64,000 bases of DNA from Verrucomicrobiia bacterium. GTDB taxonomy: Bacteria; Verrucomicrobiota; Verrucomicrobiia; Limisphaerales; UBA1319. This document shows positions 1-64,000 of the stretch, piece by piece. The position numbers and the translations under genes were made by a program. The stretch covers positions 2,784,001 to 2,848,000 of the forward strand of contig OY760937.1 in NCBI GenBank assembly GCA_963664225.1. The letters are read 5' to 3'. Numbering within the stretch: the first letter of the stretch is position 1; every line of letters begins with the position of its first letter. Below the pieces are notes generated by a model. That model was given only the letters and a program-made list of their open reading frames with translations, was not told the origin of the DNA and made no database searches.

Positions 1-2
1 TC

Positions 3-1727
3 TTGCCTGCCTCCGCTCTGATCCCGACCATCGGCCCGGCGGAGGCCATCGACTACGCGCGCGACCATCTCTTCGAGCGTCGCAGCGTCGTTCCGAGGTG
101 TCACCTCCTGACGGAAGCGATGGCCTATACCCGGGGTTTCGTGACGCTGCTCGAGCTGGAGACTGATCTGGCCCGGCGTCAGGAGTTCATCGCCGTGGAT
201 GAGATGCTGACCACTGAAGGAACATTGCGTCAGGAACAGCGCCTGCTAAAGCTCGTCAACCAGGGCGTGGGCAGGGTCCGACCGTTGAACGCGGCTTTCG
301 TCGGCGACGCGAAGCTCACCCGCGAGCAACGCCTGGCGCTGCGCCACATCCTGTGCTCGCCTGACCTCGTCCTCGGATTACGTGGCGGAGCTGGCACCGG
401 AAAGTCCACCCTGCTGCGGGAAGTTCTGAAGGGCATTGAGGAGCGCCAAGCGGCCATTATTCTGGCGCCAACGACAGCGGCGGTCGAATCGCTGAGGAAG
501 GAGGGATTGCCCCGGACGGCCACGGTGCAGCGGTTCCTCGCCGATCCGGAGTTTCAGGCCAGCGCGCAGGGCCAGGTGCTGGTGGTGGATGAAGCGGGCT
601 TGCTCTCGACGAAAGACCTGCTCCCGCTGGTCGAGTTCGTCCATGCCCACCAAGGTCGTCTGATACTCTCCGGCGACACCCGGCAGCACACCGGCGTCGA
701 GGCTGGCGACGCCCTCCGGCTGCTCGAACGGCAGAGCGCCCTGCGCATGGCCGGCGTGCAAGGCATCCGGCGGCAGAGCGAACGCGAATACCGCGCCGCC
801 ATCGGTGAGCTGGCTGAGGGCAAAGGCAGCGAGGCCCTGGCTCGACTAGACCGCCTCGGAGCCTTGCACGAGGCGGATGAGGAGACGCGCTATCCGCTCC
901 TGGCTTCGGAATACGTTAATTCGCTCAAGGCCAACAAGTCGGCACTGGTGGTGAGTCCGACCTGGCGAGAGATCTCGCGGGTCACCCAGGAAGTCCGGAC
1001 CCAGCTCAAGGCTGCGGGTCTGCTCGCGCGCGAGGAAACCGAGTTGACTGTGCATCATGCGAGCAAGTGGACCCGCGCCCAGAAACGCGACCTGCGTAAC
1101 TACCAAGCGAAGATGGTGCTGACCTTCCACAAGGGCGCGAAAGAATTCGTCGCAGGTGAATGGGCGGAGGTCGTGACGGTTGAGCCGGACGCGTTGGCGG
1201 TCAGGAAACGCAACGGCCAGATGGTGACGGTGACCAAGAAGCAGGTCGGCTGCTTCGATGTGGCCGTGCGGGTCAAACTGCCGGTGGCACCGGGCGAGCG
1301 GCTGTTGATCCAGTCCAACCGCAAACCGGATGGCCTGTTCAACGGCCAGATTGTAACGGTCAGGCAGGTTAAGGCCGACGGGCGCGTCCTGTTGACCGAC
1401 GGGCGGAGCATCGCACCGGATTTCCGGGCGTTCACCCACGGTTACTGCGTCACCAGCCACGGCTCGCAAGGCCGGACGGTGGACCATGTGTATGTGGCGG
1501 TGGATTCGGCCTCGGCGCAGGCGGCCAATCTGAACCAGTTCTATGTGAGTGCCTCTCGTGGCCGGGAGCAGGTGAAGGTCTTCACCGATGATATTGAATT
1601 CCTGCGCCAAGCGGTCACCCGCTCGGCCGCGCGCTTGTCGGCCACCGATCTGTTGGAACGCGCTCGCGTGGCGCAGCGAGAGGAGATCAAAGAGCGGCCC
1701 GTCCTCAACCCAAGGTTGGCGGTTTAG
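3..1727 (+). CDS. MobF/TrwC-family conjugative relaxase-helicase, C-terminal helicase part (5' end outside window)
   Basis: Walker A GGAGTGKS, Walker B VVDEAG, SGDTRQH, HGYCVTSHGSQGRTVDHV and YVSASRGR: SF1 RecD-like helicase motifs typical of TrwC/TraI. Confidence 0.85.
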   Translation: MPASALIPTIGPAEAIDYARDHLFERRSVVPRCHLLTEAMAYTRGFVTLLELETDLARRQEFIAVDEMLTTEGTLRQEQRLLKLVNQGVGRVRPLNAAFVGDAKLTREQRLALRHILCSPDLVLGLRGGAGTGKSTLLREVLKGIEERQAAIILAPTTAAVESLRKEGLPRTATVQRFLADPEFQASAQGQVLVVDEAGLLSTKDLLPLVEFVHAHQGRLILSGDTRQHTGVEAGDALRLLERQSALRMAGVQGIRRQSEREYRAAIGELAEGKGSEALARLDRLGALHEADEETRYPLLASEYVNSLKANKSALVVSPTWREISRVTQEVRTQLKAAGLLAREETELTVHHASKWTRAQKRDLRNYQAKMVLTFHKGAKEFVAGEWAEVVTVEPDALAVRKRNGQMVTVTKKQVGCFDVAVRVKLPVAPGERLLIQSNRKPDGLFNGQIVTVRQVKADGRVLLTDGRSIAPDFRAFTHGYCVTSHGSQGRTVDHVYVAVDSASAQAANLNQFYVSASRGREQVKVFTDDIEFLRQAVTRSAARLSATDLLERARVAQREEIKERPVLNPRLAV

Positions 1728-1742
1728 CTATCCTGCATCTTT

Positions 1743-2153
1743 ATGCTCCGTGGAAAAATAGACACCCCAGGCACCCTGACCCCGGCCCCCATTACAAGGC
1801 CACCGCCACCGTCGGGCGAGGACACCGGGATCCCCAGCGTGGAACAGCCCTACGCGACAGGGGAACGCCCACCGGGCATTGTGTTCTACCGCGCGAAGAA
1901 CAGCTTCTGGCTGCCGTATCACTTGCTGCAACGGATGGAGTTTGAGGCCGACCAGTTGAAATTGGTGTTCGCTACCGAGGATATCGTCATCCGTGGTCGC
2001 AGCCTGCATCCGCTCTATATTGAACTCACGCGTCAGACGGTGTCGCGCATCGTGGAGCAAGGGGAACGCTATGCAGCCCTCTCGGAAGCCGGAACGCTGG
2101 TCTCTGGAATCGAGAGAAGTCCTCACATGGACGACCCACAGCAGCAGCAGTGA
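1743..2153 (+). CDS. hypothetical protein downstream of the relaxase
   Basis: 136-aa ORF co-oriented with, and 15 nt after, the relaxase; no recognised domain. Confidence 0.55.
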   Translation: MLRGKIDTPGTLTPAPITRPPPPSGEDTGIPSVEQPYATGERPPGIVFYRAKNSFWLPYHLLQRMEFEADQLKLVFATEDIVIRGRSLHPLYIELTRQTVSRIVEQGERYAALSEAGTLVSGIERSPHMDDPQQQQ

Positions 2154-2319
2154 CTTGAGCATCGTTTCATCCAAGCTTCCCAAGGTGGAACGGCCCAACG
2201 CTCTGGCACTGACGCTCCTGGAGAAACTCGCCCGCAGGGCGAGCCGGATTTTCTGCGGCCCGGGCAACACTCCCATGGTTTGGACGAAAGCCTCCCCCGT
2301 CGCGGGGAGGCTTCGTCAT

Positions 2320-3198
2320 TCAGGCGGCTACAGCGGGCTGTTCTCCCGCTGTTGGCAGCTTGCCGCGGATGTAATCGGCGGCGCGTTGCGCGGCCGAAGC
2401 CGCCCGCACCAGAATCCGGCTGTCTTGCTGGAACACGCGCATCCAGCCTTCGATGTAGCTGGCCTGCAAGGCGTCCGTGCTCGCGTTCTGAATCCCCGCG
2501 AAGCCGCACAAGAAAGCCGCGCCGAATTCGGCCACCAGTTCCTCGAAAGAATATTTTTCAACAGGATCGCCTTCCGCCGTGGCGAAGCGGTTCAGGCGCC
2601 GCAGGTGTCCGCTGCCATGAATGAGCTCATGAAAAAGCGTTGCGTAGTATTCATCCGCGCTCTCGAACTGGCTCAAATGCGGCAGCGTGATACGGTCCAG
2701 CATCGGGTTATAGGCCGGGCTGCTGGTCACAGTGTGAACGATTTGCGGCTTGTCCGGCATCACTTCGAGCATCTGCTCGGCAATTTCCAGCCGACGGTTC
2801 GCCGGGTTCAGAACATCGTCCTCCGGGCGCGCAATCCCGTCGACTTGGTCGAGGTTGAACACGGCGCTGACGAATGGCATACATGGTGGCAGGTTTTCCT
2901 TGCCGGTTTCCTGTCGGCGTTTCTCCAATTCCGCCGCGGTGCGCCATTTCCAGTATATCACCAGGGTGGAGTGCTCGCCTTTGCGAACATGTCCGCCGAG
3001 GCGCTCCGCCTGGCGGTAGGTTACCCAGTAGCGGGAAGCGTACTCTCTGCCGCCCAGCACCAGGAGGTTCAAGCCCCGGTATTCCTTTCCGGTGTTCAAG
3101 CTCTTGGGCAGGCCGGTGCGCCAGGTCTTGCGCCAAGGGACCTGACCGGCAGCGAGTTGGTTCAAAATACGGCTGGTTACATTCTCGTAAATATTCAT
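2320..3198 (-). CDS. ardC: ArdC-family ssDNA-binding antirestriction protein (N-terminal ssDNA-binding domain plus zincin-like domain)
   Basis: PWRKTW, YRGLN, WVTYRQA, VRKGE, VFNLDQ; HELIHGSGH zincin motif; YSFEELVAE; SD AAGGAG before ATG 3198. Confidence 0.88.
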   Translation of the reverse strand: MNIYENVTSRILNQLAAGQVPWRKTWRTGLPKSLNTGKEYRGLNLLVLGGREYASRYWVTYRQAERLGGHVRKGEHSTLVIYWKWRTAAELEKRRQETGKENLPPCMPFVSAVFNLDQVDGIARPEDDVLNPANRRLEIAEQMLEVMPDKPQIVHTVTSSPAYNPMLDRITLPHLSQFESADEYYATLFHELIHGSGHLRRLNRFATAEGDPVEKYSFEELVAEFGAAFLCGFAGIQNASTDALQASYIEGWMRVFQQDSRILVRAASAAQRAADYIRGKLPTAGEQPAVAA

Positions 3199-3281
3199 GA
3201 TTGTATTCTCCTTGTGTTTCCGTTTGAAAAGCGCCGCCGGTTTCATCCCGGCGGCAGGTGTGCAATGTTTTTTGGGCTGCC

Positions 3282-3719
3282 TCACAGCTCGCCGTGCTCA
3301 TAAAGCGAGTAGAAGGTTTCGTTCCCAACGATCAGGTGGTCCAGGATCGGAATGCCGAGCAACTCACCTGCTGCTTTCAGGCGCTGGGTCACAGCGCGAT
3401 CTTCGGTGCTGGGGGTGGTGTCTCCGGTCGGGTGGTTGTGGCCGACCACGAGCGCGTTGGCTCCGGCCACCACAGCGGCCTGGAAAATTTCCCGCGCGCC
3501 GACCAGACAGCTCGACGCGGTGCCTGTGGCAGCAACGTAATAGCCGACCACCTGCGTGCGAGAATCCAGCAGCAGCGCTACAAAATGCTCCCTGACATTA
3601 TCGGGCAGCACTTGCCGGATGAGCCGCGCGGCATGGTTGGGGGAATGCGCAGCGTCGAAGATCTCCCCTTTCTTTCCCCGGTATTTCAGCGTCAGTTCGC
3701 GAACATAGGTTACCGTCAT
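3282..3719 (-). CDS. radC: RadC-like JAB/MPN domain protein (short form)
   Basis: REHFVALLLD, HNHPTGDTTPSTED, ILDHLIVG; SD GGAGG before ATG 3719. Confidence 0.88.
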   Translation of the reverse strand: MTVTYVRELTLKYRGKKGEIFDAAHSPNHAARLIRQVLPDNVREHFVALLLDSRTQVVGYYVAATGTASSCLVGAREIFQAAVVAGANALVVGHNHPTGDTTPSTEDRAVTQRLKAAGELLGIPILDHLIVGNETFYSLYEHGEL

Positions 3720-3764
3720 ATCAAGCCTCCAAAAGTTTGCCCCACCGCCTCCCCAGAAGAACAT

Positions 3765-3834
3765 TCCCCTGGAGTGGGGGGCGGGGGTGTTTTCGCGACC
3801 CGGTTCAAACACCCCCGCCCCCCACTTCAGGGGA
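3765..3834. repeat. 28-bp near-perfect inverted repeat (14-nt loop) upstream of radC-ardC
   Basis: 3765-3792 TCCCCTGGAGTGGGGGGCGGGGGTGTTT vs 3807-3834 AAACACCCCCGCCCCCCACTTCAGGGGA; single G-T wobble. Confidence 0.85.
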
Positions 3835-4094
3835 TTTAAAAACAACCAGGCCAGCCCGCAGGGATGACCACTTAGGAATGAGGCGGAGTCGGGGCGGATG
3901 AAGCGGAGGCGAATGGAAATGCAAGGCGTGACAGTTTCCTGCTGGCGCGCCTTGCCCATTCGCCGAAGCGCCGCCTCGCGGAGCCCAATGAAAAAGATCG
4001 CCCGTCAGGGCGAGACCTTGAATGGGAGGTGAGTAAGCCAGCTCGGGAGGACTGATGGCTGGCGGTTCCAATCGCTCACTGCAGGACGGAATTA

Positions 4095-4108
4095 TTCGGA
4101 CGTCCGAA
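4095..4108. promoter_or_regulatory. parS-like 14-bp perfect palindrome
   Basis: TTCGGACGTCCGAA, 45 nt downstream of the parB stop; degenerate half-copies inside parB (~4430, ~4657). Confidence 0.55.
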
Positions 4109-4153
4109 GTTGGGCGGCTTTCTTCTGTTCAAACTCGAGATAACCCTGCCCTT

Positions 4154-4969
4154 TCAACTCCGCGTCCTTTCGCTGGCAAGCGCCTGTTCGAGGGCAGCCA
4201 CAACGCGTGTAATCGTCGCCTCGCCTTGCTTGAATCGAATCGTCACGGTTGCAGTGTCCAGCGCGATGGTGACGGGGGCATTACGCCTTTTGACAGGCTT
4301 ACCCTGCTGCTTGGCAGCACGGACTTGGCGTGTGGTCATGTTGCCCGCTTGGGCCTGCTGCCAGAGGGTGCGTTGCTGCTCTGGATCGGATACCTTGGCA
4401 ATTTCGAGCAGCACCGATTTGTTGATATGTTCGGAAGTCTGCACCTCAGCCAGGAGGTCCGGGCTGAGTTGGAGAATACGCAGCGTTTCGTTCATCGAAC
4501 TCGGCGCCATGCCCAAACGCTTCGCCAGCGCACTCTGGTCCAGGTTAAATTCGTCCTGCAATCGTTTAAACGCCCTGGCCTCCTCCAAGGGGTGTAGATC
4601 CTTGCGATGCAGGTTCTCGATAAGTTGCAGTGCCAGCCGCGATTGTTCCTCCACCGTTCGGACGATGCAGGAAACCGATTCCGAATTCAGGGTGCGACAG
4701 GCAGCGAAACGCCGTTCCCCGGCCAGGATACGGTATCGCCCACCGTCCACCGCTTCGACAATTATCGGTTGAAGCAGGCCATGTTCACGGATGGACAGGG
4801 CGAGCTCGGTGAGGTCGCCCAGGTCCTTTCGTGGTTGATGGGGATCCGGATCGATTAATGACAACGGGATGGAGACCAGTTGCGGTTCATCCCGGCCGGT
4901 TGGGTCGAAGTTCAGGACGGCGTTGCCCGAGGCCTGTCGGGCGAGCCGGTCTTTCAGGGCGATGGCCAT
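4154..4969 (-). CDS. parB: ParB/RepB/Spo0J partition protein
   Basis: PDPHQPRK, GLLQPIIV, AGERRFAA, LIENLHRKDLHPLEEA, HTH. Confidence 0.93.
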   Translation of the reverse strand: MAIALKDRLARQASGNAVLNFDPTGRDEPQLVSIPLSLIDPDPHQPRKDLGDLTELALSIREHGLLQPIIVEAVDGGRYRILAGERRFAACRTLNSESVSCIVRTVEEQSRLALQLIENLHRKDLHPLEEARAFKRLQDEFNLDQSALAKRLGMAPSSMNETLRILQLSPDLLAEVQTSEHINKSVLLEIAKVSDPEQQRTLWQQAQAGNMTTRQVRAAKQQGKPVKRRNAPVTIALDTATVTIRFKQGEATITRVVAALEQALASERTRS

Positions 4970-5724
4970 AAGTTTTGTATTTCCTCTGTGAGTTGTTGAT
5001 AATCATTGGCTGCACGGCTGTGTTTCGCGTAGGCGACCACGTCGCGTGGTGTGTCCTCGGTCTGCGCACGATTGAGCACCTCGCATCGGGCGATGCGCGT
5101 GGCCAGGAGTTGATCCCGCAAGGGCTCGAGAGCGCGCTCCACCAAGTCGTTGGTCACCGTTGCCTGCGCCATCACCATGGTGAGCAGGATGCGGTAATCC
5201 CAGATGCCGTTGAACTGCTTCACGCTGCGAAGGATTTCGAGCAGGTCACCCAAACCGCGCAGGGCGTAACCCGAAGGCTGCGTCGGAACAAGAAAGTGCC
5301 TGGCCGCCACCATCGCGTTGACAGGCAGAACGCCTAACGTGGGCTGGCAATCAATAAGCACGTAGGCGAATCCTTGAAGGCCCTCGAGGGCGTGGAGCAG
5401 CCGCTGCTCGCGAAAGTGCCGGGTGTGCAACAGCGAATCTGCTTTGGAAAGGCTGAGGGCGGCGGGCACCAGCTTGAGCGCTGGCAGGTAAGTCTCAGCG
5501 ATGGCAGCCTCAATCTTCGCCGACTCCGACAACAACACATCGCCGATCGTCCGTCCGGAGAACTGCTCCGGGTCGAGGCCAAGGCCAATGGTCGCGTGCG
5601 CCTGCGGGTCAAGATCGATCAGCAGGGTTGGGCGTCCGGAGCGGGCCAGGCCGGCGGCCAGGTTGACTGCGGTGGTGGTCTTTCCGACGCCCCCCTTCTG
5701 GTTGATGATGGCGATGGTTCTCAT
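4954..5724 (-). CDS. parA: ParA-family partition ATPase
   Basis: NQKGGVGKTTT deviant Walker A, DLDPQAHAT, LIDCQP; overlaps parB start. Confidence 0.95.
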   Translation of the reverse strand: MRTIAIINQKGGVGKTTTAVNLAAGLARSGRPTLLIDLDPQAHATIGLGLDPEQFSGRTIGDVLLSESAKIEAAIAETYLPALKLVPAALSLSKADSLLHTRHFREQRLLHALEGLQGFAYVLIDCQPTLGVLPVNAMVAARHFLVPTQPSGYALRGLGDLLEILRSVKQFNGIWDYRILLTMVMAQATVTNDLVERALEPLRDQLLATRIARCEVLNRAQTEDTPRDVVAYAKHSRAANDYQQLTEEIQNLWPSP

Positions 5725-7631
5725 GCGTGGGCCTCCTGTGTTCCGGAATCAGCCACATTGCCGCTGCCGAAGCGGTGCAGATTCCTCTGTGTATCCCATT
5801 CCCAAAATCCCAGGACAGGATGCTGCGCGTGTTTGTCGAAGAAATCCACGAACGCCAACAACCGGTTCTTCTCACTGTCGAAACGCGCCAGCCACTCGGC
5901 GGAGGTCAGAAACGGACTGCTGCTTAACGAGTGACGGGATTGGCGCCGGTCTTCGGCGAAAGCTTCGTAAAGCTCCGGGTTGGTCCGCTGTAGTTCTGCC
6001 TCGGCCTGCCGCAGGTATTGCATGTATTCGGGTGTAAACGTCGCCTGGTGAGCCGCCCGGGCCTTCCCGAGGGCCTCCGTTTGGCGCGCCGAGATTTCGC
6101 CCTGGAGCACTCGCAGAAACCGGTCACCGTAAAGCACAAGCGCCATTGACAGGTTCGGCTTGGCCCGCAGGTCGCCTTGGTGTTTATCCCGCATCAGCCG
6201 ACCAAAGCGGCGGCCCCATTCTGGGACCATCGCTTCGTTGCGCTGCAGCGTTAGCAGGCGCGCGACGAACTTCGCCGCCATTTCGATGTCCTTGGGGAAG
6301 GGTTCCGTGGCGGCCTCGCCGACATACGCGTGATAACCGGCGTAGTAGTGACTGGCGAAGGTGCGGCCCAGGCGCAGCCCCAAGTCCTCGACTGCGCCTT
6401 CTGGTTTGGGCCAGTCCTGCTCAATGGAGCGGCGGAGGAGCCCCAAGCGGTTGTGCGCCGCACCACGCAACGGGAGCCAGTCAATCTGTCGATGGATGAC
6501 ATCCCGATCATGCCGACTGGTGAGCAGCCGTGCCGTCGCCGGATCGAAACCAGCCTGTATGAGCAAATCATAACTGGCAGCAGCAGCAGGAACCTCAAAG
6601 TTGGCACCCTTGGCAACCGGTGTTTTTCCTGCTGTTGTTTTATGTTCTGTTTTAAGTTCTTCTTTTATGTTTATACCGTTCACCTTTTTGTACTCTCCTC
6701 CGTTCACTATTTTGAACTGGTTCCGTTCACCTTTTTGTATTGAAGTTCCGTTCACCTTTTTGAACTGGCATCCCTCGCCTGCGCCCTCATCCCGCGTTTG
6801 CGCGTGTGAGACCGCCTCCGGTTGAACCAGCATCCGGCCATTGCCATTTGCCCAACGGATTCCATAGGTCGCCGCCCGGCTCCCCTGTCCGGCCACGGGG
6901 TCAAAGCAGCCCGCGTCCACCGGGTCGAGGTAGCCCCGATGACACGCCTCGACCACCGCCGCATGCACATGCTGGCGCGACAGCCGGGTCAGCCGGCTCA
7001 ACTCGGTGATCGAACAGCTCACTGGCACTCGACGCTCTCCGCCCGGTCCCCATTGGATGGAGCGGAACAACAGGGTGCCCACCACCCGGATGACCGAGCG
7101 CCGCTCGCGCGGCAGCAGGTAGTCGAAAAATGCATTCGGGATGTTTTTTCGTGACGCCTTCGGGCGTCGGATTACCCGGGTTCCATCCTGTTCCTCCAGC
7201 AGCATCGCATCCGGGTAATAGAAGCCCCGAAACTGCTCCAGTGTGTGCGCGTGCTGGTCCGACGGGTCCCAGCACAGCGCGTACGTCGCACCTTCAACGT
7301 AACGATGTTCGAACTGCGGCGAGGAGGCCGGAAGTCGGCAGAGAAACCGGTTGGCCACGGCTTCCTGAATCGCTCCAGCCACTGCCCCGCGCGAGACACC
7401 GGCCTGCTCGACGAGTTCCTGGTAGGTGAACCGTAACTGTTCGCGGGTGGGATTACCCTGGTCGTCCACCCAGCCCAGAAGCTTGCGCAACACGTAACCT
7501 GCTATGCAAATCGCGCCGCGCGAGGAGTTGGGAATGACCACCGTGAAGAATTGGATGGGCGTGAACGTGACGTTGGCCCGGAAGTCTGGGAAGCCAGGAA
7601 ACTCGGGATTGGCCGTCACCTCGTGGGTCAT
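5721..7631 (-). CDS. putative replication initiator with two tandem winged-HTH-like domains
   Basis: 636 aa; internally duplicated module (TPIQFF...FTYQELVEQAGVSRGAV / IPNAFF...SITELSRLTRLSRQHV); coupled to parAB; iteron-like repeats inside gene. Confidence 0.6.
   Translation of the reverse strand: MTHEVTANPEFPGFPDFRANVTFTPIQFFTVVIPNSSRGAICIAGYVLRKLLGWVDDQGNPTREQLRFTYQELVEQAGVSRGAVAGAIQEAVANRFLCRLPASSPQFEHRYVEGATYALCWDPSDQHAHTLEQFRGFYYPDAMLLEEQDGTRVIRRPKASRKNIPNAFFDYLLPRERRSVIRVVGTLLFRSIQWGPGGERRVPVSCSITELSRLTRLSRQHVHAAVVEACHRGYLDPVDAGCFDPVAGQGSRAATYGIRWANGNGRMLVQPEAVSHAQTRDEGAGEGCQFKKVNGTSIQKGERNQFKIVNGGEYKKVNGINIKEELKTEHKTTAGKTPVAKGANFEVPAAAASYDLLIQAGFDPATARLLTSRHDRDVIHRQIDWLPLRGAAHNRLGLLRRSIEQDWPKPEGAVEDLGLRLGRTFASHYYAGYHAYVGEAATEPFPKDIEMAAKFVARLLTLQRNEAMVPEWGRRFGRLMRDKHQGDLRAKPNLSMALVLYGDRFLRVLQGEISARQTEALGKARAAHQATFTPEYMQYLRQAEAELQRTNPELYEAFAEDRRQSRHSLSSSPFLTSAEWLARFDSEKNRLLAFVDFFDKHAQHPVLGFWEWDTQRNLHRFGSGNVADSGTQEAHA
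6676..6762. repeat. four iteron-like direct repeats next to an AT-rich tract (candidate oriV inside rep)
   Basis: CCGTTCACCTTTTTG at 6676, 6723, 6748 and CCGTTCACTATTTTG at 6700 (spacing 24/23/25 bp); T-rich stretch ~6621-6675 adjacent. Confidence 0.75.
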
Positions 7632-7634
7632 AGC

Positions 7635-7859
7635 TCAACGCTCCTCGGAAACAGCCGCTACCGTTGCCGGTGACTGCGGCGGCTGCGTGGATGGCGGCAG
7701 GGGACGCCCGTTCCGCTCGGCGTGTTCACGCACAATTTGATTGATGCAGAAACTCCTGTCGCGGTCTTCCTTTTCTGCCAACTCGTGAAGGTAGTCCAGC
7801 ACCGCCACTTCGAGGGTAACGCCGGCTGAGCGAGTGAAACGTCGTCTGCGCGAACTCAT
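7635..7859 (-). CDS. ribbon-helix-helix (CopG-like) regulator
   Basis: AGVTLEVAVLDYLHELAEKEDRDRSFCINQIVREH RHH pattern; SD AAGGAGG; first gene of the rep-parAB operon. Confidence 0.7.
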   Translation of the reverse strand: MSSRRRRFTRSAGVTLEVAVLDYLHELAEKEDRDRSFCINQIVREHAERNGRPLPPSTQPPQSPATVAAVSEER

Positions 7860-8229
7860 TGGTCTCCTCCTTGCGAAGTCTCCATGGTTCTCGTAGCACA
7901 CCACGACCGGGCATGACAAGGGGCCTTCCATTGTGCGAGTGTCGGTAATTTCATGTCATTGGTTATTCCGTTGGAATACCGCTTGCCGTTGCAAAAATCT
8001 TTATAATAGCGGTCAGATGCTCGTTTGCCTGGGGTGGTCGCGCATCCGCCCGCTTCTGGCGAAGGCACATCCACTCGCTTCTGGTCCAAACCGTGTCTCA
8101 TATTTTCCGCTACCAACGCCGGGCGGGAAGTGCTACGCATGGCACAGTGGGAGGTTTTGTTCTCCCCCAAACGTGAGGATTGCCCACGCAATCTTTGACG
8201 TCGTTGTGATCGGCGCTGATACCCGGCAA

Positions 8230-9190
8230 ACCTGGCTCACCACCAGGCTAAGGGGATGGTCTTACCAACCGTCATTTCAGTGTCCCGTAGAGCGTGGTGC
8301 CACGAGAGTGGCCCGCCACGTTCGAGGGAGGCTTTCGGAAGTAATCCCGCCTTACCAGCGGAGTAATCTCCGGATTCTATCCCATAGCGAGATGGTGCTC
8401 GTGAATGCGGGCGAGCGGGACACGCCGGTTGCTGAAATGCAGCCGGTCGGTCCTGTCCAAAATGGGTGCGTCGTGCCCGGGAGCATGGCAAATCCCTCGG
8501 CGGGAATCGGACCAAAGCCGCAAGGCCAATCGGGTGCAAGGCTCGACAGGTTCGTTTAACGCGCGCTGGCGTCGGGAGCTTCCCGGTGGCAACACCGAGG
8601 AACCGGAGGCCGACAACCTCCGGGGTTCTGCCCAAACAGCAGACCGTGAAAAGCTCAACGATGAGAGGGGCGTCAAGCCCTTGCCAGTTAACGACAGCAG
8701 AGACGGAGCCGAATCGGCGAAGTTCAACCAGGGTGGGTAAGGGGGCGCTTCTGTATTCTATCCCCTGAAATCAGTCCCGCAGTGGGACTGGAAACCATGC
8801 CGGGGCGGGAGCCTCGGACATGCCTGGTGAGCGTGGACGCTTGCGCGTCCAGCCAACGTGACTGCTGTGGTGAAGGACAGGAATAACCGCGCAAGGAGTG
8901 TGGCGGCCGGAGTGGTATCCGGTGCCGGCGTGTCAGCCGGTGCTTCAATAGCCGCACTCTGATGAGAGTGCTCCAAGTAGGACCAGGCAGAGCCTGGACC
9001 CAATCGCCTTCGGCTTTCGAGCCGAAGGCAGGGTGTCACTCCAGCAAGGCAGTTGGAGCGGCGGGTGCGCGTCAACGGGTGGTGCCGGGCGCAATAGCAC
9101 ACACGAAAGGGGTGACGGGATAAATCGGTCACAACGATGTGGTGGGCAGGTGGATTCAAACTCCACCTGCCCGCTGCCTGACCGACAAAG
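8230..9190 (+). ncRNA. candidate large, highly structured non-coding RNA (family not recognised)
   Basis: No credible ORF; dense nested hairpins with GNRA/UUCG loops on + strand and several long-range helices (see findings); boundaries approximate. Confidence 0.65.
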
Positions 9191-9528
9191 ATTTGCGTTC
9201 CGCGCATCGTTCCTGGGGACAGGCCACGATGCATGGAAGGCAGCCTTATACATTGGAGAAACAGCCATGAGTGGGTGAACGAAGAGGATTTACGCACCCG
9301 CTACCGCCATAGATGGGCAACTGCAACACTGGAATGCAGCGCGCGCGCCGTGATGGCACGCCCGAGGAACCTGCGCTTTGCGTGGACCAGAGGTTCTGAG
9401 ACGGGCTTGCGGGCGGCGCGTTATTTGAGCGAGTGACAGGCTGCAAGAAGGTTACGGCTTTCGGGAGGTTGCGCCGCATAAGCAACCTTCCACCCTTTAG
9501 ACGCCATAACACTGTTTGGAGGTGTGGT

Positions 9529-10158
9529 ATGGCGTATCGGTGTGTGGCGGTTTCCGTGGCCGGATTCGTCCAGCAACTGGCCGTGGCTTACGTGGCCAAT
9601 GGATACTGGTTTTACGTGATGGGCCGGGTGCCGGATCCCAAAGATCCGGCCAGCCTCGACCACAAGATGGTGACGCAATACGGGATCGATGTCTCGAAGT
9701 GGACGCGGGCGCGCTGCAAGAAAACGGGTCAGGCGCGCGTGCAGTATCTTCGATACGGCCGGTTCTTTGTGGTTCTTGCAACCCACGGAGAGCATCCGTT
9801 CTTCGCCGTGGAGGGCAAGCAGGTCCGGGATCTCCGGCGGCATCCCCTCCATTTCATGGGTTATGCGATCAGTTGCCGTCAGGGACGCGATGGCAAGACC
9901 TGGCACCCCTCAGTCCGAATCGATCGCGGCTTGTGCCTCGAATTGAAGGCCCGTTTCGCTGCGCTCGCCGTGCATCGGACGGTCGAGGAGTTGTGCCGCG
10001 AACTGAGGCGGATTGATTTTGAGCCCTACGCGCCCGTCCGCGATCAACTCCGCGGCATCCTTCGGGCCGTGAACCGCCGCCGCAAAGCCGCCGGGCTGGA
10101 ACTGGTGCCCCGGGAAGCGCTCTGGCTGCGGCGAATGCCGGTCAAGCCATTCGGATAA
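9529..10158 (+). CDS. Arg-rich basic hypothetical protein
   Basis: SD GGAGGT at 9518-9523, ATG 9529; protein-like sequence (GFVQQLAVAYVANGYWFYV, QYLRYGRFFVVLATHG). Confidence 0.75.
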   Translation: MAYRCVAVSVAGFVQQLAVAYVANGYWFYVMGRVPDPKDPASLDHKMVTQYGIDVSKWTRARCKKTGQARVQYLRYGRFFVVLATHGEHPFFAVEGKQVRDLRRHPLHFMGYAISCRQGRDGKTWHPSVRIDRGLCLELKARFAALAVHRTVEELCRELRRIDFEPYAPVRDQLRGILRAVNRRRKAAGLELVPREALWLRRMPVKPFG

Positions 10159-10164
10159 CCTGTG

Positions 10165-10344
10165 CTACTGAAGATAGCCCAATTCGCGCAAAGATAGGAA
10201 ATCCCTGGAACGTTCGGTGGTGGCCTGACCTAGGATGATATGGTCCAGAACCTCGATTTTGAGCAATTGGCCCGCTCGGACCAGTTCGCAGGTGACTTTG
10301 ATGTCAGCCGCACTAGGTGTGGGGTCGCCACTGGGATGATTGTG
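10165..10344 (-). pseudogene. radC: radC 3' fragment (interrupted by RIT element)
   Basis: Reads [39 protein letters not shown]...ELGYLQ*; continues the 14301-14747 fragment. Confidence 0.9.
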
Positions 10345-10438
10345 TTATGTGAAGAGCGGATTTATGTGGAGCAGGAGGGCTAAATCGATGGGCAGAGGCT
10401 TTGGTGTCGCGGCTTCGCGGTTTCGGCGCTTCACATAA

Positions 10439-11452
10439 TTACAGCTTGGATAGCCACGATAGGAGTTCATCATCGTTCCGCCAGGAGCGTCGGCCCGTTG
10501 CCTTCGCGGGGATCAGTTTCTCCACCGACTTAAGTGTTTTGCGTTTCATCTCCAGATCAATCTCGACATAGCCGTTGGTGGTTTCGATGGAAGCGTGGCC
10601 CAGCCAGGACCGGATCATATTCAGGTCCACGTTGGACTGAAGCAGGTGCATCGCGGTGGTGTGACGCCAGGTATGAGGAGTAACCCGTCTGGTGAGCAGC
10701 GAGGGACAAGTATTCGCCGCTTCAGCGACGCGCTCGGCGATGATGTAGCGCACCCCAAAACGGGTGAGGCGGCTGCCTTCGCGGTTGACGAAAAGCGGCG
10801 TTGCCTCATCGAGACGCACGCCACGTTTTTCTAAATACGCTTTGAGAGCGGTGACGGTTTCCGTCCAGAGTGGACAGGTGCGCTCTTTCCGACCTTTGCC
10901 GTGGATGAGAACGGTGTGCGGACGGCTGAACCGCAGATGGTTCACGTCCAGATCAACGAGTTCAGACACGCGCATCCCGGTGTTGTAAAGCAAGCGCAGC
11001 AGGGCGTCATCACGCTGTCCTTGCATCGTCCGGCCATCAATGCCGGCAAAGATTTTGAGCACTTCATCCCGTTCCAAATAGTTGGCGACGTGGTATGATC
11101 GGCGTTTAAACGGCACTGCCAGGATGGTCTGGGCCTGGGCAATGTGACGCGGGTCAATGCTGGCCAGGTAATTGAAAAAAGCATGGAGGGCGGCCAGCCG
11201 GGCATTACGAGTCGGGACGCTGTTTTTGCGGATTTCCTCCAGATGTTTCATGAAGGCACGAACCGCATCGGCAGTCAGGTCTTCCAGAGTCAGGGTGGTG
11301 CAGGTTTTCCGATGTCGGCGACAAACGAACTCCAGAAAGAGCTTCATGGCATCCCGGTAGGCCAGCACGGTATGGCCGCTGAGGCCGCGCTGGGAAAGCA
11401 GGTGTTGCTCAAAGAACCCGCGCATGGGTGTTGCGATGTCAGTCTTTGTCAT
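10439..11452 (-). CDS. RIT tyrosine recombinase (RitC-type)
   Basis: YNTGMRVSEL, GKGRKER, PHTWRHTTAMHLL, WLGHASIETTNGY. Confidence 0.92.
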   Translation of the reverse strand: MTKTDIATPMRGFFEQHLLSQRGLSGHTVLAYRDAMKLFLEFVCRRHRKTCTTLTLEDLTADAVRAFMKHLEEIRKNSVPTRNARLAALHAFFNYLASIDPRHIAQAQTILAVPFKRRSYHVANYLERDEVLKIFAGIDGRTMQGQRDDALLRLLYNTGMRVSELVDLDVNHLRFSRPHTVLIHGKGRKERTCPLWTETVTALKAYLEKRGVRLDEATPLFVNREGSRLTRFGVRYIIAERVAEAANTCPSLLTRRVTPHTWRHTTAMHLLQSNVDLNMIRSWLGHASIETTNGYVEIDLEMKRKTLKSVEKLIPAKATGRRSWRNDDELLSWLSKL

Positions 11453-12425
11453 AAGTTTTCTTTCTGCGCAGCGTTGGCACCGCGAAGTGGGAATGAAACC
11501 GCGTGCCCGCACTTTCCAACAACTCTGCCGTGGCCTGAAGATAAACTTCGGTGCAGGTCACCGTGGAGTGTCCCAGATAAGTTGATAACACCGGCAGCTT
11601 GGCGGCCAGATTCGCTCCTTCCCGATACCAGGCAAGCAGACGATTGACAGCGAAGGAATGACGAAAGTCATGGATGCGCGGGCCACGTTGCCCCGGCGGC
11701 TTGCGGATGCCGAGCTTGCGGATGATTTCCAGGAAGATAGTGGTGAACCCCGCCTCTCCGTAACGCCTGCCACGGAGATTAACAAAGAGGGGTGAGTTGA
11801 CGTCCGTGGACATGCCAGCCATAGAGCGCTGATGCAGATAAACCCGGAGTTGCGTGACAGCGGAGGAGGACAAAGGAACGTTGCGAGTCTTTTTAAACTT
11901 GGTCTCGCGGATTAACAGCATGCACCGTTTGAGGTCAACGTCCGCCAGAGTCAGCTTCAATGCTTCGCCGATCCGCAAGCCGGTTGTATAGAGCAAACCA
12001 ACGAGATTGGATATGACAACCGGTCGCAGGCTCCCGAGTGGACCAATCCGCCTGGCAGCGGCCATGATTTGTTGCACTTCCTTGAGCGAGTATATATATG
12101 GCGCCGGACGGGTGCGGCGCGGCAAAAAGCTCTGGTGAACCACACAGGTTCGCGGATCGAAGTGGGCCAGGTACCGGCAGAACTGGCGCAGCACCGAGAT
12201 ATGATTAATCCGGGTGCCGATGCTCAAGTATTCCAGACTCTTGATCCGGCGCTCGGCGATTTCGCGCGTGATGGTTTCTCCGGGTTGGAGTTCGCTCAAC
12301 AGAAAGCGGTCCAGGCCAATGAGGAGTTTCTGGCTGGAGACACCTCGCCGGCCTGCCGCATTGCGTGTTTCCAAAAAACATTGGAGTCGGAAAGCCAATG
12401 GACTGCGAAAGAGGCACGTTGCCAT
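11439..12425 (-). CDS. RIT tyrosine recombinase (RitB-type)
   Basis: YTTGLRIGEAL, TKFKKTR, RIHDFRHSFAV, LSTYLGH...TEVY. Confidence 0.92.
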   Translation of the reverse strand: MATCLFRSPLAFRLQCFLETRNAAGRRGVSSQKLLIGLDRFLLSELQPGETITREIAERRIKSLEYLSIGTRINHISVLRQFCRYLAHFDPRTCVVHQSFLPRRTRPAPYIYSLKEVQQIMAAARRIGPLGSLRPVVISNLVGLLYTTGLRIGEALKLTLADVDLKRCMLLIRETKFKKTRNVPLSSSAVTQLRVYLHQRSMAGMSTDVNSPLFVNLRGRRYGEAGFTTIFLEIIRKLGIRKPPGQRGPRIHDFRHSFAVNRLLAWYREGANLAAKLPVLSTYLGHSTVTCTEVYLQATAELLESAGTRFHSHFAVPTLRRKKTYDKD

Positions 12426-12428
12426 ATG

Positions 12429-13685
12429 TTATCCTTTCTCTGGCCAGGGCATGGCCGCTTCGCGCAGGGTCTTCAAATCCGCCTTCGCATAGATGAACGT
12501 AGTGTCGATGTAACGATGGCCCAGCACGTCGGCGATGGCTTTGATCGGTGAGTCGTTCGCCAAGGCGCGAATAGCCCAGGAATGACGGAGTGTTCTGGAG
12601 CCGCCGCCAGCCATGGTGACGCCGGCCTTGCGCATGTATTCTCGTACGAGATGGGAGATAACCAGACTGTTGAGCGGGCGAACTGGCGCTTTGACCGTGA
12701 GGAAGACTTCCCGGAACGGTGTTTTGTCAACTCGGTGGCGGAGATAACCGATGAGAGCGTCCCCCACGGTGTCCATCAGCGGCAGGACCACCTCCTTGCC
12801 GCCTTTTTGGGCGCGAATGCGGATTTGAGAACGCTGCCAATCCATGTCGTCCAGCAATAGTTCGGCGACCGAGACACCCCGCAGGCCATAAGCCATCATC
12901 AGAACCATGATCGCGTAATCCCTCGCGCCGTTCGGCGTGTTTTTGTCAATCGCGCCCAGCATCCGTTCCAAAGCCGAGTCTTCCATCCCTTTGGGCAGCG
13001 AAGCATGGCGATAACGCCGGACAGGAGGAATCAAGCCCGAAAAATCGATGCGCGTGTGCTGGTGTGCGGCGCAGTATCGAAAAAACCTGCGGAGAGCCCC
13101 GGCCAAAGCAGAGAGATTTTCCGGGCTGTCTTTAAGGTGTTGCTTCACGTAGCCCTCGACCGCCTCAGCCGACAAGGTTTTGAAGTGCTTGGGACCGGCT
13201 TTCTGCCGCAGGGTTTCCAGGAATGAACCGACCTGCGCACGGGCTCTCTGCATCGTGACCTTGGAAAACTCGCACTCCTCCTGGAGATGTTGGAGATAGG
13301 GATCAAGCAGCCAACGGTAGGGTGTTTTTACTGGTTTTGGCTTGGACGGCTGAAGGACTTTGATTTGAATCAGATAATCCCATAAGCGGTTCAGTGCGTT
13401 CCGGGCGGTATAGCGTGGCGAATACAGGCAAGCCGTTCGGCTTTGCACCAAATAGAGCTCAAGAAAAGAATCCCGGGCTGTCTCTGTGATTTTGCTGGCC
13501 TGCATAATCCTGCTTTCAATCAGGAAAGCATTGAACTGGCAGCATTTTCCTAAAATCCCCGTGACCGAATCGGCGGCATATCCGCGCTCCTTGAGGTGGG
13601 CGGCAAAGCGGTCGAAATAAGGGCCAATGGGGCCGCGTCGGAAATCGACGAGGGTTCGTTTTTCTCTGTACCAGAATTCGAGCAT
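12429..13685 (-). CDS. RIT tyrosine recombinase (RitA-type)
   Basis: RDYAIMVLMMAYGLRG, QKGG, TLRHSWA, VLGHRYIDTTFIYAKAD, C-terminal PWP. Confidence 0.9.
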   Translation of the reverse strand: MLEFWYREKRTLVDFRRGPIGPYFDRFAAHLKERGYAADSVTGILGKCCQFNAFLIESRIMQASKITETARDSFLELYLVQSRTACLYSPRYTARNALNRLWDYLIQIKVLQPSKPKPVKTPYRWLLDPYLQHLQEECEFSKVTMQRARAQVGSFLETLRQKAGPKHFKTLSAEAVEGYVKQHLKDSPENLSALAGALRRFFRYCAAHQHTRIDFSGLIPPVRRYRHASLPKGMEDSALERMLGAIDKNTPNGARDYAIMVLMMAYGLRGVSVAELLLDDMDWQRSQIRIRAQKGGKEVVLPLMDTVGDALIGYLRHRVDKTPFREVFLTVKAPVRPLNSLVISHLVREYMRKAGVTMAGGGSRTLRHSWAIRALANDSPIKAIADVLGHRYIDTTFIYAKADLKTLREAAMPWPEKG

Positions 13686-13808
13686 AAAATTGACGGTGTT
13701 TTTTGGTTGAAACCGGCGGAGCAAAGGTGAACGATTACCAGTTTAGAGTTGGAGTTTTCAAGATTGCTGCGATCACGCGGTTTTTGCCTATGCACATTCC
13801 CACTTCAT

Positions 13809-13844
13809 AAAAAAAACCGCAGTGCTGTAAAAAGCACTGCGGTT
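13809..13844 (-). terminator. intrinsic terminator downstream of the symE-like gene
   Basis: Hairpin AACCGCAGTGCT-GTAAAA-AGCACTGCGGTT followed by a T-run on the minus strand. Confidence 0.7.
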
Positions 13845-13861
13845 ATGTGAAGCGGACCATT

Positions 13862-14131
13862 TCAAAACGAACAGTCGGGCTGCCGTTGTGGGGACTGCTT
13901 CGCCGCATCGACAATCGAGGCATCGGGGGAGCGCAATTCAATAACGCCAGGAGCAATACAGGTGACGTGAACACGATTGCCGGGATTGAACCCCGCTTGT
14001 TCAAGCCATCGTCCCATGAGCCGAATTTTTGGTTTGATGAGGCCCTTCCAAGGGTCGCCATCGGCCTCAATCTTCAACGTGCGAACAGTCGGGTTCGCCT
14101 CAGTCGGTTGGTGCGATTTGTTTTCAAGCAT
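13862..14131 (-). CDS. SymE-family (AbrB-fold) toxin-like protein, passenger in RIT
   Basis: PKIRLMGRWLEQAGFNPGNRVHVTC matches the SymE pattern (L.G.WLE.AGF..G..V.V); SD GAGGGG. Confidence 0.7.
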   Translation of the reverse strand: MLENKSHQPTEANPTVRTLKIEADGDPWKGLIKPKIRLMGRWLEQAGFNPGNRVHVTCIAPGVIELRSPDASIVDAAKQSPQRQPDCSF

Positions 14132-14300
14132 GACGACCCCCTCGCGGCGAAATCCGCATGGACCCCAATACCACATGCGTCCATGGAAGTACAGCCATCC
14201 CTCTCGACTGCGCCGCAGCACGAATTAGCATCCCGACCGCGCCGTCACTGCACATAAATCCGCACTGCACATAACATAATTTATGTGCTGCGACACATAA

Positions 14301-14747
14301 GTTGTGCGCGAGAATGATGGCCGCCGCCCGATGGGCTATGGCCGTGCCAAAAACTTCGCGCGGATGGACCAGAATGGTGTCCAAGGTGCCCTGGGAGATG
14401 GTTTGCACCGCAATCAGTCGCCGACGGGAGTTCACCAGGATCGTCTGGAAAACCTCAACGGTGTAAAGCCGGTTTCGCTCACGCAACAGGTCCGCCACAC
14501 GTTCCGGGGCGTCCAGCATGGGCGGCTCGATAATGGTCTCGTGGCTGAGGCGCTGGGCGAGAAGGAAGGCCGATTTGATGGCTGCAGCGCGTGATTTGCC
14601 GACCCCTTTGATTTGCTGGAGTTCGTTGAGCGAGACCTGCGCCAGCTTGGTCAGCCCTCCGTATTCTTCCATCAGCATTGTCGCGGCCGATTTGCCGGTC
14701 AGCGTGGAAAGCAGGTCAACATTACTGGCATGCTCGAAATGTTCCAT
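14301..14747 (-). pseudogene. radC: radC 5' fragment (HhH plus start of JAB domain), interrupted by RIT
   Basis: ELQQIKGVGKSRAAAIK, GTLDTILVHPREVF, AAIILAHN, then RIT end sequence. Confidence 0.9.
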
Positions 14748-15029
14748 GGATTGATCCCTCCCTTCGATGGGACGAATCTTACCACTGTTTGAATCCTTAA
14801 GGAACAATTTGGAGGCTGTGTTCTATTGCAATGACCGTGCCATGGATTGGCCGGAAACGACGTGTTACATGTTACACCGAAGTGGAGGTCCGAAGACCGG
14901 CGGCATCGGGGCGAGGAGGCCCGGGCGCACGCCCCTTGGATCGCGGGCCTCGAAGCCGAGCGTAGCGAGGGGCACCCTGGGCCGCCGCAGTTGAGGGCCG
15001 GAACGATAGGCCACGAACTGGCCGATCTA

Positions 15030-15790
15030 GTGTTCCTCGTCTTCAAAACGATTTTCAACGGCGAGACATCAGCCAGCCCAGCCAGCGCCGCCAATGGGGA
15101 GACCGCCGAAAGGCATTGATGAGCGCGGAGGAGGAGCGAGAGTTTCTGGCACCTTGGGAGGAGAGGGTCAAAAGCGGGGGGCTATTGGTGCTTTCGCCTA
15201 TTCGGGCCGCGCTGGCGCAACGCCTGGGGCGTCCCGTGGCGGAATCGGTGGTGTATCGTTTTCTGGCGCGGCATGGCTGGCGCAAGGTTGCGCCCGACAT
15301 ACGCCACCCCAAAAGCGATCTCCGCGTTCAGGAGGAATGGAAAAAAGCTCCCGGAAGCGCTGGCATCCTTGCTGACTCTTGAAACAGTGCGAAGGCGCAA
15401 GGTCCGAATCATGTTTCAAGACGAGGCTCTGTTTGGCCGAATGGTTCGGATTCGCCGCTGCTGGTCGCCCTCTCCGTTGCGGCCGAAGGTCGACAACGGA
15501 TATGATCGTCAATTTGTCTATGTTTACGGGGAGGTCAGCCCGCTGGAAGGGCAATTGGATTGGATGATTTGCAAAGAGATGAATACCGAGCGCATGAGCG
15601 AATTTCTGCGGCAAGTCAGTCAAGGTCATGAAAATGAGTATATCGTTATGGTTCTCGATGGCGCCAGTTCTCATAAATCAAAAGAGTTGGCGATATCTGA
15701 AAACATGTATTTTCACCGGCTGCCCGCTTATTCCCCAGAACTCAACCCCCAGGAACATGTCTGGGATGAGCTTCGAGAGAAGGAGTGTAT
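15030..15790 (+). mobile_element. IS630-family transposase remnant (orfA/orfB with A-run frameshift; truncated at both ends)
   Basis: Winged HTH SVVYRFLARHGWRKVAPD..HPK; TGGAAAAAAGC slip site ~15338; MFQDEA, VLDGASSH, LPAYSPELNPQEHVWDELREK, then diverges. Confidence 0.8.
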
Positions 15791-16199
15791 TGAATCGCAT
15801 TTGTCCGTTTCGTTGGTGTGAGTTATTGCACGGCGCGGAGCAGGCGCAGTATCCGCCTTCGAAGGCTGGTTTCGAATTCTTCGGCCTGCCCAATGTCAAG
15901 CCGAGCCTGCGCGGCGCAGGCATTTTGAGCAATGAGCGCAACGAACCACTTGGTTGTTTTTTTGGGAACACATTTTGCGGGTGGTTTTTTCTCATCTCGC
16001 TTTTGAAGTTCCTCACCTTTCCACCGTCCCATTCATAAGGCCATAAGGCCACATCCGATTGGCGCTATTCGACCACGCTGGCCAATATTGGCCTTCATAA
16101 TTAAATCAAATCAATGGCACGCAAAACAACAAACTGTTTGGCATGAATAGGTTATGTACTTTTTCAAAATTCTGGAATGAACCCTGCTACGGACGCAGC

Positions 16200-17069
16200 A
16201 TGGTTCGAGTCATTGGTTTAATGCTGATCGTTATTGGCCTATCCACAGCCCGCCTGCTGTCGGCCCAGCCTCTCATTGGCCACGACGTTCCCTTTGAATT
16301 CCGTGATGGATTGCTTTGGGTGCGCGTTCAATTGACGAATCCCTCCCGAACCTTACATTTTCTTCTCGATACAGGAGCCACAGTCAGCGCGGTGGATGAA
16401 GGTGTGGCAAGGCAGCTTGGATTAGGGTTTGGGGAACGGATCAAGGTGCAAGGCGTGAAGTCCGAAACCGAGGGTTACTGGCCAACAAAGTTGACGGCCA
16501 AGCTGGGAGATTATCCTTTGCCAGAGAAACTCCTGGCGGTCGATCTGAGAACGTTAGGTTCGGCCTGTTGTCAACCGGTTGACGGCCTGTTAGGGGCTGA
16601 TTTTCTAAAGGATAAAGTCGTCCAAATCGATTTCAAGGCCAGCCAGCTGCGGTTTGGAAAAAGTGCCGTTCAAGTGATTCCAAACCCCGATACACTACCA
16701 TTAAAAAACCGGGCTGGTAAGCTGCTGGTGCCGATTAGCGTCAATAGCGGAAAAACTCAATGGGTTCGCATGGATACAGGATGCGCATCCAGCCTGCATT
16801 GGGTTGTTGGAAAGGATATTCCAACCGCCCGGAATGAAAAGGTTTCGGTCGGTCTGGCGCCCCTTTGCATTCCATGGGAGACGACCTCGGTTCGTTTGGG
16901 ACGCACGGATTTTCAGCACGTCCCCACGGGACTGCATCGGGGCAGAATATTCAACGGTGAGGATGGTCTGCTTGGAAATGGCCTGCTGGCCCAATTCGAC
17001 CGGGTGACCATCGATGTCCCAGGCAGGAAACTGGTCTTGGAGAAGATCAAATCTATTACCGAGCACTGA
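16200..17069 (+). CDS. secreted retropepsin-like aspartyl protease (two domains)
   Basis: Signal peptide; FLLDTGA...DGLLGADFL and RMDTGCA...DGLLGNGLL. Confidence 0.8.
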   Translation: MVRVIGLMLIVIGLSTARLLSAQPLIGHDVPFEFRDGLLWVRVQLTNPSRTLHFLLDTGATVSAVDEGVARQLGLGFGERIKVQGVKSETEGYWPTKLTAKLGDYPLPEKLLAVDLRTLGSACCQPVDGLLGADFLKDKVVQIDFKASQLRFGKSAVQVIPNPDTLPLKNRAGKLLVPISVNSGKTQWVRMDTGCASSLHWVVGKDIPTARNEKVSVGLAPLCIPWETTSVRLGRTDFQHVPTGLHRGRIFNGEDGLLGNGLLAQFDRVTIDVPGRKLVLEKIKSITEH

Positions 17070-17350
17070 AGCGCAACCGGTTCTTCTCTATCGAATCCCT
17101 TGACGCAGGTTGAGCGGAACGCAAACGCTCACACGATTGTCGGGCGGTTTGAGCAACCGCATCCGACACTCTGGTTTCCAAGGGTTTACCTTTTCAGTCA
17201 ACGCATCCCACTCGATTGCCCGGAATTGGGTGATTTATTCCAGGCGATGACATTTATCATTTTTTCTGAGGGATTGTGTCTTGTGCGGGGTATTAAGAGC
17301 AAAGAATAAAACACGAACCGGTAAAAACACCCGATTCGCAGAAAGGAAAA

Positions 17351-17710
17351 ATGAACACCAATAAAACATTCAATGGAATCATGGCCTTGATCGCAGCTCT
17401 AACCGTCGCTCAATCCGTGAGTGGGGCGGATGTCTTGCTCACTCCTAGCGCAGCATCCCGCCAGACCCATCAGGTCTCTGGCATTGCAAATGATCGGGAT
17501 TTCGTTCATAGCACAGCACAGAGCACCTTCCAATCGCCTCGGGGATTGGCCAACCAGACACGGGTAGTACCTGCGCCATCGACCAAGGATAAGGATTTTG
17601 TTCATAATCAAAGCCCTTTGCGTCCCGGTAAGGATCCACTTCGTGAACAATACACCCGTTATTTGAAATCGACCGGAAAGGACGCTTATCAACTGGCGCC
17701 GATTAAATAA
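17351..17710 (+). CDS. secreted hypothetical protein with two internal repeats
   Basis: Signal peptide; repeats ending DRDFVH / DKDFVH; SD GAAAGGA. Confidence 0.7.
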   Translation: MNTNKTFNGIMALIAALTVAQSVSGADVLLTPSAASRQTHQVSGIANDRDFVHSTAQSTFQSPRGLANQTRVVPAPSTKDKDFVHNQSPLRPGKDPLREQYTRYLKSTGKDAYQLAPIK

Positions 17711-17830
17711 GGAAAATTGAAAAATGATGGTGAAAAAGTGTATTGCGCTGGTTTCCGAAATTCGGCCTCATCAAGAAGGATGGAGGGCTAAAAAGGCCCT
17801 CCAAAACGGAAGCAACGCAGTTTGGAAAAT

Positions 17831-18439
17831 ATGAAACTAATAATGAAAAAATATCAGATTCTTCTGCTCGCTTCGTTTGCACTCGCGGCTGTTCCTGCCG
17901 GCCTAGCTCAAAGCTGCTGCGGGGGTTCGATGGCTGCTTGTCCCATGACTGGCGCTCAGATGGGGAGCAACACCACGGTGCAGGCTCGCACCGGCGTGCT
18001 CCTGTCAGCGCCAGCCGGCGTGGCTAAAGCGGTATTGGGCGATTACATCGCGATACAGGCTGCCCTGGCAAAGGATTCCCTCAGTGGCATTTCCGAGAGT
18101 GCGAATGCGTTGGCAAAAGCTGTTCAGGATGATCAAACAAAGTCCTTTCCAGCGCAAATCTCCAAACAGGCGGAAGCCTTGTCCCAAGCCACGAATTTAG
18201 CGGCTGCCCGCGAGACATTCAAATTATTGAGCCAGTCTCTCATCGAATACGTCAATACACGGAAGATGACAACGGGAACCTATTACGAGGTTTATTGTCC
18301 TATGGCCAAGGCCAAATGGCTGCAAACCGAAAAAACCGTCACCAATCCTTACATGGGCCAGGCAATGCTCGAGTGCGGGCAATTGGTGCAGGTGATCAAT
18401 GGTGCGGACGTCCCTCACACAGGGCATGCCGGCCATTAA
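17831..18439 (+). CDS. DUF3347-like periplasmic heavy-metal-binding protein
   Basis: YIAIQAALAKD, ARETFKLLS, YCPMAKAKWLQ...NPYMGQAMLECG; N-terminal CC, C-terminal His. Confidence 0.8.
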   Translation: MKLIMKKYQILLLASFALAAVPAGLAQSCCGGSMAACPMTGAQMGSNTTVQARTGVLLSAPAGVAKAVLGDYIAIQAALAKDSLSGISESANALAKAVQDDQTKSFPAQISKQAEALSQATNLAAARETFKLLSQSLIEYVNTRKMTTGTYYEVYCPMAKAKWLQTEKTVTNPYMGQAMLECGQLVQVINGADVPHTGHAGH

Positions 18440-18675
18440 CACGAACACGAACGACGATGAACGCGAAATTCAACGGTTCCTTGCTACTGCTGGAACGACA
18501 CGCCCATGCCACGAACACCGGTCCTCCCGAGCGTGTCGCGGGAAGACCCCCGGTGGCGCAAGCCACAGTATCTACTCCACAAATACACCAACATACTCAT
18601 CTTGCTGACAACCAGGTTTCAGGAAGATTACCCGCCGGATCCTCAACTGAATTGCTTGAAGCATTATACTAAAGT

Positions 18676-19983
18676 ATGCCCACCCCATCAACGTCCCCTC
18701 ATGCCGACGGAAGCATGCAACAGTTGCGTTGCCGCCGACGTTGGCCTGTCGCAATTGCGGTGGTTGGCTCAATGCTTGCGTTCGTTTTCTGGCAGCCGAT
18801 TCAGACCCGGTTCCTGGAGTATTTAGTAATGCGGAACGATGATCCAGCGCCAACGGTGCTCTCGGAAGTCGCTGATCGACTCGGGAATCCAACGGAGTTT
18901 CTGCTCAGACTCTGGCGCACACCGAATCTCTCCAATCATCAGTTTGTTCTGGAATACTTGAGGCAGCATCCGGACTCCAACCCGGACTTGTTCACCCCTT
19001 TGGAATTCGCAGTGCTGGCGGCAGCACATGACGTGGATCTCGAAGCCAGAGAACAAGCCTTCAGTTTGCTGGCTCGGATGAAACATCCCGAATTGCCTCG
19101 CCTGGCCCGGGAACAATTGGGCGATGTCGATCCTGAGGTGCGCGCGCTGGGCCTGCAAATGCTGAATGGTGCAGCGGTTTCGAACGATGTGCCAATGGCC
19201 ATCGCCTTGTTGGGCGATCCTGACCCGCGCGTGGTGGTTTCCGCAGCCAGCCTGTTGCGCCATGTGACCGGGCAGGACTTCGGCATCCGGCAAACACAAG
19301 CTCCACCGCGATTCTCTGGTCCAGCGGCTCAGACACCATCTCCAGCCAATCTGGAAATCATCCACCAGGGCGTCGAGCGATGGCAGCAATGGTGGAAGGT
19401 CCACCATACGGAATACCCTGCCTCATCCACACAGAGCCAAAGAAAACTCACAACACCAAGCCTTGCGATGCCCGATGTCACATTGCAGGATTTAAGCGGG
19501 CATGAGGTTCGCATTTCGGCCTTTCGGGGCAAGGCCGTTCTGCTTAGTTTTTGGGAAGCCACCAATGCCCTGAGTCTGGTCGAAATATCCACCCTGAAAT
19601 CGCTTCAGACCCGGCTTCAACAACGTCTGACAATCCTTGGCATCTGCTTTACCGCGCCCGTTCTGCAGGACTGCGGCGACCACGGGGACGAGCACGCAGA
19701 CGAAAATGAATCTGGAGGCGGGCACGCTCATAAACATGTATGCCCTCCGCCTGACCTGGCTCAAATCCGAGGGCAGATTCAGGATGTTGTGAAAGCCAAC
19801 AAAATCAATTATCCGGCGCTTCTGGATGAGAAAGAAGTGCTTAAGGGCCGCGACTTTGTTGGGCAGATGCCAACCTATGTGCTCATTGACACGCAGGGGA
19901 ACATTCGTCGCCGGTTTGTCGGAAGCAGAACGGAAACCGTTTTCGCGGCCATGATCAATGAATTGTCAGCAAACGGCGAGTGA
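18676..19983 (+). CDS. membrane-anchored HEAT-repeat plus TlpA/redoxin-like domain protein
   Basis: TM segment; DVDPEVRALG and DPDPRVVVSAA repeats; LQDLSGHEVRISAFRGKAVLLSFW, MPTYVLIDTQGNIR. Confidence 0.75.
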   Translation: MPTPSTSPHADGSMQQLRCRRRWPVAIAVVGSMLAFVFWQPIQTRFLEYLVMRNDDPAPTVLSEVADRLGNPTEFLLRLWRTPNLSNHQFVLEYLRQHPDSNPDLFTPLEFAVLAAAHDVDLEAREQAFSLLARMKHPELPRLAREQLGDVDPEVRALGLQMLNGAAVSNDVPMAIALLGDPDPRVVVSAASLLRHVTGQDFGIRQTQAPPRFSGPAAQTPSPANLEIIHQGVERWQQWWKVHHTEYPASSTQSQRKLTTPSLAMPDVTLQDLSGHEVRISAFRGKAVLLSFWEATNALSLVEISTLKSLQTRLQQRLTILGICFTAPVLQDCGDHGDEHADENESGGGHAHKHVCPPPDLAQIRGQIQDVVKANKINYPALLDEKEVLKGRDFVGQMPTYVLIDTQGNIRRRFVGSRTETVFAAMINELSANGE

Positions 19984-20251
19984 CCGCAGAAAAGCCAACC
20001 AACTGCGACATCATGCCTCGCTGGAGGCTGTGTTGGTTGTGCTTTATTTTCAGGGCGATTGAAATAATTCATAGGCCAGGATTCAAAAGGAGTCGCAACG
20101 GCAAACTCCTGGCAAGAGTAAAAGGTGTTCGTCCGGGGGTAAAGATTCTCAATTCCTTACAATCTCTTTAAGGAATGGCGCTTGGGAATGATACCCTCAC
20201 GCCATCCCGATTCATTTGAAACCAATCATGCCCTGTGCTTTGGGATCACTC

Positions 20252-21478
20252 TCAGAACTTATAGATGACGTTGAGCGCCAGCGAGAGCGCATTGTTGTCG
20301 TTGACGCCAAAGGGGCGTTGATTTGCCAGATCATGGTCCCAACGAAACTCCGCCCGGGTGACGACGTTGGCCCAAAGCGAGTAGTCCGTAGTGAAGGTCC
20401 AGGCAGCGACCTCGTTGCGTGGATGTGACGTGGTGGCTGCCGGATCCAGGCTATACCATGTGCCGACCGTGCCCGTGGCGTATTCCGCGCGGCTCGCGAG
20501 CTTGAGTTTCTCCGTGGCCTGATACATGAGATATATTGAGGCTGCATTCGCATAGCTGGAAGCCACGGTGGGCGTCTCTTTCGTGCCCCGGTATTCCCAG
20601 GCATAACCCACTGTGAGTTCCTTCAAAGGCGTTGCCACAGCGCCTCCGACGTAAAAGCTCGTAATGTCACTGGCCGGGCTGGTGGCTCCCGAACCCAGAC
20701 CGTCAATCACCCCAAATCCCAGTGTGCTGCCTCCAAACCAGCCAAGGCTCTTGGGTGCGGTGAGCGTGATGAGTCCCATGTAAGTCTTCTCGGACTCAGC
20801 GGCGGCCACACCCGCCCGTGTTGGACGTGCATTCAATCCCGGGGACCAGGTGTTGGCAACGCCGGCCTGCGCCCCGATGATCTCGTTAAACTGGTAGCTG
20901 GCCAGCACTCCGGTCATTTGCGTGGGCTCGATGAAGAAACCATAAGACCGGCTGAAGTTGGGATTATTGGCGCTTTCAATGACTTCGTAACCGAGAAATT
21001 CTGTGAAATTGCCGACCTTAAGGGTGATGTCGTTTCCGACCGGAACTTTCAAGTTCACATAGGCATCTTTCAGGGCGAAGTCAGACAATCCTGCCCCGGG
21101 GGACTGGTTGTAATTAACCGCGTCGGGCCCAAACATCATCGTGAAATTGTAACCGGCAGACCATGGGGTCTCGTCCAATGGCTTGCTTAAAGTCAGGAAG
21201 ACCGCGTTCAGGTTAAAGCCATCCTGTTTTCCCGTGCCGTCATAGGATCTCCCGGGAAAAGTGTCTCCTGGCTGCGGATTGTTTACACCCCTTCCACCAT
21301 TGCCGGAACCAAATTTCCAGATCGCAGAGGTATCGACATACCCACTGAGTGTCGTGCTGGACAAAGCCGTTATGACCGCATGTTGCTGTTCCTCCGCCTG
21401 CAGTAGGCCTGGAAGCGTGATAAGGCCTGTAGCGGCCAAGGCCAAAGTCCACGGACTGCTTTTCGTCACTGGTCTCAT
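20252..21478 (-). CDS. outer-membrane beta-barrel porin-like protein
   Basis: Signal peptide, TTLSGYVDTS, GYEVIESANNPNFSRSY, amphipathic strands, C-terminal Phe (NVIYKF). Confidence 0.8.
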   Translation of the reverse strand: MRPVTKSSPWTLALAATGLITLPGLLQAEEQQHAVITALSSTTLSGYVDTSAIWKFGSGNGGRGVNNPQPGDTFPGRSYDGTGKQDGFNLNAVFLTLSKPLDETPWSAGYNFTMMFGPDAVNYNQSPGAGLSDFALKDAYVNLKVPVGNDITLKVGNFTEFLGYEVIESANNPNFSRSYGFFIEPTQMTGVLASYQFNEIIGAQAGVANTWSPGLNARPTRAGVAAAESEKTYMGLITLTAPKSLGWFGGSTLGFGVIDGLGSGATSPASDITSFYVGGAVATPLKELTVGYAWEYRGTKETPTVASSYANAASIYLMYQATEKLKLASRAEYATGTVGTWYSLDPAATTSHPRNEVAAWTFTTDYSLWANVVTRAEFRWDHDLANQRPFGVNDNNALSLALNVIYKF

Positions 21479-21611
21479 TGCTTTCCTTTTTCATTCGGTC
21501 AGTTGCGCGTCTCCCGTCCCGCCGCCAACGTTCATCGACCGCTTTGTGTTTTCTGATTTTAAGGTTTTATTGCCCTCCCAGATGTAACCGGGAAGCCTCA
21601 GCAACGGCCCA

Positions 21612-21628
21612 TGCACAGACCATGCCAA
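21612..21628 (-). promoter_or_regulatory. putative sigma-54 (-24/-12) promoter of the porin gene
   Basis: Minus strand TTGGCATGGTCTGTGCA: GG-N10-GC spacing, ~135 nt upstream of porin ATG. Confidence 0.5.
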
Positions 21629-22288
21629 GGCTCCAAATTGCGATGAAAATCCTTCCTGCCACTCCTGAATTACCGTCTAGTCAACATCTCGTGGCTGCAT
21701 CAAGAATGGAGTGTGCGTAAAGATGATCACTTGGTTGGGCTGTAATTATGCAGAATGTGCAATAATACGCACCATAAGCACCTGACATCGCCGCTCGTTG
21801 TATTGTGCCTTAAGCCATTCCCCTGCCTTCGCATTCGATTTGTTCTGCGTCGCCGATGCACGGATAGGGGAATAAGTTTGAAGCGGTGAGAATGACGGGG
21901 TTTCAAAGCCTCAATGGAAACAGAGGTCAAAGGTCAGTACTCAGGTCCTGTGTTCGATCTAAAGAGCGAGACAACATTGCCATTGAAACACATTGCTGCC
22001 CAAGCAGGGTAGTGATGACGATCCATGAGCGCCAATGTCGCACTACCCCGTTGGATGAAAACGACCGCTGCAATGGGCAAAATCGTCAAGTAAAATGTAA
22101 AGTAAAGCTTGTGGTCTCCAAAGTTGCGGGTCCGATTCACGGTAGGGTTTCACCCCATGGCAATGAGGGAACGCGCCGCCTAGGTTGCCCTGAGCGTTAA
22201 GACCGGCGTCACAATATACGAAAGAGAATACTATTAGCGGCGGACCAAATACTGCCGTGTCCAAATAAGCGAAACCAAAATCACACCT

Positions 22289-22738
22289 ATGAAAACAACA
22301 AAACTAATCTGCAAATACCTGACACTCTCCAGCATGATCATGGCAATCGCCGCCCTGGTTTCGCTGCCCGGCTCCATGCGAGCCCAGGAAATGAAACCCA
22401 TGAAAGGCGGGGAACACCTGATGATGCTCAATGCCATCACCACTCCCGAACAAGTCGAGGCGCTCAAGCCGGGCGACACCGTTGCCATGGCCTGTCCCAA
22501 GTGCAAAACGATCGTCGTTGAAAAAGTGACAACCGAAAAGGGACACATCGCCACGATGACTCCGGGAGAGGTGCATATGTGCTCTGGTTGTCAGACCAGC
22601 ATCGTTACCGTTGGCACCGGCAGAACTGCACATAACGAATTGAAGCACGTTTGTAAGAAATGCGGCAGCGACGCCGTTTTCTGCTGCGCCACTATGAAAA
22701 ACGCCCCGCCGACGAAGGGCATGGATACCGAGAAGTAA
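22289..22738 (+). CDS. secreted Cys-rich putative metal-binding protein
   Basis: Signal peptide; CPKC, HMCSGC, HVCKKC, FCC. Confidence 0.75.
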   Translation: MKTTKLICKYLTLSSMIMAIAALVSLPGSMRAQEMKPMKGGEHLMMLNAITTPEQVEALKPGDTVAMACPKCKTIVVEKVTTEKGHIATMTPGEVHMCSGCQTSIVTVGTGRTAHNELKHVCKKCGSDAVFCCATMKNAPPTKGMDTEK

Positions 22739-22994
22739 CTCAAACAAAAACTTTGATCGCAGGCGGCCAAGGGGGAACTCCTCCAGGCCGCTTGTGCATT
22801 GTCGGGGTGGGCAAGCTGCATGAGATCACGATCAAAAGCCTGAACGCCTTGATTATCGAGAACAGCCCGGATGCACGGTTTTGAGAAATCCCGGCATCAT
22901 CATTGACTTAACAACAGACACGGGCGAGTGTGCAGTTGTGTTAGCATATCTGATGGATATCATTATTATATGCGAGCATTCCGCAAATCTGTTT

Positions 22995-23987
22995 ATGAAT
23001 AAGAAACTTATATCTTTCAGCGCAATGGCCGCTGCATTGCTGCTGAGTTTGGCCGTTGCAACGCCCGTCGAAGCTCAGACTTGGATGACCAACGGATTGG
23101 TCGCCCACTACCCGATGCACGGCGATGCCAACGATGTGAGCGGCTACGGCATGCATGGAACGTTGACGGGCTCACCCTTGATGACCACCAACCGTTTTGG
23201 AGATTCTGGTGATGCCCTCGGCTTCAATGGGGGGATGGATGCGATCATGTTGACCAACCTAAACGTGAACATGCTCACCAACGGTCAGAACACAGTTTGT
23301 CTTTGGATGCGATGGGATGGCGGTGTTGATGGCAGCACCAATCCGGTTGCCATGCCCTTCGGATGGGGGGACACGAATCAGAATTATTGTCTGCTATTCC
23401 AGCGCGCAGGAGCCGGTCGCTTTGGCTTCAGTGATGGCATGGGTGATGTCTATGGCACGAATTTCGGCTCCATGTTATCGAATCATTGGGTCCATGTGGC
23501 CGCCGTCTTCAACAACGGCGACATGATGAACTCCGGGCTTTATATCAATGGTCAGCGGGTGGGCGGATCGATGACGGCTGGTGGAATGCCGATGGGTATG
23601 GGAATGGGGATGATGGTCCGGCGAAGCGCGAGTCCGATGGCTTTCCTTGGTGGATTTGGAGACCAAGGTTCGGTTCCTTATCACTTCTTTGGCGCGATGA
23701 GCGACGTGCGCATCTACAACCGTTCTCTCACCGACGCGGAGATTGCCGCCCTGATTCAGATGGATGCCGCACCCACCATGCGGATGATGGAAGGACCCAC
23801 AGCAGGCACTGAGAATGTGGAGTTCAATTCAATGATGATGGATTGGCAGTTCCAGATGCAGTTTTCAAGCGATCTGACGCATTGGACCAACTACTCGGAT
23901 GTCTTCATGCCCGGGTCGAATACGATGGTTCGCACGATTGATATGGGAGGACCGCAAATGTTCTGGCGCTTACAGGCCAAACCTTGA
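22995..23987 (+). CDS. secreted Met-rich LamG/concanavalin-like domain protein
   Basis: GLVAHYPMHGDANDVSG, WVHVAAVF, LYINGQ, MSDVRIYNRSL; 36 Met in 330 aa by my count. Confidence 0.8.
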   Translation: MNKKLISFSAMAAALLLSLAVATPVEAQTWMTNGLVAHYPMHGDANDVSGYGMHGTLTGSPLMTTNRFGDSGDALGFNGGMDAIMLTNLNVNMLTNGQNTVCLWMRWDGGVDGSTNPVAMPFGWGDTNQNYCLLFQRAGAGRFGFSDGMGDVYGTNFGSMLSNHWVHVAAVFNNGDMMNSGLYINGQRVGGSMTAGGMPMGMGMGMMVRRSASPMAFLGGFGDQGSVPYHFFGAMSDVRIYNRSLTDAEIAALIQMDAAPTMRMMEGPTAGTENVEFNSMMMDWQFQMQFSSDLTHWTNYSDVFMPGSNTMVRTIDMGGPQMFWRLQAKP

Positions 23988-24071
23988 ACAGCGATCAGGT
24001 CGGCTCTTGCCTCAATTGATTGGACACCGAACACACCTTCATTTGAAATTCGATGCCCTTTCATATTTTGT

Positions 24072-24099
24072 TTGAACAATTTCTGCACCCGCGTATCTT
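24072..24099 (+). promoter_or_regulatory. putative sigma70-type promoter of leader 1
   Basis: TTGAAC-N16-TATCTT, 7 nt before GTG 24107; same motif before leaders 2 and 3. Confidence 0.55.
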
Positions 24100-24106
24100 A
24101 CCAATT

Positions 24107-24493
24107 GTGAGCAAACTCACCAAAGCAGTAGCGCTTATCGTGCTGGCCCTATGGGGACTGGCAGTGGTGCATTGCAAATTGGAAGTGTTGCCCGGGCTCG
24201 ATTTCCTCAAGATTTCCTGTGTTGCAGGCTTGTCGCAGTCCTCCCTAAAGCATTGCGAAGGCGATGGCTGTGGTGCGGTTGAAGATGGAGGCTGCGAGGT
24301 TGAGGATGAGACGGTTTCTGCCCCTCAACCCCTTCTCAACTTCGCGCTTCTAACCTCGTTGATTGAGGCCCCATTGCCTGAACTTCAGACTTGCCGCTTC
24401 GTCGCGTCCCATACTCCGCCTGACATTCTCAGAATCTGGCAGTTCTCTTATCGCACGGCACTTCCCGCCCGTGCTCCTTCCCTCGTTTCGTAA
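24107..24493 (+). CDS. Cys-rich exported leader protein with C-terminal RAP motif (leader 1; CzcI/DUF2946-like architecture)
   Basis: N-terminal hydrophobic segment, HC and C-x4-C, ends WQFSYRTALPARAPSLVS; paralogous to 34007 and 42118. Confidence 0.8.
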   Translation: MSKLTKAVALIVLALWGLAVVHCKLEVLPGLDFLKISCVAGLSQSSLKHCEGDGCGAVEDGGCEVEDETVSAPQPLLNFALLTSLIEAPLPELQTCRFVASHTPPDILRIWQFSYRTALPARAPSLVS

Positions 24494-24585
24494 GTAGTCC
24501 CGTTCGGGACTTTCCTCTCCACGCGGAGTGATTTCACGCCGTGGTTTTAATTTTTCCTGTTTTAGATTTAACGTTTATAATGCTT

Positions 24586-25905
24586 ATGAAGCGACACATT
24601 TATTGCAGCTTACAGTTTCTGCTGGCACTGGCGTTTGGATGCACGGTGGCTTTGTCTCAACAAACCAATTTGCCTCCCGACACATCTTCCCCGGAACAGC
24701 GCGATGCTGCCACATTGGAGACGCTGATCTCCGAGGCGTGGACCAACAACCCGGAAGTGCGCTTGTTTGAAGCCGCTGTCGCGGGCGCACGCGGCGAGTT
24801 GATCACCGCCAGGACCTGGGACAATCCAGAAGTATCCTTTGCCCCGGGGGCGGTTTACACAAAAGAGAGTGGCAGTTCATCGCGCACCGATTTTCACAGT
24901 GATTTCGGGGTATCGCAGATCATTCTCTTTCCGGGCAAACGAGCCTTGCAGCGGGCGGTGGCGGAAAAGACAGTTGAAACCCGCCAATTGGCGCTCATTG
25001 CTTTTCAAACTCAACTTGCCATTCAGGTGCATCGCTCGTTCTACAGATTGCTGGCCGCACGGCAGATGGTCGCCTTGCGCCAGCGGCATCTGGAGCTGGC
25101 TCAATCATTCCTTGAAGCGGCGCGAAAAAAAGTGGAAGGAGGATTCGCACCGGACTTCGAGCAGACCAAAGCTGAAGTGGACGTGGCGGCGAGTCAGAAG
25201 TCACTGCGTGAATCACACGCTGACGAAGCCGTAGCTCGCACAGCGCTCAATTCGCTTGTGGGCCGGAAGCTGGACGCAACGGTGTCCATTGCCGGTGAGT
25301 TTAGCGAAAGCCCATCCGTGCCGGAGGAAGCAATATTATTGAATCATGCCCTGGCACATAACCCGATCCTGAAAATCCAGGCGGCGGAAGTCGAGCGTAC
25401 CGGTATAAGTCTTGCGCTTACGAAGAAGTCGCGCCTGCCGAATTTCACGGTCGGCCCGTCAGTGGAATACCGCGAAGGCGAGCAGATTTATGGGATGGGA
25501 ATCTCGCTGCCCTTGCCGTTTTGGGACAAAAAGAAAGGTGCGATTACCACGGCCACCGCCGAACAACAACGCTCAATGGCCGAACTCGAAACGTTGCGCA
25601 GGGACATCGTGCGTGATGTGAGCAGCGCGGCACATTTGCTGACTGCGGCGAGGGAGTCTCTCGCCATCTACACACCGGCATTTCGCGCCAAACTCAAATC
25701 CGCACTCGACAGCGCCTCGCAAAGTTACGCGGAAGGTCGCACTTCGCTACTCATTTATCTGGAAACTGAACGCACTTATTACGATACGGAGGCCGCCTAT
25801 TACGAAACCTTGCAGCGGCTCTACGACGCCCAGGCCGCGTTGGAGGCGGGATTGGGAATGCCCTTGAGCGAACTGGAAAAGTCCAAACCATCAACAAACA
25901 AGTAA
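24586..25905 (+). CDS. TolC/CzcC-family outer membrane efflux protein
   Basis: Signal peptide, NNPEVR, PGKRALQRAVA, GISLPLPFWDK; first structural gene of an RND operon. Confidence 0.9.
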   Translation: MKRHIYCSLQFLLALAFGCTVALSQQTNLPPDTSSPEQRDAATLETLISEAWTNNPEVRLFEAAVAGARGELITARTWDNPEVSFAPGAVYTKESGSSSRTDFHSDFGVSQIILFPGKRALQRAVAEKTVETRQLALIAFQTQLAIQVHRSFYRLLAARQMVALRQRHLELAQSFLEAARKKVEGGFAPDFEQTKAEVDVAASQKSLRESHADEAVARTALNSLVGRKLDATVSIAGEFSESPSVPEEAILLNHALAHNPILKIQAAEVERTGISLALTKKSRLPNFTVGPSVEYREGEQIYGMGISLPLPFWDKKKGAITTATAEQQRSMAELETLRRDIVRDVSSAAHLLTAARESLAIYTPAFRAKLKSALDSASQSYAEGRTSLLIYLETERTYYDTEAAYYETLQRLYDAQAALEAGLGMPLSELEKSKPSTNK

Positions 25906-25917
25906 ACGAAAGACAAC

Positions 25918-26856
25918 ATGAGCCATCGAATCATTTTATTATTCGCAGTCGCGCTGCTGGCGGGCGGACTGGCGGGTTGCGGACAAAAGGCCGAACCCGT
26001 CCAGGAGGCCAAGCCGGAACCCAAGCACGAGGAAAATATCGTCATCCTCACGCCGGAGAACTTGAAGCACGTAGCCTTAAAGATTGAATCCGCGACGTTG
26101 AGCAGTCTCGGCGCGACGCTCAAGACGGCAGGTCGCATCAGTGCCAACTTGAACAAGACTGCCAAGGTTACATCGACGTTTGAAGGCCGACTGACCAAAC
26201 TCAACTTCGACCTGAACGACCGCGTGAAGGCGGGTGGTGTGATGGCTCTGGTCGAGTCGCCGGAATTGCTCGGCAAGCAGCTTGAAATCAAAGCTCCGAT
26301 TGATGGCGTGGTTATCGACCGCAAAGCCACAACCGGAGAATTGGTGGACAAGGCAAAGGAAATCTACACCATCAGCGACCCCACGCAACTTTGGACGATT
26401 GCCGAAGTAAAGGAGCGCGACATCGCAGTGGTAAAGGTAGGTCAGGACGCGGCTTTCACCGCGATAGCCTATCCCGAGGAGAAGTTTCACGGCAAGGTGG
26501 TGCTGATCGGCAATCAGGTGGAGGCCGGTTCGCGCACTGTTGAGGTCCGTATTGCCGTGGACAATGCCGACGGCCGTTTGAAGCCGGGCATGTTCGCCGA
26601 CGTGGAGATTGTAACCACTGTTCTTGACAACGTGTTGCTCATTCCCGACGGCGCGCTGCAAACTGATGGCGACAATCAAATTGTGTTCGTCTCGCTCGAT
26701 GGAAACAAATTTGAGAAACGCGTCGTGAAGCTCGGCCTGGAACAATCCGGGCGCGTCCAAATTCTTAGCGGTGTGAAGGCGGGCGAGAAAGTCGTCACCG
26801 AAGGAAGCTTTATCCTGAAATCGGAAATGCTCAAAGGCCAGCTCGGAGAGGAATAA
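25918..26856 (+). CDS. RND periplasmic adaptor (CzcB-like) with very short alpha-hairpin
   Basis: Lipobox LAGC, ESPELLGKQLEIKAPIDG, LKPGMFA, GEKVVTEGSF. Confidence 0.88.
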   Translation: MSHRIILLFAVALLAGGLAGCGQKAEPVQEAKPEPKHEENIVILTPENLKHVALKIESATLSSLGATLKTAGRISANLNKTAKVTSTFEGRLTKLNFDLNDRVKAGGVMALVESPELLGKQLEIKAPIDGVVIDRKATTGELVDKAKEIYTISDPTQLWTIAEVKERDIAVVKVGQDAAFTAIAYPEEKFHGKVVLIGNQVEAGSRTVEVRIAVDNADGRLKPGMFADVEIVTTVLDNVLLIPDGALQTDGDNQIVFVSLDGNKFEKRVVKLGLEQSGRVQILSGVKAGEKVVTEGSFILKSEMLKGQLGEE

Positions 26857-26875
26857 CCCCTCGAGCAGAACATTT

Positions 26876-27910
26876 ATGAATCAAGCAACACTTGCCCCAA
26901 TAATCGCGACGGGTTTCACGGTGGCTTTCTTGCACGCGGCCATCCCGACGCACTGGCTGCCCTTCGTGCTCACGGCACGGGTGCAGAAGTGGAACAAGTC
27001 GAAGACGCTGTTCATCACGACCTTGGCCGGCTGCGGGCATGTCCTGTTCACCGCCATTCTCGGCTTCTTTCTCGCGTGGCTGGGCATCACTTTGAACGAG
27101 AAGATTGGCCGTTGGTTTCCGTGGATTGCAGGCGGAGCGCTGCTTGCCTTTGGCCTCTACTATGTGATTCAGCAAATTCGCAGCAAAGGCCACGGACATT
27201 CGCATGGCTCTGGCAGACACGCGCAAGACCGCAGTGAAGTGGAACGCGGACCACGCGGCGGTTTCTTCGTGAACACTGCCCACGGCTTTGTCGAAATCAC
27301 CGTCTTTGAAACCGGCGTGCCGCCGCAGTTCCGGCTCTTCTATTATGATGAGCACAAGCGGTCGTGTTCCGCGCCCACTTCCGATAGCGTAACAATCGAA
27401 ACTGTGCGGCCCAACGGCGTGCGCCAGACTTTCGTTTTTCGCGAGTACGGTGAGTATTTGGAATCCACGAGCGACATTCCCGAACCGCACGAGTTCAAGG
27501 CCATCCTTCAACTGTCGCATGGCAGCCATGCCCACACCCACGAGGTGCAATTTGAAGAACACGACCAGGCCCATCACGGTCATGACGGCTGCAACCACGG
27601 CGAGGCGGCAATGCCGCCGCGCAAATCCGATTGGGCGGCGATCGCCAGCCTGCTCGCGTTGCTGACTTTTTCGCCCTGCGAGGGATTCCTACCTGTTTAT
27701 GTCTCCGGCGTGCGCTATGGCTGGAGCGGCTTCTTTCTACTCACGGTAATTCTTTCGGTGGCCACGGTCACGGGCATGGTCGCCTTTACCTGGCTGACGC
27801 TCGCCGGAATGGAGAAGTTGAAACTCGCGTTCCTCGAAAATTACGAGCGCGGCATTCTTGGCGGCCTGCTGTTTTTATTAGGATTGCTCGTGATCGTTCT
27901 TGAACATTGA
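26876..27910 (+). CDS. His-rich Ni/Co transporter-like membrane protein (RcnA/NiCoT-like)
   Basis: LHAAIPTHW in TM1, His-rich loops, soluble insert VEITVFETGVPPQFRL, SPCEG. Confidence 0.65.
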   Translation: MNQATLAPIIATGFTVAFLHAAIPTHWLPFVLTARVQKWNKSKTLFITTLAGCGHVLFTAILGFFLAWLGITLNEKIGRWFPWIAGGALLAFGLYYVIQQIRSKGHGHSHGSGRHAQDRSEVERGPRGGFFVNTAHGFVEITVFETGVPPQFRLFYYDEHKRSCSAPTSDSVTIETVRPNGVRQTFVFREYGEYLESTSDIPEPHEFKAILQLSHGSHAHTHEVQFEEHDQAHHGHDGCNHGEAAMPPRKSDWAAIASLLALLTFSPCEGFLPVYVSGVRYGWSGFFLLTVILSVATVTGMVAFTWLTLAGMEKLKLAFLENYERGILGGLLFLLGLLVIVLEH

Positions 27911-27914
27911 AACT

Positions 27915-30173
27915 ATGAGCGAGGAACATAAATATCCTTACCACGGATGCTGCGATCGCAATTACGATTCTTCAAAGCGCGACGAAATGCCGCGCGAAAC
28001 GATTTTTAATCCTGGCTTTCAAGCACGCGCGCAAACCACTCTTCGCGTCGCCGGAATGGATTGCCCTGATGAAATTGCCGCGATTGAAAGGGTGCTTAAG
28101 CCACTCGGAGGCGTCGGTGAGATCAAGGTGAACCTCATGGCGGGGACGGTGATGATTAGTCATGAAAAGGCGGTCACGCCGGAACAACTGATTAAAGCGA
28201 TTGGAACGACAGGATTGAAGGCTTCGCCAATGGCGGATGCTCACGGAACGGAGGATGAACACGGTAACGATTCTACCAGCGTCCGTCTTGTTTCCGTAAT
28301 CGTCTCCGGCATCTTCACCGGAGTTTCACTCCTCTTTCAGTGGCAGATGTTTTTCCTATCTTTCGGAAAAGTTGCCGCCGCCATGATCGCCATGATCGCC
28401 AGCGGCTGGCTGATTCTTCCAAAGGCGATTCGCGCCCTGCGCCATTTCTCCCTCGATATGAACGTGCTGATGAGTGTCGCGGTGATTGGCGCAGCTGCCA
28501 TCGGCGAATGGACGGAAGCAGCAGCCGTGGTATTTCTGTTCGCTTTGTCTGAACTGCTCGAAGGATTCAGCGTGGGTCGGGCTCGCCGCGCAATTCAATC
28601 GTTGCTTGAACTAACGCCCGACACCGCGCTGGTAAAACGCGGTGACCAGATTCAGGAAGTGCGCATTGAAGAAGTCAAAGTGGATGAAACCGTCGTCATT
28701 AAATCGGGAGCGCGCGTGCCGCTGGATGGCGTTGTCCTTTCCGGCGAATCAGCGATCAACCAAGCACCAATCACTGGAGAATCCATGCCCGCTGAAAAGA
28801 AACCAGGCGATACCGTGTTCGCGGGCACAATCAACGGCGAAGGCTCGCTTGAAGTTAAAATCACGAAGGCTCACACCGACACCACGCTGGCAAAGATTAT
28901 CAAGCTCGTCGGGGATGCGCAGAGCCAGAAAGCTCCCTCTCAACGGTTTGTTGACCGGTTCGCGAAGATTTATACCCCGGCGGTTTTCGTGATGGCCATT
29001 CTAGTTCTTTTATCTGGCCCATTGCTCTTTCACGGCGCATGGCTTGCCTGGACCTATCGCGCCTTGGTTTTGCTCGTCATCGCTTGTCCATGTGCACTGG
29101 TTATTTCCACGCCCGTCTCGATTGTTTCTGGACTGACGGCGATGGCGCGACGGGGCGTTCTGATTAAAGGCGGGGTATTCCTTGAGGAGATTGGAAAACT
29201 GAAAGCTCTCGCTGTGGACAAGACCGGCACGATCACCGAAGGCAAACCTCGTGTCCAACAAGTGATTTCGTGGAATGGAAAATCCGAGGAAGATATTCTG
29301 CGTGTCGCTGCCGCAATTGATACGCACTCCGAACATCCGCTGGCACAAGCCGTCGTGAAGTATGCGGAGGAAAAGAAGATCCAGTTCCCGCGCAGTGAAA
29401 GCTATCGATCCAAAACCGGCCTGGGCGCGGAGGCGCAAATTGATGGTCATACATACTTCGTCGGCAATCACCGCTTCGCACACGAGTCCGCCGTCTGTTC
29501 CGATGCGTTGGAGAAGAAACTTGGTGAAATTGAAGCGCAAGCAATGTCGGTTATCGTCGTGGGCCACAAACCACACGAAAGCTGCCAAGGGGAAGTGTTC
29601 GGGATTCTCGCGGTTGGCGACACGATTCGTCCTAATGCCTTCGAAGCCATCAAATCGCTACACGCGGCTGGAGTTGAAAAAGTTGTCATGCTCAGTGGGG
29701 ACAATCAACGAACGGTGGATGCAATTTCCAGGCAGGTCGGCATTGATGAGGCAATAGGCGATCTGCTGCCTGACCGGAAAATCGAGCGCGTTCGCGAACT
29801 GCTCGCGCAACATAAACACGTCGGCATGATTGGCGATGGCGTGAATGACGCGCCCGCGATGGCCGCAGCGAGCATTGGCATCGCAATGGGCGGTGCGGGA
29901 ACAGACACGGCGATTGAAACGGCGGATGTCGCCTTGATGCAGGATGACTTGAGCAAGGTTGCTGAAGCAATTGCTTTGGGCCGTCGCACCGTCCGAATCA
30001 TACAGACGAACATCGCCTTCGCGCTTGGAGTCAAGGCAATCTTTCTCGTCCTGGCGTTGCTCGGTCACACGAGTCTTTGGCTGGCGATTCTCGCCGACAC
30101 TGGCGCGACTCTGGTTGTTATCGCGAACGCGCTGCGGCTGCTTGGAACCCCCAGGAATATTTTGAAAAAGTGA
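27915..30173 (+). CDS. P1B-2 type (Zn/Cd/Pb) heavy-metal P-type ATPase
   Basis: HMA domain GMDCPDE, TGES, ACPCAL, DKTGT, SEHP, GDGVNDAP, TM Lys and ADTG. Confidence 0.9.
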   Translation: MSEEHKYPYHGCCDRNYDSSKRDEMPRETIFNPGFQARAQTTLRVAGMDCPDEIAAIERVLKPLGGVGEIKVNLMAGTVMISHEKAVTPEQLIKAIGTTGLKASPMADAHGTEDEHGNDSTSVRLVSVIVSGIFTGVSLLFQWQMFFLSFGKVAAAMIAMIASGWLILPKAIRALRHFSLDMNVLMSVAVIGAAAIGEWTEAAAVVFLFALSELLEGFSVGRARRAIQSLLELTPDTALVKRGDQIQEVRIEEVKVDETVVIKSGARVPLDGVVLSGESAINQAPITGESMPAEKKPGDTVFAGTINGEGSLEVKITKAHTDTTLAKIIKLVGDAQSQKAPSQRFVDRFAKIYTPAVFVMAILVLLSGPLLFHGAWLAWTYRALVLLVIACPCALVISTPVSIVSGLTAMARRGVLIKGGVFLEEIGKLKALAVDKTGTITEGKPRVQQVISWNGKSEEDILRVAAAIDTHSEHPLAQAVVKYAEEKKIQFPRSESYRSKTGLGAEAQIDGHTYFVGNHRFAHESAVCSDALEKKLGEIEAQAMSVIVVGHKPHESCQGEVFGILAVGDTIRPNAFEAIKSLHAAGVEKVVMLSGDNQRTVDAISRQVGIDEAIGDLLPDRKIERVRELLAQHKHVGMIGDGVNDAPAMAAASIGIAMGGAGTDTAIETADVALMQDDLSKVAEAIALGRRTVRIIQTNIAFALGVKAIFLVLALLGHTSLWLAILADTGATLVVIANALRLLGTPRNILKK

Positions 30174-30176
30174 ATT

Positions 30177-33100
30177 ATGATTAACCCCATCCTCAATTTC
30201 TCCGTCCGTCAGCGTCTGCTGGTGATTCTCGCCACGGCCATACTTGCTGGATTCGGCTGGCTGGCCCTCAAGCAAATCCCGATTGACGCCTTTCCCGACG
30301 TGACCAACGTGCAGGTGCAGGTGCTCGCCACGGCAGGCGGCATGTCACCGCCCGACATGGAAAAGCTGGTCACTCGCCCCATCGAAATCGAACTCGCCGG
30401 ATTGCCCAAGCTCACGGAAGTGCGTTCGGTATCCAAAATCGGGTTGTGCGTCATCACCGTGGTTTTCGAGGATGATGTGGACAACTACTTCGCCCGCCAA
30501 CTTGTGTTCGAGCGGATATCGGGGGCGCGGGGCAAACTGCCGGCGGGCGTTGAAGTGCAACTCGGCCCGATCAGCACCGGTCTGGGCGAGATTTACCAAT
30601 ACACCCTTGTCAGCAAGGACAAGAAATATGACGCCACCGAATTGCGCACCATCCAGCAATACATCGTGCGGCCCATTCTGCGCACCGTCCCCGGCGTCAC
30701 GGATGTGAATTCCTTTGGCGGACTCGTTAAGCAATACCAGGTGCTGATCAAACCCGACCGGCTCACTTCCTACGGCATCACATTGCAGCAGGTCTTTGAG
30801 GCGCTGGAAAAGAACAACGCCAACGCAAGCGGCAATTTCATTGAACACGGCTCCGAACAATACGTCGTGCGCGGGCTGGGCCTGGTCAAGGACACGAAGG
30901 ACATCGAGAACATCATCGTCGCCACGCACGAGCACGCGCCCGTCTATGTACGCGACGTGGCGGACGTGGTGATCGGCGCGGAACTGCGGCAGGGCGCGGT
31001 CACGGTCAACGGCGAAGGCGAAGCGGTGGCAGGCATCGTCCTTATGCTCAAAGGGGCGAGCGGTCGCGACGTCGTCAATGGGGTGAAGGAAAAACTCCCC
31101 GCGATCCAGAAGGCGCTGCCCAAGGGCGTCGAACTTGTGCCGTATTACGACCGCACGGACTTGGTAAAGAAGGCCATTCACACGGTCACAAAGGCGCTGC
31201 AAGAAGGCGCGATTTTCGTCTTCATCATCCTCATCATATTGCTGGCGGACATTCGCAGCGCCATCATCGTGACGTTGGTGTTGCCGCTGGCGGCGCTTTT
31301 CGCGTTCATCATGATGAAATGGTATGGCTTGAGCGCGAATCTCATGTCGCTCGGCGGTCTGGCCATCGGCATAGGCATGATGGTGGACGGCGCGGTGGTG
31401 ATGGTGGAGAACATCCACCGTCACCTGACGGAGAAGCCCGAGGAACACAAAAAGCACGAGCACGCGGGCAAAACCGAGATCGTGCTTTACGCCGCCAAAG
31501 AAGTGGGCCGTCCGATTGTGTTCGGCATCTTCATCATCATCGTGGTGTTCCTGCCACTGTTCACTTTACAAGGGTTCGAAGGAAAAATGTTCAGCCCGCT
31601 CGCTTTCACTATTTCGTTTGGATTGCTTGGTTCGCTGATTCTCTCTCTCACATTCGTGCCGATGCTCTGCACCTACTTTTTGAAGCAAGTGCCGCATGAG
31701 CACGACCCGTTTCACATCCGCTGGCTGAAACACACTTACCTCGTGCTGCTGAAACCCTGCGTGCGCCGCCCGTGGCTCGTGGTTCTTCCGGCGGTGCTGG
31801 CGCTGGCGGGTGCGCTGGCGCTCGTGCCCCGCATCGGCACGGAATTCTTGCCGACCTTGGATGAAGGCGCGGTGTCCATCAAACTCCAGCGCCTGCCCAG
31901 CATCTCGCTGCCGCAATCCCTTGAGCTTTGTGGTCGGGTGGAAAGAATCGTCAAACAACTCCCCGAAGTCATTGACGTGGTTTCCCGGACGGGCCGCGCC
32001 GACATTGCCTCCGATCCCGAAGGCGTCAATTCCAGCGACATCACCGTCACACTCAAGCCGCGCGAGCAATGGACCTCGGCCAAGACCAAGGAGGAACTCG
32101 TGGACAAGATGCGCGAGGCCGTCGCGGAAATCCCCGGCGTGGCCGCCAGTTTCACCCAGCCGATTGCCCTGCGCGTGGACGAACTGGTCAGCGGCGTGAA
32201 GTCCGCCATTGGCATCAAGATTTTCGGCGATGACCTCGACGTTCTCAAAACCAAGGCCGAAGCGGTGGCCCGCGTCCTCGGCAAGGTGCGCGGCGCGGCG
32301 GACATCAACGTGGAAAAAGTCAGTGGCCTCGCCTACCTGCAAATCGAAATTGACCGTGGCAAGATCGCGCGCTACGGCATCAACGTCGCCGATATTCAGC
32401 AAGTTGTGGAGACGGCCATCGGCGGCAAGGAGGCCACGCGGGTCTTTGAAGGGCAGAAGGTCTTTGGACTCGCCGTTCGCTTCCCGGAGTCGGCGCGGAG
32501 CGATGTTTCCCCTATCCGCCAGATCCTCATCGCCACGCCACAAGGCGCGCTCATTCCGCTCGGGCAACTGGCGAAAGTTTACGTCACGGAAGGTCCGGCG
32601 CAAATCAGCCGTGAAATGGCACAACGCCGCATCGTCGTCGAGTGCAACGTGACCGACCGCGACATCGGCGGCTTCGTGAAGGAGGCGCAGGCGAAAATTG
32701 ATGCCGCTGTGAAACTGCCGCCCGGCTATTTGATGACGTGGGGCGGACAATTCGAGAACCAACAGCGGGCGATGAAACGATTCAGCATCGTTGTGCCGAT
32801 CACCATTGCGGCGATTTTCCTCCTCCTGTTCGGTTCGTTCAACTCGGTGAAGCAGGCGTTGCTCATCATTCTGAACATCCCGTTCGCGCTGATTGGCGGC
32901 ATCCTCGCGCTCGTCATCGGTCACTTCAACATCAGCGTGAGCGCCAGCGTGGGCTTCATCGCGCTCTTTGGCGTGGCTGTGCTCAACGGTATCGTGATGG
33001 TCAGCTATTTCAATGAACTGCGTCGCGAAGGGATGAACGTCGAACTGGCCGTCGTCAAGGGCGCGATTCTCCGGCTGCGCCCGGTGCTCATCACCGCCAG

Positions 33101-33314
33101 CGTCGCGGCGCTCGGCCTTGTGCCGATGCTCTTCGCCACCGGGCCGGGGAGTGAGATTCAGAAACCGCTCGCCGCCGTCGTCATCGGCGGACTCATCAGT
33201 TCAACGCTCCTGACGTTGTTCCTGCTCCCGACGCTCTACAAAGTGTTTGAGCGTGAACTAGTAAAAGTTACGACGGTGCACTTGGCTGAACCGCCGTCAA
33301 CAAAGGAGATCTGA
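30177..33314 (+). CDS. CzcA/CusA-family heavy-metal RND transporter (operon 1)
   Basis: PIDAFPDVTNVQVQV, GPISTGLGEIYQY, DGAVVMVEN, RLRPVLIT. Confidence 0.95.
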   Translation: MINPILNFSVRQRLLVILATAILAGFGWLALKQIPIDAFPDVTNVQVQVLATAGGMSPPDMEKLVTRPIEIELAGLPKLTEVRSVSKIGLCVITVVFEDDVDNYFARQLVFERISGARGKLPAGVEVQLGPISTGLGEIYQYTLVSKDKKYDATELRTIQQYIVRPILRTVPGVTDVNSFGGLVKQYQVLIKPDRLTSYGITLQQVFEALEKNNANASGNFIEHGSEQYVVRGLGLVKDTKDIENIIVATHEHAPVYVRDVADVVIGAELRQGAVTVNGEGEAVAGIVLMLKGASGRDVVNGVKEKLPAIQKALPKGVELVPYYDRTDLVKKAIHTVTKALQEGAIFVFIILIILLADIRSAIIVTLVLPLAALFAFIMMKWYGLSANLMSLGGLAIGIGMMVDGAVVMVENIHRHLTEKPEEHKKHEHAGKTEIVLYAAKEVGRPIVFGIFIIIVVFLPLFTLQGFEGKMFSPLAFTISFGLLGSLILSLTFVPMLCTYFLKQVPHEHDPFHIRWLKHTYLVLLKPCVRRPWLVVLPAVLALAGALALVPRIGTEFLPTLDEGAVSIKLQRLPSISLPQSLELCGRVERIVKQLPEVIDVVSRTGRADIASDPEGVNSSDITVTLKPREQWTSAKTKEELVDKMREAVAEIPGVAASFTQPIALRVDELVSGVKSAIGIKIFGDDLDVLKTKAEAVARVLGKVRGAADINVEKVSGLAYLQIEIDRGKIARYGINVADIQQVVETAIGGKEATRVFEGQKVFGLAVRFPESARSDVSPIRQILIATPQGALIPLGQLAKVYVTEGPAQISREMAQRRIVVECNVTDRDIGGFVKEAQAKIDAAVKLPPGYLMTWGGQFENQQRAMKRFSIVVPITIAAIFLLLFGSFNSVKQALLIILNIPFALIGGILALVIGHFNISVSASVGFIALFGVAVLNGIVMVSYFNELRREGMNVELAVVKGAILRLRPVLITASVAALGLVPMLFATGPGSEIQKPLAAVVIGGLISSTLLTLFLLPTLYKVFERELVKVTTVHLAEPPSTKEI

Positions 33315-33317
33315 AAC

Positions 33318-33641
33318 TTGAAATCTCGATTCAAAACCATCGGAACTTTCTTTGCGCAGCTTCTGACGAGAGCACTTTTGAACCCCTCGAGCGCAGAGGC
33401 GCACTCGCCGCAAGAGCGGGAAATGCGTGGAATCATTCAAGGAATTGATCTGCAAACACGCACATTGACGGCTCAATCGCCAAACCACAGTCAACCAGCC
33501 GCACTCGCTTTCAAATGCGACACAAAATTCATCAAGGATTGGAGGTTCTCCGACTCTGCCGGCCCTGAGGAAAGGATTACGAGTCTGAGCTATTGTCGCG
33601 CAATCTTTGCCGGAAAGCCGTTCGTGACCAAAGTGGTTTAG
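33318..33641 (+). pseudogene. degraded hypothetical gene, paralogue of 48259-48575
   Basis: Shares KPFVTKVV end with the 48.5-kb copy, where this TAG is TGG. Confidence 0.45.
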
Positions 33642-33831
33642 GTAGATCGCAACTCAACGTGTAAAAACCATGAGCCGTTGGAAGTCACCGCAAGTTGCCG
33701 CCTTGCGCGCAGAACGCGCTGCTAAGGAGGCAGAGCAGGCTCGCAAAATGAAGCGTAAGAGCCGACTCATGATCATTGGCGTTGCGATCCTTTCGATTGG
33801 CCTGGTTGTGACAGATTACTTCTGGCTGAAA
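33614..33831 (+). repeat. ~220-bp direct repeat, copy 1 (copy 2 at 48524-48742)
   Basis: Near-identical AAAGCCGTTCGTGACCAAAGTGG...GATTACTTCTGGCTGAAA. Confidence 0.9.
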
Positions 33832-33972
33832 GCGCGGGCACAAAAGCGGCGCGAGGAGCACATGCGAACTCGTCACCGGCCCGCGCAAACCAACGACGCC
33901 GTTCGTGTCCCGATTACTGGCAACACCAATCTCAACCAAAAACCATGGGTGAAACCTCAAGAAAAAGATTGA
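33670..33972 (+). CDS. small single-TM hypothetical protein (paralogue of 48581)
   Basis: MSRWKSPQVAALRAER..., one TM flanked by basic residues. Confidence 0.65.
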   Translation: MSRWKSPQVAALRAERAAKEAEQARKMKRKSRLMIIGVAILSIGLVVTDYFWLKARAQKRREEHMRTRHRPAQTNDAVRVPITGNTNLNQKPWVKPQEKD

Positions 33973-34006
33973 ACATATCTTGTCTTTCCAGTATCTATTT
34001 TCTGAA

Positions 34007-34402
34007 ATGCGTCGTCGTTGCTTGAACATCGTGATAATCGGCTTGATGGCCTTCCTCTGGGTGGCTCAGGCGGCGCATTGCCAGATTGGGACGATTCCGG
34101 GACTTGATCTTCTTGCGTGCGCCAGCGGCGGGAATGCCGAAAATGAAGCTCATTCCTGCTGCGGAGGTACGTGTAAGAACATCGAATCCCGCGAGCAGAA
34201 AGCAGAGAAAATGAAACGCCCCGCCGCTCCCCGGCCTGAATCTCTGCCTTGGTTGGCAACTGCCTTGGCTGCTCTCCGTTTGTCAGAGTCCGACAATGAT
34301 CGCAGTATTTCATTCGCGGACGTTCCGCCGGAACTTCCCAAGTGCTGGCAGTTCTCCCATCGCACAGCCCTTCCTCCCCGTGCGCCTTCGATTGCTTCCT
34401 AA
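34007..34402 (+). CDS. Cys-rich exported leader protein with C-terminal RAP motif (leader 2)
   Basis: Hydrophobic N-terminus, HC, HSCCGGTC, ends WQFSHRTALPPRAPSIAS; TTGAAC-N17-TATCTA at 33969-33997. Confidence 0.8.
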   Translation: MRRRCLNIVIIGLMAFLWVAQAAHCQIGTIPGLDLLACASGGNAENEAHSCCGGTCKNIESREQKAEKMKRPAAPRPESLPWLATALAALRLSESDNDRSISFADVPPELPKCWQFSHRTALPPRAPSIAS

Positions 34403-34519
34403 GTAGTCCCGGTCGGGACTCCCTCTCCGTCGTGGTGTAAAACGCACCGCGCATCTCCGTTTGCCATTTATCAGGTCGTTTTGAGTCCGCACTCGGTTGT
34501 CCGTTTTTAGTTTGAAATT

Positions 34520-35842
34520 ATGAAGAAAAGAATTGATGCAATTGCCCTTCGTTCCGTCGCGTGGTCGCTGGCATTCACCGGCGGCTGCCTCTTGGGATTC
34601 GCTGCCCAAGCGGCTGATTCGCCTGCGCCACCACCGTCGGTGAGTTCAGCGACCAATGTTCTGACGCTGGACGGGGCGGTCCGCCTCGCGCTGGAGAACA
34701 ACCCTGAACTGCGCGCTTCGGGGGCGCGGGTGGACGCGGCTTCCGGGCGGGCCTACCAAGCCAGGAAGTGGACCAACCCGGAATTGGAGTTGAGCGCCGA
34801 AGACTGGCCGGTGAGCAACGGGCGTGGGTTTTCGGACGCCAAACAGACGATCGGCGTGGCCCAATCGCTGCCGTATCCAGGGAAGAAGTCACTGGACAAG
34901 CAGATTGGGGGCGCGGGAGTGAAGCTCTCGGAAGCGGAACTGGCGCTGCGCCGGACGGAAGTCGTCCGGGACGTAAAGGCGGGATTTTTCCGCGTGCTGG
35001 CGTCCGAGCGGTTGGTCGAGGTATCCACGCAACTGGTGGCAGTGGCGGAATCTTCCGCCGGCACGGCGCGGAAGCGGGTGGACGCCGGGGCGACCGCGTA
35101 TCAGGAGCAGTTGCGGGCGGAAGTGCAGTTGGAACAGGCGCGGACGGAGCTGACGGGCTTTCAGCGGGAGCTGGCCAGCGCACGGCAGATGTTCGTGACC
35201 CTCCTGGGGCGGCCCGACTTGAAGAATGCCAGTCTTTCCGGGTCACTGGCGGAAGGGCCGGAGGCGAACCTGCTGGAGGAGGTGGGAGCGGAGCGACTGG
35301 CCAAGCATCCGAGCACGGTTGCCGCGCAAGCCAACCTGGACCGGGCGCAACTGGCCTATCGGCGGGCGCGGCTGGAGCCGTATCCCGACGTGAAGATGGG
35401 CGTATCGGGCGGACGCATCGGGGCCTCGGACCAGTCCATCATCCAACTGGGCTTCTCGGTGCCACTGCCCCTCATCGACCGTGGCAAGGGGAAACAGCAG
35501 GAAGCGCGGGCGAACGTGAACGTGGCGGAAGCGGAACTGCACGGCGTGCAGCAGCAGTTGCAGCGCGAGTGGGCCAACGCACACAAACGCTACCGCACCG
35601 CCGCCGAACAGGTGTCCAATTACCGCGAGCGGATTCTGCCGAAAGCGGGCGAGGCGCTGCGGTTGGTCCAGACCGGATTTGAACAAGGCAAGTTCAACTT
35701 CATTGATCTGGTGGACACGCAACGCACCACGGCAGAAGCACGGCTCGCCTATCAACAAAAACTGCTCGAACTGAACATCGCCCAAGCGGAACTGGCGGCG
35801 TTACTCCAACCACAAACCACCCAAACTTCAACCATCAAGTAA
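34520..35842 (+). CDS. TolC/CzcC-family outer membrane efflux protein (operon 2)
   Basis: Signal peptide, ALENNPELR, GFSVPLPLIDRGKG. Confidence 0.9.
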   Translation: MKKRIDAIALRSVAWSLAFTGGCLLGFAAQAADSPAPPPSVSSATNVLTLDGAVRLALENNPELRASGARVDAASGRAYQARKWTNPELELSAEDWPVSNGRGFSDAKQTIGVAQSLPYPGKKSLDKQIGGAGVKLSEAELALRRTEVVRDVKAGFFRVLASERLVEVSTQLVAVAESSAGTARKRVDAGATAYQEQLRAEVQLEQARTELTGFQRELASARQMFVTLLGRPDLKNASLSGSLAEGPEANLLEEVGAERLAKHPSTVAAQANLDRAQLAYRRARLEPYPDVKMGVSGGRIGASDQSIIQLGFSVPLPLIDRGKGKQQEARANVNVAEAELHGVQQQLQREWANAHKRYRTAAEQVSNYRERILPKAGEALRLVQTGFEQGKFNFIDLVDTQRTTAEARLAYQQKLLELNIAQAELAALLQPQTTQTSTIK

Positions 35843-35852
35843 GAATTCGACC

Positions 35853-37127
35853 ATGAAAAATCATTACACTCTGAAATTCGTTGCCCTGACGTCGGTCGCC
35901 GCATTGGCGCTGCTGACCGGATGTTCCAAACAAACCGAATCCGCAGGCGACAGCGCAGACGACGGTCACGGGCACGGTGAAGCCAAAGCCCATACCGAAA
36001 CCAAAGTTGGCGTGGTGATGTGCTCTGAGCACGGCGTGCCTGAAGCGGAGTGCGCCGTTTGCAAGCCACACCTCGCGGACAAGCTCGAACCAGGCGAGAG
36101 CATGAAAGTGCGACTGCCTTCGACGAACTCGACGGCCATCGTCGGCGTCCAGACGGCTACACCCGAGACCGGGGCAATTGCCGAAGGCATTCAATGCGTG
36201 GCTGAGGTCAGCTTCAACCAGAACAAGCTGGCCCAGATCGCCGCGCCCGTAAGCGGCATCGTTCAGACGGTGGACGTGGACCTGGGCACCAAGGTTGAGG
36301 AGAAGCAAGCCGTGGCGAAAATTTGGTCCGCCTCGATAGCGGAAGCGGTCGCCAAGGCGGTGCTGGCCCACCAGACCCTGGACCGTGAAAAGAAACTGCG
36401 CGCTGACCGCGTGACTTCGCAGGCCGGGCTGGAAGAAGCGGAAGCGTCCCACCGCTCAGCGTGTCAGCAACTCCGCACGCTGGGCTTCACCGAGGAGCAG
36501 ATTGACGAGATGGGGCAGAAACCCCAGGAGCAGGTGTTGATGGAGGTCCGCGCGCCGTTCGCGGGTGAAATCGCCGAACGGACGGCCGTGCGCGGGGCAT
36601 TGGTGGAGGCGGGCAAACCGCTTTTTACGCTGGTGGACCATTCGACCGTGTGGGCGATGCTCCAAGTGCCGGAAGCGACGCTGGCGCGGGTGAAAACCGG
36701 CCAGGCGGTGGAATTACGCGTGGATTCGCTGCCGGGGAAGGTGTTCGTGGGCAAGCTGACGTGGGTTGGCCCGGCGGTGGATGAACGCACGCGGATGGCC
36801 CGCGCCCGCGCCGAGTTCGCCAATCCGGACTGCGAGCTGAAGGACAAGATGTTTGCCACGGCGCGGATTCTGACGCGCCAGGCGGAAGGGGCGATGCTGG
36901 TGCCGCCGTCGGCCATCCAGCACATCGAGGGCAGGCCGTTCGTGTTTGTGAAATTGGGCGAGGATTTGTTCGACGCGCGGGCGGTGCGCCTCGGAGCGAA
37001 GTTCAACGGGCGACAGGAAATTCTGACCGGCGTGAATCCGCAGGACCTGATCGCGGTGAGCCATGCGTTCGCCATCAAGTCGGCGATGCTGATGTCAAGT
37101 CTGGGCGCGGGTTGCGCGGATGACTAG
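35853..37127 (+). CDS. RND periplasmic adaptor (CzcB-like) with His/Cys N-terminal metal-binding segment
   Basis: Lipobox LTGC, GHGHGE, CSEHGVPEAECAVC, VRAPFAGEI, ends GAGCADD. Confidence 0.9.
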   Translation: MKNHYTLKFVALTSVAALALLTGCSKQTESAGDSADDGHGHGEAKAHTETKVGVVMCSEHGVPEAECAVCKPHLADKLEPGESMKVRLPSTNSTAIVGVQTATPETGAIAEGIQCVAEVSFNQNKLAQIAAPVSGIVQTVDVDLGTKVEEKQAVAKIWSASIAEAVAKAVLAHQTLDREKKLRADRVTSQAGLEEAEASHRSACQQLRTLGFTEEQIDEMGQKPQEQVLMEVRAPFAGEIAERTAVRGALVEAGKPLFTLVDHSTVWAMLQVPEATLARVKTGQAVELRVDSLPGKVFVGKLTWVGPAVDERTRMARARAEFANPDCELKDKMFATARILTRQAEGAMLVPPSAIQHIEGRPFVFVKLGEDLFDARAVRLGAKFNGRQEILTGVNPQDLIAVSHAFAIKSAMLMSSLGAGCADD

Positions 37128-37154
37128 GCGCGACAACTCAACTTACCGATTTCC

Positions 37155-40100
37155 ATGCTAAACTTTATCATCAACTTCTCGCTCAAGAACCGTCTGCTGG
37201 TCTGCATTCTGGCGGCGGCGCTCATCGTCATCGGCGGGCGCAGTTTGAGCGTTCTGCCGATTGACGCCTTTCCGGACACGACGCCGGTGCAGGTGCAAAT
37301 CAACACCACGGCGGCGGCGCTGAACCCCCAGGAGACCGAGGCGCAAATCACGCTGCCGGTGGAACTGGCGGTGAGCGGATTGCCGGGCCTGAAGAACGTG
37401 CGTTCGATCTCGAAGTTCGGGCTCTCGCAAGTGGTGGCCACGTTCGACGACACGATCAACATCTTCAAGGCGCGGCAGCTCCTCATGGAGCGGCTCCAGA
37501 CGGTGGAGTTGCCGGAGGGATTGGAACGTCCGCAACTTGGCCCCATCGCCACCGGGCTGGGCGAGGTGTTTCATTATGTGGTGCGGTCCACGGACACGAA
37601 TCGCACACCGACGGAATTGCGGACGTGGCAGGATTGGGTGGTGAAACCGCACCTGCGCAAGGTGGCGGGCGTGGCGGAGGTCAACACTTGGGGCGGATTC
37701 GAGAAGCAATACCATGTGGTGGTGGAAACGGATCGACTCGTCAAATACCGGCTGACGTTCGAGGAACTGGTTGAGGCGTTGCAGGCGAATAACCAGAACG
37801 TGGGCGGTGGACAGATTGTGCGGAGCGGCGAATCGCTGCTGGTGCATGGCGTGGGCCTGACCACCAATGTGCAGGAAATCGCCAACATCGTCATCACCAG
37901 CCATGACGGCACTCCGGTGCGGGTGCGCGACGTGGCCACGGTGAAAGAGGACCACCAAATCCGCCGGGGCGCAGTGACGGCGGATGGCCGGGGGGAAGCG
38001 GTGCTGGGACTGGGTTTCATGCTGATGGGCGAGAACAGCGCGGTGGTGACGCATGCGCTCAAAGCCAAGCTGGCGGAGGTGCAAAAGTTTTTGCCGCCGG
38101 ACATCAAGTTGGAGGTGCTCTATGACCGGACCGAACTGGTGGACAACGTGATTCGCACGGTTGAACACAATCTGCTCGCGGGCGCGTTGCTGGTCATCGC
38201 CATCCTGTTTGCGTTCCTGGGCAACCTGCGGGCCGGGCTGATTGTGGCGGTAGCGATTCCGCTTTCGATGCTGTTTGCCGGCAACTTCATGTTGCAGGCA
38301 GGCATTGCGGCCAGTCTCTTGAGCCTCGGTGCAGTGGACTTCGGGCTGATCGTGGACGGCGCGGTGGTGATGATGGAAAACGCCATGCGGCGGATGGCGC
38401 TGCGCCAGCATGAGTTGGGGCGCGTGCTAACGAAAGACGAACGTGAGGAAGTGCTGCGCAGCGCGCCGCTGGAAGTGGCGCGGCCCGTGGCGTTCGGTGT
38501 GGGCATCATCATGATCGTGTTCCTGCCCATCCTCACGCTGGAAGGGATCGAGGGAAAAATGTTCAAGCCGATGGCGCTGACGTTGATCTTCGCGCTGCTC
38601 GGCTCGCTCATTCTGGCACTGACGCTGACGCCCGTGCTGGCGTCGTTGTTCCTGCCCAAACAGGTAAATGAAAAGGAACCGTGGCTGGTGCGGCTGGCGC
38701 ACCGGATTTATGAACCGGCACTGGGCCTAGCGCTGCGGTTTCGCAAGCTCACCGTGTTGGTTGCGGTGGCGCTGTTCATTGGGGCGATGCTGATTGCCGC
38801 GCGCATGGGCGGGGAGTTCCTCCCGAAGTTGGGCGAGGGCGCGATTGTGGGAACGACCGTGCGGCTGGCGGGCATTTCGGTGGACGAGTCGGTCGCGCAA
38901 AATGACCGGATTGAGCAAATGCTGATGAAGGAGTTTCCAGACGAGATCGAACACATCTGGACGCGGCTGGGCACGGCGGAAGTGGCGACCGACCCAATGG
39001 GGGTGGAACTGGCCGACTTTTTTCTGGCGCTGAAACCGCGCGAACAATGGAAGAAGGCGCGCACCCAACCGGAGTTGACCGAGAAGATGCGCGACGTGTT
39101 GAACCAGGTGCCGGGCATGAAACCCGCCTTCAGCCAGCCTATCGAGATGCGGCTGAACGAACTCATCGCCGGCATCCGGGGCGACATCGGCATCAAAGTC
39201 TATGGCGACGATTTGGAGGAACTGCGGCGGTTGGGCGGCGAGGTGCAAGCGGTGCTGGCCGGGATTCCGGGTGCGAGCGAGGCATCCGTCGAGCAGTTGA
39301 CCGGACAAACCTTCCTGCAAGTGCGGGTGGACCCGCAAGCCATCGCGCGCTACGGCGTGCCGACGCGCAATGTATTAAACGTTGTCGAGGCAGTCGGTTC
39401 GCGCCGGGTGGGCGACGTGCGCGAAGGACAGCGGCGTTTCCCGCTGGTGGTGCGTTTGCCGGACCGGCAGCGCACGGACCCGGACGCGCTGGCCGCGACG
39501 CTTATTCCGACTGCTGCCGGGTCGGTGTTGCCTTTGAATCAAGTGGCGAAAATCACCGAAATGGAAGGCCCCTCCACCATCAACCGGGAGTGGGGCAAGC
39601 GGCGAATCACGGTGCAATGCAACGTGCGCGGGCGCGACGTGAAAAGCTTCGTGGCGGAGGGGCGAGCGAAAATTGCCGCGCAGGTGAAACTGCCCGAAGG
39701 CTACACCATCGAATGGGGCGGGCAGTTCGAGAACATGGAACGCGCGAACCGGAAGCTGATGTTCGTGGTGCCGATGGCGCTGGCACTCATTTTCGTGTTG
39801 CTCTTCTTCAGTCTCAAGACTGTGCGCGAAGTGCTCATCGTGGCGTCGGGCATTCCGCTGGGATTGGTTGGCGGTGTGCTGGCCTTGTGGCTGCGCGGCC
39901 TGCCGTTCACAGTCAGTTCGGCCATTGGCTTCATTGCCTTGAGCGGTGTGGCCATCCTCAACGGTTTGGTGCTGGTGACGTTCATCAAGCAGAAACTTGA
40001 TGACGGCACGCCCTTGGAGCAGGCCGTGCGGGAGGGGTGTCTGGTGCGACTGCGTCCCGTGCTGATGACGGCGCTGGTGGCAGCGGTGGGTTTCATTCCG

Positions 40101-40256
40101 ATGGCGGTCAACGTCGGCGTGGGCGGCGAAGTGCAGCGCCCATTGGCAACGGTGGTGATCGGCGGCATCTTCACCAACACATTGTTGACATTGCTCGTCT
40201 TACCGGCGCTTTACACGCTGTTCAAGGGCAAGAAGACCGCCGAAGTGGAGGTGTAA
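37155..40256 (+). CDS. czcA: CzcA-family heavy-metal RND transporter (operon 2)
   Basis: PIDAFPDTTPVQVQINT, DFGLIVDGAVVMMEN, RLRPVLMTA, EVQRPLATVVIGG. Confidence 0.93.
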   Translation: MLNFIINFSLKNRLLVCILAAALIVIGGRSLSVLPIDAFPDTTPVQVQINTTAAALNPQETEAQITLPVELAVSGLPGLKNVRSISKFGLSQVVATFDDTINIFKARQLLMERLQTVELPEGLERPQLGPIATGLGEVFHYVVRSTDTNRTPTELRTWQDWVVKPHLRKVAGVAEVNTWGGFEKQYHVVVETDRLVKYRLTFEELVEALQANNQNVGGGQIVRSGESLLVHGVGLTTNVQEIANIVITSHDGTPVRVRDVATVKEDHQIRRGAVTADGRGEAVLGLGFMLMGENSAVVTHALKAKLAEVQKFLPPDIKLEVLYDRTELVDNVIRTVEHNLLAGALLVIAILFAFLGNLRAGLIVAVAIPLSMLFAGNFMLQAGIAASLLSLGAVDFGLIVDGAVVMMENAMRRMALRQHELGRVLTKDEREEVLRSAPLEVARPVAFGVGIIMIVFLPILTLEGIEGKMFKPMALTLIFALLGSLILALTLTPVLASLFLPKQVNEKEPWLVRLAHRIYEPALGLALRFRKLTVLVAVALFIGAMLIAARMGGEFLPKLGEGAIVGTTVRLAGISVDESVAQNDRIEQMLMKEFPDEIEHIWTRLGTAEVATDPMGVELADFFLALKPREQWKKARTQPELTEKMRDVLNQVPGMKPAFSQPIEMRLNELIAGIRGDIGIKVYGDDLEELRRLGGEVQAVLAGIPGASEASVEQLTGQTFLQVRVDPQAIARYGVPTRNVLNVVEAVGSRRVGDVREGQRRFPLVVRLPDRQRTDPDALAATLIPTAAGSVLPLNQVAKITEMEGPSTINREWGKRRITVQCNVRGRDVKSFVAEGRAKIAAQVKLPEGYTIEWGGQFENMERANRKLMFVVPMALALIFVLLFFSLKTVREVLIVASGIPLGLVGGVLALWLRGLPFTVSSAIGFIALSGVAILNGLVLVTFIKQKLDDGTPLEQAVREGCLVRLRPVLMTALVAAVGFIPMAVNVGVGGEVQRPLATVVIGGIFTNTLLTLLVLPALYTLFKGKKTAEVEV

Positions 40257-40286
40257 CTCGCGCAAACCATCAACGAAAGAAAAGTC

Positions 40287-40595
40287 ATGAAAGAAATCAA
40301 AGCCATCATCAAACCCTCGCGCCTGGAGGAAGTCGTCCACGCCTTGCGCCAAATCAAAGACCTGCCCGCGATCACTGTTTCGACGGCGAACGGATTCCTC
40401 GCCCAACACGGCACATTCGACCAGGTGGTGAAGACCAAACTGGAAATCATGGTGTCCGATGATTTGGTGGAAGCCGTCGTGCAAGCCATCCAGAAAGCAG
40501 CGCACACCGGCCTCGCCGGCGATGGGCGCATCTTCGTGATTCCCATTGAGGAGACGGTGAAGATTCGCACGGGAGAACGGGACACGCACCAGTAG
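40287..40595 (+). CDS. PII-family protein with shortened T-loop
   Basis: MKEIKAIIKP, KTKLEIMV, AAHTGLAGDGRIFV, KIRTGE. Confidence 0.85.
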   Translation: MKEIKAIIKPSRLEEVVHALRQIKDLPAITVSTANGFLAQHGTFDQVVKTKLEIMVSDDLVEAVVQAIQKAAHTGLAGDGRIFVIPIEETVKIRTGERDTHQ

Positions 40596-40610
40596 CCACA
40601 CCTTGAGTTT

Positions 40611-40922
40611 ATGAAAAACACAACCAAGTCCAAAAAGAACAAGAGCGGGCGAGAACCACAAAAGATACGGATCGAGTTCCACGCTGAACAGGCGCAAGCC
40701 GTGTCCATCGCCGGGACGTTCAATGACTGGCATCCCCAAGCCACGCCCATGAATCCTTTGGGCGAGGGCCGCTGGGTCAAGGAACTGGTGCTGCCGCCGG
40801 GCCGCTACGAATACCGTCTGGTGGTGGACGGCGAGTGGCTTTGCGACCCGGCGGAGACGGAGAAAGTCCCCAACCCATTCGGCGGCTGCAACTCGATTCT
40901 CATAGTGAGAGGTGGGGCATGA
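40611..40922 (+). CDS. stand-alone glycogen-binding (CBM48/AMPK1-CBM-like) domain protein
   Basis: VSIAGTFNDW, LPPGRYEYRLVVDGEW..DP, NPFGGCNS. Confidence 0.8.
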   Translation: MKNTTKSKKNKSGREPQKIRIEFHAEQAQAVSIAGTFNDWHPQATPMNPLGEGRWVKELVLPPGRYEYRLVVDGEWLCDPAETEKVPNPFGGCNSILIVRGGA

Positions 40923-41122
40923 AACACCGTCATCATGGTTTTGGAGCGCACTTGGAAGTTCACACGCAGGCGGTGGTTCGATGCTTGGTTTGTGCAAAAC
41001 AAATCCGCCCTGACGATGAAGTATTTGAGATTCATCATGCTGGCACTTCGCACCGCGTCTGTTGCCCGTCCTGCGCGGCAAAATTCGAGGCGTCGCCAGC
41101 AAGCTATATCGTCATGTCGTGA
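40919..41122 (+). CDS. small TRASH/YHS-like Cys/His-rich protein
   Basis: MKHRHHG, CLVC...CCPSCAAKFEASPASY; ATGA overlap with upstream stop. Confidence 0.65.
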   Translation: MKHRHHGFGAHLEVHTQAVVRCLVCAKQIRPDDEVFEIHHAGTSHRVCCPSCAAKFEASPASYIVMS

Positions 41123-41147
41123 GCATTCGCCCTAACTCGCAACTGTT

Positions 41148-41558
41148 GTGACAAACGCGGCTAAACAACAGGAACAAGTTCCAATGCGGCGAGCCTGCAT
41201 TCTCCACGCCGAGGACGACCGGTTCACTTCCATGTCCATTGCGCGATTGCTGACCCTCAAGGGATTCAAGGTCGAAAGCGCGACGAACGGCTTGGATGCG
41301 CTCACGGAACTCCTGTCCCGTCCCGCCGCCTACGATTTGATCATCACCGACCAGTCCATGCCCTCGATGACTGGCATAGAGTGGTTGCAGGGAATTCGTG
41401 AAAGCGGCTTTTCGGGGAAAATTATTGTGTATGCCGCCTCGCTGCCGGAGGACTTGGCGGGTCGCTTGCGGGAATTGGGTGTGGAAAGGATTGTCCACAA
41501 ATCGGAGAGCCTCCAATCACTCCTGGAAGCCATCCACGAACTGTTGGGAGAGGCATGA
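41148..41558 (+). CDS. single-domain response regulator receiver
   Basis: ILHAEDD, YDLIITDQSMPSMTG, conserved Lys. Confidence 0.85.
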   Translation: MTNAAKQQEQVPMRRACILHAEDDRFTSMSIARLLTLKGFKVESATNGLDALTELLSRPAAYDLIITDQSMPSMTGIEWLQGIRESGFSGKIIVYAASLPEDLAGRLRELGVERIVHKSESLQSLLEAIHELLGEA

Positions 41559-42117
41559 AGACTTCACTTCTTGTCACCTTTTCGCCGGTGGCGGAACTCC
41601 GTGTGCCGATTCAACACCGGCCACAATTGACCCGGCGCTGGCGCATCCGTGTTCGCAAACAAACATCCGTTTACCTCCGACGCTCTACGAGTGTATCGAG
41701 TGAATTGTCACTTCAAACCAGCCCTCGGAACGTGTGGTGAGTGCAAGCGCGTTGAATGCACCTGCACCTGCGAGCGTTGATGGATTTGGCGCGACAGCAG
41801 TTTCGCTCAACCGCGCCCCTTCAGGCTGACATCGCGGGCGTGACAACGTCCACAGCGCCGCTACCATCCGTAAGGCCCGACAAATCATGAGCGAGCCACC
41901 GTCCACACGACGGAACTTTGAAATGTGCAAGCCACCGCTAAAGAATCGCAACCTGCCGACAGCAGACCGATCAGGGTTTGAATAGCATTTCTCTCGTAAA
42001 AATGATGCAACGGACTACGGAACGGAGGTCCAGCCGCGCCACCGCGCGGGTTGTCATAAGTCCGTCCCCTCGTAAGATTAGTTTGAACATCTCTGGTTTA
42101 TTGGTTATTCTATTCCC

Positions 42118-42504
42118 GTGAATCGGCTGAAGCCATTTGTAACGTTGATCGTGTTGGCGCTGTGGGCGTCATGCGTGATTCGTTGCGAGGCCGTGAAGCT
42201 GGGTTGCTCCACAGCGCTCTTCTGTTGTAGCGAACAATCCGACGACTGCGGCGACAAACCCGCATCCGCCGATCATTGCGTGTGCAGTTGGATCAAGTCC
42301 GGCGGCATTATCTCGGAACAAACCGCTGTTCCCGTCCTGCATCCGGTTGACCTTGTGCTCGTCCAGTCACTTGTGGAATTGCAAGCTCCGCTTCCTCAAA
42401 CCCGTTCGGTCGAAGTGCATTCCTCCCTGCCTGAACTTCTCACAAGTTGGCAATTCTCCCGTCGCGCCGCGCTATCGCCGCGCGCTCCTTCGTTCGTTTC
42501 ATAA
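42118..42504 (+). CDS. Cys-rich exported leader protein with C-terminal RAP motif (leader 3)
   Basis: Hydrophobic N-terminus, RC, CC, HCVC, ends WQFSRRAALSPRAPSFVS; TTGAAC-N17-TATTCT at 42083-42111, 6 nt before GTG. Confidence 0.8.
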   Translation: MNRLKPFVTLIVLALWASCVIRCEAVKLGCSTALFCCSEQSDDCGDKPASADHCVCSWIKSGGIISEQTAVPVLHPVDLVLVQSLVELQAPLPQTRSVEVHSSLPELLTSWQFSRRAALSPRAPSFVS

Positions 42505-42597
42505 ACCGTCCCTCGCGGGACGTTCTCTGACGGAAGCGGTGTGCCCGCCCGCTACGAAGGTTTGATTCCCTGTTTGGTTTGGTTAGTTGTGATTTTT

Positions 42598-43908
42598 ATG
42601 AAGCGAATGTGTCTTGGCAGTCTGATTTTGATAGCCGTGCTTGGTGGCGCGGCGCATGGAGCGGAAACGAATAACGTTCCGATGGCGGTAACGGCCACAA
42701 ATGCCGCGACACTGGACGCCTTGGTCGCGGAAACGCTGGAGCGGAATCCTGAACTCAAATTCTACGAGGCCGAAATCGCCGCTGCGAAAGGCGGACGCAA
42801 GACTGCCGGGTTGCTCGCCAATCCTGAATTAAGCGGCGGCGTCGGCAACAAGACCATCCGGGGCGGCGGCGTGAATGCCGAAGGAGTCGCGTGGTCGGTG
42901 TCGGTCTTGCAGCCGTTCGAGTGGCCGGGGCGACTTGGACTGCGCAAGGCTATCGCCAACCGCGATATTGAACTTGCCGAGCTTGGTTACGCGCGATTCA
43001 AGGTCGCGCTCGCCGGGCGGGTGCGGGCGTTGGCCTATGGATTATTCGCCGCACAGGAAAAGGCGGCAGCCACACGCGAAGTGGCCGAGCGGTTCAAGGC
43101 ATTGCGCGAAGTGCTGGTGCAACGCGATCCCGCCGGACTGACGCCACTGCTCGAAACGCGCGTCATCGAGGCCACCGAACTGACGATGCAACGCAAGGCG
43201 AGCGACGCAACGCTCGCCACGCAATCGGCATTGCTCGAAATGAATCAACTGCGCGGCGTCGCACCGGACACGCGACTTGCAGTGAGTCAGACGCATCTGG
43301 CATTTCGTCCGGCGGAGAGCCTGGAAACACTCACGGCCCTCGCGCACACCAATAACTTTGAACTGCGCCTCCGCGCAATCGAACTCGCACAACAAGGCTT
43401 CCGCGTTGACCTCGCAAAGAACGAGCGTTACCCGGCCATCTCGCTTGGGCCGACGATTTCGGAAGAAAACGCGGGCGACCATGAGCGCATCATCGGCGTG
43501 GGCGTTTCACTCCCGCTGCCGCTGTGGAATCGCAACAAGGGAAACATCCAAACGGCGATGGCGCGGCAGATGCAGGCCGAGGTTTCGCTGAACGTCACCG
43601 CGCGCGAAGTCGAACGAAAGGTGATTGAGGCCGCGCTGACTTACGAAACGAAGCTGCGCCAGATGGCATCGTGGCGACCGGATTCCGTGGAACACTTCCG
43701 CGAGGCTGCTGAATTAGCCGACCGCCATTATCGGCTCGGCGCAGTGCAGATCAGCGTCTATGTCGAGTTGCAGAAGCAATATCTGGAAGCAGTCGAGAGC
43801 TTGCTCGACACGAAAAAGGAAGCCCTTGAAGCGGCGCAGAATCTTGAATTGCTCACCGGCCTGACCCTGCCGCTGTCGAGCACCACGACGAAAGAGGAAC
43901 AGAAATGA
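42598..43908 (+). CDS. TolC/CzcC-family outer membrane efflux protein (operon 3)
   Basis: Signal peptide, ERNPELK, GVSLPLPLWNRNKGNI. Confidence 0.9.
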   Translation: MKRMCLGSLILIAVLGGAAHGAETNNVPMAVTATNAATLDALVAETLERNPELKFYEAEIAAAKGGRKTAGLLANPELSGGVGNKTIRGGGVNAEGVAWSVSVLQPFEWPGRLGLRKAIANRDIELAELGYARFKVALAGRVRALAYGLFAAQEKAAATREVAERFKALREVLVQRDPAGLTPLLETRVIEATELTMQRKASDATLATQSALLEMNQLRGVAPDTRLAVSQTHLAFRPAESLETLTALAHTNNFELRLRAIELAQQGFRVDLAKNERYPAISLGPTISEENAGDHERIIGVGVSLPLPLWNRNKGNIQTAMARQMQAEVSLNVTAREVERKVIEAALTYETKLRQMASWRPDSVEHFREAAELADRHYRLGAVQISVYVELQKQYLEAVESLLDTKKEALEAAQNLELLTGLTLPLSSTTTKEEQK

Positions 43909-44621
43909 GAACCACCATTCTACTTGTGCCGTTGTGTTTGGCGCTGATCGGCTGCGGACACGAGGCATCAAAGAAAGAGGTGAGCGAGACGACAGGAAAA
44001 GGTTTGCCGACTTTCAAGGAAGGCAAAGGCTTGTCGCTGTCGGAAGAAACGCGGCGATTCATTGGATTGGAAATTGCCGAAGTGAGCGAACGCAAACTGG
44101 CAGGCCAGGTCATAACCGAAGTTCAGGTTTATCAGACCGCATCCAGTTCGGTTCAAGCCATTGGCCTCATCAGTCGGGAGCAAGCAAAGCTCTTGCAGCC
44201 CGGCCAATCCGTGTCTTTGGCGACCAAGGACGGCAATTCCACCGACGGCAAACTGATTCGCGTAGATGAACAAGTCCAATTGGCGAGCGGACAGGTGGAG
44301 CTAATTGTCGAGATTCCAGGAACGGAAAAAGAATATGCCCGCGGAATTTCTCTCACGGCAACATTCAGCGCCGCCAAAGAGGAAAACGTCACTGTGATTC
44401 CCCGTTCCGCGCTGCTGCGGGCTGCGGAGGGAGATTTTGTTTATGCGGTGAACGGCGACCACCTGACGCGCACAGCGGTAAAAGTCGGCGCTGACTCCGG
44501 TGATTTTGTTGAGATCATGGACGGCCTTTATTCCGGCGACAAAGTTGCAGTCAAGCCGGTGCAAACCCTCTGGTTGACGGAACTGCGGTTCGTAAAAGGC
44601 GGCGCGGCCTGTGCGGATTAA
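43905..44621 (+). CDS. short RND periplasmic adaptor-like lipoprotein
   Basis: Lipobox LIGC, VIPRSALL, VKVG...VEIMDGLYSGDKVAV; lies between czcC and czcA homologues. Confidence 0.75.
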   Translation: MRTTILLVPLCLALIGCGHEASKKEVSETTGKGLPTFKEGKGLSLSEETRRFIGLEIAEVSERKLAGQVITEVQVYQTASSSVQAIGLISREQAKLLQPGQSVSLATKDGNSTDGKLIRVDEQVQLASGQVELIVEIPGTEKEYARGISLTATFSAAKEENVTVIPRSALLRAAEGDFVYAVNGDHLTRTAVKVGADSGDFVEIMDGLYSGDKVAVKPVQTLWLTELRFVKGGAACAD

Positions 44622-44633
44622 ACGAGAACAAAA

Positions 44634-47600
44634 ATGATTAACCGCATTCTCGAATTGTCCCTTCGCCAGCGCGTGTTCGTTTTGATGGCGACGTTTGGGC
44701 TGATTGGCGTCGGCGTCTGGTCCATGCTGCGTCTACCGATTGATGCCGTGCCCGACATCACCAATGTCCAGGTGCAAATCAATACCGAAGTGGCGGCGCT
44801 TGCGCCGGAGGAAATTGAAAAGCTCGTCACCTTTCCCATCGAAACTGAAATGGCCGGGGTGCAAAACCTCGTCGAATTGCGCTCCATTTCAAAGTTCGGT
44901 CTGTCGCAAGTGACGCTGGTGTTCGAGGATGGCACCGACATTTATCGCGCCCGCCAACTGGTCAACGAGCGGCTGCAAAACACGCTGGAAGCCTTGCCGC
45001 CCCGCGTCCAGCCCAGGCTCGGGCCGATTACGACCGGCCTTGGCGAGATTTATCACTACGTCGTTGATTACAAGCCAGGCGCAACGAATAAACCCGCCAC
45101 GCGCTACGAGCAGCTGCTTCAACTTAAATTGATTCAGGATTGGACCATCAAACCGCTTCTGCGCAGCGTCCCAGGCGTTGCGGAAATCAGTCCTTCGGGA
45201 GGCTACGAAAAACAAATCGTCGTCCAGCCCGATCCGCAAAAAATGATGAGTGCTGGAATCGGCTTCGACGAATTGGCAGCGGTCATCAGCCAGAACGTGG
45301 AGAACGCGGGCGGCGGCGTGATTCAACAAGCCGGGGAACAGATTTCCATTCGCGGCATCAGCCGGGTGCAAACGACGGATGAAATCGCGAACCTGCCGAT
45401 TAAGTTCGGTTTCGCCAAAGACCCCATCAAGGTCAAGGACGTGGCGGAAGTCGGAATCGGCTCGAAAGTTCGCACGGGTGCTTCACTGGAGAACGGTGAA
45501 GAAACCGTGTCGGGCATTACGCTCATGCTGGCTGGCGGCAACAGCCGTCTTATTGCCCGAAGCGTGGACGCGCGTATCAAGGAGATTCAAAATAAATTAC
45601 CCGAAGGAGTGGAGATTCGCACCACTTACGACCGCAGCGATCTCGTCAACCGCACCATCAGCACGGTGAAAAAGAATCTCTTTGAGGGTGCGGTTCTGGT
45701 CGTCGTGGTTCTGTTGCTGTTGTTGGGAAACGTTCGCGCGGCTCTCATCGTGGCCGCCGCAATCCCGCTGGCGATGCTCTTTGCCCTGACCGGCATGGTG
45801 CAGGGCGGTGTTTCGGGGAATCTCATGAGTCTGGGCGCAATTGATTTCGGACTCATCATTGATGGCGCGGTCGTCATCGTCGAAAACATCGTCCGCCAAC
45901 TCGCCGAGAAACAGCATCATCTCGGTCGTCGTTTGACTCGCGAAGAGCGGCTTCACGTGGTCTTGAGCGCATCGAAACAAGTCGGCTCACCGATGTTTTT
46001 CGGCGTGGCAATTATCACCATTGTCTATCTTCCCATTATGGCGCTGACCGGCGTTGAAGGGAAAATGTTTCATCCGATGGCCTTGACCGTGATGTTCGCT
46101 TTAGGCGGCGCGCTTGTGCTGTCGCTCACCTTGATGCCCGCGCTCTGCTCGTTCATTTTGTGCGGCGACGTTAAGGAAGGTGACAACTGGGCGATTCGTG
46201 TGGCGAAGAAAATCTATGCTCCCGTCCTGCACGGTGCGCGGCGTTTCCGCTGGTTCACGCTGTCAGGCGCGGTGGGATTATTTGCGCTTTCGGTTTTCGT
46301 TTTCTCCCGGCTCGGCGCTGAATTTGTGCCCCAACTGGATGAAGGGACGTTCCTGATTCAAATGGTCCGCACCACCAGCATTGGATTGGATGCCGCCATT
46401 GACATGCAGGAGAAAACCGAGCGTGTCTTGCTGTCAGATTTCCCGGAAGTCGCCCGCACTTATTCGCGCATTGGCACGGCAGAAGTGGCGACCGACCCGA
46501 TGAGTGTCAACGTGGCCGATACTTATGTGTTCTTTTCTCGGCAGGAGAAGTGGCGCAAGGTCAATGGTCACACCATCACCAAACCAGAATTGGCCAACTT
46601 GATGAGTGAGGTGATCAGCAGGAAAGTTCCGGGGCAGGCTGCGTTGTTTTTGCAGCCGATTGAAATGCGATTCAACGAACTGCTCGAAGGCACGCGCGCC
46701 GACATCGCCGTGAAGGTCTTTGGGCCGGATTACGACATCCTCGAAAAGGGCGCCAAGGAAATCCGTGACATCCTCGCCAACATTCGCGGAGCGGCGGACG
46801 TGGACTTCGACGCACTCGGCAAAGCGCCTGCTCTGGAAATCACGCTGAACCGGACGAATCTTGGAAAGTTCAATTTCCGCGCGGCGGAAGTTAATAATGC
46901 CATTGCCACGGGACTCGGTGGTAAGACCGTCGGCACGATTGTCGAGGGCAACCGGCGTTTCGACATTGTGGTTCGGATGCCCGAAGCGTCGCGGACGAAG
47001 ATTGAGGGCTTGAAGTATCTCCCGGTTGACGGAAGGGACGGCAGCCTCGTCACGTTGGGGCAGCTTGCCGATTTCAAAATGGGCGAACAGGTGAACACCA
47101 TCAATCGCGAATCCGGCCAGCGGCGACTGGCGATTGTTTTGAATCTGCGTGGTCGCGACGTGGAGAGCTTCGTGAAGGAGGCGCAGGAGAAAATCCAGCA
47201 GGTGAAATTGCCGGAAGGTTACTACGTCGAATTTGGCGGGCAGTTCAAGAATCTCCAGCAAGCGCGGGCGCGGCTCATGATTGTTGTCCCGGTCGCTCTG
47301 ATTCTAATTTTTCTGCTGCTCTTTGCCGCCTTCGGCAGTCTCCGCCAGGCGTTGCTCATTTATTCCGGCATTCCACTCGCCGTCACGGGCGGAGTGTTCG
47401 CCCTCGCGTTGCGCGGTCTGCCCTTCAGCATTTCGGCGGGCGTCGGCTTCATTGCGTTGAGCGGCGTCGCCGTCCTCAACGGCCTCGTGATGATCAGTTA
47501 TTTCAACCAACTACGCGAAGAAGGTAAAGGCGTGGCGGACTCCGTTTTTGAAGGCTCGCTGACGCGTTTGCGTCCGGTGCTGATGACGGCGCTAGTCGCC

Positions 47601-47780
47601 AGCTTCGGTTTCGTGCCGATGGCTCTGGCGCACGGTGCGGGAGCGGAAGTTCAGCGTCCATTGGCGACCGTCGTCATCGGCGGCATTCTAAGTTCCACTT
47701 TCCTGACCCTCGTGCTGCTGCCGACGCTTTACGAATGGGTCGAGAGAAAACAAGAAACGAAACAACCAAACGAAAGGTAA
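44634..47780 (+). CDS. czcA: CzcA-family heavy-metal RND transporter (operon 3)
   Basis: PIDAVPDITNVQVQINT, DFGLIIDGAVVIVEN, RLRPVLMTALVAS. Confidence 0.94.
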   Translation: MINRILELSLRQRVFVLMATFGLIGVGVWSMLRLPIDAVPDITNVQVQINTEVAALAPEEIEKLVTFPIETEMAGVQNLVELRSISKFGLSQVTLVFEDGTDIYRARQLVNERLQNTLEALPPRVQPRLGPITTGLGEIYHYVVDYKPGATNKPATRYEQLLQLKLIQDWTIKPLLRSVPGVAEISPSGGYEKQIVVQPDPQKMMSAGIGFDELAAVISQNVENAGGGVIQQAGEQISIRGISRVQTTDEIANLPIKFGFAKDPIKVKDVAEVGIGSKVRTGASLENGEETVSGITLMLAGGNSRLIARSVDARIKEIQNKLPEGVEIRTTYDRSDLVNRTISTVKKNLFEGAVLVVVVLLLLLGNVRAALIVAAAIPLAMLFALTGMVQGGVSGNLMSLGAIDFGLIIDGAVVIVENIVRQLAEKQHHLGRRLTREERLHVVLSASKQVGSPMFFGVAIITIVYLPIMALTGVEGKMFHPMALTVMFALGGALVLSLTLMPALCSFILCGDVKEGDNWAIRVAKKIYAPVLHGARRFRWFTLSGAVGLFALSVFVFSRLGAEFVPQLDEGTFLIQMVRTTSIGLDAAIDMQEKTERVLLSDFPEVARTYSRIGTAEVATDPMSVNVADTYVFFSRQEKWRKVNGHTITKPELANLMSEVISRKVPGQAALFLQPIEMRFNELLEGTRADIAVKVFGPDYDILEKGAKEIRDILANIRGAADVDFDALGKAPALEITLNRTNLGKFNFRAAEVNNAIATGLGGKTVGTIVEGNRRFDIVVRMPEASRTKIEGLKYLPVDGRDGSLVTLGQLADFKMGEQVNTINRESGQRRLAIVLNLRGRDVESFVKEAQEKIQQVKLPEGYYVEFGGQFKNLQQARARLMIVVPVALILIFLLLFAAFGSLRQALLIYSGIPLAVTGGVFALALRGLPFSISAGVGFIALSGVAVLNGLVMISYFNQLREEGKGVADSVFEGSLTRLRPVLMTALVASFGFVPMALAHGAGAEVQRPLATVVIGGILSSTFLTLVLLPTLYEWVERKQETKQPNER

Positions 47781-47784
47781 AACG

Positions 47785-48222
47785 ATGAAAACACTAACTC
47801 GCATCATGGCCGTGGCCGCGCTGGTCTTCGGAATCAGCCTCGCTCACGCCGAAAAATTCACTCCCGGACCAAAGGGTGGACGGCTCTTGGAGAACGAAAG
47901 TCCCCGCGCCGAATTCTTCGTCGAAAAAGACAAGACCGTGACCATCACGTTTTACGACAAAGACCTGAAGCCCGTAGCGCCCGGCGAGCAGGTTGTGACG
48001 GCGATTGCCGAAGCGAAAAGCGGCAAGGTAAAAATCGAGTTTGAAAAGAAAGGCGACGTGCTGGTTTCCAAGACGCCCCTGCCCGAAGGCAATGATTACA
48101 ACGTCGTGGTCCAACTCCGATCCAAGCCGGACGCCAAGCCGCAGAATTTTCGCGTCAAGTATAACGCAGCGATCTGCGGTAAGTGCAAGCGCGCAGAATA
48201 CGCGTGCATTTGCGACGAGTAA
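47785..48222 (+). CDS. secreted hypothetical protein with C-terminal Cys cluster
   Basis: Signal peptide, GPKGGRLLE, CGKCKRAEYACIC. Confidence 0.75.
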   Translation: MKTLTRIMAVAALVFGISLAHAEKFTPGPKGGRLLENESPRAEFFVEKDKTVTITFYDKDLKPVAPGEQVVTAIAEAKSGKVKIEFEKKGDVLVSKTPLPEGNDYNVVVQLRSKPDAKPQNFRVKYNAAICGKCKRAEYACICDE

Positions 48223-48258
48223 GACATCGAACCGCCGTCAACCTCGAAACACTTAAAT

Positions 48259-48575
48259 ATGGAGATGATGAGGCAATCCAAAATTCCTAAAGTCGGTACC
48301 GTTGTTGTGTTGATGGCTGCGTTCCTGACAGTGCAGAACGCCGAGGCCTGTTCGCCGCGTGCTCGTGAAGCTACCGCCGTTATCCAAACCATCAATTATG
48401 ACAAGCGTGCCTTGTCGCTTAAATACCCACACGGCAGAGGCCCGCGCGAATGGAGGTTTGTGTCGAGCACCAAACCCAAGGAGGGGGGCGTGTGACAGTT
48501 TACTATCATTCGCCATTCTTCGCAAAGCCGTTCGTGACCAAAGTGGTTTGGGTAGATCGCAACTCAACGTGTAAA
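48259..48575 (+). pseudogene. frameshifted hypothetical gene (paralogue of 33318)
   Basis: Signal-like N-terminus, stops at 48495; YYHSPFFAKPFVTKVVW continues in another frame. Confidence 0.45.
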
Positions 48576-48742
48576 AAACCATGAGCCGTTGGAAGTCACC
48601 GCAAGTTGCCGCCTTGCGCGCAGAACGCGCCGCTAAGGAGGCCGAGCAGGATCGCAAAATGATGCGTAAGAGCCGACTCATGATCATTGGCGTTGCGGTC
48701 CTTTCGATTGGCCTGGTTGTGACAGATTACTTCTGGCTGAAA
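48524..48742 (+). repeat. ~220-bp direct repeat, copy 2
   Basis: Near-identical to 33614-33831. Confidence 0.9.
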
Positions 48743-48967
48743 TCCCGGGCACTAAAACGGCGGGAAGAACATCAGCGAATAGATCATCGACCCGTGCAAA
48801 CCGATGCTCCACCTCGCGTATCCAATCTCAGCAACACCAATTCCGCCCAAGTGCCCTGGGGGCCTTGTCTCACAGGATTCGGGTTCATCTGGGAAGTTTG
48901 TTCCCAGGATGCTAATTCACGTTTTATAAAGTGCTTAGAGGCAGAAGTCCTGAAAGTGCATATTTAA
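48581..48967 (+). CDS. small single-TM hypothetical protein (paralogue of 33670)
   Basis: First ~60 aa nearly identical to 33670 product; divergent C-terminus. Confidence 0.6.
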   Translation: MSRWKSPQVAALRAERAAKEAEQDRKMMRKSRLMIIGVAVLSIGLVVTDYFWLKSRALKRREEHQRIDHRPVQTDAPPRVSNLSNTNSAQVPWGPCLTGFGFIWEVCSQDANSRFIKCLEAEVLKVHI

Positions 48968-49162
48968 GGCAGAACATCAAGTGGACTGTCGCCCCAAAGC
49001 ACTTGGAATAGCCTCGCACAGAGCGGCTTAGCCCTTAGCAAGGTCGGAGCTTTACAGTTACAACCCTTTACGCATGAGCCGCTTTCTTCCGGGCCATTCC
49101 AGGTGTCTGATACACGGTGAACTATGACATCAGGAACAAACTCGCCGGATGAACCCATTTTT

Positions 49163-49409
49163 ATGAAAAACACCATCACAGCAATCAAGCGCGGGGTTAA
49201 AGCCGCGATGGAGGAGACACTCCTCCCGCGTCAGTTTCAGATTAGCGGCAAGCAGGTGGTTTGCTCGCTTTGCGGGAGCGACGGTTTCCAGTGGCATGGA
49301 CATGGCATGGCGGGCACAAGATACAAAGCTTTTCATCGAGGGCTATGCTCTTCAGTGCTGCCAGTGCAGTCATTTGGAGTTCTTTGGGAAAAGTCCAGAA
49401 GAGCTGTGA
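49163..49409 (+). pseudogene. frameshifted zinc-ribbon cassette ORF
   Basis: CSLC in one frame, YALQCCQCSHLEFF in the next; 247 nt; stop just before attC 1. Confidence 0.5.
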
Positions 49410-49416
49410 AAGGAGA

Positions 49417-49542
49417 AACGAACAAAACGATGCACGCGAACCGCCGCCCCGCGTTTTGGTTTCATCACGTGGGATTTTTCAGGTATTGGAATGGCAGCCA
49501 TCGCCCGTTTCCAGTGGCGGTCGCTGATCTTCATCGTTCGGC
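49417..49542 (+). other. integron attC site 1
   Basis: AACGAAC-AAAACGATGCACGCGAACCGCC...GGCGGTCGCTGATCTTCATC-GTTCGGC: R''/L'' and L'/R' boxes in an imperfect palindrome. Confidence 0.7.
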
Positions 49543-49556
49543 CAAGAACACGAGTC

Positions 49557-49961
49557 ATGAATAATCCGAAGCTCTTGAGAATTGTGACAGCCGTTCTTGC
49601 GGTCGCTCTGTGCATCTCGCTGGGCTTTTTGGCTCGGGCGCTATCAGACAATTTCGCCTGGAAGTTGCAGGTCAAGAACCTCGCCCAATATGAAGGGGTG
49701 ACAGTCGCCAGACAGGATTTCCAGGCGGGCAGGCTACGGTTGTTTGTTGTTGCCGGTCGGCGGGAAGTGGATGAGTTTTCTGGCACAAATGACGGTCCTT
49801 TCGATGTCTGGTTTTCGTCGTATTTCCCTGAGATTCCAGCTTATCGGTGTGCAGCAGAGACAAGGGTGGCGGCCTACGACACCAAGATGCGTTTTTGGCA
49901 GCAGCATCCGGAGCGCTTGCCGGGTAACACAAATGCCACTGTGCAGGGGAAAGCGCAATGA
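49557..49961 (+). CDS. gene-cassette hypothetical membrane-anchored protein
   Basis: Promoterless ORF bracketed by two attC-like sites; N-terminal TM. Confidence 0.7.
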   Translation: MNNPKLLRIVTAVLAVALCISLGFLARALSDNFAWKLQVKNLAQYEGVTVARQDFQAGRLRLFVVAGRREVDEFSGTNDGPFDVWFSSYFPEIPAYRCAAETRVAAYDTKMRFWQQHPERLPGNTNATVQGKAQ

Positions 49962-49974
49962 AACACCCCCGGAC

Positions 49975-50073
49975 GAACAACCAGTCGCCGGAGCCAGCCG
50001 TCGTGGGCGCTGGCAGATCCGCTGTCGCGGTTCACGCCGTGACTCGGCAGTGTCTCAGTTTTCTGCGTTGACC
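49975..50073 (+). other. integron attC site 2
   Basis: GAACAAC-CAGTCGCCGGAGCCAGCCG...CGGCAGTGTCTCAGTTTTCTGC-GTTGACC. Confidence 0.7.
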
Positions 50074-50302
50074 ATTGTCCCATCGTGCGTCCAACTTCCT
50101 TCCTTAACTCGTTCGACCCCATCCTCGAATTGAGGTTCCGGGCAATGGATCAGGAATAGAAAACTAGCTTAAAATCGAACGGCTATTCATATGCGTATGC
50201 ACTCCGCCCGAATTCAGAAAGGTGGTCATCAGGCGGGAAGGGAACCTCCGCATTTCGCACAAGGGGCCGGTAATGTTAAGTCGTCGGTTCAGCCGCGGCC
50301 AA

Positions 50303-51097
50303 TCAAGCAGCAATTCGCCCTGCCCATTCTTGCTGGCTTGCGGTGCGATATGGCAACGCCGCTTCCTGTAACAAGAGCGGATCGCTGACCGACTCGCAGT
50401 CGGCATTATCGAACATGGCACCGACTTCACGGCGGATGAACGGCCCCATTTGCGGCCAGGTGATCCGATGCATCCCTACGGCGTTGATGCCTTCGGGAAT
50501 CGCAACCGGATGCGAGTGGGCGATGAACTCACCGCCATCAATCACGTCCGTGACTTTGTGAATGGTCAGCACCAGGTGCTTTCGCCCATCCCGCACCATG
50601 GCAGCGATGGGGTCGGGGCCGGGATACGATGGCCAGATGTCGCCGCTATGGTGGAAGTTGAAGAAACCAAGTTCCGGGTAACCAATGACTGCGGTCGGAA
50701 TCTTTTGGCCGAAGGTCGCCATCAGGCAAAGTTCCGGACGCCATTCTTTGAAGAACATCTCCTGGAACTCCGGCGCTTTCACGCGGCCTGTGAATACCGG
50801 CAGGCCATGCTCTTGCGCGAATCGCGGCACCAACAGTTCATCGTCATGCGTGTGCGGGTATTTCCACAACCGCACATCGGCGTGGGTAAACGTCTGCGTC
50901 GGGTCGTCGGTGGCAACCCCCACGACGACCACTCGGCTGGCAATGGTGCCAAAGAGCAGTTCCCGAAGAACATGGTAGCCGCCCATGAAGCTGCCAAAAA
51001 CCGCGACGCGGGTCTTCGGTTCGAGAGCGGCGGATAGATTGCGGGTGAAGCGGAGTGGGGTGGCTCCGCTCAGGGCGGAATATGGCACGGAATACAT
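50303..51097 (-). CDS. formyltransferase-family protein (N-terminal catalytic domain only)
   Basis: PELCLMATFGQKIP, FNFHHS..WPSYPGPDPI, TIHKVTDVIDGG. Confidence 0.7.
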   Translation of the reverse strand: MYSVPYSALSGATPLRFTRNLSAALEPKTRVAVFGSFMGGYHVLRELLFGTIASRVVVVGVATDDPTQTFTHADVRLWKYPHTHDDELLVPRFAQEHGLPVFTGRVKAPEFQEMFFKEWRPELCLMATFGQKIPTAVIGYPELGFFNFHHSGDIWPSYPGPDPIAAMVRDGRKHLVLTIHKVTDVIDGGEFIAHSHPVAIPEGINAVGMHRITWPQMGPFIRREVGAMFDNADCESVSDPLLLQEAALPYRTASQQEWAGRIAA

Positions 51098-51303
51098 GGC
51101 ACGCGAGCGTTGCTGCGGGCAACCCACTGCGGGAACTAAAAGGATGTGACCCAATCACACCCCCATTCGAGGCACGGTTGATCATTCGCCGTTTTCGAAG
51201 GAGACCCGCAGCCGAAGCCGCGCAATTGCAATGAACACATTACATATCGTTCTAATACGCAATATATGCAAATAGATAGTGGAATGTTTTTATATGTTAG
51301 ATA

Positions 51304-52299
51304 TCACACCGCAAAGCGGGCCTTGTCGAGAGCCTTGAGCGTGCCAGTTTCCTGGAGCAACCGTTCGACGACGGCCACGATGGCTTCGCCGTGTCCATCA
51401 CCCCTGACCTGACAGAAATCATGCCAGTTTTGGTCGGCACTTCGCTTGAGCCGTTCCTGTTCCGCCTTGATGTCACCCATGGCTCCGCCTTCATACAAAG
51501 GCGCTTCCGAGAGCAACCACCGAAATATATTTTCAAGGAATCGAGTGTTCCGGCCATGGTGCAGCAGGCCAAAGGCCGCGGTTTCAAAAGCGTGCGGTCC
51601 TCCAAAGAGAACATATCGGCCCCGGCCATGCCGTCCGGCGACGGCAATAGGCAACGAATACAACGAAATCTCCCGAAGAGTGCGGTTATAACTCACGCAA
51701 TTTCCCCCGGGCGAATAGACCAGCGCCTGCGCGTCAGCGCCGGGAATCACAGTAAAGGTCGCCATGTGGCGCCAGGTAACGCTGTCAATCCCACTGGCGG
51801 CCCAGGACAGAGGAATCAGCTCGTGCTCGGTTGTAAAGAGGGATTGCAGCGGATGAGTCGTGCGCACCCGCTTTAGATCGATAATCGCGTCATCGTTGAG
51901 CAGGCAGCCCAGAGGCGCGAACAGTTGCCCCAGGTTGGTCTGGGTGAATGAATCCCCGAAACGGTAGGCGAAGGCCAGCAGACGGCCACCCTGGCGGAGA
52001 CACTCCAGAATTCGGCAAATTTCATCGGAAGTGAGCAATGACGCGGGGTCCTGCCGCCAGCATTCGCCGTCCGGGTCGTATTTGCCGGTCGGTGGTGGGA
52101 TAACCAGCAGGCGGGCGCGGGAGAGGTCCATCGGTTTGTGATTCTGGCTGGTGCAAATCCCGCCCAGGCGCTCGAACAGTGCGGTCATGCCAGCGAAGTT
52201 GGTGTGCCGTTGGCGCGAGGTGAAGCCCGTCTGGTCCCAATGCGCTTGGCCATGGGTTTCATCAAACAGGATTGGGATCAGCGAAGCGTCGGCTGGCAT
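51304..52299 (-). CDS. hypothetical protein with class I glutamine amidotransferase-like fold
   Basis: ILFDETHGQ, LLVIPPP, LRQGGRLL, GRGRYVLFGG, NTRFLENIFRWL. Confidence 0.6.
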   Translation of the reverse strand: MPADASLIPILFDETHGQAHWDQTGFTSRQRHTNFAGMTALFERLGGICTSQNHKPMDLSRARLLVIPPPTGKYDPDGECWRQDPASLLTSDEICRILECLRQGGRLLAFAYRFGDSFTQTNLGQLFAPLGCLLNDDAIIDLKRVRTTHPLQSLFTTEHELIPLSWAASGIDSVTWRHMATFTVIPGADAQALVYSPGGNCVSYNRTLREISLYSLPIAVAGRHGRGRYVLFGGPHAFETAAFGLLHHGRNTRFLENIFRWLLSEAPLYEGGAMGDIKAEQERLKRSADQNWHDFCQVRGDGHGEAIVAVVERLLQETGTLKALDKARFAV

Positions 52300-52410
52300 G
52301 ATCAGGCTCGCGCGAATGGAAACGGTAAAAATGGTGGAGAATTGTTTATAGGCACAATTCTCAAAAGCCTCGAACCTTACAGGAAGAACCTCTTACCGAA
52401 TCAGTCGCGG

Positions 52411-52674
52411 TTACACAGCGGGGGCCGGGGCAGGCTGGGTCTCACTCTCCTGGGTCTGGTTAAAGATCCAGGAATGGGCTTGATCCGCTACCTTGGCCAC
52501 CTGCAACAGGTCATCGCGACCGAAGCTGTCGGTGGATTGCCACTGATCACCGTCCTTGTAGAGGCGGCAAAAGGTGACGTTGAAACGAACTCCGTTTTCG
52601 GTTTCATTTCTCCATACTGCCGCCTTGATAGCGCCCAAGCGCACTTCGTGGACGGGTTTTGTCTTGGTTTTCAT
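52411..52674 (-). CDS. small mobile-element protein, possibly ssDNA-binding
   Basis: KPVHEVRLGAIKAAVWRNE...VTFCRLYKDGDQWQSTDSFGRDDL; type common on plasmids/phages. Confidence 0.65.
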   Translation of the reverse strand: MKTKTKPVHEVRLGAIKAAVWRNETENGVRFNVTFCRLYKDGDQWQSTDSFGRDDLLQVAKVADQAHSWIFNQTQESETQPAPAPAV

Positions 52675-53188
52675 GGCTGATACGTTTGTTGACATGGATT
52701 CCATGTGTTTGTCCTTGCATAATGTGATGCCCGGCCATGGGCATCGGGATGCATTTCGATCCATACCACGTTTGAAAACCCAAAGCAACGGCACCAGCCG
52801 CATTCGGCATCGCCGATGGCTGGCCGTGTGGAGAGGCCTGAATTCATTGACTTTATTCCATGCGGATTTCCGATTCCGGTTGAAAAGAGTTGCCCTGCAG
52901 TATCCTCGTCGGCCTGTTGACTAGCCACAGCGAATTGGGAGATTCTTGAGGGACCAGGATGGTTTTCTTCAGAAAGGGTTGAACAGGTTCACGCGCTCAA
53001 CGATCTGGTCTCTGCCGCCACATGGTCTTCGATTTCCTCTGGGCGTTTGGTCATTTGCAGGCCAACACATCGCAGAGGTTATTTCCACCCGGATCCAAGC
53101 TCGTGCCGCATGGCGCCCGGTTGGAAAGTGGATCCAAAATGCCTGACCGGAATCGATCCGGTCGGCGGCACAGCCGAAAGAACAGCGT

Positions 53189-54031
53189 ATGAACCATGAT
53201 ACAACCAACTTCAAGGCACTGGCCTTGACGGAAGACATGCTCCGCGTTCAGGCCCCAAGCATCTTTGCTTCCGGCCCGATGCTGGGCGTCAGTCGACGCT
53301 ACACGTTCGTGCCCACGGCACGAATCATCACCGGGCTGAAGGATCTCAATTGGGTCCCGGTCCAGGTGGAAGAACAGCGCATTCGCACCGAAGCCCGGCG
53401 CGGGTTCCAGAAGCATCAGCTTCGGTTCCGCCGCGCCGAGCAGATGGAGACGCTGGATGAGTGGAACGTGGAACTCGTCCTGCTCAACTCGCACGATGCG
53501 GGTTGCGCCTACCAGTTGCATGCCGGGATTTATCGCCGGGTGTGCAGCAATGGGCTTGTCCTGTCAGAGGGGAGCTTCGAAACCATCCGATTCCGTCATG
53601 CGGGATTGGAACCCGATGAAGTGATCGGGGCGAGTCTGCGGGTGCTCGACTATATGCCCAAGGTTGGAGAACTGGTCGGGCAATTGCACGCGCGGACACT
53701 GGAAACGAGGGAATCGCTCCTCTTTGCGCGGTCAGCCTTGGCACTTCGGTATCCACAGGTGCAGGAAGCGCCGGTGGATGCGGAAACGCTCCTGAAGGCG
53801 CATCGCCCGGAGGACGAAGGGACCGACTTGTGGCGGACCCTCAATCGCGTACAGCAGAACCTGATCCAGGGAGGCGTATCCGATTGGCACAAGGACCGGC
53901 GCGGGAAGCTCCGCTCCATACGCAGGCTCAGCGGCATTGACTCCAAAGTCAGTGTCAACAAGGGCCTCTGGAGTCTGGCGGAACGCGTGGTCAAAGGGGA
54001 ACCGTTGGAAGTTGAAACGGTCACAACCTAA
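53189..54031 (+). CDS. DUF932-family plasmid leading-region protein
   Basis: APSIFA, SRRYTFVPT, KHQLRFR, LLNSHD, RRVCSNGLV, RPEDEGTDLWRTLNRVQQNLI. Confidence 0.85.
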   Translation: MNHDTTNFKALALTEDMLRVQAPSIFASGPMLGVSRRYTFVPTARIITGLKDLNWVPVQVEEQRIRTEARRGFQKHQLRFRRAEQMETLDEWNVELVLLNSHDAGCAYQLHAGIYRRVCSNGLVLSEGSFETIRFRHAGLEPDEVIGASLRVLDYMPKVGELVGQLHARTLETRESLLFARSALALRYPQVQEAPVDAETLLKAHRPEDEGTDLWRTLNRVQQNLIQGGVSDWHKDRRGKLRSIRRLSGIDSKVSVNKGLWSLAERVVKGEPLEVETVTT

Positions 54032-54345
54032 CCGCGAGGTTATTCTGAAGGTTACACGGCTTTTGAGGATTGTGCCTAACAAACAACCCTCACCCTTTAA
54101 TCTCAGATCGGCTCTGTCCTGTTGTTAAACGCAAACGCCGACTCGTTGGGGCTACTCATCCAGAATCCCGCAGAAAACGGTCGCCATCCGCCCACTGCTC
54201 GCTAACCGCTTCGCGGCGCCCAGGGTATTCTCAGCACCATGCAAACGCGCATTATGTCGAGTTACGGCAGGTCTGCTGGAAAGCTCCTGATGAGCTGCTG
54301 CCGTGCCATTTGCATAGCGCATTCAATCCATGAGATAAATGAATT

Positions 54346-55080
54346 ATGGACCCTGTAATCACCCAGAAATCTCTCGCGACCGAAAAGTGGTTTGTCGAAT
54401 TGCTGGCCGGCAAGGGTTTCGCCAAGTCCTCGGAAAACACATTCACAAACGGAAAGGCTTCAATTCGGGTTGATGGGGCTCATTTCTGTGCCGATGCGGG
54501 TATGGAGAATACCACCTATAAGGCGAATTTCCGCAACGCCAATCGGCAAACCGTTACTTTCATGGTGGACCAAATCTTGAAAATGCATGCGTTTCTTACC
54601 GAGGAGGAATTGGCGCAGGAACGAGCCGAAAAACAAAGCGTGGATCGAGCTCTGGCCGGTATTGCCATTACCATCAAGGATGGACCGGACACCGGCGTCG
54701 GGATGCAACTCCGGCAATTCCTCTGGTCCCTTTACAACATGCACCATGTGGTCAACCTCTGGCGATTGACGGCTGATCTCGATAGCCAGCATGCCGCCTG
54801 GGTCGCGGAAGTCTTCGCCGGTGTGCTTGGCGGATTGGTGAAGGACACGGACCTGAAACGCACTTTGCAGGTTGCCGGAGAAATGGAGCGCTGGGAAAGG
54901 GAACATTCCGGTGAAAAGGTCGCGGTCGCACTTCAGGAAGCAGAGAATATCATTACCGCGTTGACACGAAAGGCTTCCCCCAGCCGGACACATACGGTGT
55001 TGGTCTCTCTGTTGAAACGTATTGCCGAGGCTCAACGGGAACTCCGCGAGGAGGATTCCCAGGTGCCGAAATCTTCATAA
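54346..55080 (+). CDS. hypothetical protein
   Basis: 244-aa ORF with protein-like composition (LRQFLWSLYN). Confidence 0.65.
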   Translation: MDPVITQKSLATEKWFVELLAGKGFAKSSENTFTNGKASIRVDGAHFCADAGMENTTYKANFRNANRQTVTFMVDQILKMHAFLTEEELAQERAEKQSVDRALAGIAITIKDGPDTGVGMQLRQFLWSLYNMHHVVNLWRLTADLDSQHAAWVAEVFAGVLGGLVKDTDLKRTLQVAGEMERWEREHSGEKVAVALQEAENIITALTRKASPSRTHTVLVSLLKRIAEAQRELREEDSQVPKSS

Positions 55081-55283
55081 GCCGTCACTCACTCCACCAA
55101 CATGCCTTTCACCCACCAATCCGATGCGATGGCATTCACTCGTTCTGCAGCCGCACCAACCGGGATCAGGGCGAGGGGAATTTTACCTAAGCCAACGTCC
55201 TGGTTTTGTAGGATTGTTGAGCCTGCTGCCCATGATGTGCAGGCCATGCCAACGCGGTCCCACGCTAACGCTTCAATTCGACA

Positions 55284-55817
55284 ATGATCACCGGCCATCC
55301 AGAGTGTTGTGGCACAAGTCCCCGAAGGGGTGCGGGTAACGAGCCTGGTGCGCTGCGCTTAGGAGTTCATTTTTCCTCACAAACTCCAGAGTGGCCAACC
55401 CCAAAATGGCTATTTGATGCTCTCGACAAAGAGTTTGGCTTCACGCTTGATCCCTGTTCGACGCACACCAATGCAAAGTGCCAAAAACATTACACGCGTG
55501 AAGACAATGGCCTGCTCAAGTCCTGGAGCGATGAGGTTGTTTTCATGAATCCGCCGTATGGCGACGCAATCGCAAGCTGGATGGCCAAGGCCCATGGCGC
55601 GGCAATGCATGAAGGAGCAACGGTGGTTTGCCTCGTCCCGTCGCGCACGGACACGGCCTGGTGGCACCGATTCTCCATGAAGCACGAAATCCGGTTCCTA
55701 CGCGGGCGGCTCAAATTCGGCGACGGAAAAAACTCTGCGCCATTTCCCTCTGCCATTATCGTAATGCGCCCAGCATCTTTTGCTATCCGGGCTCATCCAT
55801 CCCAAAATGACCCATGA
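55284..55817 (+). CDS. phage-type DNA N6-adenine methyltransferase (Dam-like)
   Basis: EWPTPKWLF, FTLDPC, VFMNPPYG, LVPSRTDTAWW, RGRLKF, APFPSA. Confidence 0.88.
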   Translation: MITGHPECCGTSPRRGAGNEPGALRLGVHFSSQTPEWPTPKWLFDALDKEFGFTLDPCSTHTNAKCQKHYTREDNGLLKSWSDEVVFMNPPYGDAIASWMAKAHGAAMHEGATVVCLVPSRTDTAWWHRFSMKHEIRFLRGRLKFGDGKNSAPFPSAIIVMRPASFAIRAHPSQNDP

Positions 55818-55911
55818 GCGCCTCACGCTTACGAACCGCAAAGACCTTATCTCTGCTTGATTCCGGCGCTACAGTTAAAACACTGCTTTATCAAAGCATC
55901 CTAATCTAATC

Positions 55912-56624
55912 ATGCATCTGCAAACGGCGGTCCCACGAGGAAATCCGTTGGACCAGCTGGATTTGGCCGCACTGGGCGTGTCGTCGGCACTCGACGATCA
56001 CTACTTGAAATCCGGATGGCTATCGCGATTGGGACGGGGAGTGTTTAAGTTCCCCAATGACATCTTGCGGGAGCAAGACTGTTTCCGGTTTCTAGCCCGC
56101 CGAATACCCGGCCTTCACATCGGCGGAAAAACGGCTTTGGCTTGGCGCGGTGTCCGCCTCAATCTTCCTGCGCATAAACGCTTATGGTTGTGGGGGATAT
56201 CAAAGCCAGGATGCCCGGGTGGTTCACTCAACGGTTTCGCGCTCAATATACGGCGCTCAATCTGTTTGACTCAACGCTGCCCAAGGATTTCGGAATCCAA
56301 CCCCTACCGGAAACTCCCGGTGGAATTCTGGTGTCAGAATGCGAAAGAGCTGTGATCGAATTGTTGAGTGAAGTTGGAATCCATCAGGGAATCGAGGAAG
56401 CTCCCAACATTCTGGAGGGTGCCCGCTCGCTACGTCCGGATATTTTGGCAACGCTACTCAAGCTTTCCCTGCGAGCGAAAAAAGCCAGACTTTGCGTGCT
56501 TTGGGCTACTAAACTCATGCTACCGTGGGCCGAGGCCGCGCTAAAAGCCACAGGGGAACAGTTCGGCCATAGTCGCTGGACCGCCCGGCTTAAAGACGGA
56601 ACGATCCTGATCCTAACAGTGTAA
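55912..56624 (+). pseudogene. abiEi: AbiEi type IV antitoxin, frameshifted at ~56195
   Basis: YLKSGWLSRLGRGVF, HIGGKTAL, then ERAVIELLSEVG...SLRPDIL in a second frame. Confidence 0.75.
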
Positions 56625-56788
56625 TGGAAATGATCCATATAGAAACAGTTCGGCATCTTCTCGAAGCGATGCCGGTGGTGCTTCAAACGCCAACCTTTGC
56701 CATGAAAGGCGGAATGGCCATCAATCTCTTCGTCGAAGACATGACACGTTTGTCGGTGGATATTGACGTGGTTTTTACCGATCACCAT
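56624..56788 (+). pseudogene. abiEii: AbiEii nucleotidyltransferase toxin, 5' fragment only
   Basis: [27 protein letters not shown], then runs into antisense of xfp. Confidence 0.75.
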
Positions 56789-57007
56789 GGCCCGGTTCAA
56801 ATGCGCATAAATGAAATCCTGTCCCGGCGTCGTGCCCCAGTGTCGGACCACAAGCGGATTCACGTCCGAGAGTTTCAGTGGACGCTTCAGCAGCGGATTG
56901 TCGTAGAGGTAAATCTGGCCGACCGACAGATAGTTGGCAGCGCGCCAATAGGCGTCCATCTTGTGGAGCAATTCAAGAGTGAGAGTTTTTGTTTTCAAAT
57001 CTTTCAT
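56789..57007 (-). pseudogene. xfp: phosphoketolase 5' fragment
   Basis: [24 protein letters not shown]...[17 protein letters not shown]; truncated after ~73 aa. Confidence 0.85.
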
Positions 57008-57010
57008 AAA

Positions 57011-59299
57011 TCACAGTCTCATTTTTCGCAGCCGCAAGGCGTTGCTGATCACAGAGACGGAACTCAAGCTCATCGCAGCGCCGGCGATGATCGGGCTGAG
57101 CAGCCAACCGAAGAACGGGTAAAGCACACCCGCCGCCACCGGAATCCCCAGCGCATTGTAGAGAAAGGCGAAGACGAGATTCTGCCGGATGTTGCTCATC
57201 GTGGCGCGACTGAGGCGGATGGCTTGGGCAATGCCACGGAGGTCACCTTTCACGAGGGTGATGCCGGCACTTTGCATCGCCACGTCGGTGCCGGTGCCCA
57301 TCGCGATGCCGACTTCTGCTTCGCTTAGCGCGGGCGCGTCGTTGATGCCGTCGCCGGCCATTACAACGTGTTTGCCTTCCTCGCGCAACTTCTTGATGTG
57401 GGCGACTTTTCCGGCGGGTTCGACCTCCGCTTCCACCGCATCCAGGCCGAGTTGCTTCGCCACTGCGTCAGCCGTACGACGGTTGTCGCCGGTGAGCATG
57501 ACGAGTTTCAAACCGAGCGTGTGAAGTTCTTTGATGGCTTCCGCAGAGGTGGATTTTATCGGGTCAGCCACAGCGAGAATGCCAGCAGGCTTTCCATCCA
57601 CGGCGACGAACATCGCGGTCTTGCCTTCTTCCTGAAGTTTTACCGCCGAGGCTGCGAGCGGCTCCAAGCCAATGATCTTTTCGTTTCGCAGGAAGTCGGG
57701 TTTTCCAACCATCACATGCCGACCAGCGACATTTCCCACGACACCGCCCGCTGTCACAGAACGAAAGTCTTTCACGTCAGCGAGCAGGAGGCTCTCCTCT
57801 TTGGCAGCCTGCACAATCGCAGCGGCGAGCGGGTGTTCGCTGTTCTGCTCCAATGAGGCGGCGAGACGCAGAAATTCCTTCGCGTCGAAACCGTCGGCGG
57901 GCAGCACATCCACGAGCTTGGGTTTGCCCTCGGTGAGCGTGCCCGTCTTGTCCACGACGAGCGTGGTGACTTTTTCCAAGCGTTCGAGCGCCTCGGCGTT
58001 CTTCACGAGCACGCCTGCCTGTGCGCCGCGTCCGACGCCGACCATGATGGACATGGGCGTAGCCAGACCGAGGGCGCACGGGCAGGCAATGATGAGCACC
58101 GCGACGGCGTTGACGATGGCGTGCGCGAGTTTTGGCTCCGGACCCAGCGACATCCAGACAACGAAGGTAACCACCGAAACCGCCAGCACCACCGGGACGA
58201 AAATGGCCGCGACCTTGTCGGCGAGACCCTGAATGGGCGCGCGGCTGCGCTGGGCTTCGGCCACCATCTTCACGATCTGCCCGAGCAATGTGTCGTTGCC
58301 GACCCGTTCGGCCCGCATGACGAAACTGCCCGTGCCGTTGACGGTGCCGGCCGTGACTTTATCGCCGATAGTTTTTTCCACCGGGAGCGGTTCGCCGGTG
58401 ATCATGGATTCTTCCACGCTGGAGTGACCTTCAACCAATGCGCCATCCACGGGTACCTTGTCACCGGGCACCACGCGTAACCAATCACCGACTTTCACCT
58501 GGTCGAGCGGGACTTCATGATCGCCACCGTCGGCGACTTGTCGCGCGGTGGGTGGAGCGAGGTTGAGCAACGCTTTGATGGCGCTGCCCGTGCGGCTGCG
58601 GGCGCGGAGTTCGAGCACTTGGCCAAGAAGGACCAGAACCGTGACCATCGCGGCGGCCTCAAAATAAATGCCGACCTTACCCTCATGCTGCATCGTGGTT
58701 GGGAACAGGCCGGGCGCCAGTATCGCTACCGCACTGAAGACGAATGCCGCACCCACGCCGATAGCAATCAGCGTGAACATGTTCAGGTGAAGCGTCATGA
58801 TGGAGCGCCAGCCGCGCTGGAAGAACGGCCAGCCCGCCCAGTAAACTACGGGCGTGGTCAGCGCAAATTGTAGCCAACGTGAAGCATCGCTCATCACCCA
58901 GGCATCGCGACCAATCGCGGGGATCAGGTGTGCCATCGCAAGGACGAATACCGGCAACGTCAGTGCGGCACCGATCCAGAAGCGCCGCGTCATGTCGCGC
59001 AGTTCGGTGTTCTCACCTTCTCCTGGGCTCGCAGTCCCCGTCTTTGGTTCGAGGGCCATGCCGCACATGGGGCAATCGCCGGGATGATCCTGCTCGATCT
59101 CCGGGTGCATCGGACAGGTGTAAATGGTTTTGCCCTGCAGCTTCTCCTCCTTCTTCTCTTCGTATTTTGTGGTGGCGGGCGTTGACAGAAACGTTTTCTG
59201 GCAGTGCTCGCTGCAAAAGTAAAACGTCTTTCCGCCGCGTTCAGCGTGGAGCGACGTCGCTTCGTCCACCGTCATTCCGCAAATGGGATCAATGGCCAT
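57011..59299 (-). CDS. copA: Cu(I)/Ag(I) P1B-1 ATPase with YHS and heavy-metal-binding N-terminal domains
   Basis: DPICGM...FCSEHC, YTCPMHP..CPMCGM, ACPCALG, DKTGT, YNALGIP, AMSLSS. Confidence 0.9.
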
Positions 59300-59343
59300 A
59301 TTGGTTCCGGTCGGGATTCTACCTTACCAACAACATGCGCATT

Positions 59344-59535
59344 TTATCCACAGCAGCATCCAGACTTGCCCTCCGGCTTGGCACCGGCGGGCGTGGACAG
59401 GAACTTTTGCCGGCATTGGTCGCTGCAAAAGTAGTACGTTTTTCCATCGCGTTCGGCGTGGAGAGCGGTGGTTTCGTCAACGGGCATGCCGCAGATGGGG
59501 TCTCTGGTCACGGTTTTCGATTCATTCATGGTCAT
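59344..59535 (-). CDS. YHS-domain metal-binding protein
   Basis: RDPICGMPVD...YYFCSDQCRQKF, ends GCCCG. Confidence 0.85.
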   Translation of the reverse strand: MTMNESKTVTRDPICGMPVDETTALHAERDGKTYYFCSDQCRQKFLSTPAGAKPEGKSGCCCG

Positions 59536-61781
59536 GTTTCTTTCTTGGTTGTTGCTACTGGTGGCACTGGCTTTTGATCCGGTGTTTTACGTTGTGCCGA
59601 ATTATTTGGAACGTTTTCTTCCCGTTTTTCAGTACTCTGACCTTTTTTAAGTCTCAGCAATCGCGCGTTGATAGCCACAATCACCGTGCTCGCGGCCATC
59701 AGCACCGCACCCAGCGCGGGAGTGAGCAATACTCCCCACGCATAAAGCACTCCGGCGGCCAGCGGAATGGCGACGACATTGTAGCCCGTGGCCCAGACAA
59801 GATTCTGAATCATCTTCCGATACGTGGCGCGAGAAAGCTGCACGATGGCTACGACATCCAGCGGATTACTCCTTACCAGAATGACGTCAGCGGTTTCCAC
59901 CGCCACATCGGAACCGGCTCCAATCGCGATGCCCACATCAGCCTGAGCCAGCGCCGGGGCGTCGTTCACGCCGTCGCCAGTCATGGCAACCCGCTTGCCC
60001 CGTGACTGGACCTCTTTCACTTTGGCGGCTTTGTCCTGGGGCAGGACTTCGGCGAAGTATTCATCCAGCCCGACCTCGTCCGAAACCCATTTGGCCGTCG
60101 CTTTGTTATCGCCGGTGAGCATCATGCACTGGATGTCCAACGCCTTGAGCGCAGCGATGGCTTGCTTCGCCTCAGGTCGCACAATGTCGGCCAAGGCAAT
60201 CGCTCCTTTCAATTTTCCGTCAACAAGGACAAATACGACCGTCTTGCCTTGGGCTTGCAGTGGCTCGACGCGTTTGTCGGTGAGTACAATGTTTTGTTCG
60301 TGCAGGTAGCCGGGACTAACCACCTTGATGTCTTTGCCCTCGACCCGGCCTCCAGCTCCTTTGCCCGGAATGCCTTTGAAGTTTTCGACGGGCAGCCTCT
60401 TTTCCGAAGCAGCGGCGATGGCCTTGGCAATGGGATGTTCGGAATTCGCGTCCACGGAAGCCGCGTAAGTGCGCAACGTTTCTTCATTGATGTCCTGCGA
60501 AAGCACCAGTGTGTCGGTCACGCCAAAGCGACCTTCGGTCAGTGTGCCGGTCTTGTCGAAAATGATGGCTTGGAGTTTTCGTGCGCCCTCGAAAGCAACG
60601 CGATTCCGAATGAGTAATCCGTTTTTCGCGGCCAGAGCCGTGGAGACCGCCACCACCAACGGCACGGCGAGACCTAAGGCATGTGGGCAGGCGATGACCA
60701 TCACAGTCACGGCGCGTTCGATGGCAAATGCGAAATCCTTGCCCATAAAGGCCAGCCAAACAACGAGGGTGATCACGCCTCCTCCCAGCGCCACAATAGT
60801 GAGCCACAGCGCCGCCGTGTTGGCGAGGTCCTGGGTTTTCGATTTGCTTTCCTGAGCCTGTTTGACGAGGCCGATGACTTGGGACAGAAACGAATCCTTG
60901 CCCGTACCCTTGACCTCGATGGTCAACGAACCTTCCCCGTTGATGGCTCCGCCGATGACTTTTCCGCCAACTTGTTTTGGTGCCGGAGTTGATTCCCCGG
61001 TGAGCATCGCTTCATTGACTGAACTCTCGCCCGCAACAATGACCCCGTCTGCAGGAATCTTCTCGCCGGGCTTGATCAGGACTTTGTCATTGACCGCCAG
61101 TTCGCCGAGTGGCACGTCCTTCATACTGCCGTCGGGCATGAGTTTATGCGCGTCGGAAGGCATGAGTTTAGCCAGTTCCTCCAAAGCGCGCGAAGCGCCC
61201 ATCACTGACTTCATTTCAATCCAATGACCGAGCAACATGATGTCAATGAGGGAGGCCAGCTCCCAAAAGAACATCTTGCCAGTCAAACCGAATACAACGG
61301 CACTGCTGTAAATATATGCCGTCGCGACGGCGACGGAGATGAGAGTCATCATCCCGGGTCGGAGCGATTTGAGTTCCTCGATAAACCCTTTAAGAAAAGG
61401 CCAGCCGCCATACCAAAAGACTGCGGAAGAAAGGCCGAACAACAGGTAGAGATCGCCGGGAAAATGGATGACTTCCCGCAGTCCCACCAGCTTTTGGAGC
61501 ATAGGCGAGAGGCCGAGAATCGGCAGGGTTAGTACCAGTGAGACCCAGAAGCGCTTCCGGAAATCCGCCGCCATTTGGGCATGATGGTCGTGATGGTCGC
61601 GTTGATCCGGATGGTCGGGGCCGCCGTGCGACGTTTTGCCTTCGGCCTGCAACCAGTTCTGCTCGGCATGTCCCTGCGGACGGCCTTCTTTCTCATAGAT
61701 GGCATATGCCTTCTTGGCCAACTCGTCATGCGTCGACTTGGTTTCGGGTTTATCTTTGGTTGCATGGTCGTATTCTTTCAT
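59532..61781 (-). CDS. copB: CopB-type (P1B-3) copper P-type ATPase with His-rich N-terminus
   Basis: ACPHALG, DKTGT, GYNVVAIP, MAASTV; N-terminal AYAIYEKEGRPQG..EQNWLQAE. Confidence 0.88.
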   Translation of the reverse strand: MKEYDHATKDKPETKSTHDELAKKAYAIYEKEGRPQGHAEQNWLQAEGKTSHGGPDHPDQRDHHDHHAQMAADFRKRFWVSLVLTLPILGLSPMLQKLVGLREVIHFPGDLYLLFGLSSAVFWYGGWPFLKGFIEELKSLRPGMMTLISVAVATAYIYSSAVVFGLTGKMFFWELASLIDIMLLGHWIEMKSVMGASRALEELAKLMPSDAHKLMPDGSMKDVPLGELAVNDKVLIKPGEKIPADGVIVAGESSVNEAMLTGESTPAPKQVGGKVIGGAINGEGSLTIEVKGTGKDSFLSQVIGLVKQAQESKSKTQDLANTAALWLTIVALGGGVITLVVWLAFMGKDFAFAIERAVTVMVIACPHALGLAVPLVVAVSTALAAKNGLLIRNRVAFEGARKLQAIIFDKTGTLTEGRFGVTDTLVLSQDINEETLRTYAASVDANSEHPIAKAIAAASEKRLPVENFKGIPGKGAGGRVEGKDIKVVSPGYLHEQNIVLTDKRVEPLQAQGKTVVFVLVDGKLKGAIALADIVRPEAKQAIAALKALDIQCMMLTGDNKATAKWVSDEVGLDEYFAEVLPQDKAAKVKEVQSRGKRVAMTGDGVNDAPALAQADVGIAIGAGSDVAVETADVILVRSNPLDVVAIVQLSRATYRKMIQNLVWATGYNVVAIPLAAGVLYAWGVLLTPALGAVLMAASTVIVAINARLLRLKKGQSTEKREENVPNNSAQRKTPDQKPVPPVATTKKET

Positions 61782-61800
61782 AGGAAATCTCCGCTTGTTT

Positions 61801-63999
61801 TTAGGGAATCACACTTGTCGTAAAACTCGCCGCGTTTTTCCCTCGCTGGTTTTCGTAACCGATGCTGGCGTGCCATTCGCCCTGGCCGGTGGGCCGAATG
61901 GTGCCATTGAAGACTCCGGGGCTTTGGTCCTTCTCCAATTGTGCGGTGGCTTGCATCTGCATTCCGGGCATGTCCATGCGCAACTCGAACCAGACCGAGC
62001 CGGCATCCACCGGCTTACCGGTGGCGTCGGTGACTTCGATGCGAATCGCGTTGTCGCCCATGCGAAGGAGCGTGCCTTCGCCAAGGACTTTGATCTTATA
62101 GGGGCCGACGATCTGGGTGGTTACCACGACAGTGGGTTTGGACGGACCACTCAAGCTGTGCCACAACCACCATCCGCCGCCACCCAGCACCAGTGCTCCC
62201 ATGACCATTGAGGCGATCAACAGCTTGCGCACGGGTTTCGCCGCCGTGGGCGATGCTTCGACGCGTCGGCTCCGCCAGAGGAAATAGATCACCGGGATAA
62301 TGATCAGGGTCAGGATCGTGGAACTTACCATTCCACCGATCATGGGGGCGGCGATGCGCTTCATGGCGAGCGAACCAGCACCGTGACTCCACATGATCGG
62401 CAACAGGCCCGCGATGATCGCGCACACGGTCATCATTTTCGGACGGACGCGTTGGACGGCGCCTTCCATGACGGCGTGGTAAAGGCCATCGAGTGTGGGT
62501 TTGGCCGTATTTTGTTTGAGATGCTCCCATGCCTCGTCGAGATAAACGATCATCACCACACCGGTTTCGGCTGCTACCCCGGCCAGGGCGATGAAACCGA
62601 CGGCCACTGCCACACTGAAATTGTAGCCGAGCGCCCACACCAGCCAGATGCCGCCGACCAGAGCGAACGGGATACTCAAGAGCACGATCAGGGCTTCGAT
62701 GACGTTTTTGAAATTCAGATACAGCAAAACGAAGATGATGAGCAGCGTCAGCGGTATGACGAGCGTCAGCGTTTCGCGCGCCTTGAGCATGTATTGGTAT
62801 TGCCCACCCCAGGAGAGGAAGTAGCCGGGCGGCAGCTTTACGTTGTCGGCAACCAATTTCCTGGCGCGGTTCACATAGGTGCCGAGGTCAACCCCCTTGG
62901 TGTCCACGAAAACGAAACCGCCCAACATGCCGTTCTCATCGCGGATGGCGGGTGGGCCGGTGCGCAAGCGGATGTCCGCCAATTGTTCCATCGGCACCTG
63001 CGCTCCCGTCGGAGTCGGCACGAGCACGCGTCGCAAGGCCGGCAAATCTTCACGCAGATCGCGGGCGTAACGAACGTTGATCGGATAACGTTCGCGGCCT
63101 TCGACGGTCCAGGAAATGGTCTTCCCGCCAATGGCTGACTCGATGATGGTTTCCACATCGCCGACGGTCAGTCCGTAGCGCGCGATCGCGTCGCGGTTGA
63201 TGTTGAAGTCCACGTAGTAGCCGCCGGTGACGCGTTCGGCGAAGGCCGTGGCGGTGTTGGGGTCTTTCTTCAAGACGCCTTCGATCTGTTCCGCCACTTG
63301 CTGAATCACGCCCAGGTCCGGCCCCAGCACTTTGATGCCGATCTGACTGCGAATGCCGGTGGCCATCATCTCGATGCGGGTCTGAATGGGCATCCACCAG
63401 ATGGCCGGAGCGCCTGGCGTCCGCACCAGTTTGTCGAGTTCGTCCTTGATCTTGTCGAAGGTCATCCCGGCACGCCATTGCTCCTCCGGCTTGAAAGTAA
63501 TCACCGTTTCGGTCATGGACAAAGGCGCCGGATCGGTGGCGGACCGCGCGCGGCCAATCTTGCCATAGACATGCTCGACCTCCGGGTAGCTGGCGATCAA
63601 CGCGTCCTGCCGCTGCAACATTGCCTTGGCCTCGGTGATGGAAATGCCCGGGACACTTGTGGGCATGAACAGCAGTGTGCCTTCGTTGAGCGGAGGCATG
63701 AATTCGGAGCCGATTCGCTGCAACGGAATCCAGGTGATGCCCAGAACAGCCAGCGCCAGCAGGAGCGTCAGCCACTTGAAATGCAGCGCGAAGGTGACGA
63801 ACGGCCGGTAAGCCCATGTGAGAAAGCGGCTGATGGGATTCCGGCCTTCGGCAGTGATTTTGCCCCGGATGAACCATACCATCAGGATGGGTACGATGGA
63901 CACGGACAGCAGCGAAGCGAAGAACATGGAGAAGGTTTTCGTGTAGGCCAGCGGTTTGAACAGCCGACCCGACTGCGCCTCCAACGCGAATACCGGCAC
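61801..63999 (-). CDS. cusA: CusA-type Cu/Ag RND transporter (5' end outside window) with extra C-terminal domain
   Basis: LFKPLAYTKTF, EFMPPLNEG, ATDPAPLSMTET, MPIQTRIEMMATG, RVRPKMMT. Confidence 0.92.
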   Translation of the reverse strand: MPVFALEAQSGRLFKPLAYTKTFSMFFASLLSVSIVPILMVWFIRGKITAEGRNPISRFLTWAYRPFVTFALHFKWLTLLLALAVLGITWIPLQRIGSEFMPPLNEGTLLFMPTSVPGISITEAKAMLQRQDALIASYPEVEHVYGKIGRARSATDPAPLSMTETVITFKPEEQWRAGMTFDKIKDELDKLVRTPGAPAIWWMPIQTRIEMMATGIRSQIGIKVLGPDLGVIQQVAEQIEGVLKKDPNTATAFAERVTGGYYVDFNINRDAIARYGLTVGDVETIIESAIGGKTISWTVEGRERYPINVRYARDLREDLPALRRVLVPTPTGAQVPMEQLADIRLRTGPPAIRDENGMLGGFVFVDTKGVDLGTYVNRARKLVADNVKLPPGYFLSWGGQYQYMLKARETLTLVIPLTLLIIFVLLYLNFKNVIEALIVLLSIPFALVGGIWLVWALGYNFSVAVAVGFIALAGVAAETGVVMIVYLDEAWEHLKQNTAKPTLDGLYHAVMEGAVQRVRPKMMTVCAIIAGLLPIMWSHGAGSLAMKRIAAPMIGGMVSSTILTLIIIPVIYFLWRSRRVEASPTAAKPVRKLLIASMVMGALVLGGGGWWLWHSLSGPSKPTVVVTTQIVGPYKIKVLGEGTLLRMGDNAIRIEVTDATGKPVDAGSVWFELRMDMPGMQMQATAQLEKDQSPGVFNGTIRPTGQGEWHASIGYENQRGKNAASFTTSVIP

Positions 64000-64000
64000 G

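Follow-up and report, generated by a model that had tools for sequence, protein, structure and literature searches.

Heavy-metal RND pumps are normally described under two-component or MerR/ArsR-type control. The locus studied here raises the question of whether the RNA between a small leader gene and czcC may govern such a pump, and by which structure. The sequence derives from a Verrucomicrobiia bacterium (UBA1319; assembly GCA_963664225.1, contig OY760937.1, positions 2,784,001-2,848,000), and this whole 64-kb stretch is referred to below as the window. A first-pass annotation had pointed to a covarying hairpin (here H1) exactly 2 nt after the stop codon of three leader genes, placed it at the leading edge of a ribosome stalled at a RAP motif, and suggested a pause hairpin, a Rho-loading element, an attenuation element or a translational-coupling switch. 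Our analysis indicates that in soil Verrucomicrobia a stalled ribosome probably turns on a heavy-metal efflux pump by way of the folded, H1-bearing spacer. The coordinates of the relevant features are collected in Table 1.

Table 1. Features of the three leader-czcC modules, numbered from the first letter of the window; both strands of the long-range helix are predicted.
Feature	Position	Strand	Details
Leader gene 1	24053..24493	+	146 aa, ending in WQFSYRTALPARAPSLVS before the stop
Leader 1 end	RAP codons 24470-24478; 4-codon tail 24479-24490; stop 24491-24493	+
Helix 5' strand, copy 1	24483..24495	+	UCGUUUCGUAAGU; last 8 coding nt, stop, 2 nt before H1
H1, copy 1	24496..24511	+	AGUCCC-GUUC-GGGACU; stop TAA 24491-24493, then GT; model match 51.5 bits
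Pyrimidine linker, copy 1	24512..24521	+	10 nt, UUCCUCUCCA
H2, copy 1	24522..24543	+	-9.9 kcal/mol; then UUUUAAUUUUU
Helix 3' strand, copy 1	24582..24594	+	GCUUAUGAAGCGA; contains probable czcC AUG
czcC, copy 1 (OEP family)	24586-25905	+	probable start AUG 24586-24588
Leader gene 2	33980..34402	+	start codon uncertain; ending in WQFSHRTALPPRAPSIAS before the stop
H1, copy 2	34405..34420	+	AGUCCC-GGUC-GGGACU; TAA-GT from 34400
H2, copy 2	34431..34451	+	-11.0 kcal/mol
czcC, copy 2	ATG at 34520	+
Leader gene 3	42118..42504	+	128 aa from GTG; ending in WQFSRRAALSPRAPSFVS before the stop
Helix 5' strand, copy 3	42491..42505	+	CGUUCGUUUCAUAAA
H1, copy 3	42507..42522	+	CGUCCC-UCGC-GGGACG; TAA-AC from 42502
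H2, copy 3	42535..42553	+	-7.4 kcal/mol
Helix 3' strand, copy 3	42595..42609	+	UUUAUGAAGCGAAUG; contains czcC AUG
czcC, copy 3 (OEP family)	42598-43908	+	AUG 42598-42600

The leader is an unannotated protein of about 130 aa with a hydrophobic N-terminus, a Cys/His-rich middle and a C-terminus reading WQFxxRTALPPRAPS followed by three codons. It is presumably exported. In an alignment of 45 sequences, the R, A and P of the terminal motif as well as C30 and C62 were invariant, and H29 and C57 were nearly so. The residue after RAP was Ser in 107 of 113 loci (RAPP was found in one), and the tail past RAP measured exactly four codons in 110 of the 113. Such leader modules were present in 113 of the 201 sampled genomes of one bacterial order, often in several copies per genome. 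Each window leader, as well as locus L004, was followed by an OEP (CzcC-type) gene, and the diverged copy L005 was followed by a P-type ATPase gene. No Pfam or NCBIfam match was obtained for leader 1. Membership in DUF2946 (PF11162) was considered and rejected: the Pfam model matched neither the three window leaders at E<=0.01 nor, at E<=1, any of 45 members of the leader family, the 120 listed homologues carried no Pfam domain of any kind, and a profile-profile comparison with seven verrucomicrobial DUF2946 members returned a probability of 1.1%, with nine columns aligned around RAP. The Cys/His patterns of the leader (HC..LE and C..DxC) are other than the CXXC/CxxxC of DUF2946. True DUF2946 genes are uncommon across the phylum: they were detected in 8 of 301 genomes, with 5 above the cut-off, and this genome has none. 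The verrucomicrobial members end in RAPP, RGPP or CGPP, their tails vary in length, and hairpins occur at varied distances from their stop codons.

All three window hairpins were found in the sequence at the claimed positions, with the same 6-bp stem, 4-nt loop and 2-nt offset, and the compensatory change of the outer pair was real (A-U in copies 1 and 2, C-G in copy 3). The predicted folding energies were -8.7, -8.7 and -9.4 kcal/mol for copies 1, 2 and 3, respectively. As the three copies are paralogues, their mutual likeness is no proof alone, and the proof is supplied by the family. The 146 motif matches comprised 136 with distinct downstream sequence, of which 131 loci passed the filters for C-terminal motif and length; false regex matches (L123, L133 and L141) were excluded before the loci were counted, and the removal of near-duplicates reduced the 131 loci to 113. 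H1 was scored as present when a hairpin with dG<=-6 started 0-6 nt past the stop codon. The hairpin recurred at 94 of the 131 distinct loci (72%). The corresponding rates were 12% for 600 long-ORF stop codons of this genome, 20% for coding controls and 22% for shuffles. It started 0-3 nt past the stop in 80 of these 94 loci, the mode being 2 nt (37 loci).

A covariance model was used because the MAFFT alignment of the 131 loci was structurally inconsistent; its search left out 11 near-duplicate sources, all of which were hairpin-positive. The covariation noticed in the window extended to the family: among 65 model matches, five of the six H1 pairs had changed on both sides (39 cells), and 89.3% of the H1 cells were paired versus 78.0% in shuffles. 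The covariation score was reached by 0 of 500 shuffles, which take no account of kinship among the loci. Within the window the model returned three matches, all at leader stops and with E<=3e-11, and the next-best match had E=0.68. Stem length (5-10 bp), loop size (3-9 nt) and stem sequence varied across the family while pairing was kept; the inner C-G pairs were nearly invariant, and the inner five pairs contained 14 G-U versus 5 A-C combinations. H1 is a real, widely conserved RNA structure, and the claim of a cis-acting RNA element is borne out by the covariation, the excess of G-U over A-C and the variable sequence and length of the stem. A larger alternative fold was seen in one subgroup only, the L007-type loci, and inspection by eye of pairings between the H1 arms and the leader coding end, linker or H2 revealed none conserved beyond 3-4 bp. 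In copy 2, a fold that included 12 nt of the leader predicted a rival hairpin replacing H1.

The spacer from the leader stop to czcC has a median length of 95 nt and contains, in order, H1, a pyrimidine linker of about 10 nt and a second hairpin, H2. The pyrimidine tract, second hairpin and U-rich run reported 3' of H1 were all present in the three copies. The description of the second hairpin as weaker did not hold in general, given the H2 energies listed in Table 1 and a family median of -11.2 kcal/mol for H2 versus about -8.7 for H1. H2 itself covaried in an alignment of 30 loci. Linker length had a mode of 10-12 nt and ranged from 3 to 22 nt in the family, and positions 1-7 after H1 were 72-93% pyrimidine. 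The czcC gene, which heads a CzcCBA-type efflux operon, lacks an SD (an SD-like 4-mer was found in 5 of 103 loci), and an anti-SD role of the pyrimidine tract was rejected for this reason; its AUG lies in a conserved UU-AUG-AAR context. The domain search of copy-1 czcC took 24580 as the start. A TATAAT sequence lies just upstream of the ATGs in the U-rich tail of copy 1, with nothing alike in copies 2 and 3, and a promoter/terminator scan of positions 23800-24800 identified no sites. An Rfam scan of positions 20000-50000 at E<=1 returned two chance-level matches only (24.0 and 19.5 bits versus gathering scores of 55 and 45), and an Rfam family was rejected as the identity of H1.

A further structure, which the first-pass annotation had missed, links H1 to the start of czcC. 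For roughly half of the family, pairing is predicted between the czcC start region and a leader-end strand made up of the final three codons, the stop and the next 1-2 nt; the register places leader base i (numbered from the stop's U) opposite base -i (numbered from the A of the AUG). This predicted pairing between leader end and czcC start, abutted by H1, is the new element described here; it was predicted for copies 1 and 3 and also for a fourth copy elsewhere in the genome. In copy 1, the helix comprised 13 bp in both the MFE and the centroid structure, was contiguous with H1 and had an ensemble probability of 0.99; the fold had z=-3.89, and 0 of 200 shuffles folded as well. In copy 3, 15 bp were present in the MFE and centroid structures, with a 1-nt gap to H1 and a probability of 0.95. 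No long-range helix was predicted for copy 2 (probability 0.001).

Comparison across loci was consistent with this register. At least eight consecutive i/-i pairs occurred in 35 of 106 loci versus 5.3% of 228 other ATGs of the same czcC genes, with a small bias in that the czcC start had been picked among in-frame ATGs by best pairing in 9 of the 106 loci. The paired fraction over positions -9 to +4 was 0.681 versus 0.630 when starts were dealt among loci, a value reached in 0 of 500 shuffles, which again disregard kinship among the loci. When the register was slid by 1-4 nt, pairing fell to at most 0.414 and double changes from 148 to at most 101. At position +3, which is non-coding on both sides, the paired fraction was 0.58 versus 0.40 (16 GC, 14 UA, 11 CG, 9 GU and 8 AU pairs). 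At position -5 it was 0.75 versus 0.65 (32 CG, 31 UA and 16 UG pairs), and this column couples the choice of Val or Ala in the leader tail to the synonymous AAG or AAA at codon 2 of czcC. In duplex energy, the leader end paired no better with the true start (mean -10.5) than with other czcC ATG windows (mean -11.2); this test is confounded by composition and lends the helix no support. Replacing the native interior by shuffled sequence lowered the helix probability from 0.74 to 0.64, a small effect, with the native value higher in 40 of 48 cases.

The ensemble probability of the helix exceeded 0.5 in 41 of 99 loci, where the AUG was 9% unpaired, and fell below 0.05 in 48 of the 99, copy 2 included, where it was 48% unpaired. 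A miscalled start explains only 3 of these 48 helix-less loci. Masking of the initiation site by a strand lying within the footprint of an arrested ribosome, as in SecM, MifM, VemP and CutF, was predicted, with covariation, in 41-49 of the 99 loci and not predicted in 48; when the footprint was masked, the mean accessibility of the start region over all loci rose only from 0.42 to 0.48. Among 49 loci with the helix in the MFE structure, the gap between helix and H1 was 0, 1 and 2 nt in 13, 10 and 8 loci, respectively. The offset of 2 nt after the stop is accounted for by these data, as those 2 nt form the last pairs of the helix and H1 begins where the helix ends. A strong H1 was kept by 29 of the 48 helix-less loci, 25 of them at 0-3 nt past the stop, and H1 therefore probably has some helix-independent role, which may lie at the ribosome's edge, for instance in a CruR-like Rho gate or a standby site.

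The reading that we favour, to which we give slightly less than an even chance, is a SecM/CutF-type translational switch in which arrest at RAP|S frees the czcC AUG while H1 stays folded just ahead. With no ribosome on the leader end, the helix, stacked on H1 and with its loop closed up by H1 and H2, would hide the SD-less AUG. A ribosome arrested with the Pro codon in the P site and the Ser codon in the A site would keep the anti-start strand largely within its mRNA channel and halt a few nucleotides short of H1, leaving the AUG open to initiation; it is therefore proposed that the pump is made during leader arrest. Arrest would presumably depend on metal binding to whatever part of the nascent leader has been exported. 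H1 would serve as an architectural junction hairpin, neither SD mask nor terminator: it would sequester a G-rich strand, draw the two distant strands close to each other and mark where the arrested ribosome ends. A ribosome with a codon in its P site reaches about 15 nt downstream. The leading-edge placement suggested at first pass fits this geometry: counted from the first base of the Pro codon, H1 begins 18-21 nt downstream, just past ribosome reach, because the tail past RAP is almost always four codons. Of the four roles offered initially, the translational-coupling switch fits copies 1 and 3 best, although its key partner, the stop-start helix, had been overlooked.

In front of heavy-metal efflux pumps, a whole bacterial order carries an unannotated RAP-type leader and a structured RNA spacer, both outside the RNA and protein family libraries. 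A switch of this kind would extend the CutF/CruR principle, metal sensing by a nascent exported protein whose signal is ribosome arrest, to a new protein family and phylum, and would add a new RNA read-out, an SD-less start codon masked by the stop region of its leader alongside a junction hairpin. With over 100 natural variants, some having the helix and others not, the family provides a comparative system for how ribosome position is converted into gene control.

Related systems support parts of this proposal. As described in the available text of the sources, arrest of SecM and CutF opens an intergenic stem-loop that masks the RBS of the next gene (PMC9973294; 10.1101/2025.02.05.636593; PMC7897499), CutF-like genes often lie upstream of OEP/CzcC-type pumps (PMC9973294; 10.1101/2025.02.05.636593), and some ApcA homologues naturally have Ser at the A-site position after R-A-P, a variant that permits arrest (PMC7897499). 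In the features that these texts cover, the present module resembles CutF-cutO of Rhodobacter capsulatus: a small Cys-bearing leader (predicted to be exported here) heads a metal-detoxification operon, a C-terminal arrest-like motif lies a few codons before the stop, and intergenic RNA hides the next initiation site until a stalled ribosome opens the structure (here by prediction). Unlike CutF, the leader is no detectable DUF2946 member and carries RAPS plus three codons rather than PPP. The target is the AUG with its flanks and not an SD, masking is by the final codons and stop of the leader itself, and about 95 nt with two hairpins separate the paired strands; of these hairpins, H1 would not be melted by the arrested ribosome. 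An N-terminal export signal (predicted here) combined with a C-terminal R-A-P/G is shared with SecM-secA and the RAPP/RAPG peptides ApdA, ApdP and ApcA (see also PMC10951233, PMC10951299), which arrest with the motif's last residue in the P site so that the stalled ribosome stops the intergenic stem-loop from forming (PMC7897499). Those peptides are presented there as Sec/YidC activity monitors that unmask the SD of secretion genes, unlike the present leader, which precedes a metal efflux pump, has an additional conserved PPELPxxWQFxxRTALP and is a candidate arrest peptide from its sequence. Literature searches returned no paper on the verrucomicrobial leader or hairpin. Verrucomicrobia are unmentioned in the small supplements of PMC9973294, a scope outside which its large lists of CutF-like proteins lie.

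A somewhat unlikely alternative, which may also act beside the start-codon helix, is a Rho gate like that of CruR or TnaC. In TnaC-tnaA of E. coli, a ribosome held at the end of the leader ORF blocks the RNA right after the stop, which makes the distance to the stop important; the TnaC stall occurs on the stop codon itself and occludes a Rho site, and no hairpin is known to abut the stop. Here, the C-rich last ~90 nt of the leader together with the linker would form a Rho entry site covered by the arrested ribosome, H1 and H2 would fold up what remains of the spacer, possibly pausing RNA polymerase, and Rho would load only after the ribosome leaves, so that transcription into czcCBA would depend on arrest. 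In agreement with this, C exceeded G over leader positions -90 to -1 (C 0.25-0.51, G 0.12-0.29), apart from -60 to -46, where G was slightly higher, the two were about equal beyond +15, and G was depleted at the fourfold sites of the last ten leader codons (0.25 versus 0.39 in czcC). The pyrimidine stretch of 7 nt after H1, the long spacer, the proximity of H1 to the stop with or without the helix, and a Rho gene in this genome (682 bits versus a cut-off of 509) point the same way. The C-richness, however, arises largely because the conserved peptide uses Pro, Ala, Arg and Ser codons, the linker is short, the U/G-rich tail of the spacer is C-poor, and no sequence feature demands H1 for such a gate. 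As far as the available text of the report goes, CruR (bp2923)-bfrG of Bordetella pertussis offers a precedent, with RAPP arrest, a C>G bubble in the leader 3' half and a 162-nt structured spacer (PMC9426467). The same text gives further likenesses, namely the RAP-type motif near the C-terminus, rare CCT Pro codons, no translational coupling and a readout by ribosome occupancy of the leader end, and sets CruR apart as a DUF2946 protein acting through Rho-dependent termination, with no conserved stop hairpin described in it (PMC9426467). The start-codon helix in half of the loci is a further difference from CruR.

We consider it unlikely that H1 is instead a universal "ribosome-edge" element of a two-layer switch, reporting ribosome position to a second machine. 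Lying 18-21 nt past the arrest codon at almost all loci, it would therefore be the sole RNA feature folded beside an arrested ribosome yet melted by a finishing one. Either the transcription machinery (Rho, RNA polymerase) could act as this second machine, or the nucleases and rescue factors on which the lifetime of the arrested complex depends; the start-codon helix would add a translational layer in half of the family. Such an arrangement, if true, would be a new attenuator logic coupled to a nascent chain that senses metal in the periplasm.

Two further proposals are both quite improbable. The first regards H1 and the single-stranded linker as a standby site, an S1-dependent landing place from which the 30S subunit moves to the czcC AUG once it is open. 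It draws on tisB of E. coli, for which the consulted sections of the reports describe a structure and a single-stranded stretch ~100 nt upstream of a sequestered start, comparable to the ~70-90 nt here, on the processed 5' end of a toxin mRNA with, unlike here, no upstream ORF and no arrest peptide (PMC6690012, PMC7708055). The absence of an SD in czcC and the conservation of the linker as pyrimidines agree with it, but the linker is short and variable in length, a 30S subunit there would be within ~20 nt of the arrested 70S ribosome, and the contact of H1 with the stop codon is left unexplained. The second proposal is a stability barrier. Exonucleases trim RNA back to stem-loops, and ribosome rescue needs an empty mRNA channel. 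H1 and H2 would keep 3'-5' exonucleases away from the 3' end of a transcript that is processed or carries the leader alone, either producing unequal leader and pump mRNA levels or keeping the channel of the arrested ribosome filled so that rescue systems spare the complex. Two stable GC hairpins right after the stop, then a U-rich tail, and the persistence of H1 beside the stop regardless of the helix would suit such a barrier, which nevertheless has no need for a position 0-3 nt from the stop and does not explain the covariation between leader end and czcC start.

A very improbable reading reverses the logic of the favoured switch, with arrest as the OFF state: H1 would be a hairpin-dependent pause or weak terminator formed when the ribosome is arrested 5 nt upstream, and only a ribosome reaching the last codons would melt it and let polymerase read on. 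The position of H1 at +18 to +21 from the Pro codon, outside the arrested ribosome, with its 5' arm inside a terminating one by textbook ribosome dimensions, is compatible with this, as is the frequency of U right after H1 (50% at the first position, 48% at the second). Against it, C dominates from the third position, at least four U in the first 5 nt after H1 occurred in only 6 of 84 loci (the U count in the first 8 nt had a mode of 3), no sharp pause consensus lies at a fixed distance, and the scan around leader 1 found no terminator. This genome's own terminators have longer stems (-8 to -22 kcal/mol) and U6-type tails, unlike H1, and the identity of H1 as an intrinsic terminator was likewise rejected.

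The motif GTCCC-N4-GGGAC occurred 14 times in 5.78 Mb versus 10.5 expected from composition, and a REP-like dispersed repeat was rejected. That this perfect inverted repeat, with its nearly invariant inner C-G pairs, is a DNA operator inside the operon bound by a dimeric regulator, with no RNA structure, is scarcely credible, as pairing persists through changes of stem and loop, G-U outnumbers A-C, the motif is no commoner than composition predicts, and the sense strand folded better in 41 of 84 loci, equally in 22 and worse in 21.

The three leaders in the window are open reading frames of 146, 140 and 128 codons, i.e. no short peptides, and share an N-terminal hydrophobic segment, a Cys/His-rich middle and the common C-terminus WQFSxR(T/A)ALxxRAPSxxS*. 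Each ends in TAA and is followed by a gene with an OEP (outer-membrane efflux protein) domain; the large ORFs beyond these czcC-type genes, seen as ORFs only, are consistent with a pump operon. The first hairpin of the spacer (H1) begins two bases after each stop, and the first-pass annotation had placed all three copies correctly with respect to position, 6-bp stem, 4-nt loop and the A-U/A-U/C-G change of the outer pair. Between pump operons 2 and 3 (40287-41558) lie genes for a P-II protein, a CBM48/AMPK-type carbohydrate-binding module and a stand-alone response-regulator receiver. The window leaders are 36-42% identical and thus paralogues, so chance was tested on the wider family. A scan of species-representative genomes yielded 34 leader loci, nearly all titled Verrucomicrobiota. 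The leader was found in 113 of the 201 genomes searched within the order of the window's genome, often in several copies each, in 88 of the 142 high-quality ones among them and in 77 of 118 genera. The addition of 80 further stretches gave 131 distinct loci for the family statistics.

Predicted H1 hairpins, long-range helices between leader end and czcC start, and further leader copies of the same genome (window positions, except G000:C1, the genome carrying the window)
Feature	Position	Size or sequence	Remarks
H1, copy 1	24496-24511	6-bp stem, 4-nt loop	outer pair A-U; predicted -8.7 kcal/mol
H1, copy 2	34405-34420	6-bp stem, 4-nt loop	outer pair A-U; predicted -8.7 kcal/mol
H1, copy 3	42507-42522	6-bp stem, 4-nt loop	outer pair C-G; predicted -9.4 kcal/mol
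Helix, copy 1	24483-24495 (UCGUUUCGUAAGU) x 24582-24594 (GCUUAUGAAGCGA)	13 bp	predicted, MFE and centroid
Helix, copy 3	42491-42505 x 42595-42609	15 bp	predicted, MFE and centroid
L004, fourth leader copy		hairpin AGUCCC-AUUC-GGGGCU	before another OEP gene
L005, fifth, diverged leader copy	G000:C1:2167604-2170972, minus strand	ends RAPSFHA*	before P-type cation ATPase

A single hairpin with dG<=-6 starting 0-6 nt downstream of the stop was present in 72% of the 131 distinct loci, compared with 12% of 600 long-ORF stops in the same genome, 22% of shuffles and 20% of coding-region controls. Of the 94 hairpins, 80 began within 0-3 nt of the stop, 37 of them at an offset of 2 nt, and the stems varied widely (e.g., GUCCUCG...CGAGGGC, GGCUCACGC...GCGUGAGUC, CACCG...CGGUG and UCAUCGUCAC...GUGAUGGUGA). 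The covariance model proposed as a check in the first-pass annotation was built on 29 ungapped examples and applied to homologous leader-czcC spacers, where H1 proved to be kept and covarying. At E<=0.02 it gave 65 matches in 100 sources, including three within the window, all at leader stops. Double-sided changes occurred in five of the six pairs (39 cells). In this alignment, which is fitted to the model and mildly favours structure, 89.3% of the cells were paired versus 78.0% after shuffling and at most 53.9% with partners slid, and the covariation score was reached by none of 500 shuffles. Among the inner five pairs, G-U (14) was more frequent than A-C (5). H1 is thus real and belongs to a conserved module of RNA and leader that lacks annotation; no Rfam family matched at 20000-50000. 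Its origin as a dispersed repeat was rejected, with 14 genome copies of GTCCC-N4-GGGAC against 10.5 expected. Four of these palindromes lie within 1.7 kb outside the window (G000:C1:193830-195511), a cluster that may have nothing to do with the leaders and reflect some repeated coding or structural motif.

The leader matched no Pfam or NCBIfam model, and the best 120 of its 393 relatives (E<=0.001) carried no Pfam domain and were all named 'hypothetical protein'. Its membership in DUF2946 was rejected (profile-profile probability of 1.1%, with RAP the sole aligned part). The RAPS motif was present in 107 of 113 loci and a four-codon tail after RAP in 110 of 113, the three codons after RAPS specifying a hydrophobic residue, V/A/L and S/A. 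In the hairpin of L004 a U-A pair was replaced by U-G. For L005, no H1-type hairpin was found at the stop, the spacer was 158 nt and the downstream gene encoded no RND pump; since this copy precedes an ATPase gene, the leader family reaches beyond czcC. A weak match, L006 (G000:C1:2719968-2720054, minus strand; E=0.011), was confined to the C-terminal 29 positions of the profile; it could represent a remnant, or else an ORF ending in RAP without relation to the leaders. Some public MAG records (L017, L026, L038 and L033, L034) bear the titles 'uncultured Bifidobacterium sp.' and 'Akkermansia muciniphila' and contain a Pedosphaerales-type leader-czcC locus; their organism labels look doubtful.

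The distance from leader stop to czcC start had a median of 95 nt (interquartile range 87-111). The roughly 7 nt 3' of H1 were 72-93% pyrimidine, and the linker to the second hairpin (H2) was most often 10-12 nt long. Of 84 loci having H1 dG<=-5, 76 had an H2 with dG<=-6, and H2 covaried, with double changes in all six predicted pairs of a 30-locus alignment. The second hairpin of the first-pass annotation was therefore present, but its description as weaker did not hold in general, as the family median of H2 (-11.2) exceeds the stability of H1. A U/G-rich tail makes up the remaining spacer. The czcC start context was UU-AUG-AAR without a Shine-Dalgarno (SD) sequence (SD-like 4-mer in 5 of 103), which rules out the pyrimidine tract as an anti-SD. 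H1 was also unlike the genome's own intrinsic terminators, whose stems are longer and tails U6-type. Nine loci (L007, L008, L016, L018, L021, L024, L025, L050 and L062) had an additional hairpin between H1 and a GGUGUG-type H2, and a predicted alternative fold to -18 kcal/mol in which the H1 5' arm pairs with a distal CGGGA; the start-codon helix was absent in this subgroup.

Long-range pairing of the leader end and stop with the czcC start-codon region was predicted in copies 1 and 3, and the copy 1 fold was matched by 0 of 200 shuffles. In the pairing register, leader positions are counted from the stop's U and czcC positions from the A of its AUG, and base i of the former faces base -i of the latter. 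The stop codon is thereby paired with UUA, made up of the AUG's A and the two U ahead of it, which fits the conserved UU at the czcC start. Runs of at least eight pairs in this register occurred in 35 of 106 loci versus 5.3% of 228 other ATGs. The paired fraction over -9..+4 was 0.681 versus 0.630 with starts dealt among loci, a value that none of 500 shuffles reached; sliding the register reduced pairing to at most 0.414 and double-sided changes from 148 to at most 101. Duplex energy, a measure confounded here by composition, added no support for the helix. Covariation is most telling at +3, where neither strand is coding (GC16, UA14, CG11, GU9, AU8; paired 0.58 versus 0.40). Column -5 (CG32, UA31, UG16, CA6) is telling as well: the choice between Ala GCN and Val GUN at the leader's penultimate codon, which sets the middle base, goes along with the synonymous wobble base of a czcC Lys codon. 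Because of the leader-end pairing and the family-wide MK(R/Q) start, ATG 24586 is favoured as the czcC start of copy 1, the upstream ATG 24580 and the longest-ORF GTG 24541 being less likely; in copy 3, ATG 42598 is preferred to GTG 42541.

Among 49 loci with the helix in the MFE, the gap between its last pair and H1 was 0, 1 or 2 nt in 13, 10 and 8, respectively, and copy 1 has no gap, its 13 helix pairs leading directly into the six H1 pairs. As H1 starts where the helix ends, the offset of 2 nt from the stop represents the last helix pairs, and in the modelled folds the spacer would be closed by a multi-way junction with H1 as its first arm. The helix probability was 0.74 with the native interior versus 0.64 with a shuffled one (native above in 40 of 48), and the helix was commoner with a strong H1 (47% versus 28%). 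A ribosome reaches about 15 nt downstream, with its helicase site near +11. In copy 1, the Pro codon of RAP occupies 24476-24478 and H1 begins at +20. With this codon in the P site, the ribosome would reach to about the stop codon, so that, when arrested, it would occupy most of the anti-start strand and halt about 5 nt before H1, without reaching it. Arrest between RAP and S is plausible by analogy with RAPP/RAPG arrest peptides, described as stalling when the P site holds the RAP proline, and with ApcA homologues, in which an A-site Ser is natural and permissive (PMC7897499). The first-pass reading of H1 as a cis RNA element at the edge of a stalled ribosome was partly right. Judged from sequence alone, the switch would follow SecM/CutF logic. 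CutF is described as an exported Cys-bearing leader that stalls in a copper-dependent manner at its C-terminal PPP motif, whereby the ribosome opens a stem-loop hiding the cutO SD; CutF-like (DUF2946) genes often lie upstream of OEP/CzcC pumps (PMC9973294; bioRxiv 10.1101/2025.02.05.636593). In contrast to SecM/CutF, the target here would be the AUG instead of the SD, the end of the leader itself would serve as masking strand, and H1 and H2 would hold together a long loop.

The ensemble probability of the helix exceeded 0.5 in 41 of 99 loci (37 distinct 5' strands), where the AUG was 9% unpaired, and was below 0.05 in 48, where it was 48% unpaired. The predicted helix was thus absent in nearly half of the loci, including copy 2, and a wrong start call accounts for three of the 48. 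In copy 2, when 12 nt of the leader are included in the fold, a hairpin is predicted at 34388-34410 (GAUUGCUU-CCU-AAGUAGUC) between the last leader codons and the stop plus H1 5' arm, competing with H1. A strong H1 was kept in 29 of the 48 helix-less loci, 0-3 nt from the stop in 25 of these, and its offset was 0 in 9 of 29 versus 2 of 33 helix-bearing loci. A stop-hugging H1 without the helix, together with the invariant four-codon tail, suggests that the distance from arrest codon to H1 is itself conserved, which argues for a role of H1 at the ribosome's edge independent of the helix. Among the candidates for such a role, a Rho gate has the most indirect support, namely a C>G bubble, synonymous sites poor in G, the pyrimidine linker and a Rho encoded in the genome. 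It would resemble CruR, described as a DUF2946 leader whose RAPP arrest bars Rho from a C-rich site located in the leader's 3' half, followed by a structured spacer of 162 nt (PMC9426467). A tisB-like standby site, a barrier to nuclease or rescue, and a pause or weak terminator are further candidates. The verrucomicrobial leader resembles CutF and CruR in architecture, with no detectable DUF2946 membership. True DUF2946 genes (L151-L158) were rare, being present in 8 of 301 genomes of the phylum; near the C-terminus their proteins have RAPP, RGPP or CGPP and then 0-7 further residues, and some of these loci carry a strong hairpin 1-13 nt past the stop (e.g., L153, GCGGCC-UUC-GGCCGC, offset 1).
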